From Haplodiscus bocki (Eukaryota): a stretch of 64,000 nucleotides of DNA. The translations under genes were made by a program, and so were the position numbers. Below the pieces are notes generated by a model. It did not search any database. It was not told the DNA's origin and saw only the letters and a list, made by a program, of their open reading frames with translations. Where the stretch lies: NCBI GenBank assembly GCA_965655095.1, contig OZ296650.1:51894001-51958000 (forward strand), in the 5' to 3' direction. This document shows, one piece after another, positions 1 through 64,000 of the stretch. Every line of letters starts with the position of its first letter. Position 1 is the first letter of the stretch.

Positions 1-2587
1 CCTTTTCTATGGCCGACACCCAGAATAGCCCTAGATTTGTTGCGATTTCAAAACTGCGAAATGAAAAATGGACCAATATGTGTGACATTACCACGCAAGT
101 CTGAAATGACACGAATGAGCACTTTCCTTATCTCAAAAATCTGATCCTGAAAACGTGCTAACAGGAACAAAAATACTTTGATCAAAAGACCACCTTTTAT
201 TTTTTGAAAAAACACACTTTTTGTATACTTCTAAATCCAAAACTTGTTAAAGCGAAAGATGCACTTGCCAAAGGGGCTCAAAAATGACTGCCGTTTGACC
301 AAATAGAACAAGCTATGACTGAATTTACTTACATTGTTCAAAAAAGTGGGCACCAATTACACCCAGTGCGTTCATCGGATACGATTACGCTCCTTTGAGT
401 CGAATTATCGGTTTCAAGATGGTGAAGTATTTGATAACAAAAGCATGATGCTCGACACGATGACATTTGATCACCCCGAACTATGTCTTTTTGATCAAAC
501 TTCAAAACAAACTCTGCTCCTGCGTATCACTTGGGCTCTACTTGAAAATAATGCAGATCTAGTGGAACCTAATGCTTTTTTATTAATGCCGTCGCCAAGC
601 AGCACCCAGAGCTCAAGCAGACCAACCGGAACCACTCTTACCGGTTGACCAAGTTATTGTTGATGAGACAGAGGAGCAACTAAGCAATCAAGTTTTTCTG
701 ACAGATAAACCGCCTGCCATTAATCCGGGCAATCTATCTCTAGCAGCCGATACTCAATTTGATGTTTTACTACCTGCTATTTTCAATTTGGATGAATCAC
801 AAATTGATAAAAAATTGACGCAAAAATAACACTTTCATATCACCAGAACCGAGAACCCATTTTTAGCTTCCGCTCCGAAAAATATTTTAGGACCCGCCCA
901 AAGCAGAACAAAGGCGTTTGCGAGCAAGTCTGAGCCCATAGAAGAGTTATCTGAGCCAGAATTTTGTTTTCCACCCGGGAAATCCTCACTATTGGGCCAT
1001 GCTCTGAGGACTTTAGTATTGAAAATGAAGTTTTGGTCAAAACACCAGTTTCTTTTGCCGTTCAGAAACCTCTGGGTGACGTTTTAGTTTCGTTCGATTA
1101 CATCTTTTAGATTTCTTCCGGAAGTGAAAAAAGCCATTTCAGTCGAAACACCAAAATCCAAACATCTAACTCCCGATTTTTTTCCACCAAACCTCGAAAA
1201 GTTCCAGCTCCTAGTGTTACTATCGGCTTCAAGACCAGCTTTGGGGCGGGGTCAGAAACATCAAGCTCATCTTCAAAATTAGAACGTAGGGATTTAGGCG
1301 CCAGGCACGTTGCAACAAACCTCACCCGCACTACCAAACCCAGATTTCTTATCTTGACAATTTAAATTCGAGCCCCCTTATGATTTTCGCAATAGACGAA
1401 TGCGACCAAATTCATTGGTTGATGCAAGTATAAAATCTAGAACAATTACTGTAATAAACTCAAACATGACTATCAGGACATGCTCTCGCATTCGTTGCAA
1501 GCCTTGTTCATATTCTGTAAGCTGATAACGATATGTCAGTTACTCCATTAATTGCCTTCCTATCAATCTCAATTTGGCAATTATGATTTAGTCGTTATAT
1601 GAGTTTCCCAAACCACCTAATTACATTGTCGGTGCATTGTACTTTTGAGCACATAAACGATCTGATAACCTGTATGGGGTATTGCAAAAGTTGAGAGTGA
1701 ACCAGTTAACCTGTGATCTCAGATCGTGAACGCCCGTACGATCGTTGAATTGCCTTTCCACCGAATAGCCATGCAATATTCGGCTTAGTCTATTTCCGGT
1801 ATAAAAAGTGGTCAGCATAGCGCTATTTGAACCACAGACTACATTGATATTTCGTTTAAATTGTGCGACTGTAAAAATTTGATTAAAAACCTTGCCTTTG
1901 ATCGCTTTGATTTCACGCGTCCCTGTGATTTTCCTGATTGCTCAATTTCCGCACCAGGTACCGAAAAACTCTAAACGTATCGAGGGAGTTTTATTCAAAT
2001 ACCAACAAACATTTTAGTGGGTCGAAAAGTTAGTGGATATTCAGTTCAATCGGCCTTCTTCAGTTTTCATACATTGACATTTCATTTTCCCAATACATCG
2101 GTGATATCGCTTTGAAGCTCGAAGATTTTGGAATCACCCGAACCACGGATGTAACCTTAAAATCTCTACCAACACCAGAACGAATTACAGCAACAAATGA
2201 ATGTTCGAAGAAATTCGATCGAAGCACTTTCCAGCCCATGATGGTTTACGCCTCCTCAATTGGGAACCAGCCGTCATGTTTCCAATGATCAATTCTTCAA
2301 TTGGTTGCCGCTCAAAACGTGGTCTTCTTTTCTTTTGTGCAGGCATCCTCGACTCCGCTGTCGCCGGACTTGTCCTTGGATCTTCCTGCTTCTTGATATG
2401 TATTTTTGCCGGTTGCAACCAGACCTCCAAGGACAACAAGCGTGCTGTCAAGGGTCCCATTCAGCACATGCGGAGAATGAAGAGTGAGTGGATTCTTATG
2501 CAGAATGTCACCAACGAGGGATTCTACTTGGCTGGATCAGAGTTGAAAGAACTCCAACTTATCAACTATCAAGTTCACTCCCTTTAA
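1..2587 (+). mobile_element. 3' half of a decayed env-bearing Ty3/Gypsy LTR retrotransposon (integrase C-terminus, spacer, env remnant)
   Basis: ORF 334-648 contains KKVGTNYTQCVHRIRLR, typical of the region after the GPY/F motif at Gypsy integrase C-termini. An env-like ORF lies at 2201-2587, followed immediately by a polypurine tract. Confidence 0.7.
2201..2587 (+). pseudogene. env: env (class I fusion protein-like) fragment
   Basis: RSKR (2309-2320) is a furin-type site followed by the hydrophobic Gly/Ala-rich GLLFFCAGILDSAVAGLVLG and a C...IF..C pattern. This parallels the env of the provirus at 38730-40974. Confidence 0.6.
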
Positions 2588-2589
2588 CC

Positions 2590-2603
2590 AAAAGGTGGGA
2601 AGG
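2590..2603 (+). promoter_or_regulatory. polypurine tract (plus-strand primer) of the first Gypsy element
   Basis: AAAAGGTGGGAAGG directly after the env stop and before the putative LTR. Confidence 0.55.
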
Positions 2604-3160
2604 TAATGACCACTCAGCTTCAAACTTTTCGGGAAAAATTCCTTCTCCTGCGAAACTGTGATAAAGAAGTTTATAGCCTAGGGGTAATTAATCACAATTT
2701 CAAAATCAATTTTTGTCTTCTATCTATTCAGCTTTGAAACGTTCTTGTGCGTCTCACCACACATTTGGCGCCAATTCTTTCACTGCCTTCGCGCCTATTT
2801 TCAAGGGTTTTTTCTGCCGCATCCCGTCATTCCCAAAGGAATCGAAGTTGCGTAATTATTTGCGTGAAGTCGTTTTATGTTTGCGATTCTATTTGGAAAA
2901 GTTGTGACGTAAGCGAAACAAGCTCTAAAGCTCCTTCCGACTGAATGGCGGACTGCTGTCAGAGGCCGCTGGCAGCCGAACCATATCTTTCGTCAGCACC
3001 GCTAATTTGCGAAAGCCTGGGAAAGGGTCCTTTTTGAAGTGGAAAGCAGCTTTTCGTACTGATGGCTAGAAGATTTAGATCCTTTAGCAAATACTACTAT
3101 TAAGTTCTCTAGACTAATTTCTCTCGTAGTATTTCAAGAATGTGATAGAGGAAAGTTACA
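2603..3160 (+). repeat. putative 3' LTR of the first Gypsy element
   Basis: Starts GTAAT after the PPT and ends GTTACA at 3160 (short inverted termini). There is no second copy in the window to confirm the boundaries. Confidence 0.4.
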
Positions 3161-3199
3161 TATGGTGATTAAGTCTAATGTTCTTACAGTGATTCCAGT

Positions 3200-6100
3200 C
3201 ATAAACCAAACCGGAGTAAAAAAACTTGAAAGACGTTCGTTGAAGTAAAAAGTAGTTAGTTTTTGAAAACATTAGGTAACAGCATACTTCACAGATGGGA
3301 TTGTGACGTAAATCTAGTCTCTTTTTTGGTAGCTTGCTGGCATTCTGGCAAGTGACACTGACAGAAGAGTTATTCCTCAGACTTGCTTTGAAGTTTTTTA
3401 TAGTTTTGAAGCGTGGGTAGCGTTCAGAGCGAATTGGGGAGGTACAGGAATGAAACTAATTGTATTTTGATAAAACCGCCATGAGCCATTTTGAGCCATG
3501 TTTTACATGAAGAGTCAATATCTGGCTGATGACAATTTTTATGATTCAGTTATTTGAAGCGTTGGAGTATTGGCAGAAGTCTTTGTACATTAAAGATCTG
3601 ATCAGAGTGTAGCAGATTGGTGAAGAATTTGATGCGCAAAGGAGCAATGTGTAATTCTGGTTCCAAAAGGCCCAATTTAAAACACTTTTTTGAAAAATTA
3701 TTAACTAGCTGAGGTCTTATATGGATGCCGTCCAAACCGGCATGCTGAAGAACCTCATAGGGAAAATATAGGTCTCAAAGAAATTGATTTTTATCTTTTT
3801 GGAAAACTAAAAGGGACAGTTCCGCGTAAGATGTGAAGAGCGCTATCCATTTATGCATCTAGAAAAACAATATGGGTTTCCATTCGAAATCATTTGAGAT
3901 TCTAACAACATCCTTGATAGAGGGAACAGTTTCAAAAGGAGCACAAGCGTTGTTTGCTACTCTGCTGGAAACAATGAATTTATCCTTAGTCGGATGTGTT
4001 GTTAACTGATTTTCTGATCACATGTCCTCAAATATGGCAATTTGTTGAAAAAAGTTGACGTATAATAGAGTAACAAATTGGTATCGTCAGCGTATGAGAA
4101 GATTGGGCTGTCATTTCAGTTTGATATGTCGTCAACATACAAGACAAAGAGAATGGGACCGTGTACTGCCCTGAGGGACTGCGCTTTAAATTGGCAAAAA
4201 TTGGAAATATGTTGTCTGAGACGCATATTCTGATACTTGTTAGAAGCATAATTTGAAAGAATTAAAAAACACTTGCTCCAGGCATATTTAGAAAGTTTTT
4301 TTTATCAACCTAGAGTAGGGAACAGAATCAGAAGCTTTAGCAAAGTCGAACTACGCTAGAGATGTCAAGTTGCCACTCTCAACAGTGGCTAAAACTTCTT
4401 CACTGTAGGCATTCAATTGAGTTACTGAGCACTTCTTCGGTACATTGAATTGTTGAGCTGAATTGAATTTTGTTATCAATTTGTTCACCAAACGTTTAAT
4501 GGAGTGTATGTTCTATTACCACAGATATAGGCGGTAGGATATGAAACTGTCTATGGTTTTCACTTTCGTTGGAACGCCGTGACTTGTGGATGGGCAATAC
4601 AATAGAAACTTTCAATTCAGTTGGGCCAATTGCAAGATTTGTTAATATTGTAGACGAGTGTTAAAACTACAGGGGAAAAACATATTATGCACAACGTTAT
4701 ACAAATGGAGACACTGGATCGTTTGAATGGTTGCTATTACTGTTGGCTAAAAAATTCGCAATAGAATTGGTTGAAAGAATACTAATTGTCAGCTGGGCAA
4801 AGTTGAGGATATCTTCAGCCATTAGTGACACATCAAATTGATCCAAAGGTAAAGGTGTGGTCAAAATGGATTCCAAGAATTTGTTAAATTCTTCAACTAT
4901 CTCAAAGTTCTTAGTTTCTGGGTTTGATTGGTTGAGGAGTTTGTCAGCAATATTTGAGTTACTTTAGAAGTGCTTGATGAACCTATGGACTTGAATAAGC
5001 TTTTTCGGAAAAAGTGAATTAAACAAAACAGCTTTGTGCAATTCAACGGACTCGGTGAAGGCATGTTTAAAGAAGCAACTTTCAGTTCTTTTCTTTTCAG
5101 AGCAGAAGGAATCTCTTTTGCTAACTGAAAACAATAAGACAAAAAGTAGTCAACAAAAGTTATTGGTTTTCTTTTTGCAGCTGTGTTGCAGAGAATCTGC
5201 GATAAAATACCTCCGATCATGTGCTGCGATATCAGGCGAATGTTGCGGGACTTGACGGCAGGACCTAGGAAAGTATCAAAACAAGCTTTTTCAAACCAAG
5301 ATTTGGAATATACTGGAATTGAGAAATTCGAAGTTTTTCGAATGTATTTGCCAAAAATCGTTGCGTTAACTTGATGTTGATCAAATTATGGATCGTCAAG
5401 AGCAAGCACTTTCAGTAGGTTGCTGTTAGGTGCAACAAGTTTTTCCAGTGTGTTACCACTGATGTCTCTAGGTGTGGGAACAACTTGGAGGAGATTGAGT
5501 TCATCAAAAACTTCAGAGTAAAAATTTTGGTTCCAATGAAGCAATAGATTCCCCCAAATCTGGGTAACTGAAGTCACCAACAACCAAAAAGTTGCAATGT
5601 TCAATCTCAATGCTAAGTTGCCTTTTTTTTGCCAGTACTAATTTCGACCAGTTGTTACTAAATTTGCACAACTGGTTCTCTTCGATGTGGTTGTGTTAAT
5701 CTTTGAGCGGATTGAAACACAGTATGAAAAAAAGAGTGATGTTAACGTATAATGATCTTTTATCAAAAAGGCACCGGAATGACAGAAGTAGGTGTCAGTG
5801 ACAAGCGGTTTCAAGGAGCAGTTGTAAGCAACTATCATACAACCACTACCAGTTTTACTGTCCGCTCTGATTAACAGAGTCAGATTTGTGAAAGGAAAAA
5901 TTTCATTATTATTAGTTTCAGAAGTGAGCCACGTTTCTGGCCGAAAACATCTGGCCGAAGACTTTTTAGATCATTTAGTGTTGGAGTCATTGGTGGATTG
6001 ATAGAATACTTTGTACATGAAAAATTTGCGCTGTTTTATTTGATTGTCAGTCACTTTGATATCTCTTGGCCTCTACATTAGTTGCATTGATACCGGTCAT

Positions 6101-6420
6101 TAGATGAAGTTTTCTTACGATTGTAAATAGTTTTGTTTGGGTATAATTTTTGTAGAGGCAAACTGGAACCTCATTTCAACGAGCTTTACTAGTTCAGTGT
6201 GACCTGTTGTAGTGGGAGAAAGACAGATTTAAAAATACTGGATCCTAAAATGTTTGTGCTGATTAAGCTTTTTCCGACATCAAATGCGCTTCTAAGGTGG
6301 GTAGGTATAAGTGGCGGACTTTTGGATCTTAAAGACGGGTTTTCCAAACCGTCGGTCGTTGTGTTGCTTTTTTGTTTTTGCCGGTACCCATCCGTTCGAT
6401 GTTGGAAATTTTTTGAGCTG
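3200..6420 (-). mobile_element. heavily decayed CR1/L2-type non-LTR retrotransposon (ORF1 C-terminus, APE endonuclease, RT)
   Basis: Minus-strand motifs: PETWLTSE (~5930), FDFAKA(S)DSVP (~4320-4350), VPQGS (~4170), SYADD (~4085). Many stops and frameshifts. Confidence 0.75.
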
Positions 6421-6697
6421 AGGTCGGGTCAGGACAGGAAACTATGTCAGTAATTCAACACCCAAGAGAAATCGTTCTTGTCCATTTTGAGATTCATGTT
6501 TGGGTATACCCTGAAATTTTTCCCAAGATTGTGTTTGTCAGAAATAGAACAAATTTTAGCACAGTTTGGCAATTGGACTTGGCTAGCCAGTACGTCTGCA
6601 TGAGCTCCTGGTTGACTAGAAGAAATAGAGGAAAAAAGAAGAAAAACTTTGATTCAAAAACAGATAGAGCATCCATTTTCACTAGAAAACATAAACA

Positions 6698-9237
6698 TTA
6701 TATCTGATAGGAACGCAGTATACGAAAATGAAATAGTCTTAGTTCGTGTTCGAATTTGGTTGCCTCAACTGGTGGTCTTTTTTCTCGTAAACCGGACGTT
6801 CCTGTGGCTCTTTTTGGCAGTATTTCGTGGAAGACATCATTCTCCCCTTGGTCAAGGATCTGTCTGTATAGTTTTTCATCGGAGATACGAATGATGTCTT
6901 TTATAGGAGTGTACTCGTTGATGATCCCAAGACGAACTGCTTCAGACTGAACTGTCAATCTTTCGGATGTTCTCATCAGATGTTCCGCCCCGAACTGAGC
7001 AGCAATACGTAAGTGTGGGTAATACCAGCGCCCTATAAAGAAGTGTTAGTTCACGAATAGAGAACCCAATTCTCCTTAACCGAAAAACAACGTATAACTT
7101 GGCAGTCTTTCGTTTTGTGATGCATTTCACATGATCAATAAAACTCAACTTTTCGTCAAATAAGATGCCAAGTAATTTAACAGAAGACCTTCTGTTGATG
7201 CCAGAGATAAGTGGAACGTCATGTCGACCAAACATCAACAGCATTTTGGAGCTTTTGTCAGCGTTAAAAGAGAGGTTCTTGGAGCAGAAAGTGGTCACCA
7301 AACTTTTGTATAATATCGAGTGTGTTGACTCCGCCTGTATAAGTGCCGCCTATCAAAGGAGTGTTATCATCAGCATATACTGTGATTCGTGTACTAGGTG
7401 ACAATAAAATTTCGCATCGAAAGGTGTCATTGACGGCATAATTGAAGAAAGTAGGACCCATTGTTGTCCCCTGGGGAACACCAAGATTAGTTGAAGCCGG
7501 CGGCGAAAATCTGGAACCCAATGATGTGTAATGACTGCAAGAAGTTAGAAAACACTTTAAAACGTTCACCACATATTCGTTAAGCAGAGGTACACATCGG
7601 GAGGTTTCTTTGAAGTTTTCCGAATGTTGAATAGTGTTGAAGGCCTTTGACATGTCCAGTGTAATAAATCGAAAAAAGTTGTAATTTTTTCGCAGAGACT
7701 ACACGTCATGAAGTAGGTTAATAAGGGCGCTGCACGTTGAACTATTCTGTCGAAAACCAAGTTGTTTTGAGCAATTATACGTGTTATAGGGCTTCTTTAT
7801 GTAATTATCGTATAGCATGCGTTCAAATAACCTCGACAAAACTGGAGTGACTGCGGTTGGTCGAAAATGATTCGGAAGTGATAGTCGAGGAACTTTTGGA
7901 ATGGGTCTGATATTAGATATCTTGAAAAAGTCAGGGACAGTGCGCGAGAGTGAGATAAGATTAAACAACGAGCAAATGGGTTCTGCTTAGTTTTCAGCTG
8001 CTCTAGTAAATATCCATAAGGGAAGACCACTAGATTCTTCTGACGTCTGTTTTTGTTTCTTCAGATAATGATAAACTTCTAGAGGGTAAAAACAGGGGAT
8101 TTCCCCTGTTGGAAATTCAATTTGCTCTAATTGTGGCTGGCCGGTAGGGTCATTTGAAAACGAATTGAAATACCATTTAAGGTTATTCCCATCATAGTTG
8201 ACAGGCGAAGCAGGTTGTTTATCTTTCGAAAGACTATTGATATCTGTCCACCAGTTGCGAGAGCCAACTTTATCGAGACTTCGGCAGTTCTTTTTGAATA
8301 CGTTCGTTCAATTCTTTAACTTTAGCAGCATTTTGTTTGCGTAAATGTTTGTTTCCCTGTTTTTTAGCAGTTTGACGAGAGGGGTAACGTGGATCGGATC
8401 TCGATCACGGACAGTCACTTCGCGAGTTGGACAGGAGATGTGAAATGCGTAATACATGATAGAAATTAGTTGACACAGAGCTTCGTTGGGATCCCTTGAT
8501 CTGTACACACAGTTATAATTCGCATCACGAAGAGGTTTGTAACACATTTGGCAGCAACTTTCACGTTGGCCTCTGAAATAGAAGACTTTTTTTCCAGTCC
8601 TGGGAATCTGCAAAGAACATAATACTCGTTCGTGGTCTGTTGAAACAGTCCGAATAACAGTTTGAACTGTCGATATTTCCCATGGGCAGGAAACTAAAAT
8701 TTTGTCGAGAACTTTATTGTTATGTGTGGGTTCAAAATTGATCTGCGTCAAGTTGCACTCAGCAATGACTTTGTCGGTGCAAAAATCATTGAAATCACCA
8801 CACATAAAAAACTGCCAGTAGTTTTTTGCGAGGCACAGATGTTCGTACGCCTGAATCAAACACGCACACAGATCCTTGTCATAATCGCAAGGGGTTGGGT
8901 AGTAGACAACACAAATAAGAGCACAGAGACTCATAATATCGATATCTAACCACAATACTTCGAATTGTCCATTGTCTTGAGTGTTTATCTGGGTACAAAA
9001 GAAAGTGCTCCGAACATAGTAACATACTCCAACTCCATGGTTCTTTTTTGAGTTTCTTGCGGATCTGTCACAGCGAAAGAGATTGTAAGTTGGAATTGAG
9101 ATGAAAATAGCGTCGATATCAGAGTTTAGCCACGATTCCGAGCCAAAACACCAGTCTATAGATTGTGCAGCAAGATCAGTGGACAAATGGAAAACAGCGT
9201 TGGGTTTCCTAACTGAGCGAGCGTTAATCAACATCAA
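6698..9237 (-). pseudogene. LINE ORF2 (APE endonuclease + reverse transcriptase), broken by frameshifts
   Basis: Collinear ORF fragments 8308-9237, 7699-8030, 7264-7653, 6942-7301 and 6698-6976 carry EN and RT motifs in the expected order. Confidence 0.85.
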
Positions 9238-9255
9238 ATTGCAGTATGTTGGTTG

Positions 9256-10044
9256 TCATAAATTTGCCGGTTGCTCATTTCCATTAACATAGAGATTCAA
9301 ATTACGATATCTGATAGACGTCCGTTTTGTTCCTTTTTCCATGAGATCGCGACGCTTCTTAAAGAGATATCTTTCTGATATACGCTCTTCGTGTGTTAAT
9401 TCACGTGATATAAAAGCTCGGTAATCAGCTGGATATTCTTTCATATGGTGAGAAGTTGTCAGAGTTTTTCGTGTCGTCCAAATAATTGAGAGCTTCACGA
9501 TGATGCCTCTTCGCTTGGTTTCGTCATATTTACCACTTCGGGAACAGTCGGAAATAGTGGGTTCTTCGCCAATTGTATGTTTCAAAATAGCCATGACGTG
9601 CTTCATGTCGTGCTGAAGCCTCTGCGCTGAATTTTGTGATGCAATTTCCGGGACGTTTTGAATTCGAATGCCAGTACTACAGTCTTGTGAATCTTGTTTG
9701 CGTACGTTTTCGAGGGTCTTCACTTCACTTTCATTCAATTTTTTCTCGACGAGTTGAAGTACTTTTTCGACTTTCTTTTCAGGGGACGACAATTTGTTCT
9801 CTATTTCTGCGCATTGCAATGTGGCATTGACAGTTATCTTCGGGAAACAATAGTCACAATAGTATCTGAAGTTTGGAAACTTCTTCAGCGTTTGGTACTC
9901 ATCTGCTGTCATAGACATACACTCTGCGTGTGTCCTGGAGTCGCAAGCATCGCATTGAAACCAGCAGCCACCGCTCTTTTTCTTGCATTTGACACAGTTG
10001 TCCTCCGATACGGAGCCACCACGGTCGCACCTCGCAGCTGCCAT
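9256..10044 (-). CDS. LINE ORF1 protein with N-terminal PHD finger (uninterrupted, 262 aa)
   Basis: C4HC3 pattern CVKC...CDAC...H..C...CDYC, then a coiled coil and the typical CR1 ORF1 C-terminal region (GIRIQNVPE, RSGKY, FISRELT). Confidence 0.8.
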   Translation of the reverse strand: MAAARCDRGGSVSEDNCVKCKKKSGGCWFQCDACDSRTHAECMSMTADEYQTLKKFPNFRYYCDYCFPKITVNATLQCAEIENKLSSPEKKVEKVLQLVEKKLNESEVKTLENVRKQDSQDCSTGIRIQNVPEIASQNSAQRLQHDMKHVMAILKHTIGEEPTISDCSRSGKYDETKRRGIIVKLSIIWTTRKTLTTSHHMKEYPADYRAFISRELTHEERISERYLFKKRRDLMEKGTKRTSIRYRNLNLYVNGNEQPANL

Positions 10045-10115
10045 CCGATATGAAACACACTATTTAATAAGTTTATCACAACAATTTACTAGGCTTGTGT
10101 CGCGTTAGTCATACA

Positions 10116-10171
10116 CTAAACAGGCCATAACGCTAAACAGGCCATAACGCTAAACAGGCCATAACGCTAAA
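10116..10171. repeat. 17-bp tandem repeat x3.3 at the 5' end of the LINE
   Basis: CTAAACAGGCCATAACG at 10116, 10133 and 10150, plus CTAAA. Confidence 0.95.
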
Positions 10172-10279
10172 GAATGCTAGTTCTAAATTTTGAAATGATA
10201 TTATAAAAGTAATAATAGCAGCTAACCGTTTGAATGGATAGTTGTTGGAAAGCGGTAACAAAGTTGGAATTGCACATTT

Positions 10280-11408
10280 TGTAGCTTCAAAATTTCGTTG
10301 CCATGCCTCAGACGGTTAACAAGGAAGCTTTTTTATTTGTTACCCCCCGTTCTCGGAGCTTTGATTTTATTGCTTCAAGAATGGCACACTTTCCTTCATT
10401 TTTTGACGCTTTTTGACGGATCACCATATTTGATGCCCCTTCGCGGAAGGCTTACCGTACTTGGTCACAACCTTGAAAAGTACGAGAGCTCGGCCATTTT
10501 GAGCGGCCGGCCGCCAACACGAAAAATCATAACCTTCTTGATCGCTTACCGTCAACCACCACCTCCAAAACAGAAACTTACTGAAATTTCTAACTTTCTC
10601 TTCGAAAACCTTCGAAACTTCAGAAAATTGAGAACTTCAAACCAAATTCCAAATTTCTTCAATTTTGGCCAAAACCTCTCCGATTTTGGAATATCTTTAC
10701 TATTCAAAGGCAGAATCTACTATTCAAAGACTGAAAGGAAAGAACTGCAAACAGTGCATCAAAATCTACTGAAAGTTTTTGAAAAAACTGTTAGTATCTA
10801 AAATAACTAATCCTGGTAGGGTACATCTCGCCAGAAAACTTAGTTAATTAAGATCGGGTACCGTCAGCCGATACTCTGAATAGGAGCGGCCACGAAGACT
10901 GCTCCGAAAAAAAGCTCAGTATTCAAAACTTCCCGATACCTAGGAGACTCGCTCAGTGGTCCTTCCATTTGGGGTTGTGCCTTTTTTTCGCTGCCTCCGT
11001 TAAAAAGAAATGATGCTGAGTCTTAGATAAAATTTTCAACTAACGCAGTTCTGATCAGACTCAGGCCCATTCGGTTTTATCCGATGATATTTTCCTGACG
11101 CTAGGTGAAATCGCACGGTGGCTACGCCATAAAACGAGTTAATCGTGTCTTAGTTACTAACCCAAACTTCTGATCGGAAATGAGCCAGCGGTCACAAAAA
11201 CCCTAGATTTTACTCTTCGGGTTGACAACTAAGTACTGGCCTAATAGAAATCGCTAGGTTGATTCGTTACGCGAATTATCTAGTCTTGGCTAAAAACTGA
11301 CTTAGAGGAACACTTTTAAAATAAACTACTAGAAAAGACGGACGAAATTCCGTTCTAGAACTGACCTATTGCAAATCGATGGTGCTCAATGGAAAATCAT
11401 CTCCTACA
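10280..11408. repeat. possible solo LTR
   Basis: Begins TGTAG and ends CTACA. Non-coding and compositionally distinct from the flanks. No TSD seen. Confidence 0.3.
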
Positions 11409-11599
11409 AAGTTAGAAAAGGTATTGTTTTTGGTTACTGGAGCTACCGTTAAATCATTATTTCAGCGCGTGCAATTATAATTTCTATTTTCCTTAAAAAA
11501 ACGTGTAAAACTTAGAAATGTCATTCTGAAACAAAATTGTTGGGTGTTAAGAATCTTGTTCAAATAGCTCCAAAGTGGTAAAGCTGCTAACTTCCTTTT

Positions 11600-12280
11600 T
11601 TCGGAAAAAGTTGGGATAGAGTGAAATTTGAACCAAATTCTATGTGCCTAAGCCGATACCGTCCCCTCTGTTATCCAAGTTTGACATTACAAACATTAGA
11701 TTTGAAGCCATAACTTTCTTGGTTTATATAATAGAAATGCTTGCTTTGAATAAATTCTTAACAACTCTTTCAACCACTCTATAGCTATTCACTAAGTCCT
11801 TGCCAGCGAATTCACGCTCTACTTTGTTCACGCGGGCCGGCAAAGCAACTTTGAGACTTGAGGTTGTTTAATCAGTAATGGCCGCACACTAAGAAAGCTG
11901 ACAATTATTTGTCAGTATAACTTGGAACCAAAATATTCTACCACCCCATGGGACACTTGTAATTCACAAAATTTATGATAACTTTCTCCAGACATTGCAC
12001 TTCACCTGTCATCAACGTCAATTTCTTCGAGCTCAAACAATTATCACATGCGTAAAGTAAAATTGGAGATGATGTAGGTGCACCAAACTGATCTGAGGTA
12101 TAATTACAGCATGTCAAATGGAGCCAGACAATACACAAGGTACGCCGAATCCACTTGCCAGTGTCATCGTCTGTGTTTGAATTGCATTGAGTGCACAATT
12201 CGGTGATTGCCGAGCCCTTTTGCCGATTTTCGTTAGCCATATGCAATATGAGACTTTTTACTGAGTTTATCACAAAAACT
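11600..12280 (-). pseudogene. decayed LINE ORF1 N-terminus with PHD finger
   Basis: ORF 11938-12273: CTQC...WIR(R)TLC..WLH..C...YACDNC, a degenerate C4HC3 similar in layout to ORF1 at 9256-10044. Confidence 0.65.
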
Positions 12281-15200
12281 AACTGTCCCTGCTATCCACT
12301 CCTACTAAAAAGGGTCTCATGGGAAGCCGTTCTGCTGAAATCTACCGGATAGAGCCCAACTGTCACAATGGAGACTTTGAAAGCGGCATCATTCTTGGAG
12401 ATTTCCTGTGTTATGAACTCCAGTCCGATCTCCTCCTGCAACCCAGCTCTCTCTGCAACTTCCTATGCACGTAACCCTTTGATGTCCTGCTCGTTGCGGT
12501 TTCTGGTAGCAAGGTATGGTTCCTTGGCTTCCTTGTATGCTTGCAGATGCATACTTTATCAAGGGCTCCCTAAAGACGAACTCCGGGGAACTTGCAGAAC
12601 CAATATGCGTGGCTCTCCACTGTTGGACGAAGGATACTCTCTCACCCTCTACAGCAGCTCTTCTACGATGGCCATAGGGGCTGCCCTACGCTCATTCTCT
12701 CGTGTCACGCCTGGACTCATCTTTCAGTCTGAAAGTCAACATCAAACTATACCATGCCATACACACCTTTGTGTGAACATATATCTCTTTTGACGATCAA
12801 AACATTCATGCAGAAACACTTTCTTCTCAATTGAAGGCAGGGTTATGACTTGAAATCAATGTTTTCAATTTACTACCAAGTTTTCGTTGAAAAATTAAAA
12901 TTGCCAATATTTTTATGTAACTATATGTATATCAGAACAGTATGATAAACGATAAGATTAACTCACAAGGCTAATCACCGTTTGTATTAGATTGAATGAA
13001 AAGCTTGCAATACTTTCGCGTTGGTTTCTTCGACTTTGTCCTTTAAAAACTGGTGATCCAAAACTATAATTTGTCTGATTAATTCTTCTGAATATTTTCA
13101 AATCGACCTGTCCTGAGTGATCAATGGATTGTTCAACCCTGAGAATCTTATAAATTTGTTATAGAAGTTTCTGAATGCATTAGCATTATGATTTTAATAT
13201 TATTGGACTTCCCAAGCAAGTGTTAAATCACAGGCTCCTGCGGTCTCTTCCCGATCCGTTAACAACTTGCATATGTTCCTAGATTCTAAAGTTCTTATAG
13301 TTTGTTTATGCGCTTTTGAGCACTCCAAAAAATCGTTCGCGTAGCCTATTTTCAAGTGTGCGCGCAACTGAGTAATTAAATATCTCTTTAATTGTTCAAT
13401 CAGTAGTTTATGTAGTAACGTGGTATCTTCAAAAATTAGTTGTACTTGTTCGACTTATTCATATAGTATTCCGTTGGCGAAGGTGTTGCGAAGCAGAGCT
13501 TCGCCTCTGTTATTTATATGTTAAATCCGTTGATTAATTTTAAAATAATTTCAACCTTGGTTACTTTGGCTGTGGGTTGTGAGTATTTTGACATAGGGTA
13601 TTGTGGGCTGATTGTTTCGGGGTGATTTTATCTTCCAGTTCATTTTCGTGTTGAATGATAGTACCCACTGTGATAATCGACATTGCATTCAAAATGAAAA
13701 ACGGGAAAAGTCTTTAATATGAAATATGGATTTCATTCTTGGAATTGCGACTGTGAATTTATGCCGACTTGTTTCATCGATCAATTAGTAAGTCTTGATA
13801 AAATCCGTCTTTATTTTCAGTACCTGGAACAAAAACTACTCGGAAGTTTTCACCAACAAAACTTTGTGAAGTTGCGAAAGTTTTTGGAGTTGAAAAGCTA
13901 CTAATGTTCACCAAGTTCTATTGCAAATTTGATACTTTTTATGTAATTTCATTCATGTTTGTTTGTTTGTCTGTTGCATTTTTAGAGCTGTATATTAATA
14001 TTTAATTAAATATATATGTTGATATTTAAAGATCGATTGGTACTTTGCGAAAGACACACGGTGTGAGATTTATACCCCATATTGAAATTTGAGGTTAACT
14101 AATGAGCCAGTATAATTTGGGATCCCGCATTTATTAATTGGACTTGCAATGACTGCAATTATAACTGTATTTCCTGACTTGCAATTCCCAATTAATTGCA
14201 AAAAGTGCGGCAATTTTTGCATTTTGTAAATAATCTGTTACATGTTTTCCAGATAGAAAATGACTGACGCAAAAAGAAACTCTCTTAAAACATGTACAAA
14301 TGCAAATGTGGGAAAAATTTGAAGAAAGTGGAAAAAACTGGCTGGTCAAATTTAGTGCAAACATAAGGTCACAGCATCAATCTGATATAAAATGATCGTC
14401 AGTTTTCTCTGGACTTCATGATGTGCCAAAAATCTGAGAATATCTTCAAATGGATAAATTGGATTCGCATGGAACTCAAAACGTTGTGTTTCGTAGACAG
14501 CGATTATACTACTCACAAGAGAGTCAAACTGGAAAAGATTTTATTGGAAACTCCAGAAAAATATAACTACTGCTCACAGATAAAGTTGAGTAGGTTATAG
14601 CTTGTTACGCAAATAGTTTGCGCTGATTGTTGAGGGTGTCGGCAAGATATGCAATGTGGATGAGCGTACAATAGCAGGCTGTCAGAACTGGCTCCTCTGT
14701 GAACAACAACTCCAACTGGAATTTATCCGGAACGCAATGTATAGCTACATTTGAATCATAGTGTTCGTTATTGAACTAGGTTGTTCGATAAATTACACAA
14801 TATTTCCTCTGTTGTTAAATTTAGTCTCGAGCAATTTACAATTACTGCGTTTTTAATTGTAGGGATTTAGCAGTTACCAATTAATTGTTATCTGAAATTT
14901 TCCGGATACAAAGAAACAAAGTTTATTTGAAAGGATATACATAAAACTGGTAACAAAAGTTGGTTTAATTTATAAATTTATTATCCAATTGGGATAGAAA
15001 ATGAGCTTAAGCAGCTCTTCTAGTTTCTGCCCCACTATAAGAGAAAAATGCACTAGGAATTTATTCAATGTTTACCATCCAAATAAATAGAGAAATGTTT
15101 GGAATAGTCATGAAATTATATTAAAAATGGATGTGCTAACCTTGCTAGCGAGGACGTAAAGTTCCGATTTTTTTCTGAGTTATTTGCGATTTGCTTAAAC

Positions 15201-16869
15201 GCTTGATATCTTTAGGTATCAAATCCCTGTCCTTTAGCCAGTTTAAGGCCCTCCGTAATCTATTTTCAACCGACTTCGATTTTGTGACAGCGCGACTGTA
15301 GGTAATTGTTAGTAGTCCCTGCTGGCTTCTTGTATAATATAAACATTTGTCATCTCCAGTATGTAAAGGGAGAGGGGATTCCATTGTTAATTGCCTAAAA
15401 ACCTCTCAGAAGTTCCATTACATATAATTCCAATACAGTCAAGATTTTGTTCTGTTCAAACATATATCCAACACTATCATATTTTTTTTCCTGAAAAATT
15501 GCGCGTAGTATTCTTCGTTGAGCTTTCAAATTTTGGGGTATAGGTTTCGCTGCAACTCCATATGTCAGTTTTCCGTATTAAATGATCGATTTTTCAAAGG
15601 AAGTGTAGAACAACAATAAGCACATTATGGGATAAATTGACTTGATAAGTCAATCAATTGAATTTATTGAACTTTTTGACGACATACTCAATATGATCAT
15701 GAAAATGTAGCTTTTGTCCAGTCTCACTCCAAGCTATTTACACGCGATTCGCATAGAAAATTTCTCGGTGGTTAGCATCAAATCCTTCAGTGTACCAATC
15801 CCAAAGTCAATAATTTCAAATTTTGGAATATTTGACGACAGTTTGTTCTAAGAAAACCAGTTGTTTGTTCGATCCATGTCCGTTTGTAAATCCCACTAGT
15901 TTCGTGGGCCAGCCTTCACAATAGAAGTATCATCCGCGAAAATGCCAATATCTAGGCAAATCATCAATACAGACTAAGAACAGGAATGGACTCAAGATCG
16001 ATCCTTGAGGCACGCCACCGTTTTGTATTTTTTCAGTCTTATCGTTATCGGTCTCTATATACTAAAACCTATTTCGCTCAATATTTCAAAGATTGGTCCT
16101 GTGTAACCATAAGTTTATAATCTTTTCAACAGCATTGAATGATCAAGGGTGTCGAACCTTTTCCGGAGATCAATGAAACAGGCTTGGCCCAGTGTTTTTT
16201 TGTCAATTTTTTCTCCTAAGTAGTCACTCGTAGTACTAATTGCACGAACTTGTTTTTCGAAATCCAAGTTGCTTCGATGCAAACAACTCATTTCACGAAA
16301 AAGCGAACCATGCGATTATACAAAAGCTTCTCGAAGAGTTTGCTCATCGAACATAACAAACCTATCGACCTCTAGTTTTCTGGAGATATTTTTAAGTCTT
16401 TTTTTTTGGAAATCGGAACAACTTTGGCTAATTTCAAAAAAGCTGAAATTTTTCCATGATGCTGTTGTTGAAAGTTTCAGTGAAGTATTTCTCAATTACG
16501 GGGGAACATTGTTTTTTACATTTAATTGCTTAATTTGTCATGACCAACACTGTTTTATTTATTTGTCCGTTTATTATCCCGCGAAAAGCGGGATATTGCA
16601 ATCACCTTCGTGTGTCTGTTTGTTTGTTTGTTAGCAGGATTTCTCATAAACTACTGGTCGGATTTTGATGAAATTTGGTGAGTAGGGAGGTAATGATCAT
16701 AGGAAGACCGAGTTCAAAGTTGGGCGTGATCCGGATTGAAATCCGGATCTGAGATCCGGATAACTGTTTCTCATGAACTACTGGTCGGATTTTGGATCAG
16801 GACCTCAATCAGATCCAGGATAATAGTAATCTGATAATAGTAATCTGATAAGAGTAATCAGATGAGTAC

Positions 16870-16943
16870 GGCCCTATAGCTCAGTCGGTAAGAGCATTGT
16901 GCTAAAAACGCGAGGGTCGAGTGTTCGAACCTCTGTGTGGCCA
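16870..16943 (+). tRNA. tRNA-Ile(AAT)-derived gene/pseudogene with AAA anticodon, copy 1
   Basis: 74 nt; A box TAGCTCAGTCGG, B box GTTCGAACC, anticodon loop CT-AAA-AA, T6 terminator downstream. T-stem has mismatches. Confidence 0.7.
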
Positions 16944-16997
16944 AAATTTTTTGTTAATCTGATAATAGTAATCTGATAATAGTAATCAGATAAGTAC

Positions 16998-17071
16998 GGC
17001 CTTATAGCTCAGTCGGTAAGAGCATTGTGCTAAAAACGCGAGGGTCGAGAGTTCGAACCTCTGTGTGGACA
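16998..17071 (+). tRNA. tRNA-Ile-derived gene/pseudogene with AAA anticodon, copy 2
   Basis: Same 74-nt body, 128 bp downstream of copy 1. The acceptor stem has extra mismatches (ends GGACA). Confidence 0.65.
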
Positions 17072-17280
17072 AAATTTTTTGTTTGTCTGTTTGTTTGTTT
17101 GTTAGCAAGATTTCTCAAAATAGGAGGTAATGTATATCAACGACTGGCTTACGATCCAGGATATCCTGTTGGATCCTGATAACAGTTATCTGGAGATACT
17201 GATTGGATCAGGATTTCAATCAGATCCAGGATAATAGTAATCTGATAATAGTAATCTGATAAGAGTAATCAGATAAGTAC

Positions 17281-17354
17281 GGCCCTATAGCTCAGTCGGT
17301 AAGAGCATTGTGCTAAAAACGCGAGGGTCCAGAGTTCGAACCTCTGTGTGGCCA
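17281..17354 (+). tRNA. tRNA-Ile-derived gene with AAA anticodon, copy 3 (best cloverleaf)
   Basis: Acceptor stem GGCCCTA/TGTGGCC (one mismatch), D stem GCTC/GAGC, anticodon stem TTGTG/CGCGA, perfect T stem CAGAG/CTCTG, T6 terminator. Confidence 0.75.
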
Positions 17355-17408
17355 AAATTTTTTGTTTATCTGATAATAGTAATCTGATAATAGTAATCAG
17401 ATGAGTAC

Positions 17409-17482
17409 GGCCCTATAGCTCAGTCGGTAAGAGCATTGTGCTAAAAACGCGAGGGTCGAGAGTTGGAACCTCTGTGTGGACA
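17409..17482 (+). tRNA. tRNA-Ile-derived pseudogene with AAA anticodon, copy 4
   Basis: Same body. B box mutated (GTTGGAACC) and ends GGACA. Confidence 0.6.
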
Positions 17483-18915
17483 AAATTTTTTGTTTGTCTG
17501 TTCGTTCGTCTGTTTGTTTGTTTGTTTGGCGAGGGAAAGATCAAGGGCTTTCGCGGGATCTGCGCTCTCCGAGTGCCATTTTCTAGTTATTTGTGTGACT
17601 AAATATTCGTCAGAGTAATTGAGTATCATTGTTTTTTTGGTACGTTCACTGGGCAATCAGAATCTGGGACTTTGGATGATAGTATGATAGAATTTGCCCG
17701 AAAGATATGAACTTTTCATTGAGTTTCTTAATGTCTGGGATGCTGTTTTTGGTTCATATTTCGCCAGTTAAAACTTCAGTGTGCGGTATATAGTTTTTCT
17801 GGAGGGGTTATGTCCAATTTTTTTTGTATTTACAATGTCGCTGGGCATTTCTAGATATTTCTTCTCTGAAGCTTTTAGTTGAACTGACTACTGTGGTGAC
17901 TTTTACTGACATATCTGAAGAAACATGTCTGAGGAACTTCTAAAATCAACTTTTCGAACCTCTTTGTATAGTAGACATTAGAGGACTGTCACAAATCAGT
18001 AAATTGGGTGTCAAGATTTGGCACAATTGGAATTTGAAACTGTCAGAACTGCCAGTATACCAAGGTTAAGAGGCAAAAGCCTCCACAGAAATATTATCTA
18101 TTGTTAATAATTAATGAAATTGAATGTTTTTCCACAATCATTTCCATCCCAAACTCTCATTTTACTGGAAATGGAAATGATCGTATGTAGCGATAAATTT
18201 CAGCGGACTTTTGACAATCGTTATCAATGGACTTCGCCGGGATAAAAATTTAAATTGAAATACCGTGTGTGGGTTTCGTGTACACTGTTTCTGAGGCACT
18301 GTACGGCGTATATTCAATATCATAATAATTCAACAACGCTTCAAGATTTTTAACGTAGCAAGACGTTCACACTAAATGTAAACGACTTTGAGCCTTTCGT
18401 AAAAGCTTTGTTTGTACACTAATTGATCGAATAATTTCCTTCGGTGATATTTTACGTCGGAAAATATATTAAATTATAATAAAAATATAATTGTATTATA
18501 CGTTATAATATTAATGATGATAGAGTACCAAAATATAATTCTCCAAAACTCACGATTACTTAAAAATGCCTGGACTTTTCTCTGCGATCTTTTAGGTTTT
18601 TTGAAGCAGTAATGGAATGAATTTTCTTAATACATGTTCAGAAAAGTTGAAATTTCCTATTTGATTTCTCATATAAAAGCTGCAGAAAATGAGGGTTTTG
18701 TTTAATTTCGAAAAAATAGTTTTTGCTTTCATTCTGAAATCAACGGAAATAGTCAATAATTTTTTAGTTTTCGCACTTTTGAGAATTGCCAAAAAATTAC
18801 TAGAATAAAAAAGAAAAAACTTTGGTTTCAACATAAAAGATCGTCTTGTTGATTCTTGAATAATTTATGGAATCGATCGTCGAGTTATTTTGGATTTTTT
18901 TGTTCTTTATTTTAG

Positions 18916-19181
18916 ACTTTAGGTGCCCGTAAAGCATGGCGGTTGTTCGACGTGACGGAGTGTGTTATGTCATTAATTATGTCATCATTAGTGGGTGCTT
19001 GCTCGCTCTTGTCTCTCTCGGCGGCGGAGGACCCCGATAACTGTCACTGGTTCAGGACGGGCAGACATATTCTCTTGTGCTACTTACTATCACACTTGCT
19101 CTACTGCATGTGGCACGAAGGCTTCAATGGAAACACCAAAATCTGGATATGCCATCATGTCGTCACTGCAGTGGCTATGGG
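18916..19181 (+). CDS. TLC (TRAM-LAG1-CLN8) domain membrane protein, internal exon A
   Basis: TTTTAG acceptor at 18914-15 (alternative AG at 18921-22). Open hydrophobic frame ending WICHHVVTAVAMG (TLC 'HH' motif). G|GTAAGT donor, phase 2. Confidence 0.8.
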
Positions 19182-20049
19182 GTAAGTACATACACGGATA
19201 AACCTACATTCACTGTCTTAACTTGCTTATAAATCGGGCACTACAACAGAGGCTGTATTACATGAGGTCTATAAAGCTATATTTGAGCAATACAGGCCAC
19301 CTTTGATTTAAAGATTTTCTACCTTCTCTTTACCTGCCACTTTTAGCGCTACTTGATAAATATATATGAAATACTCCCTAATATCAGCACATACTCTTCC
19401 TTAACTTCAGTCTCAGAAGCAGAGAGGGGTATTGTGAGTTCCTTCATTTTTGATCTAGATTTTGTTGCACGGTCGGTGGTCTTACAAAAAATAGCCTAGA
19501 ATGCTGAAGTTGTCGAAACGCACGCAAGTTTGAGAAACGGGAGTTGTTGGAGCCTTTTCCAATCTTTTTTGCAGAAAATGGCAGTTTTTCCGAAAAATAC
19601 TTTTATTCATTAGTCGTTTCTTGTCTGACGCGCTAACTCAAAAGCATCAACAATTTCCACATCAAATTTTGGAGAAAATTTTTTACTCAATGTGTATAGT
19701 TAAAGTAGATGATAATTTTCATGCGTGATTTCATTCCTAGTTTGAAAATTCCGATGTTCTGATAAGTTTTGATTAGAAATATCAAAAACCTTTGGCTGTT
19801 GACCCCTTGCTAACAAGATTTGGGACATTTGTTATCCTCTTTCAAAAATGGCTGTTCGGTTCCTTCAAAGGATTCCCTTCATTATAGAAAAGGCGCAGCG
19901 GCGCTGTGATTTTTTTCGTCGATGGGGCGCCAATGTATCGAAACTACATGAGATAATTTTGACTAAGGGACCCAGTACTTTGGCTGAAACGCGATTTCAA
20001 TGGAACAAATAGATGAATTACAGTTTATTGCCATTTCGGGCTATCAAGC

Positions 20050-22000
20050 TGTTAACCTCATTCAATTTCAACCTTTTACAAACAGCTGTCAATAAAGACC
20101 TTGATGGAAGAAACCCAACCCGGTAGTTATGGCTAAAGATGGAATTGGATTTGTCTGAATATCATGACCAACTGCAAGTTTTGCATTGTGGTCCTATCAG
20201 ACAGACATTTTCGTTCTATTATCTTTTATAATTAGAACGCTGTTGATAGCGATCTTGGTGGTATGAATCAAGCCGGTAGTTCTGGTTGAACATGATTTTG
20301 ATTAACCTTAATTGCACTTTTGGCGTTTTCGCCCTATCAGGAGTCCATTGCAAAACAAAAATCGGTGCAGCCTAATTGAAAATGCTTCTGATAGTGGGGA
20401 TTTCGATTCAAGACGCAAAGTGCGAAATGGTTCAATTGTAAATGCTTCTTCAAGTAGACTACTGATGATTGGTATACAGTTTGTACATGAGGCAATCCTT
20501 GACATTGAAAAACAACGATAATGAAAAATAGCAGTTTTCGGGACTTTCGGCCTTTCAGGTTTCAGCTGGAAAGTTCAAATTGGTGATGGCTTTGTGGCAA
20601 ATGCTCCAACATAAGGAAACTGCGGTTTGGGATTATGGTAGAATTAAGCCGTTGTTTTGGGCGGCAATTGAGTATGATTATCGTCGTAAATCAGTTGGCG
20701 AACTTGATCAGATTGGGAACTTGATGGATGTATTCAAGCTGGTAGTTATGTCGAAAAATGGTTTGATTACCACGGAAAATAAACACTAACAGCAAATTTA
20801 GGCATTTTCAGTCTATAAGGATTCCGATAGAAAACGGGTTATATGAAAACGTTTCTAAAAGTAGAAGACTTTTGATTGGGACCTTTATGAATGTAATCTA
20901 GCCGATGGTTATGGCGAAAGTTGAGTTGATGAAAAGGGAAAATCAACACCCTTAGCCGTGGAAAATTTTGGCCTTTTCGGTCTCTCATCATTTTAATGCA
21001 AAACAGAATACTGGCGATGGTTCTTTCCGAAAAACCTCTACGTCGAAAAGTCTGATACTTAGGAGCTTGATGGTTGTAATTCAGCCTGTACTGACGGCGA
21101 AAATTTGGTTCGATTATCGCGGAAAATGAAAATTGATAGCATTTTTTGGCATTGTCGGGCTTTCGGAAATTTGATACAAGAAACGAAATTTGTAATAGCT
21201 GAGTTCAAAACGCTTGTTAGTTCCAGTATCGCTGATATTCAAAACTAACGGCAGATTTTGGGTTTGTCGGTCCATCAAGATTCGGATGCAAAACGAAACA
21301 CAATGATAGCCTAGTTGTACAAGCTTCTGCGAGTATGGTAGAACTTTTGATTGGAACCATAATGAATGTAATCCAGCTGATGGGTTCGGCAAAAACTGAA
21401 ATTGAATATCGTGGAGAAACACTAAGAAATTTTTAGGCCTGCAAGAAGTTTGATGCAATGATGAAAGTCCTAGTTTTCATAGTTGATTCTCTTTTACAAA
21501 TTGCAAGCTGTTGATTGAGGTGTCGAAAGGAAGAGGCAAACCATTTAGTTTCGGAAAAACGAGTTTAAATATCGATTACCGTCGATACTATTGGCATTTT
21601 TTGTTACTTTTTCCTGCCTGTCAGGATTCCAGTGCTCTAATAAATTGTGGCACTCTTATGGTCAATTTCGATTGAGGAGGTGCTGTATGAAGTGAAACCG
21701 GTAGATTTGAAGAGCGAGTTTGAATAGCCACAAGAAATCAATACTAAGGACACTTTTGCCCTATCAGTGTTTCAATGCACGGAACAACATCAAAGTTACA
21801 TTTTCGGATGCCCTTCTAGAAGTTGGAGGCTGTCGACTAAAACTTTGATAGAAATGCAGCTGCTAGTTTCGCAGGAAAATGATTTGATCAAAGAAAAAAT
21901 CAATACTCTTGTCGGCCTTTTTGAACTAAGATGAATAGGCAAAAGAGTGTTCCGGTGGAGGATGTTTGACCCGGAAAATGCCAAATTATATTTGTTACTT
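20050..22000 (-). mobile_element. very old LINE ORF2 remnant in an intron
   Basis: Only degenerate minus-strand echoes of EN/RT motifs (CET ~21865, PEN..FSLS ~20530). No long ORF. Confidence 0.4.
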
Positions 22001-22272
22001 TGGTTTGAATTTTTGAATGTTTTTTCAATTATTGTTTGGTCATTATAATGATAAGTTTCATTGTTATTATATAGTGCTAAAATTTTTCTGCTGTTAGATT
22101 TTTTTTCGTTTTTTGAAACTCAGGTCATATTGTTTAATATAGCCCAAAAGTTTCAATTTTTGAAGGTTTTCGCACAGGAAACCAAGAAAGCTTCAAAAAC
22201 AGAAGTTTTAACCTTCTGGTGCTTTCACTTAAATTTTTTAAGTAGAAAAGTAGCAAAATAAGTTGGAGAGTT

Positions 22273-22362
22273 TGGTCGTAGTGGGGATCGAACCCGGGCC
22301 TTCAATTTGACCGAATTGAGGTGATTGGCTGTCATTGACATTGACCACTAAGCTATAGAGGC
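22273..22362 (-). pseudogene. tRNA-derived SINE head or tRNA pseudogene
   Basis: Minus strand has A box TAGCTTAGTGG and B box GGTTCGATCCC. The acceptor stem does not pair well. Confidence 0.5.
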
Positions 22363-22785
22363 AAGGAATGAAGACGATGAAAGTAATTGAGAAATTACTA
22401 GAGAAAATGACTTGGCAAACGCGCGGAGAAAAAAGTCTACATATTTGGAATGATTTTCTTTTCGTATTTTTTTTCACGGCGGACAATAAAAATCGGATCC
22501 AACTTAATTTTTACCATGAAATCACAATTTTCTTGAGACGATTCTAACAGCCCCAAATAGCTGCCTGTGACTATAGTGGCTTTGAGGCAGCATCATAAAA
22601 TCTTCGATGACTTCGAAAAGATTCGCACAGATTCATCTAATTATTCATGTCTGTTTGAGAGGTAACTGGAACTCAGGCATCCGAAACTTCCTCTACAGCA
22701 TACAACTTTAATTATCAAGGGGAGACTTAAATTCTGTGCTGTGCGAGGACACATACATCTTGCAAATATAAATAATTTATTTTAG

Positions 22786-22959
22786 GATGCTGAGCTCGAA
22801 TCCGGTGAAAAACCTGCGGGTGTTGAACTTCGGGACGTTGTTCATGGAAATATCAAACCCCTTCACAAATCTGGTGTTCGTGCTACAACATTTGGGATAT
22901 TCTTTATCCAATTCCAAATTTTTCATTCTTCTCTGCGGCGCTTGGATTGCATCATTCAT
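22786..22959 (+). CDS. TLC-domain protein, internal exon B (not in the ORF track)
   Basis: TTTTAG|G...TTCAT|GTGAGT; 174 nt, phase 2-2. Reads MLSSNPVKNLRVLNFGTLFMEISNPFTNLVFVLQHLGYSLSNSKFFILLCGAWIASF, with the E-x-S-x-PF-x-N TLC motif. Confidence 0.85.
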
Positions 22960-23983
22960 GTGAGTACTCACTACGACTTCTCATTTGAATTCATGCGATG
23001 ATCTGTTTCATCTTTTAAATGATCATGTGTTTTGCATCAGGTATGATCATCATGTATATATCATCATTTTGAATTTCAACTGCGGAATGGAATGTACACA
23101 CGTGGAGCTCTTGCTTACGTAGCTCAAACTCAATGGTACAGCAGGAATACTCTTCTAAAATCTACTTGTATTCTGCAGTTTCAATCAAGAGTCGCCCCTC
23201 GTACTGTCGGAGCCTCAAAATTGGCAAACCTCATCTGATTTTAAAGCCCCCCCCCCTGTATGGATTTCTGAATTTTTTGAAAAAGGAATCAGTTTGCAGA
23301 TTTCTTATTCACACAATTGCACTTTGCTTATCTCGCGTCTCACAAAGTCTATGCTTTCTCGACCTTAATTGATACAAACGAAAGCCGAGTAATTGCAAAT
23401 TTGGGACTGAAAAGCTGATGAATCGTGAAAAATTTTGTGGACCCCCTCCTTATCAGAAACCCCTCTTCAGTGTCAGCTACTTGTCAATCAGACCCCCCTA
23501 TAATCATAACTTCAATTCTTAATCTAAAATCAACCAAAAAATGCTACCTGTCAAAACTAAACTACAGAAGCACAAATCTAGATAAAAACTGTAGAGGTGT
23601 TCGAAAATGATATAGCATTGGGGTTTTTTGGTGGCTTAAACCACAAGATAAATAGCTAAATTTTAGCTTTGCAAAATTTCGCTTTTCTGCTTTTTGATCC
23701 TGTTACAAGTGGAATTAGAAACGATGCGAAAGAAAATATTCTGAGAATTTCCCCTGAAAGACGAGGCATTTTTCAACAAGAGAAATGTCATTTGTAATTT
23801 TTTCGAGTACGCAAAATAGCCTGTTTCCGATTTTTCTTTCTCTTGCCGTTCATATCACCTTTGTGACTACGCATGCAGCTGATTTTGATACAAGTAATCC
23901 CTTTTGAAGAACTCTTCGAAATTTCAATAAAGTGGTCTGGAATGGTATTCTAGTTGTTGTTGTTGTTGTAGCCGTTGAGAGGA

Positions 23984-26900
23984 TTAGTTGTCTGGGATGA
24001 GATTGAGGAACTGGGCCGCTTCTATCGGGTTCTCCCACAAGCTGGTCGCCTCCAGAGTGGTCGGCTTTTGTGGGCAACTGAAGAGGTGAGCTGTGTCGTG
24101 AGGTTGGTATTCGCAGAGGGGGCACTCATTCTTGACACTCGGGTCCAGTCGGCTCATGTACGAGGTCAAAAGAGGACTGTAGCCGCTTCGGAGCTGCGCC
24201 AGGGTTGTTCTGGTGCTTCGTGGTAGTCTCCGCTTGTCAGGGCTGATTGCTGGAGGTATCCTCTGCAAAACCTTGTTAGGTTCGTATCCGTTGATGGTGT
24301 TGCTCACTGCGGTTGTATGAATCGACTTGATGCCACTTTTGTACCATCCTTCGGTGTTCGTCAGTAGTGGCTCTATTGAGCCTTGGTGGCAGCTGATTAG
24401 GGTCGGCTTCCTGAGTCTTTGAGGTGGGTCCGTGTGGTTCCATTGTCGGTTAGGGTGGTTCGTCTGGTGAGTTTGGAGAAGGAACTGTCTGGAGAGCATC
24501 ATATTGTGTTCTTTCACTGGTAGGAGTTTCGTCTCGCGGTGAAGCTCATCGATGTGTGTCATCTTGGTGCATCCAGTGATGACGTGTAAAGATGAGTTCT
24601 CAGCCGCCTGCAGCTTGCTCCAGTGAGTGTCACGAAGTGCTGGTGTCCAGATTGGGGCGGCATAGTTGACAACAGGCCGTGAGATGGCCTTGTAGGTCGT
24701 TGTGAGGAGTTCCTTGTCTTTTCCCCAGCTCGAACCAGCAAGAGCCTTCAGCACGGAGTTCTGCTTCCTGATTTTGTTGAAAGTGTTGTTGGAGTGGGCG
24801 TTGAATGTGTCAAGGTTGTCCAGGGTGACTCCCAGTATCTTCGGGTTCTTCGTGGTCGGTACTGTATGCTGTCCCTTTTTAATCGGCAGTGACATGCTCA
24901 CTTCCTGACTGAAGGTGGTGAAGACTGTTGCCGTGGACTTGCCAGGAGAGAGTTCCTGATCATGCTCCTCAAGCCACTCATGCAGGGTATTCAGGTAGCT
25001 GTTCAACTTCTCACAAATCGGGGGAATAGTAGGCCCTGACTCGTATGACGTGCAGTCGTCCGCTTACGATGTGAGTTTGATGCCGTCAGGTGGTGTTGGC
25101 AGTCCAGACATGTAGGCGTTGAACAGGATGGGTGACAGCACACCTCCTTGGGGTACAACTGCTCTCACTTTGCGAAAAATGGACTTGGCGTTTCTAAACT
25201 CCACATACGCCTGGCGTCCTCGTAGGTAGGAGCAGAGCCAGCGCTTGGTGTACTTTGGTATCTTTGAGGCAAGTATGATGTTCAATAGTTTGTTGATATT
25301 CACCGTATCAAAAGCGGCTCGGAGGTCCAAGGCAACGAGAACTGTTCTGTCAACCGGTTTGCGCTTATTGAGGCCTCTTGTTATGTGGCAGTCGATCTCG
25401 TAGAGAGCTGTCGTATTGGACCGTCCCTTCCGGAATCCATACTGATGGTCAGCCATCGGTAGGTGTTCAGTCAGCGTAGGAAGGAGGAGCGTCTCTAGCG
25501 CCTTTACTAGCGGGGAGAGGAGCGAGACGGGGTGGTAGCTCTTGCCAGTGTCATCCGGTTTTCCTAGTTTAAGCAACGGGATGATACGTGCCGTTTTCCA
25601 GATACTTGGTATCACTCCCGTGTTGAGACTCGTCTGGAACAGCCCCGCCATGTAACTGTGGGCTTTCGGTCCCAGGTGTTTCAGCATCAGCGGTGATCGT
25701 TCATCCGGACCGAGGGTCTTGGAAGGTTTTGTGCTTTGAAGTACTCTCTCGACCTCCATTGTGGTAATCACAGCGCGTTCCGTGGAGCTGGTCTTCAAGT
25801 TCCGGAGCGTCTGACGAGTTTCTTGCACGACTTTCTTCCTGATCGGTGGGGTGTATTGCTGATTGAATTTGTTCGCGATCTCCTTCGGGTCATACACTGG
25901 TTTCTCGAAGGTTATGGCCTGTGATCCGGTCTTCTTCATATTGCCACAGAGCGTCTTGATCGTGTTCCAGAGACGCTTGACTCCGCTTCTTAGGTCGCAT
26001 TTTTCCAGATGCTCTGTCCATTTTTGGCGGCGGTGTTCCTCGACTAGATCACGAATCTTCTTGTTCATCTCGTTTATTTGTGGTCCGGCCGGATTTTGAG
26101 CCCGAAGTTCATTTCTTTCGTCCGCAAGCTTAGCTACTGCGGTGGGGAATCCAGGTTGGACGGTGGGGATTCTACCATTTGGAATGAATTTTCGAGCGGC
26201 TTTCTGCATCTTGTTCCTGAAGGCACGTTCACTCTGAAGAAGGTCTCCTTGTGGCAGGTTGTGGATACTGTCCTCCATGAAACTCTTGAACCCATCCCAG
26301 TCGGCCTTTGCGAAATTCACGTACTTCCTGCGCTCTGAGTTGACGGTAGGTTCTTGTATTTGGAGCTCCACGATGATAGGCTTGTGGTCGGAATTGAGTG
26401 CTGTTTCCGTGCTCCAATTGGCGGTCGTTGCGAGGTTGGCACTGGCTATCTTGATGTCTGGTGAGCTTAGTGTTCCGTTCGAGGCAGCTCTCGTAGGTTC
26501 ATCTCCGTTGAGGACAACACATGTCTTGCTGTCCAGTGTGTCCGCCAGTAGCTGGCCTCTGGTGTCTTCGGCAAGGGCGGAACGTCAGGTGCTGTGGTGA
26601 GCATTGAAGTCTCCCATTATAATAGCGTGTCGACTGTCAAAAAGCTCATCCAGCTGTGGTCGGAATCCGCTCGAGCAGCTGCTAACGGGGAATGTAGACG
26701 TTGTACAGGTGCACTTCCTCGTCCCCTTTGATCGCTATTCCTTGTGCTTCTGTGTGTTCGTCTGAGACCGTGCAGTCCAGGTTGTGATACTGGAGTGAAT
26801 GGTGAACAAGGAATGCAACTCCTCCACCTTTATCCATGCGATCCTTTCTGATTAGCGTGAAGTTCGGGTCACATTTCAAGTTGGACTTGGCCGTCAGGAA

Positions 26901-27413
26901 GGTTTCCTGGAGAGCTGCGACGCGGCAGTTCTTTGTCTTCATGTAGTGAGTGATCTCGTCCAGTTTTCCTCGTATCCCGTTGCAGTTAAACTGGAGGATC
27001 CTCATCGCACTGTCGGTCGGCGCGGATGCTTGCGCGGAGCAGTCCTTGCAGGTCCAGGTGTGGGGAAGATTGTTCGGGTCCAGTTGGGCGCAGGCAAAGT
27101 GAGTCCATGTGAGACAATCGATGCACTGGATGCAGGTGTGGGGGGCGTCCTGGGTGCAAACTCCACATGGCCACTGCGGCAACTTCCTCGGTACCGGGTT
27201 CGCTTCGATACCGGCCATCAGCAGCAACATGATGATCAGTAGCTGCTTGAGGGTCCCAGCTGGGGGTGGGGGTGGGATGAGTCGGGGAGCGCCCGCTGGG
27301 TCAGCACGCCCCGCTCTCGAAAACCCGGATTCCTCTCTTCGGAATATGTGGTTGCCCTTGGCCCCAACCACTGGGGGTGGTTCTGCGACGTAGACGCGGC
27401 AACCATGAGAACC
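23984..27413 (-). pseudogene. Ingi/Vingi-like polyprotein (PHD-EN-RT-CCHC) with a few inactivating lesions
   Basis: ORFs 26682-27371, 25064-26371 and 23984-25006. Frameshift near 26690 (VYIP), TGA near 26586 (HHST*), and YADD converted to *ADD at 25064. Confidence 0.9.
27349..27413 (-). ncRNA. HDV-like self-cleaving ribozyme fold at the element 5' end
   Basis: P1 GGUUCU/AGAACC, P2 UGGUUGCC/GGCAACCA, P3 GCG/CGC, L3 UCUACGU, P4 CCCCA/UGGGG, J4/2 CCAAG, in nested double-pseudoknot order. Starts exactly at the TSD boundary. Confidence 0.75.
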
Positions 27414-27968
27414 TGGTATTCTAGTGGTTACAGTCAGCGAAAATAGTCTAGATGTGTCGAGTTATCATAAAGTTTTCGTTCTTTCATCTTGCAAATTTAC
27501 TTTTAGCTACGAATCAACCATGATTCAATAAAATAGGATAAATTATGGTATTTTTAATTTTTCATCGAAAAACTGTTTTTTTTTAGTTCCCTAAATCAAA
27601 TCGAAAAACACAAACTTCTCGATTAATCCGGATTTTTTCATTTTTGAATCTAAATCAACTGTGTAACTAGATATTTCTAAAGTTCTCAAATATGATTGCT
27701 TTAAAGTCAACCAAAAATGGGTAATTTTGCGTTTTTTGGGGTGTTTCTGGTCTTTTGTCATCCAAAACAGCTTTGATGCTACAATTTCTTGGGAAGGCGA
27801 TGCTGTCCTATTTTTTATCGATATTCTCCAAATTAGCAAATTTTGGATGGAAAACGGCAACTCTGGTCGATTTTTTTCTCATACATAGTCTTTTAAATGC
27901 TGCGATATTTGAGCCCCGCCAGGGACCTATTTTATAATGTGGAGCTTATGTTGATTATGATGTTTCAG

Positions 27969-28209
27969 AGTGACGCGTCTGTGTCCGATTCCTTACATGT
28001 TATACAACTACTTAGATTGCTACTTTTTCGACAACTCAGTGGCTCTCTGCACGGATAGGGTAGCCTTAGTGCCTTTGCTCCTCATGTACATGGCAATATC
28101 ATTCCTCAACCTCTACTGGTTCTCTCAAATGGTCTCCGGAGCGTTCAGCTTCTTGTTCGACAAGAGCGCTGTCAAGGAAAACCCCCTCAACCAGTACAAG
28201 TCCAACTGA
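27969..28209 (+). CDS. TLC-domain protein, last coding exon
   Basis: TTTCAG acceptor; phase matches exon B (AT+A = Ile, giving SFIVTRL, the F..R motif). Contains LNLYWFSQMV (TLC LN..WF motif) and ends in a TGA stop. Confidence 0.85.
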
Positions 28210-28419
28210 CGCTATGCAAACTCAAGTTACGTCACGGTATCCTCTTCATCAACTTTGATTATCACGTGTCAATTCTCACTCGCGTTTTCTTACCCACCCT
28301 TCCGATAAAATGAAAATTCTAGCCAATTGCTGTTGTCTTGTAAAGCTTCTGTAAATGGTGTAAATTTTTCAATTTAATTGATTTTTTCAACAATTAAAAA
28401 TACGGACACTGGAATATAT

Positions 28420-29200
28420 TTCCAATCACGGTCTGTGAGATAATGAACTGGAATATAAAAACGGAATGCTTCTAATGGTTTCAAATTAAATTACCTTTCG
28501 ATTTTTTGATTCATCATGTATGTCGCCACGGAAGATTTTGATGAAAGCTTCTTTACTGCCGTATTGGCTTTATAGAAGTACTACTGGAGTAACTAAATAT
28601 GAAAAAATGTTGACAATATGAACTTCAGACATTGTAAAAAATCAACTCACCTCTGAATTGATCTGAATTCAATTTTTTGTCGGTGCAGTTTCAAACTCCG
28701 GATAGTGTTTTCTCAATCTGAGCTCTCTAGAGACATTAACGGTGCTTTATTGCTGGAATGCATAACTTGGAGATGAACAAGTTTTATTGCATTCATAAAT
28801 AAAAACGAAAGCTACTCGATGACTTTGTTGCGAAGGAACTTATTTTGTGAGAATTGTTTGAATCTGGTGAAGGTTTTATCGGTTTCCTCGGAATCATAAA
28901 TTATAGTTCCTATATGACTTGAAGCTGTAAACTCTGAAGCCATTTATATGAAAGAGCAGATCAGTACATGAAATTAGCTTGGCTTCTCTCAGTTGTCTGA
29001 TCCTGAGATTCCCTAGCTAGGTAAAGAGATGTTCAAATAGCAGGGCGATGACGATAAATGGACTGTGGCTGTATTGAATTGGACTCTAGCATCAAATTGG
29101 TTTGATTAGTCCACGACCTGGGACCAGCTATTGTGTGAAACTGTTAACTTCTGAATCTCAAATCGCCTTGAAATATGATAGTCTGTAGGTAGTGAATGTT
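28420..29200 (-). mobile_element. possible old LINE fragment
   Basis: Weak degenerate EN/RT-like motifs on the minus strand (GSDN ~28995, IKIFRGD ~28530). Confidence 0.3.
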
Positions 29201-29247
29201 TATGCTGGTACAAAAATACATGAGTGTGATGAAAGAAAGCAACCTTT

Positions 29248-29471
29248 ATTTTGTAATAAAGATTGGAACGATGAATACAGCTAGGTAATACTCGAAAAGC
29301 ACAAGTTATGGTCGAAATGAATGTTTCCTAAAATAAAAATTCAATCATAATAATCCTAGAAGTTTCACATAAACACTATTGTGAAGTAGATGAAACTTTC
29401 ATTTCAACCATAACTTGTGTTTTTCGAAAATTACGCAACTGTATGCATCGTTCCAATCTGTATTGCAAAAT
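29248..29471. mobile_element. MITE-like palindrome with ~80-bp imperfect inverted arms
   Basis: ATTTTGTAATAAAGATTGGAACGATGAATACAG...CACAAGTTATGGTCGAAATGAATGTTTC mirrors GAAACTTTCATTTCAACCATAACTTGTG...CTGTATGCATCGTTCCAATCTGTATTGCAAAAT. Confidence 0.7.
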
Positions 29472-30399
29472 TATGGATCACAATGCTGTAGTCGTGCTTA
29501 TAAGATTGAACAACCGATCTTATGGTGGCCTGAGAAGAGGTGACTTGAATTTTATCGCCAATTTTTGTTCGTTAGTTTTTGGTTATTCCTTTTGTGTTCT
29601 TCCATATATCAAAGTAGTATCAAAGAGGTGAAACTAGCAAAAATGCAAGAAACTGATTAGCGAACTTATAACAATGCTATCATATTCACCTTTAGTCAAA
29701 ATTAGATGTCTCATGAATTTTAGTTTCATTGTTGCTCGGTAGAAATATCAAATGCTTCGAAATGGAAATGGAGAATTAAAGTTTGAATAAGTTTTCACGC
29801 TTTGTTTATCGTATAAGCTCATCATAATCACCCCAACTGCCCTCCTCTTCTTGACAAATACGCTCGCGTGATTCATCTTCATCCTCGTGACTCTTTCGCA
29901 CTATTTTGTCCCTCAACAAATTATCATTTTATGTAATGAATAAATGAATGTTTTCCATAATTTTATCCTTATTTTTCTATTATCGTTTAGTCGAATTGAT
30001 TTTCCGTTGTGAATCTTTATCCTTGACGGTTTGATTTGAATCAGTCAGACAACATACACTGCTCATTTCACGTGCATTCAAATGTTATCTTTCCTCTGTG
30101 ATAACCATTTTTAGTCGGCGCTTATACTTTAGTTAGAATCCGACTCTTGCGGTCACTCTTTTTAAAATCACAATGAATTGTCCATTTTTGTCCTGGCATT
30201 ATTTCAAAGCATGCTAGTACAAAGTATAAAAAGTACGTGCAAGTACGCAAAAAACCGAAAGTTCCCTTCTACGAATTTTTTCAGTACTGTCAGTCTAGGA
30301 AATTTTCGACGGAAAATCGTAATGCCTCCTCTTATGCATCATTTTTTTTTCGATACCAGAACCTTTCAGAAAAACTCCTTTCAAAAAAGGAAAAAAGCC

Positions 30400-31500
30400 A
30401 TTACCGAAACTTTTAGTAACCCTCCGGATGGATTTCCAAAATTTTTCCGCAAGGTAAATTCCGAAAATTCATTTCCAGATATTTTCTTCTTATGCCCTTC
30501 TTGGCGTATTCCCGCAAGTTTTCGAAAAGGAGAATGCCAACATTTTTACACATTCTGACTGAAAGGAAGAATGAGTATTGGAAACCGGCTTATGCATAGT
30601 TTTTTATCTTCTCCAAAACTTACATCTTGTGACGTCATCAGACAGTCTAGTTTTTCGTTTAAACGGTCGAAAAGTATCGTTTTTGAAACATTTTGGTATT
30701 TACTTGTTTATTTTCGCGTTCTGAGAAGTACGAAATTTTTGAGCATTAGTCTGAAAAATGAACAACAGCGTTCTAAAAGGTAACGTTTCACTTAATATTG
30801 TGTTGAGTATGAGTGTGGGAAGTGTAGTAGGTGTCCCCCAAAAACTTGTTAATATTTCGAGTTCTCAAAATTAAAAATTGTTGATATTGGTAAACAAGAG
30901 ACTGGAACTTCTTTCAAGTCGGCCCATACCGCCTGTCAATCATCAAAATTGAAACATGATGTGAATTTAGAATTGTGAAACCTTTGTTCTGATTATGAAA
31001 GTACACGTATTTGACCGAATTTGTGGGAATTTCTTTTTGATGTTTCATTTAAGAGTCACAATGCGTCATGATTGACAACTGAGATGGGAAACTTCTGCAG
31101 CTGTTTTGACTTGTTGTCAACTGATATTAGCTTACTAATGGGTAACATTTTTAGTGACACCTAGTATTGTTGATTTTTGCGTTGTTGACTGTGTCTTTTC
31201 AAAACCTTGGGCTACACAATGGCGATTCTTGAAAGACATGATTGACAGATGAAATTTTTGACTATTAGACACTTTGACAGGTACTGGTCTCAATTGGAAT
31301 TTTTGAAACAAATTTTTGATATGCAGATGGTAGAGTATTTCTAAAAGTCTCAGTCATGTATCTGATATGAGTTCAAATGTCTCTTTAGACCTTTAATCTG
31401 TCAACCTAATCTGTGATTTCAACTAGCAAGTCAAAATGTGATTCGAACTTCCGTCTCGCTTCTGTGTTTCTAATGATATACTGACATTCTTTGGCGAAGT
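30400..31500 (+). repeat. dispersed repeat, diverged direct copy of 60420-62100
   Basis: Shared collinear blocks, e.g. AAGGTAAATTCC.AAAATTCATTTCCAGATATTTT, ATTGGAAACCGGCTTATGCATAGTTTTTT, CAGCGTTCTAAAAGGTA, GTGTGGGAAGTGTA. Confidence 0.85.
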
Positions 31501-31999
31501 GTCTGAAATTTTGTCAAAGGTTTCCCTGTTATTCCTCGACTTTTAGCTACTTTTACCGGCGTGCGTCTTTGGAGGTAATAATAATTCGTAAACCCAGAGA
31601 ACTTATGCCAACTCTAATGGAATTATACTTCTGATGTTTCACTGTTCAAATTATTTAAACTGAGGCCCCACTATCGGTATGCCACCCCTCAATTGTCTTC
31701 CCAATAATGCTCCGCGATTGCTGGTGGATAATTGAGTGTTTCTTAAACTTACAGTTGGTATACTGACTTTCCTGGAAAAAACTGCGCTCTCAATTTTTTC
31801 CGGGAAACAAGTCATTGATTTTCATGATACCCGTGAATTATCCATCGATTATCCGGCAATTGAATTTGAATATCCGCCAATTGTGCCAAATTACCGTTAA
31901 TGCTTTTCGATGATGTAATCCTACCAACTCGATGATACGCCAAGCGCTGCAGTTATATAAATTTGTAGGCTTCCTGGTGTATTACAAGTGAGCAAGCAT

Positions 32000-32850
32000 T
32001 TGTTATATCATATGCTCAATTTTGTTTCTTGCCCGATCCCTTCACAATTCGCATTTGAGCCTACATTCTATTATTACCTAGATTTTGCTCACGCGCTTTC
32101 GCTTCCATGCAAAATTTGTTCATGCGCTCTCGCTCAATTGGAGATACTTGTTCACGTGGCATTTTCTCCGCCGTGCGAGCTTGTTTTATTTTAAAAAGGG
32201 CTGATTAACTGCTTTATTTGTCCGCATTTGTTAGGCTTGTATATAATTTTTTTGAGATTTAACTGAGTTATTTAAGTTGTGTTTACATCTTTAACCACTA
32301 GTTTTGTAGTACCGTAGCCCTTTGAAAATCAGTAATAGTTGGTCGATTTCTTCAATAGTATTCCGTTGGCGCAAGGGCAGCTTAGTGTCTGTGTTCAGTT
32401 AATTACACAATGTTCAACTCTTCATTGATAATAATTATTAGTTTTTAATTTTACTTGCGCAAGGAAGTATTTTACCACAGGCATCTATTTTTTTCCGGAC
32501 CTTTCACAACTCCCATTTGTGCCTACATTTTAATATTGCCTGGATTTTGTTCATGCACTCTCGCTTTTTTGCAAAAATTCGATGATACAAAATTGCAAAA
32601 ATTTGTTCACGTGGCCTATTTTCAGCGAGTGGGCTTTTTTCCAATATGAAAGGAATTTTCTGATATTTGTGCTTGTTACGCTTGTAAATAAGTTTATAGG
32701 AATTAACTGAGTTTCCTAAACTTTGTTAAGCTGTTTAATCAGTAGTTTTGTTGTACCTTGACCCTTTAAAAATCAGTCATACTTGGTGGATTTGTTCACT
32801 TATTTTCATTGGAGCAAGTGCTGCGAAGCACAGCTGCATCCCTGTGTGAA
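32000..32850 (+). repeat. two diverged tandem units (~450 bp) of a dispersed repeat also present at ~13350-13510 and ~34000-34135
   Basis: Recurring AACTGAGT...CAGTAGTTT...AAAATCAG...TTCCGTTGGCGCAAG...CAGCT motif series. Confidence 0.6.
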
Positions 32851-33788
32851 ACCTAGGGCCAGTCTAAGTATCCGCCCAAAAATGCTGCTAGAAATCTGAA
32901 CGAAGTTCGAGAAACTACACAACTTCCTTGTGATATACGGACTTTTCTTCAAAAGACGTAAATCATTCAAATCATTAAAGGCTCCCCGTAGGACAATTTT
33001 GGCCTAAGAGGAGCTGACTGGTGCCATTTTTGGTTGTCATTAATATGATTTTGTTCACAATAAATGATTTTAAAAAATTGACGAATTGATATAAAGTATT
33101 CTGATGAGCATATATCAAAACAAAACAGTAGTGTTCTTCCACCTTTACTGCATACAGGTAATTCTCAGTTAGGGTAATTTTGCAAGAGGGTATAATACCA
33201 ACGTGTTTTTTTTTCAAATCAAAATGTCAAGGAGTTTCTTACTGGGCGGTATTCGGTTGTACGCGTTTGAAACCTTTTCTTTAACGGAACTGTTGTATTA
33301 ACTAACCTCTGCGCCGTAGAGAACTGATGTTTTTTGGGAATTTAACATGTACTTTTTAAGGACTTTTGATTTCCTTTTGTTCCACCATTTCTGGTATCTG
33401 TGAATAGTTTTCTTGACCAGAAATTTTGGCACAAAATTGTCTTTTCGTGCGTATTGTTTTCTGAAACTTGTCTTTACTCGCCATAAATTTTCAAACTTCT
33501 CTCAAATTTATAGATCGTCTTCGTAAACGTTTCCGAAAATAGTCGGAAATCTAAATTTCAGTTAAATGCAAATTGCTAAAGTTGCTTGATCGGTACCCTG
33601 TCTTTTGCACGTGAATTGATGGGGCGATAAATTAGGTCAACAGCTATTTTATGATCTCATGGCGCTCTGAGTGGAAATTTTCAAAAAAAAAATGTTCTTC
33701 ACCTTTTCTTTTGCTCAAATTTGTTGAAAGGTTGTTTTGAATTGTTTTTTTATGATTAGACTGGCATAAACAAGTGTTTTAGCCGATG

Positions 33789-34575
33789 CTTCTAAATTCT
33801 TTCTTCCCATCCGTTCAATACTCACACAAGTTCCTAGATTTTGACCAAAGAATGGAGGTAGTCTCGTATGTTCGAACTTGGGTTATTCTACTCTGCAGTC
33901 GCGTGCCTACTGACTGCCATTGCGGCTTCAGATTGAGTATTTCTGTTCGGATATCAAAAACATGGAAATCATTTTGTTTCGTACTTGTATATAAATGTTT
34001 AAGATTTAACTGAGTGCCTGGACACTTGTTATCAGTAGTATCGTCGCGCTTTCAAAAATCAAATATGTTTAGTCGATTTATTCTGTAGCACTCCGTTGGC
34101 GCAAGTGTAGCAATGCGCAGCTTCGCGTCTGTGTAAATAACAATGCCAAATGGCTCATTGTAGAATGCTCAGAAAAATGTTAGTTGAGAAATGTAAATTG
34201 CTAATGGGTAGAATGCTTTTTCCTGCGAATTCTTCATCGAAATTTTTCCAGGGAGGTCTCCAATTTTTCCTTAGGAACGCGGGAAGTATTGTTTTTCCTC
34301 AACAAAACTAGTCAATTCTCGAATCTGGCGTTTGTAGGCTGTATACTTCAGTGATTACTTTGTGACACTAAGTAGTGAAATAGTTCCAGTTGCGCGCTTA
34401 TTGGGGGTTGAAGGGCTTGAAAAAGTTTCGAACAACCGAAATTTTGTACAAAATTCATGTTTTTCGGATATCGGCCGAAATTGCGCTCAAGTGGCAAATG
34501 AAGTAACTTTGACTTTACGTTTTGCTATATACACTAATATCAGATTAATCTAGAAGTCCATTGGTACCGTGTTTC
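33789..34575 (+). repeat. left arm of an inverted repeat pairing with 56445-57230
   Basis: The reverse complement matches. The ORF-track peptides 33786-34013(+) and 57006-57266(-) are almost identical. Confidence 0.95.
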
Positions 34576-36043
34576 AGGCTTTTGTTGAGGACGTTTTTGT
34601 CCGCAAAATTTTTCCTGTTTCCATTTTTTTCCTCAGGACCAAGCAGAATTTCCATGGGTTGTTTGACAGCTACTTTTAACAGACACAGTCGTTTCATCGT
34701 GTTTTGCTTGGTCCGTGGCGGGACGTGAAGTTTTTCTCAGAATTTAAAACGATTGTGTGGTAAAGGGAAGTTGTTTTGAACATTCCGGCTTGGGTTGTGT
34801 TGTTTGTTCAACGATCAAGAGGGATTTTCTGTTTTTCTTCCAATTCATTTTCGGAAAGCTTCAGTTGAGGCTACGTAGTTTTTCACGACCTTTTCTGTCG
34901 ACCTTGATCACTACTCAGTGTTGTTTACCGTTCCAGTTTCGTTCATTCACCGCCCGCCTAGTCATTAGCTGTTTATATCTGATGAACTGTTGATTGAGCA
35001 GATTTTTGACTGCCCCTTTCTTTTTGAAGAAAGTTTTGCTGAAAATGGGGAAAATCTGAATAATGGTTACTGACTTTTGTGGATACTGAGACGGCTCCCT
35101 CACCGAATACCTATACGGTTTTGTTTTTGCAACGCTAAATCAAGCGCTAGTTTCATGTAGAAAAAATTTCGCAGTCTTCTCAATATTGCATCCTTCGTTC
35201 TTTTTTCAAATTTTCTTGTTGAGATAAAACGGAAACTGCAGAATTTGATGTCTTGGAATGACATCATAGTGGTAATTTTTTAGATGGTTTTGGTTGTTTT
35301 TTCATCAAAGTCTCTGTTAAACGCTTTTAGATGAATATTTAAGTGTTTCAAATTATTTGTAGAATCGTACTTTCTATTTTTCATGGTGCAAGTTCAGAAG
35401 TTTATGTCTTGAAAATTTCTCAATGGGACCATTCAATGGTTTTTGGTTCCTCCAAAGTTTCCTCCATCAAAATCTCATTGAAAATTTGATGGAAATATAG
35501 AATTTTAACGGAGTTAAATCCAATCATGCGTCCTATTTCGTTTTTCATTTTTTTGTTGTCCAGAAATAACAAAAACAGCAGAACTTGGTATCTTGGAATG
35601 CGTTCAATATGATATAATTCAATGTTTTTTGGTTCAAGTCCTTTCATCAAGGTAAATAAAATGATTATATGTGATTTGTTTCAAATGAACCTGGGAAAAC
35701 AGAGAACATTAAAGTGCTTCAGTGATTCAGTAATCAAGCCTCCTCAGAGGGGCCTATTTTCTGATACTGAATTGTTTTTGGAAAACCCAATTTTTTTCAG
35801 AACCAAGGTTGTGGCCGATCAGTATGTCCAACCTTACGAGTGGTGGTGCACAAGTGGCCGTCCCTGGCTTGCTAAGGCTACTTTGGAATAGGAGGTAGAA
35901 ATGAGCTCTAGCGAAAAGACTAGAGTTTCCAAATTTTTCCCATCATTTTCGAATCATTTCATGTCTTTTCGTTGCGTTTAATCGGCCTGAACGGACCAAT
36001 GATCGTCTTTTCAGGGCAATCGAACTGCCCTTTTTTTGACAGA

Positions 36044-37420
36044 TGGTGCTGTTAGGAATTCTTCAATCTGTTAGAGAAGTGGCTATGCAGCTAGCTATTA
36101 CGTGATCCAATTGTATACGCACGAGGGCCAGCCCTAACAGTATCAAAAAGAGGAGTCCTAGTACACAGAATGCGAAAAGCGCAGAGAAAAACAGAGCTAC
36201 TATCGTGGCGTAGTCTCCTAGAGTCGCTTCGTGAATAACGGGGTGGGGGGTCAACGGGTCGGTTTTGGTTGAAAAGGTACAGGGGAAGTTGATTAGTATG
36301 GTTAGGGAACATTTAGATAATTTTGAAAAAGGAAAAATTTCTCTGGAAACAGGTCATTTTAATGAAGAAAAATTGGGTTATTTATGAAAGCAGTTAGAGA
36401 AAACAATCTAAAGTTAGTATTTCAGGTTATCTACAAGCTGATCGTTTAATGAAGAACTAAACTAACCGTTCTGAAGAGCAGTTCGTTTTACAAAATTCCA
36501 ATTTCCTTATTGCCCGTGCTCATTTCAATTTTCCTACCTATGGGCGTTAGCTGCCGTCTACGGTGGTTTTCGCTAGTGGAGCACAAACTAGCGTTAGCGC
36601 GGGACAAGTCCCGGGAAAGAGGTCTTAAGGCAGTTTTTGGAAAGCTACGATCACGCTAAGTTGAGAAATTTTTGCTTAATTTGCTTAAAACAATCCCACT
36701 CCTGTCACCAATTTAACAATCGTGATTTATTGGAAAATTGGCAACAAGGGCTTAGAGTTCTCATTTCTTTCAATACTTCGGATTCGAGGACGGTTGTATG
36801 TGTTAGGTACCTTTTGGGATTGTTCCAAGAGAAAAATTAATTTTGCTTTAAGACTGATTTTAACTTTTATGTTTTAACACATCACTTACATTAGTGATGA
36901 TCAGCAGAATATCAAAGTTATTCAGAGTTTTTCTTTCGTTTGTCTTCTCTTGCAAGCAGCTTCTTCTGGTTTCGTTCCAGTGTTCGTCTGATCGCTGATT
37001 TTTCTTTTTGCTTCTTGTTCTTGTTTCGAATACACTAATAATCAAGTTTAAACAGGAGTATAATTAACTGCAGAATGTTGGGGGATTTACGTTTTTAAGA
37101 TAATTTACAAGTTTATTTCAGATCTAGATTAACATGAAAGTTTACAAATTGAGGCCCGGTTATAAGTTTAGATGCGTATAAAAATCAACAAGTTAGGACT
37201 GGAATACAATGTAACTTGTTAAAATGACGGTTTATGATAAGATAGATTGCCACTTCAATTGTGGGTGTACTTGGCTAATTGAATACAAAGCTAAGACATG
37301 ATTGTTTTTAAGGAGGCCCGTTTATGGGGCTGGGTGATGAAAGATGACAATATTAATCTGAAGTGGATGACAAGTATTTGCTTGCAAAATGTTCGTGCAG
37401 GTTCATACAGGGCCGCTACA
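36044..37420 (-). repeat. 3' LTR
   Basis: Direct repeat of 46219-47595 with roughly 16 substitutions counted by eye. Preceded on the minus strand by the PPT. Confidence 0.95.
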
Positions 37421-37430
37421 ACTCCCCTCC
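37421..37430 (-). promoter_or_regulatory. polypurine tract
   Basis: GGAGGGGAGT immediately before TGTAGCGGCCC, the start of the 3' LTR. Confidence 0.85.
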
Positions 37431-37553
37431 ACGAGAAATTGCGTCCGCGCAATTGCCTTTAAGAATGGATCAAGATGTGGAGAAAAGCATGAATAATTGT
37501 GGGAATTCGCAGCGGCCTTGTTTTGTGAAATTGTCATCGGCGTCTCGAGGGGT

Positions 37554-38428
37554 TCAACGGTAGCAACGAAGGGAGGAATCCAGGAGGCGGCGAAATCCAA
37601 GATGACCACAGTGGTCATAGACTTGGCGGAGGCCGGGATGTGTCAAAACACGTTTGATGCTAGTAAGGAGGGGAACAAGACGAGAGGCAGCTACGGCGTG
37701 GTCGGTAGTGGGAGAAGTTTTATCAGGATGTAGGCAGCGCAGAAGAGTGTTGGCAAGACGAACAATGGTGGACATTTCGGCGGAAGGGTTACAGCAGAGA
37801 AAATGATAAAGGGTGTCGTCCGGGGTGGCAGGGTCGTTAAAATCGGTGGGAAGAGACAATAGATGATGTTGGATCATAGAAGCTAAGGCTTTGGTGTGGG
37901 AGCCATCCAAAGAGGTTCGGTGGGTGCGCAGGGAACTAATTTCCTCCAGATGTCGAAGGGAGTCGGCCATGAGGCCATTGTGGGTGCGGTTCTAGTCATC
38001 AAGGGAAGAACGGAATTGTTGGGATTCGGCTGTAAGATGCTCAACCTGCTTGCGGGCGGAGGCAGCAGCTAAATCTGCTTCAGTGTACATAACGTAAAAG
38101 ACTTCAGCCTCACGGCGGGCATCTTGAAGACCTTGTCCAGTTGGGTAACAGAAGAAAAGTCGGTAGTGACGGTGACCCAATCATTGAGAGCTGACTCTTT
38201 TTCCATGTCAGTTTGGATGGACGTATCCATGACGTCAGGGAGAACGGGAGGAGGCAAGGGTTCTGGGCAGAAACAGTTTGTTGTGGGGAGGTCAGCGGAG
38301 GCAAAAGATTCAGAGGTAATGGGTGGGGGCAACCAGATTTGACGGATTGAAAGCTTGAAGGGACGGTCCCGCGAATTGATTCTCTCTAGACAAAAGGAAT
38401 CAGTCTGGGGACAACTTGGTGATACCAT
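37554..38428 (-). pseudogene. accessory ORF4: Pro-rich N-terminus, coiled coil and DnaJ-type J-domain
   Basis: Fragments 38069-38428 (frameshifted), 37992-38180 and 37554-37970 (same frame, one TAG between them). J-domain-like segment TLYHFLCCNPSAEMSTIVRLANTLLRCLHPDK...IKRVLTHPGLRQVYDHCGHLG at ~37596-37814, with HPD at 37722-37730. Confidence 0.75.
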
Positions 38429-38729
38429 ATTGTATGACCTCTACTAAATAAACATGGTCACCAACTGCGACAGGGTGGATGCGTTATATATATATATATA
38501 CTGTTATATACTGGTATATATATATAAAACATGGATGCGTGCCGGTTATTTATATAACATACGCGGAAGAGGTTACAAGTCAAGTAGTAGATTCAGAGTA
38601 CAGAGGGACAGTAACAGTAGGATATACACTAGTGAGGGGGGGGGGGGGTTAGGGTGAGAGTAGTTAGTAGGAGGATGAGTGGGTAAGGCGGCAGCCGGAG
38701 GGTTGGGTGAGACTACGGGTGGGGTCTGG

Positions 38730-40974
38730 TCACGGAGAGTTGCATGGGCGAGAGCCTGCAAGGCCTGAAACTCTTGCACCGAAAGGTACAAGAAAAGAGT
38801 CTGTGTGAGGGCAAGTCGAGTGGGCATCCACGATGTGCAGGAACTTGCCAGAAGTACCGCGGGAAAACCGCTGAGGGTGTGCAAAGAGACGTTTCGATTG
38901 GCGACGGAAGAGAGTAAAACTGTTACTGAATGTCAGGAGAGAGATGGTAATGGAGACGACGGAGAAACAGATAGCTGTACGGGTGGGGAGATAAGAGGAT
39001 AAGGCGGCAGAAGTCGCCGGAGAGACGGAGGAATAATACTGAGCGATGGGTGGCGTGAGCTCAGCAAGGGATTCGCTGGACATCGTTTTAACATTAGGCA
39101 GTTCGGCCAATTCCAAACGAACGCTGCCAAGGACGGAATGACGGGCTTCCGTCACGGAGTATGTGTGAAAGTTACTGGTGGTGCGGGGAACATGCTGAAA
39201 GATCTGATCCAGAGAAGGAGTAAGCTGTATTTTGGCCAAGAAGGGTTCGGGTTTCGTTTTGCAAAAATCGAGGTCGGGGCGAAGTTCCAAATCACCTTGA
39301 TTGAAAGAGGGGGTGCTACTGCAGCTAGGGCGGATCAAGCAGGCGTTGCAAGATAAAGTAGAAATAGAAAAGTCAGAGCCACTGTCATTCTTCATCTGTA
39401 TGTGAGGGTTACGAGAGATAATATGATATAAACCATCAGCCAAGTAAAAAGCTTGGGGAGCGTCAGGCAGAAGGACAGATTCTACTTTGCAGTTACCAAT
39501 AGCGGGTATATCGTATAGTATAGAGAAGGTAAACAAAGCAAGGTTTCGTCTGTAGGGGTTGAAAAACGTTGACGATAGAGTTTAACGCGGTTATTACAAG
39601 AACATTGCTGAAGGCTGGCGGCATCGAGCTCAGCAAAACGGGAATTGTCAGTTGAAATGGCTAGAAGAGTGTTGGGGAAGTGATACAAGGAAGCGGTATC
39701 TCCATCATCGTTAGGTTGGTACAAGGGAATGGGCGATAGACGTTGAAGGGTCTTCTCGGAATTCATCGGAACGCCAAGGACAACGGAAGTACCTTTGGGG
39801 AGAAGGGAAACTTCTAAAACCATCTGGATTTCATAGTAAATGGCTTCCTGGCCCACATGGATTGCAGGCGAGAGTTTGGTGCCTCGGAGAATCTCGTCAT
39901 GGGCAAGCTCATTGACAATGGAGGCCAGTTGGGACGGGAAGAGGAATTAAGGACTGACATACCCAGCGGCCATAGACGAAATCGTGAAGTAGAGCGCAAT
40001 CTGGTAGGCGTAAAAAGCGGCTCTGTAAGATTTAATATGTGCGTACAAGGTTCCCAAATGATCAATATAATCCCGAATTTGTTGGAAGAAAGACATTCTG
40101 TGTATAAGTTGCCGATTACAAACCGGAAGGTTGGCTATCACACCTTTGATTTCCATTAATTTTTTCCAGGCCTGTAACTGTGTGCCGACGAGTTTTGTTA
40201 TTTTGACCACACTGTCTTTTGTGTCTGTGATTTCGTGATCAAGCAAGAAAAAATTTTCATCGTTTTTTGTTTGAACGCGTTGCAGAACATCTTGAAACTG
40301 ATTTTGAGTGGCTAAAATTCCGTCAATGTCGTGTTGCAAGTCTGTAGTATCCGTACAAAGGTTAAAAATAGAGAGCGCTGAACATGCAGCCTCCTTGACC
40401 GGGTCACCTAGAGCCAGTCCCGCGGCTCCCGCAGCCGCTGTAATGAGTCCAATTGCTCGTTTGCTTCGTCATGGCGCTTCATGCGGGTGAATCGATGGCG
40501 GTAAGAAAGAAGAAGCCATCGTCACCAAATTTTGTTGATCAGTCTGTGCAGCATGAATTTCGTTTTCCAATATTTTCAAGGCGATTTGTTTTCGAGGCGA
40601 TTAAACAAGTTGGCATATAACTGTTCCATATCTGCGGTGTTGCATATCTTAACCGAGTGCATGCCTGCGAGGGTATCGGAGTGTCCACGTTGTTGAAGGA
40701 TTGTTTACGCGTTGGTCAAGTTAATATCAGGGATCCTTGGGAACGGTGAGAACACATGAACCATACTCTCACTTTCCGGTGTCACGGCTTGAAATTGAAA
40801 GACAAAAGCAGGACCCTTCTTGAAAACAGGGTCGTCCAATGAATCGCTCAAATGTGTTGTGAACTGTACCGCAGCAGAGACGTTGAGAAGTAGTATTAGA
40901 AACGGAAGAAAAATAAAGAAAGGGGCTGTTGACGTCATAAGGCTGGGGTGTCCCCTAAATAAAGAGAAGACCAT
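38730..40974 (-). pseudogene. env: env, class I fusion glycoprotein-like, fragmented
   Basis: Signal peptide FFIFLPFLILLLNVSA. RSKR (40457-40468) followed by fusion-peptide-like AIGLITAAAGAAGLALG. Heptad region (39947-40339), Cys-rich ectodomain, and TM segment TAICFSVVSITISLLTF. Confidence 0.8.
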
Positions 40975-41339
40975 TCAATCATTCAGCATTGGTTGATTGG
41001 CGGAGACAGACGGTTAGTGCAGGTTATAGAAATCAAAACGGCTTGGCTTTCGGCAACTTCCGAGGAGAAAGGAAGTCCGTGAGATCGCGAGGTATGCGAG
41101 AGCGGAAAAGAGGCTGTGCTTTTCGTTGAGGCACGGCGCTAGGTCGGAGGGTACGTTTGGTGGAGGAACTGCGGCTGTGTAGCTCGCGAGCAGCGCAGTG
41201 CACAATATTGTCGACCGGGGAAATAGGAGATCTCGCAGGCGTGGACTCAGTGAGCGGAAATGTCATGGGTTGGGCGGAAGGAGTCAGATCACCACGAGGG
41301 GGGGGAGGGAAGGGATGGATTAGAGCTAGACGTGAAATC

Positions 41340-43042
41340 TTAGGGAAGTGTTGAGGCATTTACACTCGCTGAAATGGGTGGTGTGACAAGGGAATCAACG
41401 GTGACGTTTCGGGGAGTGGTGTTGTCTGTAGGGGTCGGAAGTGGGGTGGCTGAACCACGGCGAGGGAGCAAAGAGAGTAGGAGGAGGTAAAAACAGACAA
41501 CGCAGTCATCTTGGTTGGCGGGCTTCGAGGAGGGACGTGATGTCGTCTGGTGAGCAGGTTCAGGAGCGGATTGTCGTGCAGGTATTGGCTGTGAGAGAGG
41601 CGGAGTTCCATGGTGTCGTTTGAGGCGATCATAATGAACAATTTGCTGGTTGCCCGTGGAGAGCTCCTCAATTTTGTAGTTAACGTGATTGACACACTTC
41701 AAAAGGCGGTAAGGGCCGCGTCAGGGGCTGGATAGTTTCAAACTCTGGCCAGTAACAGTGACGTCGTAGTGAAGGAGGACAAAATCGTCCTCTCTGTATG
41801 TGGGCCCGTGGACTTTCCTGTTGTAAAGAGCGTTGCGACGGCGTTGTTGAGCTGTAGTATTTCGCCGAACTAGTTCGAAAGCTTGGTGAAATTTCTGTTG
41901 TTGTGTCATCACATATTCATTGATGTTAGTGGTAACGTTGCCTTCGGGAGGCGGATACACCAAGTCAAGAGGAAGCAAACCTCATGTCCAAGGACAAGTC
42001 GGTTCGGAGTGAAGCCGGTTGATTCGTGTACCGAGGACCGGTAGGCCATTAGGACGAAGGGAAGGAAATAAGACCAGTTAGCCTGTTGTTTATCGATACT
42101 TTTGGTGAGCATATTCAGTAGTGTGCGGTTCATGCGTTCAATGACGGAGTTAGACTGTGTGCGGGAAGAAGTAGTCCGTGTCTTATTGACTTCTAACAAA
42201 GTCATAAGTTGCTGGATCAAGGCTGATTCAAAATTACGGCCTTGGTCCGTGTGAATGCTGTTTGGGCATCCAAAACGGCAAATCCAGTGTTCAAGTAGCG
42301 CATTAGCAGTAGTGGAAGCTTGCTGGTCCGGCAGAAGTATAGCCTCGTACCATTTAGTGAAATGGTCGCCAATCACTAGAATAAAGCGGTTGCCGTTAGA
42401 AACCGGAAGTGCACCAAGAAAGTCGAGACCAATGTGATGGAAAGGGTAGCTGAGCTTCCAGTCAACTAAAGAATGGCGGTGGGTCTTTGGGAGTCCAGGC
42501 TTCTTTTGACAGATATCACAACATTGGACGAATTGCTTGACGTCATCCTTAAATCCGGGCCTATAGAATCGTTGACGCATTTTTTCAATGACTTTTTGCG
42601 TTCCCAAATGACCAGCTGTTTTAGAACTGTGCAAAGCCGTCAAAACTTCTGGTACCATGGACCGCGGAACGATCCGTTGCAAGTAGGGCAAATTTCCGTC
42701 AAGTGGTTCAAACTTCCGACAAAGCACGTTGTTTTTGATGTGGAGACTAGATACTTGGTTGAACATTTGCCATTCTAAACGAGGAAGTCCTTCCAGTTCA
42801 TCATTTTTGGGTACACGTTTGCTTCGAATCCATGTCCAAACCTGGTGGAAGCTTTCGTCAGCTTCCTGTGCTTTTGCCAAAGCGTTGTCATTGAAATCGG
42901 AGTTAAAGTCGTTTTCCGTATGGTCTACTGAAGCTTTCAAGAAAACGGTAATTTGAACAGGGGAAATGCGAAAAACTTCCCGAATCAGTTGGCGTACTTG
43001 CTCCCATTCGAGTTTGTCGAGACCAGATCCGTTACACGGCAA
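41340..43042 (-). pseudogene. pol: Gypsy integrase (HHCC, DDE, GPY/F), C-terminus frameshifted
   Basis: LHSSKTAGHLG...CDIC; IGLDFLG, IHTDQGRNF, VIERMNRTL; RGPY and VHYDRLK downstream. Confidence 0.95.
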
Positions 43043-43224
43043 ACTAATTTTGCGAACGTGATGCCGTTCGGCGTGCGATCACATTCTTTCCAGGGAGGCG
43101 CGCAAGGTTCCGTAAGTTGGTTTCTGATAGAACTTCTGTTTTGTGACGAGATGGTAAATGTATCGTTTGGATTCAGGCAAACATTGGGGTCAAACAGGGT
43201 TCGTGATGTGATTCAACCCAGCTG

Positions 43225-44238
43225 GCCAAAAAAACATCAAGTTTTGACTGCAAATCTTCTTTATAGTGCAATGGCATTCGGCGATTAGGAATTTTGATCG
43301 GTTTCGACCCAGGGTGTACTTCAATTGTGACTGGCAGCGTCACACTGATCTAAGTCCCATTCTGAGGACGAAAAAACGTGCCTGACTTCGTTGGCAAGTG
43401 CGGCAATTTGTTGATGGTGTCGTCGGTGAATAGTTGGATCAACTGACGTGATTACCGTCTCCAAGTCATTTTTCGAGGAGCCTGTTTGCGTTGGTACCGA
43501 TCCTGCAGCTGGATGTGCGCTGGAAGCTAACAGTGGGCGGCTAACATTGTTGATAACATCGTCCGATACAAGTTCGGACAACCCAAGAGTTGTGTTCTTG
43601 TAAATTGTAACGTCTGAGTCCGTTGTTAGTCAAAATGACAGGGATCGTCTCGTCGGAAAAATCGAAAAGTATGTTGGGAGCTGAGATGTCGTCACTCATA
43701 GTGAATTTCTCCAAAGGTTCAAAAACAGCATCTAGATGGATAGGTGGTCTCTTCCAATTTGGGATGTGTGCTGGAAGATTTGATGCGTGGCCTGCTGGTA
43801 CGTTAATGGTTTCGGTCGCAACGACTCGAAAAATAGCATTGTGGTGAATTTCAAAATTTTTGTGATAGAGAGGGACAGAATGGGTTGAGTCCAGTTTTAA
43901 CTCCATTCGTGAAAACAAGGGGTCGCATTTATGGCGTTCTAAGAAATCCATACCTAAAAGGCAGTCAGCTTCTGATTTTTCAAAACTCGAAACTCGTGAT
44001 GGAATAATTTGTTCCCCACTTATACTGGGACTCTGATGATGCCTTTCACATCAATCGGCAGCCCATTTGCCCTTCTCAGGCTTCTAGTGCAGGTTTCCAA
44101 TGTTATTTGATAAGTTTTCTTAAGTTCGTTGTAAATCTCAGAGCTCAGACAAGATACACTTGCTCCACAATCGCACACTGCTTCCAACATTTTGTCCAAG
44201 ATTTTCAATTGTACAAAGACACTGCGCGAATCGACCAC
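43225..44238 (-). pseudogene. pol: aspartic protease, spacer and the first residues of RT
   Basis: AVCDCGASVSCL (D-S/T-G-like), CLLGMDFL, then PIKIPNRRMPLHYKEDLQSKLD, after which RT is absent. Confidence 0.85.
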
Positions 44239-44314
44239 CGAGTTTAATCCAAAGGTTCGTTGTGGGCCTTTTTTGTGTTAAAGTCTGCGCGACGACCCTT
44301 TTGCGTAGACTGTG

Positions 44315-45710
44315 TTAGTTTTCCTGGTTGGATCGTGGCATACGACAATCTTTTTGGAAATGTCCAACGCGTAGGCAATTAAAACAAGCTTGACACTCGT
44401 GAGAAGCATGGTTTTTTCGCTTACAATGTCTACATTCTTGAGTTTGCGGTTGGGATCTGGGAGGTGTTTTGTTGCGATTGTAATTCATTGGCTGGGTATT
44501 TCCGGCAGTCATGTTTATTGTATTATAGCGCACGGGTGGATTGTGTCTATGAAGTGGTTGATTGTTGTTTGTGCGTCCACGGTCCTCTCCGAATCGAACC
44601 GACCGGGTTTTGAAACCATTCTGTCTGTCGTACGAGGTGCTTCGGCCATTAGGGCGGCTTGCCCTGTTTTCTGTTCTGTCTCTTGAATTACTTCTGTTGT
44701 CATACCTGTTGGATCTCCGTTGGTCGTTTCTTGTTTCAAAATTTTGTCGATAATGTTTCTGTTCATAGGAACTGTTCATAGTTCATAATGTTCTTTTCCA
44801 ATTTTGGTCACTAGTGCGATACTGATTCCGACCTCTTTCAGGCCAGATATGTCTTCTGTGGATTGATGATTCCAATTCATCAATTTCGTTTCTGAGACTT
44901 TTATCGAGTTCGTCCATAGGGTCCGGTTGCGAAATGTTGGCTGCGATTGAATTAACGCGGCTCGGGAACGAGGAACTGGTCGGAGCATTATTCTGGCGCT
45001 CCAAAGCAAGAAAGGAGTCTAATTCAATGGCCAGGGTCAGCGCTTCATCGGCTGTCGATGGCTTCGTCTTTCTCATTTCCCATCTGAGAGTGGAACTTTG
45101 CAATCTCTCAATGAAACTGGTAAGGACGATTTGGTCTATCAAATGTCGATGGGCACGGTATGCTCGGCGCGCCAAAGATCGAATATCACAAAGGATAGTT
45201 GCTATGTCTTGACTTGGTTGCTGTTTCGCAGCTTTTAATCGTGCTTTCAAAATGTCCACATTTGTTGTGTAATTTTGTCTGAAAGCGTCTACAAGGTCAA
45301 ATTCGTTTTGTTGGTGGGGTGACAATGGTATAAAAATGAAGTGCGTTATCCCTTAATCGAAGTGCAAAATATTGGGGACGATTGTCGTGTCGGTAGGAGT
45401 GCCATCCCGAGAGCATTGCTGCAGTGTTAAACTGTTGGAGATAATCTTCAAAGTCTCCTGATCCAGTAAATGAGTCAGGCATCAAGCATGACAGAAGGGT
45501 ACTGGGAAGGTTCAAGTAGAAACCACCAGGTCCCCTCTGAGCCGTTGGGACTGCTCCATTGCCCGACAGTGTTGAAAAATGAGGTCCGGCCGAAGCGGAT
45601 CCACCTGCTCCTTGTCGCGCATCAACTCCCGGGGTTGAATGAGGGTCATTTGAGTTTGTTATTCGAGATCTCCTCGACGCGTCTGCATCTTTCTTCAAAT
45701 TCGTTGACAT
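44315..45710 (-). pseudogene. gag: gag with two CCHC zinc knuckles, frameshifted
   Basis: PDSFTGSGDFEDYLQQF capsid-like start; CRHCKRKNHASHEC and CFNCLRVGHFQKDC. Ends G GAA AAC TAA, a possible -1 slip site. Confidence 0.9.
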
Positions 45711-46218
45711 CGAGGTTATTTACTTCTTCCAATTCAGTCATTATGATTAGCAGTCGGCGTTATCGTTATTAGTGTTAGAAAGGTGCGAATTCAAAGGACT
45801 GGTCTAAATTGTTGTTCAAATTTCAGTTTTCTCACTTTTGAGGTTCAGATTTGTCAATTATGCTCCTGTAAGTTGCAAGTTTTCTACCCACTTTCTAGCT
45901 AATCGAAAATAAAACAGTGTTTTGGGATGCACTCTCGATAATTGTTTTCTACTTGAAAGCTTTGGGATAGCAGCGTTAGTACTATGTTCGGTATCGTGGA
46001 TTTGCAGCAGAGTTAAGTAGAGTAATGACAATTGAGGTGACGATTGACAGGCAGAATATTTCTCTAAATGTTGAAAGAGTCCGAATGATTCGACTCGACA
46101 GAAGAAACACGGGTATTGGATGGGGGTATGCTAAGAATTTGGCTTCTGATTTGAAAACGAAAGAATGCATTGAATGTTGGGATCAAAAAAAAGAAAAAAA
46201 ACCAGTCGACTTCCACTA

Positions 46219-47595
46219 TGGTGCTGTTAGGAATTCTTCAATCTGTTAGAGAAGTGGCTATGCAGCTAGCTATTACGTGATCCAATTGTATACGCACGAG
46301 GGCCAGCCCTAACACTATCAAAAAGAGGAGTCCTAGTACACAGAATGCGAAAAGCGCAGAGAAAAACAGAGCTACTATCGTGGCGTAGTCTCCTAGAGTC
46401 GCTTCGTGAATAACGGGGTGGGGGGTCAACGGGTCGGTTTTGGTTGAAAAGGTACAGGGGAAGTTGATTAGTATGGTTAGGGAACATTTAGATAATTTTG
46501 AAAAAGGAAAAATTTCTCTGGAAACAGGTCATTTTAATGAAGAAAAATTGGGTTATTTATGAAAGCAGTTAGAGAAAACAATCTAAAGTTAGTATTTCAG
46601 GTTATCTACAAGCTGATCGTTTAATGAAGAACTAAACTAACCGTTCTGAAGAGCAGTTCGTTTTACAAAATTCCAATTTCCTTATTGCCCGTGCTCATTT
46701 CAATTTTCCTACCTATGGGCGTTAGCTGCCGTCTACGGTGGTTTTCGCTAGTGGAGCACAAACTAGAGTTAGCGCGGGACAAGTCCCGGGAAAGAGGTCT
46801 TAAGGCAGTTTTTGGAAAGCTACGATCACGCTAAGTTGAGAAATTTTTGCTTAATTTGCTTAAAACAATCCCACTCCTGTCACCAATTTAACAATCGTGA
46901 TTTATTGGAAAATTGGCAACAAGGGCTTAGAGTTCTCATTTCTTTCAATACTTCGGGTTCGAGGACGGTTGTATGTGTTAGGTACCTTTTGGGATTGTTC
47001 CAAGAGAAAAATTAATTTTGCTTTAAGACTGATTTTAACTTTTATGTTTTAACACATCACTTACATTAGTGATGATCAGCAGAATATCAAAGTTATTCAG
47101 AGTTTTTCTTTCTTTTGTCTTCTCTTGCAAGCAGCTTCTTCTGGTTTCGTTCCAGTGTTCGTCTGATCGCTGATTTTTCTTTTTGCTTCTTGTTCTTGTT
47201 TCCAATACACGAATAATCAAGTTTAAACAGGAGTATAATTAACTGCAGAATGTTGGGGGATTTACGTTTTTAAGATAATTTACAAGTTTATTTCAGATCT
47301 AGATTAACATGAAAGTTTACAAATTGAGGCCCGGTTATAAGTTTAGATGCGTATAAAAATCAACAAGTTAGGACTGGAATACAATGTAACTTGTTAAAAT
47401 GACGGTTTATGATAAGATAGATTGTCACTTCAAGTTTGGGTTTACTTGGCTAATTGAATACAAAGCTAAGAGGTAATTGTTTTAAAGGAGGCCTGTTTAT
47501 GGGGCTGGGTGATGAAAGATGACAAGATTAATCTGAAGTGGATGACAAGTATTTGCTTGCAAAATGTTCGTGCAGGTTCATACAGGGCCGCTACA
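46219..47595 (-). repeat. 5' LTR
   Basis: 1377-bp direct repeat of 36044-37420. Followed on the minus strand by TAG-TGGAAGTCGACTGG at the PBS position. Confidence 0.95.
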
Positions 47596-49449
47596 GTCGT
47601 ATAGAATATAGTTTTGCTCACTGAAATACAAATAAATAGACACCCTGAACTGATCTTTTACGGTATATTGCAAGCTGTTAATGTCTTGCGACTAGTGTTG
47701 ACGTTATAAGGGCTTCTTCCTTTGGTCAGCTGTAGGTAGCCAATTGATATATTTAATTTGAGTCAATATTTTTTTTAATTTCGGCCCATATCTATAATAT
47801 GGAAGGAATTTATCTACTCACAGCGGTATCTTTTTAACTTAACTGCAAATTTTCCGCGGAAATTGTCCAGATTCTGAAATCAAATTTTTAAAGCACCAAA
47901 TTATAGCCAATTTTCCGTATAAACTAAAAGTAAACTTTCTCAAATGCGTACGAAATTTATTTTTTTGAAGAAAGACTTGAATTTTTCAAAATCGGTACAG
48001 TTGGTAAATTTCCTGTAGAAAATGATAGTTTTTTAAATGGGTCTTTTCACCTTAATGAGGTTTTTTGAAAAAAAATCAGAAACATTTGAATTTTGGAAAG
48101 ACTGCAATATATGAAGAGTATTTTTTGGAGACGAAAAACGTTTGCATCCTTTTGAAAGTCATCTTTGAGAGAATCGGTGGCAGAAATTATGACTGTGGTA
48201 GCCGGCTGTCTTGCTTTGAATAGACTTGCGGAGCGTAGCGATACATGTTTTATGGTAAATGTATCCCTTTTTCTACCTGGTCATAAGTGGCCATCTTTCT
48301 GGGATTCCAATGCTCTGAGAAATTTTTCATATGGGCTTGAACCTGCAACCTGTGTTTCCGGAAGCGTTCTCTACGGATTAGAGCATCTGCTCTGACGGGC
48401 TTTCAAATTACCTCGTCAAAATGTAGAATACAATAGCGTTTCTTGCGAAATTGAAGACATTTGTTCACGCCTAATGAGTAAATATTCCTTTTTTGTTGAC
48501 TATCAGTTGGATTGCTACCATTTTACGGTTTTATGACAACTTGTGAGCCAGTTTGTTCAGTGACATGGAATAAATTTTTCATCTTTTCCGCGAGAAAAAT
48601 CATTTGTTCAAAAACTCAAAATTGGTTTTACTTGTGTTTTACTAGTTTTTCTCATTGCCTAGTATTTTTATGAGGTCATTAAGACGTTGACTCAGCTTCT
48701 CACTGCCTTCAGGTTTGACTGAGTAGCGTAGATGTTTTAGTTTCTGATCCGATTTCGAATTTTGACTTGTATCTAATAAATCAAAGATATTTTTTGCTCG
48801 CGTTGTTCGTCAAAACTGACTTTCTCAGTCGCTAAAAAGGCCGACTTGGGTTCATCTGGCGGAGATTTGACTACTTTCTGATTTGAGGATCTGTTGAGTT
48901 GACGGAATAGTTTTAACTTCTGTCGCAAAAAATATCAACTTGTGTTCGATATACCGGGCGTTTTTGTTTTTGACAAAATGTTTTCCTAATGAGTTGTGAT
49001 CAGATTCGTTCCATCTAGTGCTGATTCAGCTACTCTGCTATCTGGAGCTTCAGGCGAACGCCTGGGATGGTCTTTTTTCTAACTTTTATTGCGAAACATC
49101 TTGACCAGTACTCGGTGTATCCAATGTTGGTTCTACTCGTTGTTTCGACCTTTTGAGGAGTATCGGGGATCACTTTTTTTTTACAAATTTGATCGCGAAA
49201 TATCTCAACCGTTTTTTGTGAACGTCAGATGTTTGATCGTTTGATAATATGATGCTAGTTGAAAATGTTTTTCCTATTAACTAGTCTGGTATTCGGATTG
49301 CATACCTCTTCGGCTCATTCAACGTGTAGATATCTAGAAATGGGTTTTAGAAACTGTCGGACTATTTGTAAACTTTTGCCGTGTGGTTTTTGGAATCACC
49401 CGCGCCAATACATCATTAATTCAATCTCAAGTTCTAAAATCATCTCTTT

Positions 49450-52400
49450 GTTGTAAATTTGTGACGGATTCAGATTTTCGACAATTATTGGATTTTAGCA
49501 ATCGTTGTACTAGCGCCTAATTGTCTTCCAGTTGTGGTTTTTGGTCTCGCCCACTCTTGTATATGAAATGTTTATCTCTGTTCTGAGTTTTGAAACAATC
49601 GTTTTGGTTCGGTTTTGGTTCGTTCGGTTTGAAAGCGGAAGTTTTTCAAGGACATTCTGTGGATTTTGCTTACACCTTGTGGGACTATTTGATTTCCAGT
49701 GTAGTTTTTGGATTCCACGGCAGTGAAACGTCAATTGTTATTTTCCGAGCCAGAGGACTAGACTAATCTTTATGATGTTAGTTTGCAAAAGCACAGCTTT
49801 TTCACTTAGTGTTTTAAGTCTGGTTCTGCGTCAGTAACTTTCAATTGGTTTGCGATATACTTTTGGGCTCATCCAGACCTATACATCAGATGTTTGGTTC
49901 CTTATGATAATTTTAACTTACGGAAGCGCAGCTTCTCGAGATAGTCGCTCGGTTTTAGATTTTGTGAGACTGTGGTTTAGTTGTTTTACAGTATTATTTG
50001 TGGACTCGCCCTCACTTCAAAATCAAAAGATTAACTCAGTTCAGAATTCTAAAACCATCAGTTTCGATGTGATTTTGCAAAAAGCATTCTACAGACAGTC
50101 TCTAAGTTCTAGATATTGTAGAACTAAGGTCTAGTGGTCTTGCATTATGATTTTTAATCTTTGTTTTTCTTATGCATCAAGTTTTAAACGCATTTCAGGT
50201 TTAAAGTTATCTTTATGATTGCAAGTTACGAAATCATCGACTTTCTGACATTGAGTGGTTTTTGGAAATTGTAAAACTAACGTAAATGTTTTGTAGTTTT
50301 CTTTTCTGCACTCGCCCGTGCTTATGCATCATATGTTTTTGGGTTCGAAAATCTATATTCATCTTCTGTGATGACAATTCGCTAGAGCAGTGAATTTTTT
50401 GTTGACAATCAATGTGTCTAACACATTGTGAGATTAATGTATAATTGTTTTGCTGTACGGTCTTGGGACGGGCGCACACTTATGATAACTGTGTAACTCA
50501 GTTCGGAGGTTCAGGACGAACATTTCCGATAAGAATTTACAAACTTTTCACAAATGTTTTGGGTTCAGGCATTTTGACCCTAATATTGAATTCTTCAAAT
50601 TTGCTTTCGGGCTCATTCAGACTCATACCTGTAAAGTTGGTTCGGTTTTTTTTTATTTCGGTGATGTTAATTTGTGAAGGCATAGATTTTTCAAACCTTT
50701 TTGGTTTGAGTCACTCGCAAACCTTACTGATGTTCAAGTAGACTTACGTATTCTGACTTCCGGTTGGTCACTCCAAATTCTTTGAAGCTGGTTTTTTGAA
50801 ATCAAGAGATTTTTTTGCTTCGGTATCGCTGTTATCACCATGATTGAATGAAGTCACTCGTTTTCATTCGGCTTCGTCATAATGACACTATAACTAAAAC
50901 ACAATGGCTTCGTCTTTTCTCGCTTTTTCATTGGTTTCTTTCTGTCAGTGTCAGTGTCTCGCTTTGTTTATGGTACTGATGTCAGAAAGTTTGGGTGAGT
51001 TTTGAGAAGCCGAAACAGGGTATGCTATCTCCATTATTATAGGAATGTGAGACGAACGTTTGTTTTACAGTATCGTTTTTGGACCTGCCGACACATGCAT
51101 TAAGTGTACATAGTGTGCAGAATTCCTTTTCATGTCAAATTGCGGAAGCACCGAGTTTCCTGAGTCGTTAGATTTCTGACGCTTTTGAACTAACGCTCAA
51201 TCCTTTTACCGTTCTGAAATTAGACACCCACACTTAACGTCAATTGGTTAATTCTGTTCACAGTTATAAAGCCATCTTTTCTGATGTGAATTTGCGGAAG
51301 GAAGTCTTTGACAGACAGTCTTTGGGCTGTAGTCCTTCTGACACTAGCGTTTAGTTGTTCTTCGATGTGCTTGAGGACTCAGCACTAATAATTCAAACGT
51401 ATGGATTACTTTAGAACAGTGACGTTAATTTGCGCGAGCATGGAAATTGCAGAAAGTTCATTAGTTTTAAACTTTGAGGGACTAAAGTTTGGTTTTTGTA
51501 TTCGACAGCACTTCTTCATCGGTTGTTGTTTTTGAGGTTGTAGTTCTAAACTTATTCGTTTCAATGAGATTTTGCCGAACAACGATTTTTTTAAAAAAAG
51601 TTTCATTCTTATAGTTTTCGATTTACTTTTAGTCTCATCCTGACCTATTCTTTAGAAGTTTTATTTAGTTCGGTGATCTTATTTAGGTAATGCACTGAAT
51701 TTTAAGACAGTGTTTCGATTTCAGACATACTGAGATTTCATATTAATTGTTTTGCAGTATGATTTTTGGGTCTTTCGCACACTTATGCATCAGCTGTTTT
51801 TGGAGTTCCAAAATCATTTTCTTTTTGAATTTGCAAAAAGAAGGCTCATTCAGCCAGTCATTGTTTTTTACACTTTGTGGGACTAACGCTTATTTTTTTC
51901 CAGTTTGTTTTTCGAATTCCACGGCATTTATACATCAATATTTGTTTGTCAGAGTCCTATAATCTAATTCTTCGAAATCAGTTTTCGAAAGCTCGACTTT
52001 TTGAAAGTTCATTGCCTTTCGACATAGTGACAGTAATATTCAACTGCTCTCTGATATCTTTTTGGATTCATATAGGCCTGTAGAATAAACGGTAAGTTTA
52101 CTTAGGTGATTTTACCTTGCGACAGAACAGAGTTCTAAGACACAGTACTGCTTTTCAACATTTTGAGAATACCGCTTTGTTTGGCAGTATGCTTTTTGGA
52201 CCTCCACGTATTTACATAAAGTGTGCACCTCAGTTTGGAGTCTCAGAACTTTTTTAATCTGAATTTGATTTGTGAAAAGAAGGCTCTGTCAGACAGTCCT
52301 TGGTTCTCACCGAATGTGAGATTAACGTTGACTTGTTTCCCTTTACTCTTTTTGGATTCGACGGCACTTGTACCTTTTTTTTAAAGATCGGGGTCAAAAG

Positions 52401-54000
52401 TCTTTTTTTATGTGAGTTTGCAAAAGCATTCTCACTTGGTGTTTTGTTTCTGGCCTTGCGACAGTATGTTTCACTTGTTTGGCGATATACTTTTGGGCTC
52501 ATCCAGAACTATGCATCATACGTTTAGTTCATTTGGGTAATTTTAACTTGGGGAGGCGCAATTTCTTATGATAGTTTTTTGGGCTTAAATTTTGTGAAAG
52601 TAAGGTTTTGTTTTGCAGTATGGTTCGTGAACTTGCCTACATGTATTTCTGAAATGTTTGACTCAGTTCGAATATCTAAAACCTCTTTCGATTTGAAATG
52701 CGAAGTGAACGCTTTTTCAGAGACACTCTTTGGTCTGTACACAATGTGAGATTTCTTTTCCTTTGTTTCCCACTTTGGTTTTCGGACTCAAGGGCACTCA
52801 TACGTAACTTTTTTGAATCGGATTGCTAAAATCTTCTTTGATATCAGTTTGCAAAAGCATGGCTTTTTCATGAAGTCTCTTGGTTTCCGACTTTGCGACA
52901 GTTACGTTAAATTGCTTTCCTGAATATTTTTGGACATATCAACTTATACAATAAACGTTCGGTGTTGTAGTTTTGGGAAACCAAAGATTTTTTGGACAGT
53001 CGTTCGGTTTTAGATTTTGTTAGACTAAAGTTTAGTTGTTTTTCACTATGGTTTTTGGACTCGCCAACATGTGTTTATCGAATATTTAACTCTATTCGGA
53101 ATGCGAATTCTAAAATCGTTTCTGATGTGAATTTGCAAAATATTTTTTTAGAGACACTCATTGGGTTATACTCATTGTGAGATCAAGGTCCAATCGTTTT
53201 CCTCTACGGTCTTAGGACTGGCACTCAATTATGCATCAAATATTTGAGTTGGGAGTTCTAAAACCGTCTTTTTTTGTCAGCTTGTAGAAGGGCGGCTTTT
53301 TCACAATTTTTTTGGTTTTAGGCATTGTGGCAGTAGAGTCTGTTTGTTTTCCGATATGCTTCTGTACTCTGCCAGACCTATGCATCAAAAGTTTCGTTTA
53401 ATTTGGTGATTTTAATCAGCGAGTGCACGGATATTAAAAGTCTTTTGATTTTAGACTTTTTGAGATTACCTTTTATTTGTTCTGCTTTTTTCTTTTTGGA
53501 CTTTCCCACAGTTATGCATCAAGTGTTCACCGCCGTTTGGAGTTCCAGAACCATTAAATGTGGATTTGTGAAAAGAAAACTTTTTCGGACAGTCCAGATT
53601 GCGTGACTGTTTTTCTTGACGCGCAAAGCCCTGAGGGGGGCGCGCGATCCTCTACGCGCGCTACTCTGCTGTAGGTTTTTACACATTCTGGGACTAACGT
53701 TTACTTGTTTCCCACTATGGTTTGTGGACTTAACGGCTTTTTATTGTACATAATTTATTGTAGGTCAGAGTTCTTTGTTTTCATTCAATTTGCACGGAAT
53801 TGTGAGACACAGTCTTTCGGTTTTAGACTTTTTGAGGATAACTATAAATTGTTTTGCTGTAGATTTTTGGAGGTGCCACTTTTTTTTTAAACTTGATCGT
53901 TTAATTGACGTGGGCGTCGTAAAATCATCTTAAAGTGAATTGGGAAAGCTACGGTTTTTGATTTTAGACTTTGTAAGACTAGCATTCTCCAACATGGTTT
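49450..54000 (+). repeat. highly diverged tandem array, unit about 125-160 bp
   Basis: Recurrent TTGTGAGACT, TTTTTGGACTC, TTATGCATCAA, GATGTGAATTTGCAAAA and AGACAGTC motifs. Block ~49780-50130 resembles ~52415-52760. Confidence 0.7.
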
Positions 54001-56444
54001 TTGCGTTCTCTCATACTTTTTTAAAGATTTTTCACTAGAGAGCGGTCCTTGGAACTACTTCTCTTATGGACCCGAAACGGCAATTTTCAATACTTCCATT
54101 CGATATAGAAGCTCTTGTCTTATGGGGGATAGCAAACAGATATCAGGTTTGTTTAGGGAAATGTTGGGAGAATTGTCAAGTCAACGTAGAAAAGTTGCAT
54201 TGTCAGTTGGTTTACTTACTGTGTACTTAGTAAACAATATTCAGTTTCGATTGACTTTCCACTTTGACCTTTTTGGCTGGAAAAATTTTCGTTTTGGGAG
54301 TGAAAATATGCAGTAACCCCCTTCCTTACTACTAATCGAATTCAAAGAGCCACAAAATTTCTCATCCTGCATTCTAATGTCAGGCATTCTTCCAGTTGAA
54401 AGTCAAAATTTTGAACCCCAGTAAGGGATGCCAACCAGGAAACTGTAAATTCCTACTTTTTTTTGAAATTATTGATAATTTATATTGCTAAATTTTCCAA
54501 CACTGCATAAATCTTGAATTATTTTTACTTGTAGTCTTCCTTTTGGATCAAACGTTCTGCCCGAGAAACAGTCAATCTGGTAAGGGATGTAAAATTAAAT
54601 TCAATATATCATGCAAATCTCGAACTGAAAGGTATGATTGTTCTAACACGCGGTACGGGGAAGTTTCAGCCAAGGGAATTTTCTCCCTGATTACTCCTGA
54701 ATTGACTTTTTAAATTATTTACACTAACGGAAAAAAGGAACATCTTTTGATATTTATCCAGACGTCCTAAATACAGTCAAATTCGTCTATAGTCATCCTT
54801 ATCGACTGGGATGGAAGCAACCTGCCGTATAAAATTCCATGCCGTTTTCAGAAGGCTCATGAAAAGCCGTGTATGGCAGAAACCGAAAAACAGTGACAAA
54901 ATTGAAGATTTTTTCATATCCAAATTTTTGACAGAGCAGGTGGACCCAGAATAAATTTTTTGTACAAAGATTGTTTGTGAACCGTGCATGTGACCTGATG
55001 GATGCCATTCAAAGTGGTTTTCCAAGAATGCGTATTAACATTCATCTCAACAGAATTGAAAAATACTTCAAATGTTTTCAAAACCTGTTTTGTACGTTGC
55101 CGTATACGTCAACGGCAAAGTTGGCTATATACAGCAAATTTGAGCATTTCAGTCTCTACGCAATAATTTCACTTGATGATTTTGTTTTTCACGGTATTCA
55201 AATACAGCGCACCAATGAAGTAAGTTTCTTTTCCACTTCCAATACTAATTTCCAATGACAAAGTCGTCTCTGCTGAAACAATTTTGATCGGAACCAAGAA
55301 TTAATCCTCGAGGTCTTTTCAAAATACTGAGTCAAAATTCAATTGACTCAAAGGCATGGGTACCCAAGACAAAGGAAACCGACTGACAAAAGAACCGTCA
55401 AAAAATCGATTTACAATCTTCAGTCAATTTCTTGAAAAATGGAGTTGAGCATAAACTAAGAACGCAATACAGTAAACTCTTCGAAATTAGTTAATGCATA
55501 ATTGAGATGATTTGAATGCTCAAATGCCCAGGTATAGGAATTGTATGCGAGAAAATATGGTCAAATAAGCAGAAAATGACTCGATTTTCAAACTTCCACC
55601 AGTGTAAACTATCAAAAAAATTTACCGGAGAAAACGCTATTCGACGATTTGAGGTCAGATGAATTTGAAAGTCTAATTTTCAAAATGAAGCAGATCGAAA
55701 ATAACGCCACACTAACCAAAAGTAGCACGAATTGCGTTTCTTTCGCCAAGGAAGCGATCAACGAACACTTAGATTGCAATCAAAATTTATTATGCGGTAC
55801 AATTCAATCTCGTCTTAGCGTTGCGGTAGAAGTCAGAAAAAGGCGACATGTTGGCGAAGCGAAATCGAGCTTCAACGAAAATATTCCAGTTTGGAGATGT
55901 AATGATTTATATAAGCTTTTTGGGGTCTAAACTTTATGATTGGCATTCGATTGGATGATCGACCTTTTCTTTCATTTGAGGGCCCTCCACCTAACAAAAT
56001 TTAGCGACTCATAACGTTCACATCAGTGTCAGGATGTACTATAAACCCACAACAGATATTGAAAACACAGGCGCAATGCACATAGAGCGACGGTTTCCCG
56101 CATCACAATTTCTTGCAAGCTAGTACAGATTAGAATCGAAGCGTGAGGAAGCATTGCTGCAGCAACAACAAACCAAGCTAACATATTGAGGTAAACTTCA
56201 TTCTGTGACAAAAACTTTCAAATTCTGAGCATAGTGTTCACTTCTCATCATTTCCCAAGAAATCAAGTAATATTCATGCAGCTGTAAACAAAGTAGCTAC
56301 AGAATCATCCAAAGGGTTTCTGTAAATTCGTCAGAAAGAACTTGATAACAAGAAAGTTTTTGCGGACATTAACGACTGATCAATATTTTCGTTAATCGTA
56401 ACAGTTTCGCATGCGAAAAAATTTCCACATTGAAATAGCCAATG

Positions 56445-57230
56445 AGACACGGTGCCAATGGACTTCTGGATTGATCTGGTATTAGTGTATACAGTGAAAC
56501 GTAGAGTAAAAGTTTCTTCATTTGCCACTCGAGCGCAATTTCGGCCGATATCCGACGAAAAATTGAATTTTGTAAAAAATTTCAGTTGTTCGAAGACTTT
56601 TCGAGCCCTTCAACCCGCTATAAGAGCGCAACTGGAACTATTCCGCTTCTTAGTGTCACAAAGTACTCCTTGAAGTACAGCCTACAATCGCCAGGTTCGA
56701 GAATTGATTAGTTTTGTTGAGGAAAAACAATACTTCCCGCGTTCCTAAGGAAAAATTGGAGACCTCCCTGGAAAAATTTCGATGAAGAATTCGCAGGAAA
56801 AAGCATTCTACCCATTAGCAATTTACATTTCTCAACTAACATTTTTCTGAGCATTCTACAATGAGCCATTTGGCATTGTTATTTACACAGACGCGAAGCT
56901 GCGCATTGCTACACTTGCGCCAACGGAGTGCTACAGAATAAATCGACTAAACATATTTGATTTTTGAAAGCGCGACGATACTACTGATAACAAGTGTCCA
57001 GGCACTCAGTTAAATCTTAAACATTTATATACAAGTACGAAACAAAATGATTTCCATGTTTTTGATATCCGAACAGAAATACTCAATCTGAAGCCGCAAT
57101 GGCAGTCAGTAGGCACGCGACTGCAGAGTAGAATAACCCAAGTTCGAACATACGAGACTACCTCCATTCTTTGGTCAAAATCTAGGAACTTGTGTGAGTA
57201 TTGAAGGGATGGGAAGAAAGAATTCAGAAG
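56445..57230 (-). repeat. right arm of an inverted repeat pairing with 33789-34575
   Basis: Reverse complement of the left arm. About 500 bp is essentially identical; the inner ~260 bp is clearly diverged. Confidence 0.95.
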
Positions 57231-57379
57231 AAAAAGTTTTGTCTTTACCGCTAATTTTCCAATCAAAGTTTTTAATCAAAGCTCCTTGTCTCATCAGTTA
57301 TTGAACGGATTTTTCTGATGAGCGCCAGAGATATTACGAAAAGTATCTCATTCAAAACTTAATAAGTTTTGTGCTTCCG

Positions 57380-58315
57380 TTGGAAAATTTTTGATTGGTT
57401 TTTTTGAGAAAGGAAATGGAAAATCGGGCTGATTGCTTTTTTCGGGCTGTTTTTAGATTTTTTGTCAAATATGAGTGCTAAATCCTCGCACCTAGGTGTG
57501 CAAATCACCTGAATTGTTCGGAGGCACTACAAGCAAGCTCTAGTCTTCTCAACTATGAGTTTTTGCTATGAGCTCCCAAAAATTTTGATAGTTTTGGTGA
57601 AATGATGTTGAAAGTTGTAATTTGCTTTCATTGGATTTTGTCGAGCGTAAGTGATTTGTTCCTCTACCTAGGTCTTCAGAGCGTCCTTTTTTAGCAGAGG
57701 CCTTACAAACAGGCTTGGATATATCAAATATCAAGTCTTCAGGTTTTGTTTGCCGTTCAAAATTTGTTGATGGGTTTCTTGAGAGAGAAAAACTTGAAAA
57801 TCGAGCTAATTTAAGCTATTTTAAAGTTTAAAGTTTCTTTAGATTTGAGTGCTATCTTCTCACAGCAATCTTTTCAAATCTCGATTTCTCAACTGTTAAG
57901 TGTTGAAATTTTGTCCGCGGTTCAAAAAATTTTAATGGGTTTCTTAACAGAGACAATATTTTGAAAAGTCGAGCTAGTTTCAGCTTTTTTAGAATTCCTT
58001 CAAGTTTGAGTGTTATATATTTGCAGCTAGGTTTTCAAATCACTGGAATTTTGCATAGGTATTACAAATAGGCTTCAATGTATCAATTGTTAAGTTTTGG
58101 TTGAGGTGCAAAAGTTTTTGAGGTTTTTTTGAGAAAGAAACCTGAGATACGAGCTGAATGTTGCAGTTTTCAAGATATTTCATCACGTTTCAGTCTTTTT
58201 TTTGTGGCACCTTTTCCTCGGTATCACCTATTTTTTGAACAAACAACTAGGAGACTGTGGTTTAACTCATTAATTTTGCTTTGAGTTTCGAGCCCCGCCA
58301 GGGGCCTATATTTTC
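57380..58315 (+). repeat. diverged ~180-bp tandem array ending in a GC hairpin-like motif
   Basis: GGTTT(C/T)TTGAGA...AAAATCGAGCT units at ~57398, 57772, 57937 and 58122. Ends GAGCCCCGCCAGGGGCCTAT (~58290), also seen at ~27911. Confidence 0.55.
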
Positions 58316-60612
58316 AAGTCATTCCGCAGTTAAATTGCTTTTGCCAAACCCCTTTCTGCTCCAGTAGGTGGCTGTGAGGCACAAGATCTTACATAGGTCA
58401 GAATTGCACTTTTCTCTTGTGATCGGAAGTTTTTAGTTTCCCGGGCTTTATAATGATTTCATTTTTTATTGATTCAATTTTTGGCTCAAATTTTAAATTG
58501 GTCAATCAAATTAATTCAAGTGAGCGGATAAAAATGTTTCCTCAATTCGATGTCATTTGAAGGAGAACAAAACGTAAATGGACATAATTTTCATTATTAC
58601 TTGAAGAGACCGGTAAGTTCCATTGTTACATTAAATGAAAGACTTCGTTCCCACAGTTTTCATTATTCTGGAGCATAGAAATTGCTTTCATATACAGTCA
58701 AATAGCTTTGAATAAATCCTATGATGAGTTTTTCAGCATTAGCTTGCATTTAACGAACGTTTTGTTTCTTCTGCATTTCCAACGTCAATTTTATATTTAT
58801 ATGCATTGATAATGCGGTAAAATGGATCAAAATGACCAATATAGGATATTTTGATGGAGTTATTGCGATACCTCACCCCACGATTCGGGCAAAAATAGTT
58901 TTCAGCTTGTCACAATACCGCGGAAAAAATTTGTTAGTTTTTTAATTTACTAATTTAACTAAGTTGTCATTTTTCCTAATCAAGAAAAATTAAAATTACC
59001 ACACTTTTGCCAACAAGTGCGAAATTATGAAAAACAAATTGTTACGGCCCGTTCTATACAAACAACGCCGATTCAAAAAAGTATTTCATGAGAGCATTCA
59101 TGCTCTATTAGACAGGAATTGAAAGACGTATATCGGCGAACTTTTGTTCAGAATATATTACGAAAATACTGCAAATGCAACGTCAGGGCTAACGTTGTCT
59201 TTATCCTCCCTTTCATCGCCTGTTTGGTGCAATAGCTTGTCTAACTGAATGAAAATCAAGATTGCAAGTCTCGAAAGCATCGTTTGCGAGGTTGTTCAAT
59301 TTGAAGAAGGGCGTAGTCAGGCAACATATGCATCAAAACTTTCCAACTTCGTTAATCGTCTTTCGGCAAACACGCTGCATGTTATACAGTAGTGATTTTA
59401 ATTAATGCGACTCCGCAATTTTGATAAGCTTTACAAAATCCGAAGTGGAGAAGTAAATATAAGGAGATCAGAGTAAACAACGATACTCTGAGAAAGCTCA
59501 TTAAAAGGGCTACGACATGGTTGTTTTATTTGCGAAAACAAGTACTTCAAAGAGGTAGAACATTGCGTCCCAAAGTTGAGTAAATAAACTATGCAAGCAT
59601 TGCGAATAACGAATAATTTTGGAAGTTTTCGTAAGAAATCTTGACAATGATACAAAATAGCAGGAAACAAATTACATAATTTGTTAGTTTTGGTTATTCC
59701 TACGAGCTTTTATATTCAACACTTTTTTCACAACTTTGAATTTTCAGAAGAAATTGCAAAAAGTAAAAGTATAATTTTAACATCCTATTTTAATACATAG
59801 ATTTTCAAATTTAGTAAATTCAAGATGATTTTTGGAATAGTTTTTGAAAACTTTTCCGCCGACAGATGATATCAGTTGTCGCAGAAAAATCAGGGGCATC
59901 TATTGATGAAGTAAAATTCCAATTATTTTTTTTAAAGTTACGAAATTGTCAAAAGAATTGAAAATTTGGCCAAAAATGCATTTTCTAGTTTTTGCTCTAT
60001 TTGTTGGAAATTTTTCAAACACTATTATAATCTCCTGAAAATTCTAAGAATATTTTGTTTCTGGTACTTTTGTCCAAAATGATTATTCCCGAAGTTATTC
60101 GTGTTTAAAGTTGACTTATGCATTAAAGTTGTCGCATTAATTAAAATCACTACTGTACTTTTTCTTATAACTAGATCGTCTCGTCATAAATAACCATCCC
60201 AGCAGGCAGAAAAATCAATTCCTTAATCACTTGACAAATCATGTCACCAGTTTGTAATGGTTGACGGGAGACATGGCGATGTTGTGCGCGCTCTTAGAGC
60301 AATTCGCTTCTGAAAAATTTGCCGGCTTTCTTAACAACAGCTTTTATTGACCTTACTTTGACGTGTTTTGTTTTTCTTTTCTGCCCATTACCATTATTTA
60401 GACCATAAACTATTGGGAAAAAAATATTACCGAAACTTGCGATAACCCTCTTTATGAATATTGTAAAATTTTTCCGAAAGGTAAATTCCAAAAATTCATT
60501 TCCAGATATTTTTTCAAAAAATTCTAAAGCCCTTCTTAGAGTATTCCAAAAACTTTTCGAAAAAGCGAATGCCAACTTTTTTACACATTCTGACTGATAG
60601 GAAGATTGTGTA

Positions 60613-61772
60613 TTGGAAACCGGCTTATGCATAGTTTTTTTATCCTGCCCCAAATCTTCTATTTGTGACGTCATCGGAGAGGCTAGTCCTCTTGTTTAAT
60701 AGGTCAAAAAGACCCTTTTTGAAATATATCGGTAGGTACTTGTTTATTTTCGCGTTTTGAAAAGTGCAAAATTATTGAGAATTAGTCTGGAAACTGAACG
60801 ACAGCGTTCTAAAAGGTATTGTTTGACATATTAATGTTTGAATATGAGACAGTGTGGGAAGTGTATTAGGTGACCCCAAAAAAGTTAAGTGTAAAACTTT
60901 GGAGTTCTTAACGTTGAAAGTGGTCAGTATAAGTCAACAAGACATCGGAACTTTCAAGTTGACACATACAGCTTGTGAAACATCAAAATTGTGAAAATTT
61001 AGGTTCACCATATGAAAGTTGTTTATACTTATTTGACCGAAACTTTTTGCAGCTTTTTTGATGTTCCAATAAAAGGTCACAAGTTTCCATAATTGAAAAG
61101 TGCGATATTAAGTTTTCAAAGCAGTTTTGACGTCTTGTTGATTAATATTGGCCATTTGGGAGCTATAATTTTTTTTTATTTCTAACATTTTTTGGAAACC
61201 GGCTTATGCATAGTTTTTTTATCCTGCCCCAAATCTTCTATTTGTGACGTCATCGGAGAGGCTAGTCCTCTTGTTTAATAGGTCAAAAAGACCCTTTTTG
61301 AAATATATCGGTAGGTACTTGTTTATTTTCGCGTTTTGAAAAGTGCAAAATTATTGAGAATTAATCTGGAAACTGAACGACAGCGTTCTAAAAGGTATTG
61401 TTTGACATATTAATGTTTGAATATGAGACAGTGTGGGAAGTGTATTAGGTGACCCCAAAAAAGTTAAGTGTAAAACTTTGGAGTTCTTAACGTTGAAAGT
61501 GGTCAGTATAAGTCAACAAGACATCGGAACTTTCAAGTTGACACATACAGCTTGTGAAACATCAAAATTGTGAAAATTTAGGTTCACCATATGAAAGTTG
61601 TTTATACTTATTTGACCGAAACTTTTTGCAGCTTTTTTGATGTTCCAATAAAAGGTCACAAGTTTCCATAATTGAAAAGTGCGATATTAAGTTTTCAAAG
61701 CAGTTTTGACGTCTTGTTGATTAATATTGGCCATTTGGGAGCTATAATTTTTTTTATTTCTAACATTTTTTG
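60613..61772 (+). repeat. recent 579-bp tandem duplication within a dispersed repeat
   Basis: 60613-61191 and 61192-61772 are almost identical (one substitution and one T-run length difference seen). Confidence 0.95.
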
Positions 61773-64000
61773 GGACCCCTAGAATTGTTCATGTCTGAGT
61801 TCTTTACTGTGCGAATCTTTTCAACATTGAGTTCTCATAGGGCGAACCTTGAGCGACATGGTTCACAGATCATATTTTCGACTATTAGACACCGTGACAG
61901 ATACAGGTCTCAATTGGACTTTTCCGAACAAACTTTTGATAGACAGATGGTGTAGTGTTTCTATAAAAGTGTCAATCTTGTATCCGATCAAGGTGCAAAT
62001 GTCTCTCAGAACCATGAATCTGTCATCTTTATCTTCGATTCCGAAAACTCCGAAATTGTTCCTAAATTTCGCTCGCCACTGTTAATAATGAAATACTGAC
62101 TTTCCTTGGCTGTGTAAGTGTACTGATGAGTTCGCCTACAGAAGTTCAGCTTCGGAGCTAATTGTTTTTGCGTGCTAAAATTGTGATGAGCCTGGCGTTA
62201 TTTTCTGCTGAATTTCTGTCAAATATTTTTTGTTTTGCGTCTCTTAAGGTAAGACAAAACGGTTCCGGTCTCAGCTCTGGGGCTCTTTAATTTTTCTGAT
62301 AATTTGTAAACGGCTATGATACCAAATGTCACGGCTGACTTAAATTCCAAAACATGATTTAAGCTTATGCCGGTCCCTGGTTCTCTCTGCCTCCCACTAA
62401 TAAAGCAGAGAATCAAAATTGTATGATAAAGTATCTTTGGATAGAAATCAGGTCAAGATGTTCCAAAGTTGAGAAATTCCAGTTTTTCAATTTCTCCGAA
62501 CATGCAATACTGCGATGATGTCAACTTCAACTAAGATCTACCTTTAACGTTCGACTATGAAGAAACGAACATGAAAGTCCCCAATTTATAAAAATCTGAC
62601 TCCTTTCTAATGTACAAGACAAATAGGTTAGGACCGTTTTTTGTAAAAAAAAACATATATATATATACAACAGGTATGAGGTATTTGCTTTAAAGCACGC
62701 GAAAGAGGTGGATTAAACTCGTGAAAAGTGGGCGATACATTTTTTGGCATTTAAAAGCGACGAAAAGCACATTAATTGAAGATGAAGTTATGTGAAACAT
62801 CAAATTTGCCATCAAAACACGTGAAGTCTCAACATCTTTCGAAATCAAGTTCGAAATGGAATTCAAGATGGTCTCGAGAAAGAATAATGGAATTTTTGAA
62901 GAACCAATCAAATATCCTCAATCAACTCAGATCAAGTTCATTCCATGTTCATTGCAGAAAACATTTGAACAATAAAGGTTAATGAGAATCAACTAAGTTC
63001 ATCAGCAGAATTACCGTTACAAAGTAATATGATTATCAATTAAACGAAACACTCAAATTTGTTTTGAAAGGTTGATGGCACTAATAATATACTGAATTAG
63101 GCAAAAATAGCGCATAACGAATCTTGAAATGAGTTTTGGTCATCAGGAATTAACAATTGAACACAATTTCTTGATAGCTCCAATGGGCAAAACAGGTTGG
63201 GCAAGAATGAAAAGTTTTATGTCTGTTATTGGGATGAAACTTGATCATGGGTTAGGTCTCCTCAAGATAGGCCAAAGAGCCAAGTGTTTGGCTCAAACAA
63301 TGACATGACCTTGAAAATTTGCACTTGAAGGTCACTGTGGTGTCAGAAGTAAAAAATCACTTTTTCATAGTTTGAAGGAGCAAAAAGTGCTAGAAGGCAT
63401 TGTATTGATATTATCTTATGCAATGCAACTACTAAGACTTCATTGAAGGTCAAATCAAATTATCTGAGGTTTCCATAAAAATTGGCTCATTCTCAAGTTT
63501 TAATGTTTTTTGAGTCTCCGGCGGGAACACCATCCTTTGGTTTTTTAAACTAATCTGGAAATTCGGGCGAAAGCTTTTTGCGATATACATCATTGCCTCT
63601 TCCAAAAATTGAAATTGAAGGTACGATAATTTTTTTGTTATCACACGATTTAGCTAATGCGTATTGCTTTCTTTTGCTTTTATCTTCATAAATCGAAATG
63701 TAACCGGACGGCAGAGCGATGAAGAAATGAATGACTGATAAACCAACGGATGGAAGAATGAAATTCTGTGGTAGAATAGTATGTATTTGCCTGTCTTTTT
63801 CGGCGAATAAAATATATGTCAAAATTTTGGGTATTTGCTGGATTTTTGTTTTTCAATCATAGCTCTAATTTTTACTTGAATATTGTGAGAAAATAGCTGA
63901 TGGAATGATACACTGATGTTTTTTGACTGATGCTATTTCTTGGATCGCCTGTTATAATTTTTGCCGTGTTCGTTTTATGAATCCATGGTGTGATTCCAGC

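What the first reader, a model, noticed from the sequence alone, without database searches (positions are those of the whole stretch)
16571..17588. Helentron-type element whose internal tandem repeat is a complete Pol III tRNA transcription unit (four copies)
Seen: a HINE/DINE-1-like element (subterminal inverted repeats, 5' and 3' hairpins, CTAG end) contains four 74-nt tRNA bodies at 16870, 16998, 17281 and 17409. They are spaced 128 bp within pairs and 411 bp between pairs. Each is preceded by 14-bp GATAATAGTAATCT repeats and followed by a T6 terminator. Established: such elements capture host DNA and amplify internal tandem repeats, but the repeats are usually anonymous. Inference: a rolling-circle DNA element is spreading tRNA genes with their A/B boxes and terminator. 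That could disperse TFIIIC-binding/insulator sites, produce tRNA-like small RNAs, and inflate tRNA gene counts in this genome.
Basis: partly seen in the sequence, partly recalled or inferred. Interest (0 to 1): 0.75.

Follow-up and report, generated by a model that had tools for sequence, protein, structure and literature searches.

The report
Rolling-circle transposon carrying tRNA-gene repeats
This is one of roughly a thousand or more copies of a short rolling-circle transposon whose internal repeats were copied from the host's isoleucine tRNA gene with its promoter boxes and terminator; its protein-coding parent element carries the same repeats, but nothing shows they still work.

Summary
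Four 74-nt tRNA-like units lie at 16870, 16998, 17281 and 17409, each preceded by a 14-bp minisatellite and followed by T6. They sit in a 1,013-bp element (16575-17587) with an 11-nt subterminal inverted repeat, a strong 5' hairpin and a CTAGT end.

The element is a HINE-type non-autonomous rolling-circle transposon:
- Six paralogous empty sites show precise insertion between T and T with no target duplication.
- The genome holds 997 exact 5' ends and 823 exact 3' ends.
- All 34 bounded copies I could read carry 3-9 tRNA units.

The units derive from the host tRNA-Ile(AAU) gene. They differ from it at 6 of 74 positions, have anticodon AAA, and keep the A and B boxes.

New here is a putative autonomous parent of about 12.5 kb. 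It has the same two ends, a 5-kb expanded tRNA-cassette array, and an open 2,203-codon frame (DUF6570, OTU, Rep, PIF1). At least eight Rep-bearing copies are 97-99.5% identical.

The tRNA parts decay like the rest of the element and the master copy already has stem mismatches, so function is unshown. No RNA data exist.

The scan noted other copies of this family in the same genome before (s1-359428, s1-381302). I found no published precedent for this cargo.

The parts
16575..17587 (+). Whole non-autonomous element (HINE type), 1,013 bp. The boundaries have a 4-nt TTAT ambiguity.
   Evidence: The ends are shared by 19 full-length copies at 91-97% identity, whose flanks are unrelated. Paralogous empty sites confirm the boundaries.
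16575..16595 (+). 5' terminal palindrome TATCCCGC-GAAAA-GCGGGATA. It contains the 5' subterminal inverted repeat at 16576-16586.
   Evidence: Inverted repeat I11 is 100% complementary. The DNA fold is -8.7 kcal/mol, z -3.9. The exact 29-mer occurs 997 times in the genome.
16596..16791 (+). Left module. It includes a TTTG-rich stretch at 16607-16649 and a 28-nt direct repeat at 16640-67 and 16767-94.
   Evidence: Direct repeats D2 and D3. The module is 98.7% identical to the family consensus.
16792..17091 (+). Cassette pair 1: 14-bp minisatellite, tRNA-like unit 1, T6, minisatellite, tRNA-like unit 2, T6.
   Evidence: Direct repeat D1 is 97% identical to 17203-17502. TRF reports a 128-bp period.
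16870..16943 (+). tRNA-like unit 1, derived from tRNA-Ile(AAU), anticodon AAA. T6 at 16947-16952.
   Evidence: (42.6 bits).
16998..17071 (+). tRNA-like unit 2. T6 at 17075-17080.
   Evidence: (41.2 bits).
17092..17202 (+). Middle module. Its part at about 17117-17165 lies directly before the 3' terminus in the Rep-bearing deletion copies L073 and L074.
   Evidence: The joint 17165>17542 is seen in reads.
17203..17502 (+). Cassette pair 2, a duplicate of pair 1.
   Evidence: Direct repeat D1 at 97%. The joint 16792>17203 in reads shows that one-pair variants exist.
17281..17354 (+). tRNA-like unit 3, the best preserved. A G-to-C change restores a T-stem pair. T6 at 17358-17363.
   Evidence: (56.3 bits).
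17409..17482 (+). tRNA-like unit 4. Its T loop reads TTGGAA instead of TTCGAA, which I read as loss of the invariant B-box C. T6 at 17486-17491.
   Evidence: (35.3 bits).
17489..17528 (+). TTTG microsatellite. Inner copies of head-to-tail arrays are truncated here.
   Evidence: TRF. Array copies end at query positions of about 938-943. The 5' flanks of L014 and L021 show the truncation.
17549..17587 (+). Right terminus. It holds the 3' subterminal inverted repeat (17549-59), a short imperfect palindrome GCGCTC/GAGTGC (17562-76) and the terminal CTAGT (17583-87).
   Evidence: The exact 29-mer occurs 823 times in the genome. The palindrome is weak as a fold.
16171..16574 (.). Host of the insertion: an older dispersed repeat that continues at 17588 to about 17860.
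   Evidence: At least 40 copies at 71-80% identity. In six of them the left and right flanks are contiguous, which gives the empty sites.

Best explanation
The stretch is one copy of a young, high-copy, non-coding rolling-circle transposon of the Helentron/HINE kind. It is a deletion derivative of a parent element of about 12.5 kb in the same genome.

The parent has the same 5' and 3' ends. It encodes a single open frame of about 2,203 codons with DUF6570, an OTU protease, a Rep nuclease and a PIF1 helicase. Between its 5' end and that frame it already carries the tRNA-cassette array.

The cassette was copied from a host tRNA-Ile(AAU) gene together with its downstream T-run terminator. It was then multiplied inside the element as a tandem repeat, each unit preceded by a 14-bp minisatellite. 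The copy number varies between family members, from 3 to 6 in single elements and about a dozen higher-order repeats in the parent.

The parent's Rep/helicase mobilises the short element in trans. Insertion is between two Ts and makes no target-site duplication.

The tRNA cargo keeps the internal Pol III promoter boxes and a terminator, so it could still bind TFIIIC or be transcribed. As a tRNA it is almost certainly dead, and I see no evidence that it is under selection. The most likely reading is neutral cargo that inflates tRNA predictions.

Shown: anatomy, family, insertion mode, origin of the cassette, and the autonomous partner. Inferred: trans-mobilisation, neutrality of the cargo, and any Pol III activity.
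For: Family and ends:
- Many full-length copies at 91-97% identity share ends but have unrelated flanks.
- The genome holds 997 exact 5' 29-mers and 823 exact 3' 29-mers. Reversed-pattern controls gave 0.

Insertion mode:
- Six paralogous empty sites read GTCCGTTTAT|TATTTGTG.
- The filled site equals that sequence plus the element, with no duplication.
- 18 of 19 copies have T on each side.

Origin of the cassette:
- Genuine tRNA-Ile(AAT) genes are clustered at C5:79.53-79.56 Mb.
- The element unit differs from them at 6 of 74 positions.
- The A and B boxes are identical, and the trailer is similar (aaCTTTT against aaATTTTTT).

Decay of the cassette:
- Rfam scores are 33-56 bits against 63-67 for the genuine genes.
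- The cloverleaf energy is -12.6 to -18.4 kcal/mol against -24.4.
- Each unit has 1-3 non-pairs already in the family consensus.
- Identity to the consensus is 97.7-98.4% for the tRNA units and 94.8-98.7% for spacers and modules.

Autonomous partner, all on the + strand of C1:
- 5' terminus at 147361955.
- A 5-kb cassette array.
- An open frame from 147367480 with DUF6570, OTU and Helitron_like_N.
- PIF1 at 147372052-642 in the same 2,203-codon frame.
- A 3' module at 147374143-411, including the exact 3' 29-mer at 147374377.
- The same array-to-ORF junction on C8, C2074, C2, C3 and C6.
- Rep regions of seven further copies that are 97-99.5% identical to it.

Rolling-circle signature:
- Head-to-tail arrays whose inner copies are truncated at the 3' end, as described for Helitron-superfamily elements in PMC7492417.
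Against: - The last 727 residues of the parent's frame could not be read. The endonuclease that defines a Helentron in the strict sense is therefore unconfirmed, and GIY-YIG was not seen there among the 150 scored candidates.
- The 3' hairpin is no better than shuffled sequence.
- Neutrality rests on 19 copies chosen for similarity to the query.
- Absence of function cannot be shown without RNA or ChIP data, and none is available.
- Copy census figures are lower bounds. Short size classes (terminus distances of 413-670 bp on C1) were not read, so a cassette-free subfamily is not excluded.
Confidence: 0.85

Rival explanations
1. The tRNA cassettes are functional for the transposon or the host. 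They could act as Pol III/TFIIIC-bound units that insulate the element, and the transposase gene just downstream of the array, from silencing. They could also serve as dispersed boundary elements or as a source of tRNA-like small RNAs.
For: - The A box and, in units 1-3, the core of the B box are identical to those of the genuine gene, and every unit keeps a T6 terminator.
- The array sits directly upstream of the ORF in every autonomous copy examined.
- The cassette is retained in all 34 bounded copies read.
Against: - The tRNA units and their boxes are not conserved above the spacers.
- Unit 4 of the master copy has lost what I read as the invariant B-box C.
- Unit number drifts freely between 3 and more than 12.
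- No expression data exist.
Confidence: 0.1
2. The units are heads of a tRNA-derived SINE, a retroposon, that happen to be nested in another repeat.
For: - tRNA-derived sequences with A and B boxes are the usual SINE heads.
- Automatic pipelines would flag these units as such.
Against: - Each unit ends at the tRNA 3' end plus T6. There is no SINE body, no A-rich or LINE-derived tail and no target-site duplication.
- The units always lie at the same place and in the same orientation inside the element.
- The ratio of cassette cores to termini is about 3.5-4, which fits all units being inside these elements or their expanded arrays.
Confidence: 0.02
3. It is a real host tRNA gene cluster, working genes in tandem, and not transposon cargo.
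For: - Animal genomes do hold tandem tRNA clusters, and this genome has one for tRNA-Ile on C5.
- The units pass the Rfam threshold.
Against: - About a thousand dispersed copies share transposon ends, and precise empty sites exist.
- Anticodon AAA is, to my knowledge, not a standard eukaryotic isoacceptor.
- The consensus has stem mismatches.
- Decay is uniform across the element.
Confidence: 0.02

Closest known systems
HINEs (Helentron-associated interspersed elements), including DINE-1 of Drosophila and the mite and Culex HINEs (Thomas, Vadnagara and Pritham 2014, PMC4067079)
   Same: - Subterminal inverted repeat 1-2 nt from the 5' end, palindromic at the 5' end.
- Second arm about 30 nt from the 3' end, with a short palindrome near that end.
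- Insertion at TT without a target-site duplication, confirmed by paralogous empty sites.
- Internal microsatellite and tandem repeats.
- Copy number far above that of the coding partner.
- A partner with Rep/helicase and an OTU protease.
   Different: - The internal repeat is a recognisable host gene, tRNA-Ile with its boxes and terminator. In described HINEs it is anonymous satellite-like DNA.
- The endonuclease of the partner was not confirmed here.
- The 3' arm lies 28 nt from the end, against 38-60 nt in the paper.
- The 3' palindrome is weak.
Cg_HINE elements of the Pacific oyster, and pearl, DTC84 and MgE of other bivalves (PMC7492417, PMC3879986)
   Same: - Two flanking modules enclose a short array of tandem repeats in a fixed orientation.
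- Repeat number varies between copies.
- Some elements carry two arrays.
- Whole elements occur in tandem with 3'-truncated inner copies.
- The repeats seed satellite-like arrays.
   Different: [quoted passage not shown] Here complete boxes and a whole tRNA body are present.
- I do not know whether this genome is a mollusc.
tRNA-Cys cluster of Arabidopsis thaliana chromosome 5, which overlaps annotated Helitrons (PMC10701932)
   Same: tRNA genes sit in tandem repeat units associated with rolling-circle transposon annotation.
   Different: - In Arabidopsis it is a single locus, and three Helitron predictors gave no reliable element there.
[quoted passage not shown]
- Here the ends, the empty sites, about 1,000 dispersed copies and a coding partner are all demonstrated.
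tRNA-derived satellites such as Xenopus satellite 1 and Hydromantes Hy/Pol III (listed in PMC9659126)
   Same: Tandem repeats descend from a tRNA-related Pol III unit.
   Different: Those are traced to SINE-like retroposons, whereas this repeat is carried by a DNA rolling-circle element.

Membership tests
HINE / non-autonomous Helentron | Subterminal inverted repeats of about 12-15 bp, a few nt from the 5' end and tens of nt from the 3' end | tested here: met
   The 11-nt perfect repeat lies at 16576-86 and 17549-59. It is 1 nt from the 5' end and 28 nt from the 3' end.
HINE / non-autonomous Helentron | Short palindrome (stem-loop) near the 3' end | tested here: inconclusive
   GCGCTC-TCC-GAGTGC at 17562-76 is conserved in the family. 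Its DNA fold is -4.5 kcal/mol, z -0.25, and 83 of 200 shuffles fold as well.
HINE / non-autonomous Helentron | Insertion at TT or T-rich sites without a target-site duplication, shown by empty sites | tested here: met
   Six paralogous empty sites. T flanks both ends in 18 of 19 copies.
HINE / non-autonomous Helentron | Autonomous partner with the same ends that encodes Rep and helicase | tested here: met
   The C1:147361955-147374411 copy has both termini, Helitron_like_N and PIF1 in one 2,203-codon open frame. The junctions are repeated in other copies.
Helentron in the strict sense | AP endonuclease fused to the C-terminus of Rep/helicase | not tested
No GIY-YIG hit appeared there among the 150 scored candidates. 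An OTU protease, frequent in Helentrons, is present.
Functional nuclear tRNA gene | Cloverleaf with intact stems and a score comparable with the genome's genuine genes | tested here: not met
   Scores are 33-56 bits against 63-67. The family consensus has 1-3 non-pairs per unit.
Functional nuclear tRNA gene | Purifying selection relative to neighbouring sequence | tested here: not met
   Identity to the consensus is 97.7-98.4% for the units and 94.8-98.7% for spacers and modules. The sample is 19 copies and is biased.
Functional nuclear tRNA gene | Internal A and B boxes and a downstream T-run | tested here: met
   The A box is identical to the genuine gene in all four units. The B-box core is intact in units 1-3 and changed in unit 4. 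T6 follows each unit.
Functional nuclear tRNA gene | Transcription, processing and charging | not testable with these tools
   No RNA runs were on record for this organism.
tRNA-derived SINE | tRNA head plus body plus tail, flanked by target-site duplications, dispersed as single units | tested here: not met
   The units stop at T6, are tandem, and sit at a fixed place inside the element. There is no tail and no duplication.

The most novel reading that the evidence does not exclude
A still-active rolling-circle transposon has domesticated a host tRNA gene as a working cis element. In this reading the Pol III/TFIIIC-bound cassette array directly upstream of its transposase gene acts as an insulator or anti-silencing device, or produces tRNA-like RNAs. 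The roughly 1,000-2,500 short derivatives would then have seeded thousands of extra TFIIIC sites across the genome.
Probability: 0.1. Interest if true: 0.8.

Novelty: new variant of a known kind. Interest (0 to 1): 0.5.

Why it matters
Rolling-circle transposons are known to capture protein-coding gene fragments and to spread anonymous satellite repeats. A 2023 paper (PMC10701932) states that a confirmed tRNA capture would be the first non-coding RNA gene captured by a Helitron-family element. This case has defined ends, empty sites, about a thousand copies and a coding parent.

The practical consequences are:
- Thousands of false tRNA predictions with anticodon AAA in this genome.
- A ready-made natural experiment on whether dispersed A/B-box units recruit TFIIIC.
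- A traceable example of how a gene becomes a transposon-borne tandem repeat and then a satellite-like array.

Tried and rejected
- Expression. The look-up of sequencing runs returned no RNA run, so Pol III activity could not be tested. Read laying used contigs only.
- C-terminal part of the parent's ORF. I did not try to obtain those letters by another route.
- GIY-YIG family search in the own genome. It hit only the other, roughly 17-kb Helentron-like family, and only 150 of 218 candidates were scored, so the result is inconclusive for this element.
- PF03372 (AP endonuclease). I did not search it, because LINE copies would swamp the 150 scored candidates.
- Organism identity. Names are coded, and I did not pursue it. 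I therefore could not check Repbase- or Dfam-style family names or species-specific literature such as MgE of Mytilus, whose paper is not in the library.
- SINE, host tRNA cluster and TIR-MITE readings. All were rejected (see the rival explanations). There is no target-site duplication, the ends are asymmetric, and the partner is Rep/helicase.
- Literature. Seven searches found no report of tRNA cassettes in HINEs or Helentrons. The library lacks most subscription journals, so absence there is weak evidence.
Full report
**Observation**

ARAGORN finds exactly four tRNAs in the 64-kb window, all on the + strand. They lie at 16870-16943, 16998-17071, 17281-17354 and 17409-17482, and all have anticodon AAA. 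Rfam's tRNA model scores them 42.6, 41.2, 56.3 and 35.3 bits against a gathering score of 29.

Tandem Repeats Finder reports a 128-bp period across 16827-17494. It also finds the 14-bp unit GATAATAGTAATCT in 2.5-3.4 copies before each tRNA body. A T6 run follows three bases after each body.

A 300-bp block at 16792-17091 recurs at 17203-17502 with 97% identity, which gives the 411-bp spacing between pairs.

The 11-nt motif ATCCCGCGAAA at 16576-86 is perfectly complementary to 17549-59. The 5' arm is part of a palindrome that folds well as single-stranded DNA (-8.7 kcal/mol, z -3.9). The proposed 3' hairpin does not beat shuffled sequence (z -0.25).

The only qualification is that the 3' hairpin is weak.

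**It is a transposon family, and the cassette belongs to it**

A search of the window's own 1.5-Gb assembly with the element gave 1,488 first-look candidates. It returned dozens of full-length copies at 88-97% identity, all covering query positions of about 12-1029.

In 19 full-length copies the similarity starts at TATCCCGCG and ends at CTAGT, and the flanks are unrelated. The exact 29-mer of the 5' end occurs 997 times and that of the 3' end 823 times. The reversed-pattern controls gave 0. A 35-nt core of the tRNA unit, with up to 2 mismatches, occurs 3,525 times.

ARAGORN calls tRNAs with anticodon AAA in 27 of 29 further loci. The occasional AGA, ATA, AAG and GAA anticodons are what random decay would produce.

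In the loci I hold, each of the 34 intervals bounded by a 5' and a 3' terminus carries tRNA units. Single elements carry 3 to 6, and their lengths track the unit number: 851 bp has 3, about 975-1050 bp has 4, about 1115-1135 bp has 5, and 1282 bp has 6. This sample is biased towards the 4-unit form because I searched with it.

Pairing the listed termini on contig C1 gives distances from 413 to 3,039 bp. By arithmetic the short classes would hold one or two units, but I did not read them.

**Insertion mode**

The window copy is nested in an older repeat with at least 40 copies at 71-80% identity. In six of those copies the left and right flanks are contiguous and read GTCCGTTTAT|TATTTGTG. The window reads the same sequence with the 1,013-bp element in between and no duplicated bases.

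A 4-nt TTAT microhomology leaves the cut ambiguous. However, 18 of 19 copies have T before TATCCC and T after CTAGT. This fits insertion between two Ts, as described for Helentrons and HINEs (PMC4067079, PMC7492417).

Head-to-tail arrays occur at C12:48.69 Mb, C4:72.64 Mb, C11:70.17 Mb, C3:24.11 Mb and C2:24.52 Mb. Their inner copies stop in the TTTG microsatellite and lack the 3' end. PMC7492417 describes the same pattern for tandem elements of the Helitron superfamily. Contigs of public runs of the same organism show the corresponding joint (17592>16570). They also show joints for one-pair variants (16792>17203), and they bridge both junctions of this insertion exactly.

**Origin of the cassette**

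The genome has genuine tRNA-Ile(AAT) genes, mostly in a cluster at C5:79.53-79.56 Mb. They score 63-67 bits.

All four consensus units of the element share six differences from the genuine gene (L034:1469-1542, minus strand):
- one in the acceptor stem, which breaks a pair;
- one in the D loop;
- one in the anticodon stem, giving a wobble pair;
- the third anticodon base, changing AAT to AAA;
- two on the 3' side of the T and acceptor stems, one of which breaks a pair.

The A box and the B-box core are unchanged. The trailer resembles the genuine one (aaCTTTT against aaATTTTTT). The captured piece was therefore a tRNA-Ile gene with its terminator.

Each of the four unit positions also has its own change already fixed in the family consensus:
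- unit 1 has a T-stem mismatch;
- units 2 and 4 have an acceptor mismatch;
- unit 3 has a compensating change;
- unit 4 reads TTGGAA in the T loop, which I take to remove the invariant B-box C.

The cloverleaf energy falls from -24.4 kcal/mol for the genuine gene to between -12.6 and -18.4. Identity to the family consensus is 97.7-98.4% in the tRNA bodies and 94.8-98.7% in spacers and modules. Only the 5' terminus stands out, at 99.7%. The master copy was therefore already a degraded tRNA, and the copies decay evenly.

**The coding parent (the main addition of this follow-up)**

A search for Helitron_like_N (PF14214) in the genome found a group of about 120-bit hits. One of them, at C1:147369799-147370407, lies in a 2,203-codon open frame just downstream of a HINE-like array seen.

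Reading the contiguous loci L027, L083 and L061 shows the following order, all on the + strand:

| Feature | Position on C1 |
|---|---|
| Single 5' terminus | 147361955 |
| About 5 kb of tRNA cassettes (about a dozen 411-bp higher-order repeats, 12 more ARAGORN tRNAs) | after the 5' terminus |
| A piece of the left module | after the array |
| Open frame, first ATG at 147367516 | starts 147367480 |

The readable 1,203 residues carry DUF6570 (89 bits), an OTU protease (41 bits) and Helitron_like_N (118 bits). PIF1 lies at 147372052-642 in the same frame. A frame of 2,203 codons ends near 147374089.

A 268-bp 3' module follows at 147374143-411, and it contains the exact 3' 29-mer at 147374377.

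The element is thus about 12.5 kb: 5' end, left module, tRNA array, ORF, 3' module.

This is not a chance juxtaposition:
- The array-to-ORF junction recurs on C8, C2074, C2 (two places), C3, C6 and C7.
- The 3' module recurs at the expected distance in the same copies.
- The Rep regions of seven further copies are 97-99.5% identical to the C1 copy.

L073 and L074 are deletion derivatives that join an ORF fragment to the 3' module. The part of the window's middle module at about 17117-17165 lies directly before the 3' terminus in those copies. The short element is therefore the parent with the coding part removed and, in this 4-unit form, a second cassette pair added.

I could not read the last 727 residues. 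Whether an endonuclease is fused to the helicase is open, and 'Helentron' is used here in the structural sense.

**What it most likely does**

The short element is moved in trans by the parent's Rep/helicase. This is inferred from the shared ends. The near-identical, open-frame parents and the low divergence suggest recent activity.

The tRNA cargo is most likely neutral. It could still bind TFIIIC, or be transcribed from intact boxes to the T6. A product with anticodon AAA and broken stems is unlikely to serve in translation. That last point rests on my own knowledge of tRNA identity rules, not on a test. No RNA run was available, so this part remains inference.

**Comparison with what is known**

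The structure matches HINEs as defined by Thomas et al. 2014 (PMC4067079). It also matches the repeat-carrying HINEs of bivalves (PMC7492417).

For pearl and DTC84 the authors explicitly found no complete Pol III boxes (PMC3879986). A 2023 study of an Arabidopsis tRNA-Cys cluster could not confirm a Helitron there and noted that a confirmed case would be the first ncRNA captured by a Helitron-family element (PMC10701932).

Seven full-text searches gave no report of a tRNA cassette in a HINE or Helentron. The library is incomplete and the organism's name is hidden from me, so a species-specific description cannot be excluded.

**Earlier notes of this scan**

Two other copies of this family in the same genome were noted before (s1-359428, s1-381302). 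The follow-up on the second reached the same reading: a HINE whose cargo derives from tRNA-Ile, with function unshown. I re-derived this independently here. I added the empty sites, the per-unit consensus decay, the unit-number series and the coding parent with its own cassette array.

Note s1-354045 describes a different, roughly 17-kb Helentron-like family with a GIY-YIG nuclease in this genome. My GIY-YIG search hit that family and not this one.

**Verdict**

This is a real, well-defined feature. It is a new variant of a known kind of element, of moderate interest, and no function has been shown for the cargo.

Noticed in passing
G000:C1:36144255-36200660 (not fetched): More than 50 cassette cores lie on the + strand over about 50 kb. 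A 3' terminus lies at 36200632, and no exact 5' terminus is listed nearby. This looks like a satellite-like expansion of the tRNA-cassette array.
   Followed up: no
L039:2226-2299 (minus strand), inside the genuine tRNA-Ile cluster on C5: One decayed cluster copy also has anticodon AAA and a T6 trailer, the two features that mark the element's unit. It does not share the other four changes. It may be the source lineage of the capture, or a coincidence.
   Followed up: partly
G000:C1:135925358, C11:40631145, C11:40633725: Three units of the element type (GGTAAGAGCATTGTG) keep the anticodon AAT. These are either back-mutations or relics of the state before the anticodon change.
   Followed up: no
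window 16171-16574 and 17588 to about 17860: The element is nested in an older, unclassified dispersed repeat with at least 40 copies at 71-80% identity. That repeat supplied the empty sites.
   Followed up: partly
run X5 (organism B), laid on window 16571-16793: A 457-nt contig of a second species matches the left module with 4 differences and 4 gaps. It stops matching exactly where the tRNA cassette begins, and the cassette region has almost no depth in that run. A relative may carry the same flank with a different internal repeat.
   Followed up: no
G000:C1 terminus pairs, for example 3827119/3827744 and 14445857/14446474: A tight size class of nine copies has 617-634 bp between the 5' and 3' terminal motifs. 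It probably corresponds to left module, one cassette pair, middle module and 3' end. I did not read these copies, so their unit content is unknown.
   Followed up: no
L083:2876-3091 region and its copies on C8, C2:145.1 Mb and C7:93.85 Mb: A segment of about 216 bp spanning the start of the parent's open frame is tandemly duplicated in some autonomous copies. Query positions 477-692 match two or three times in a row.
   Followed up: no
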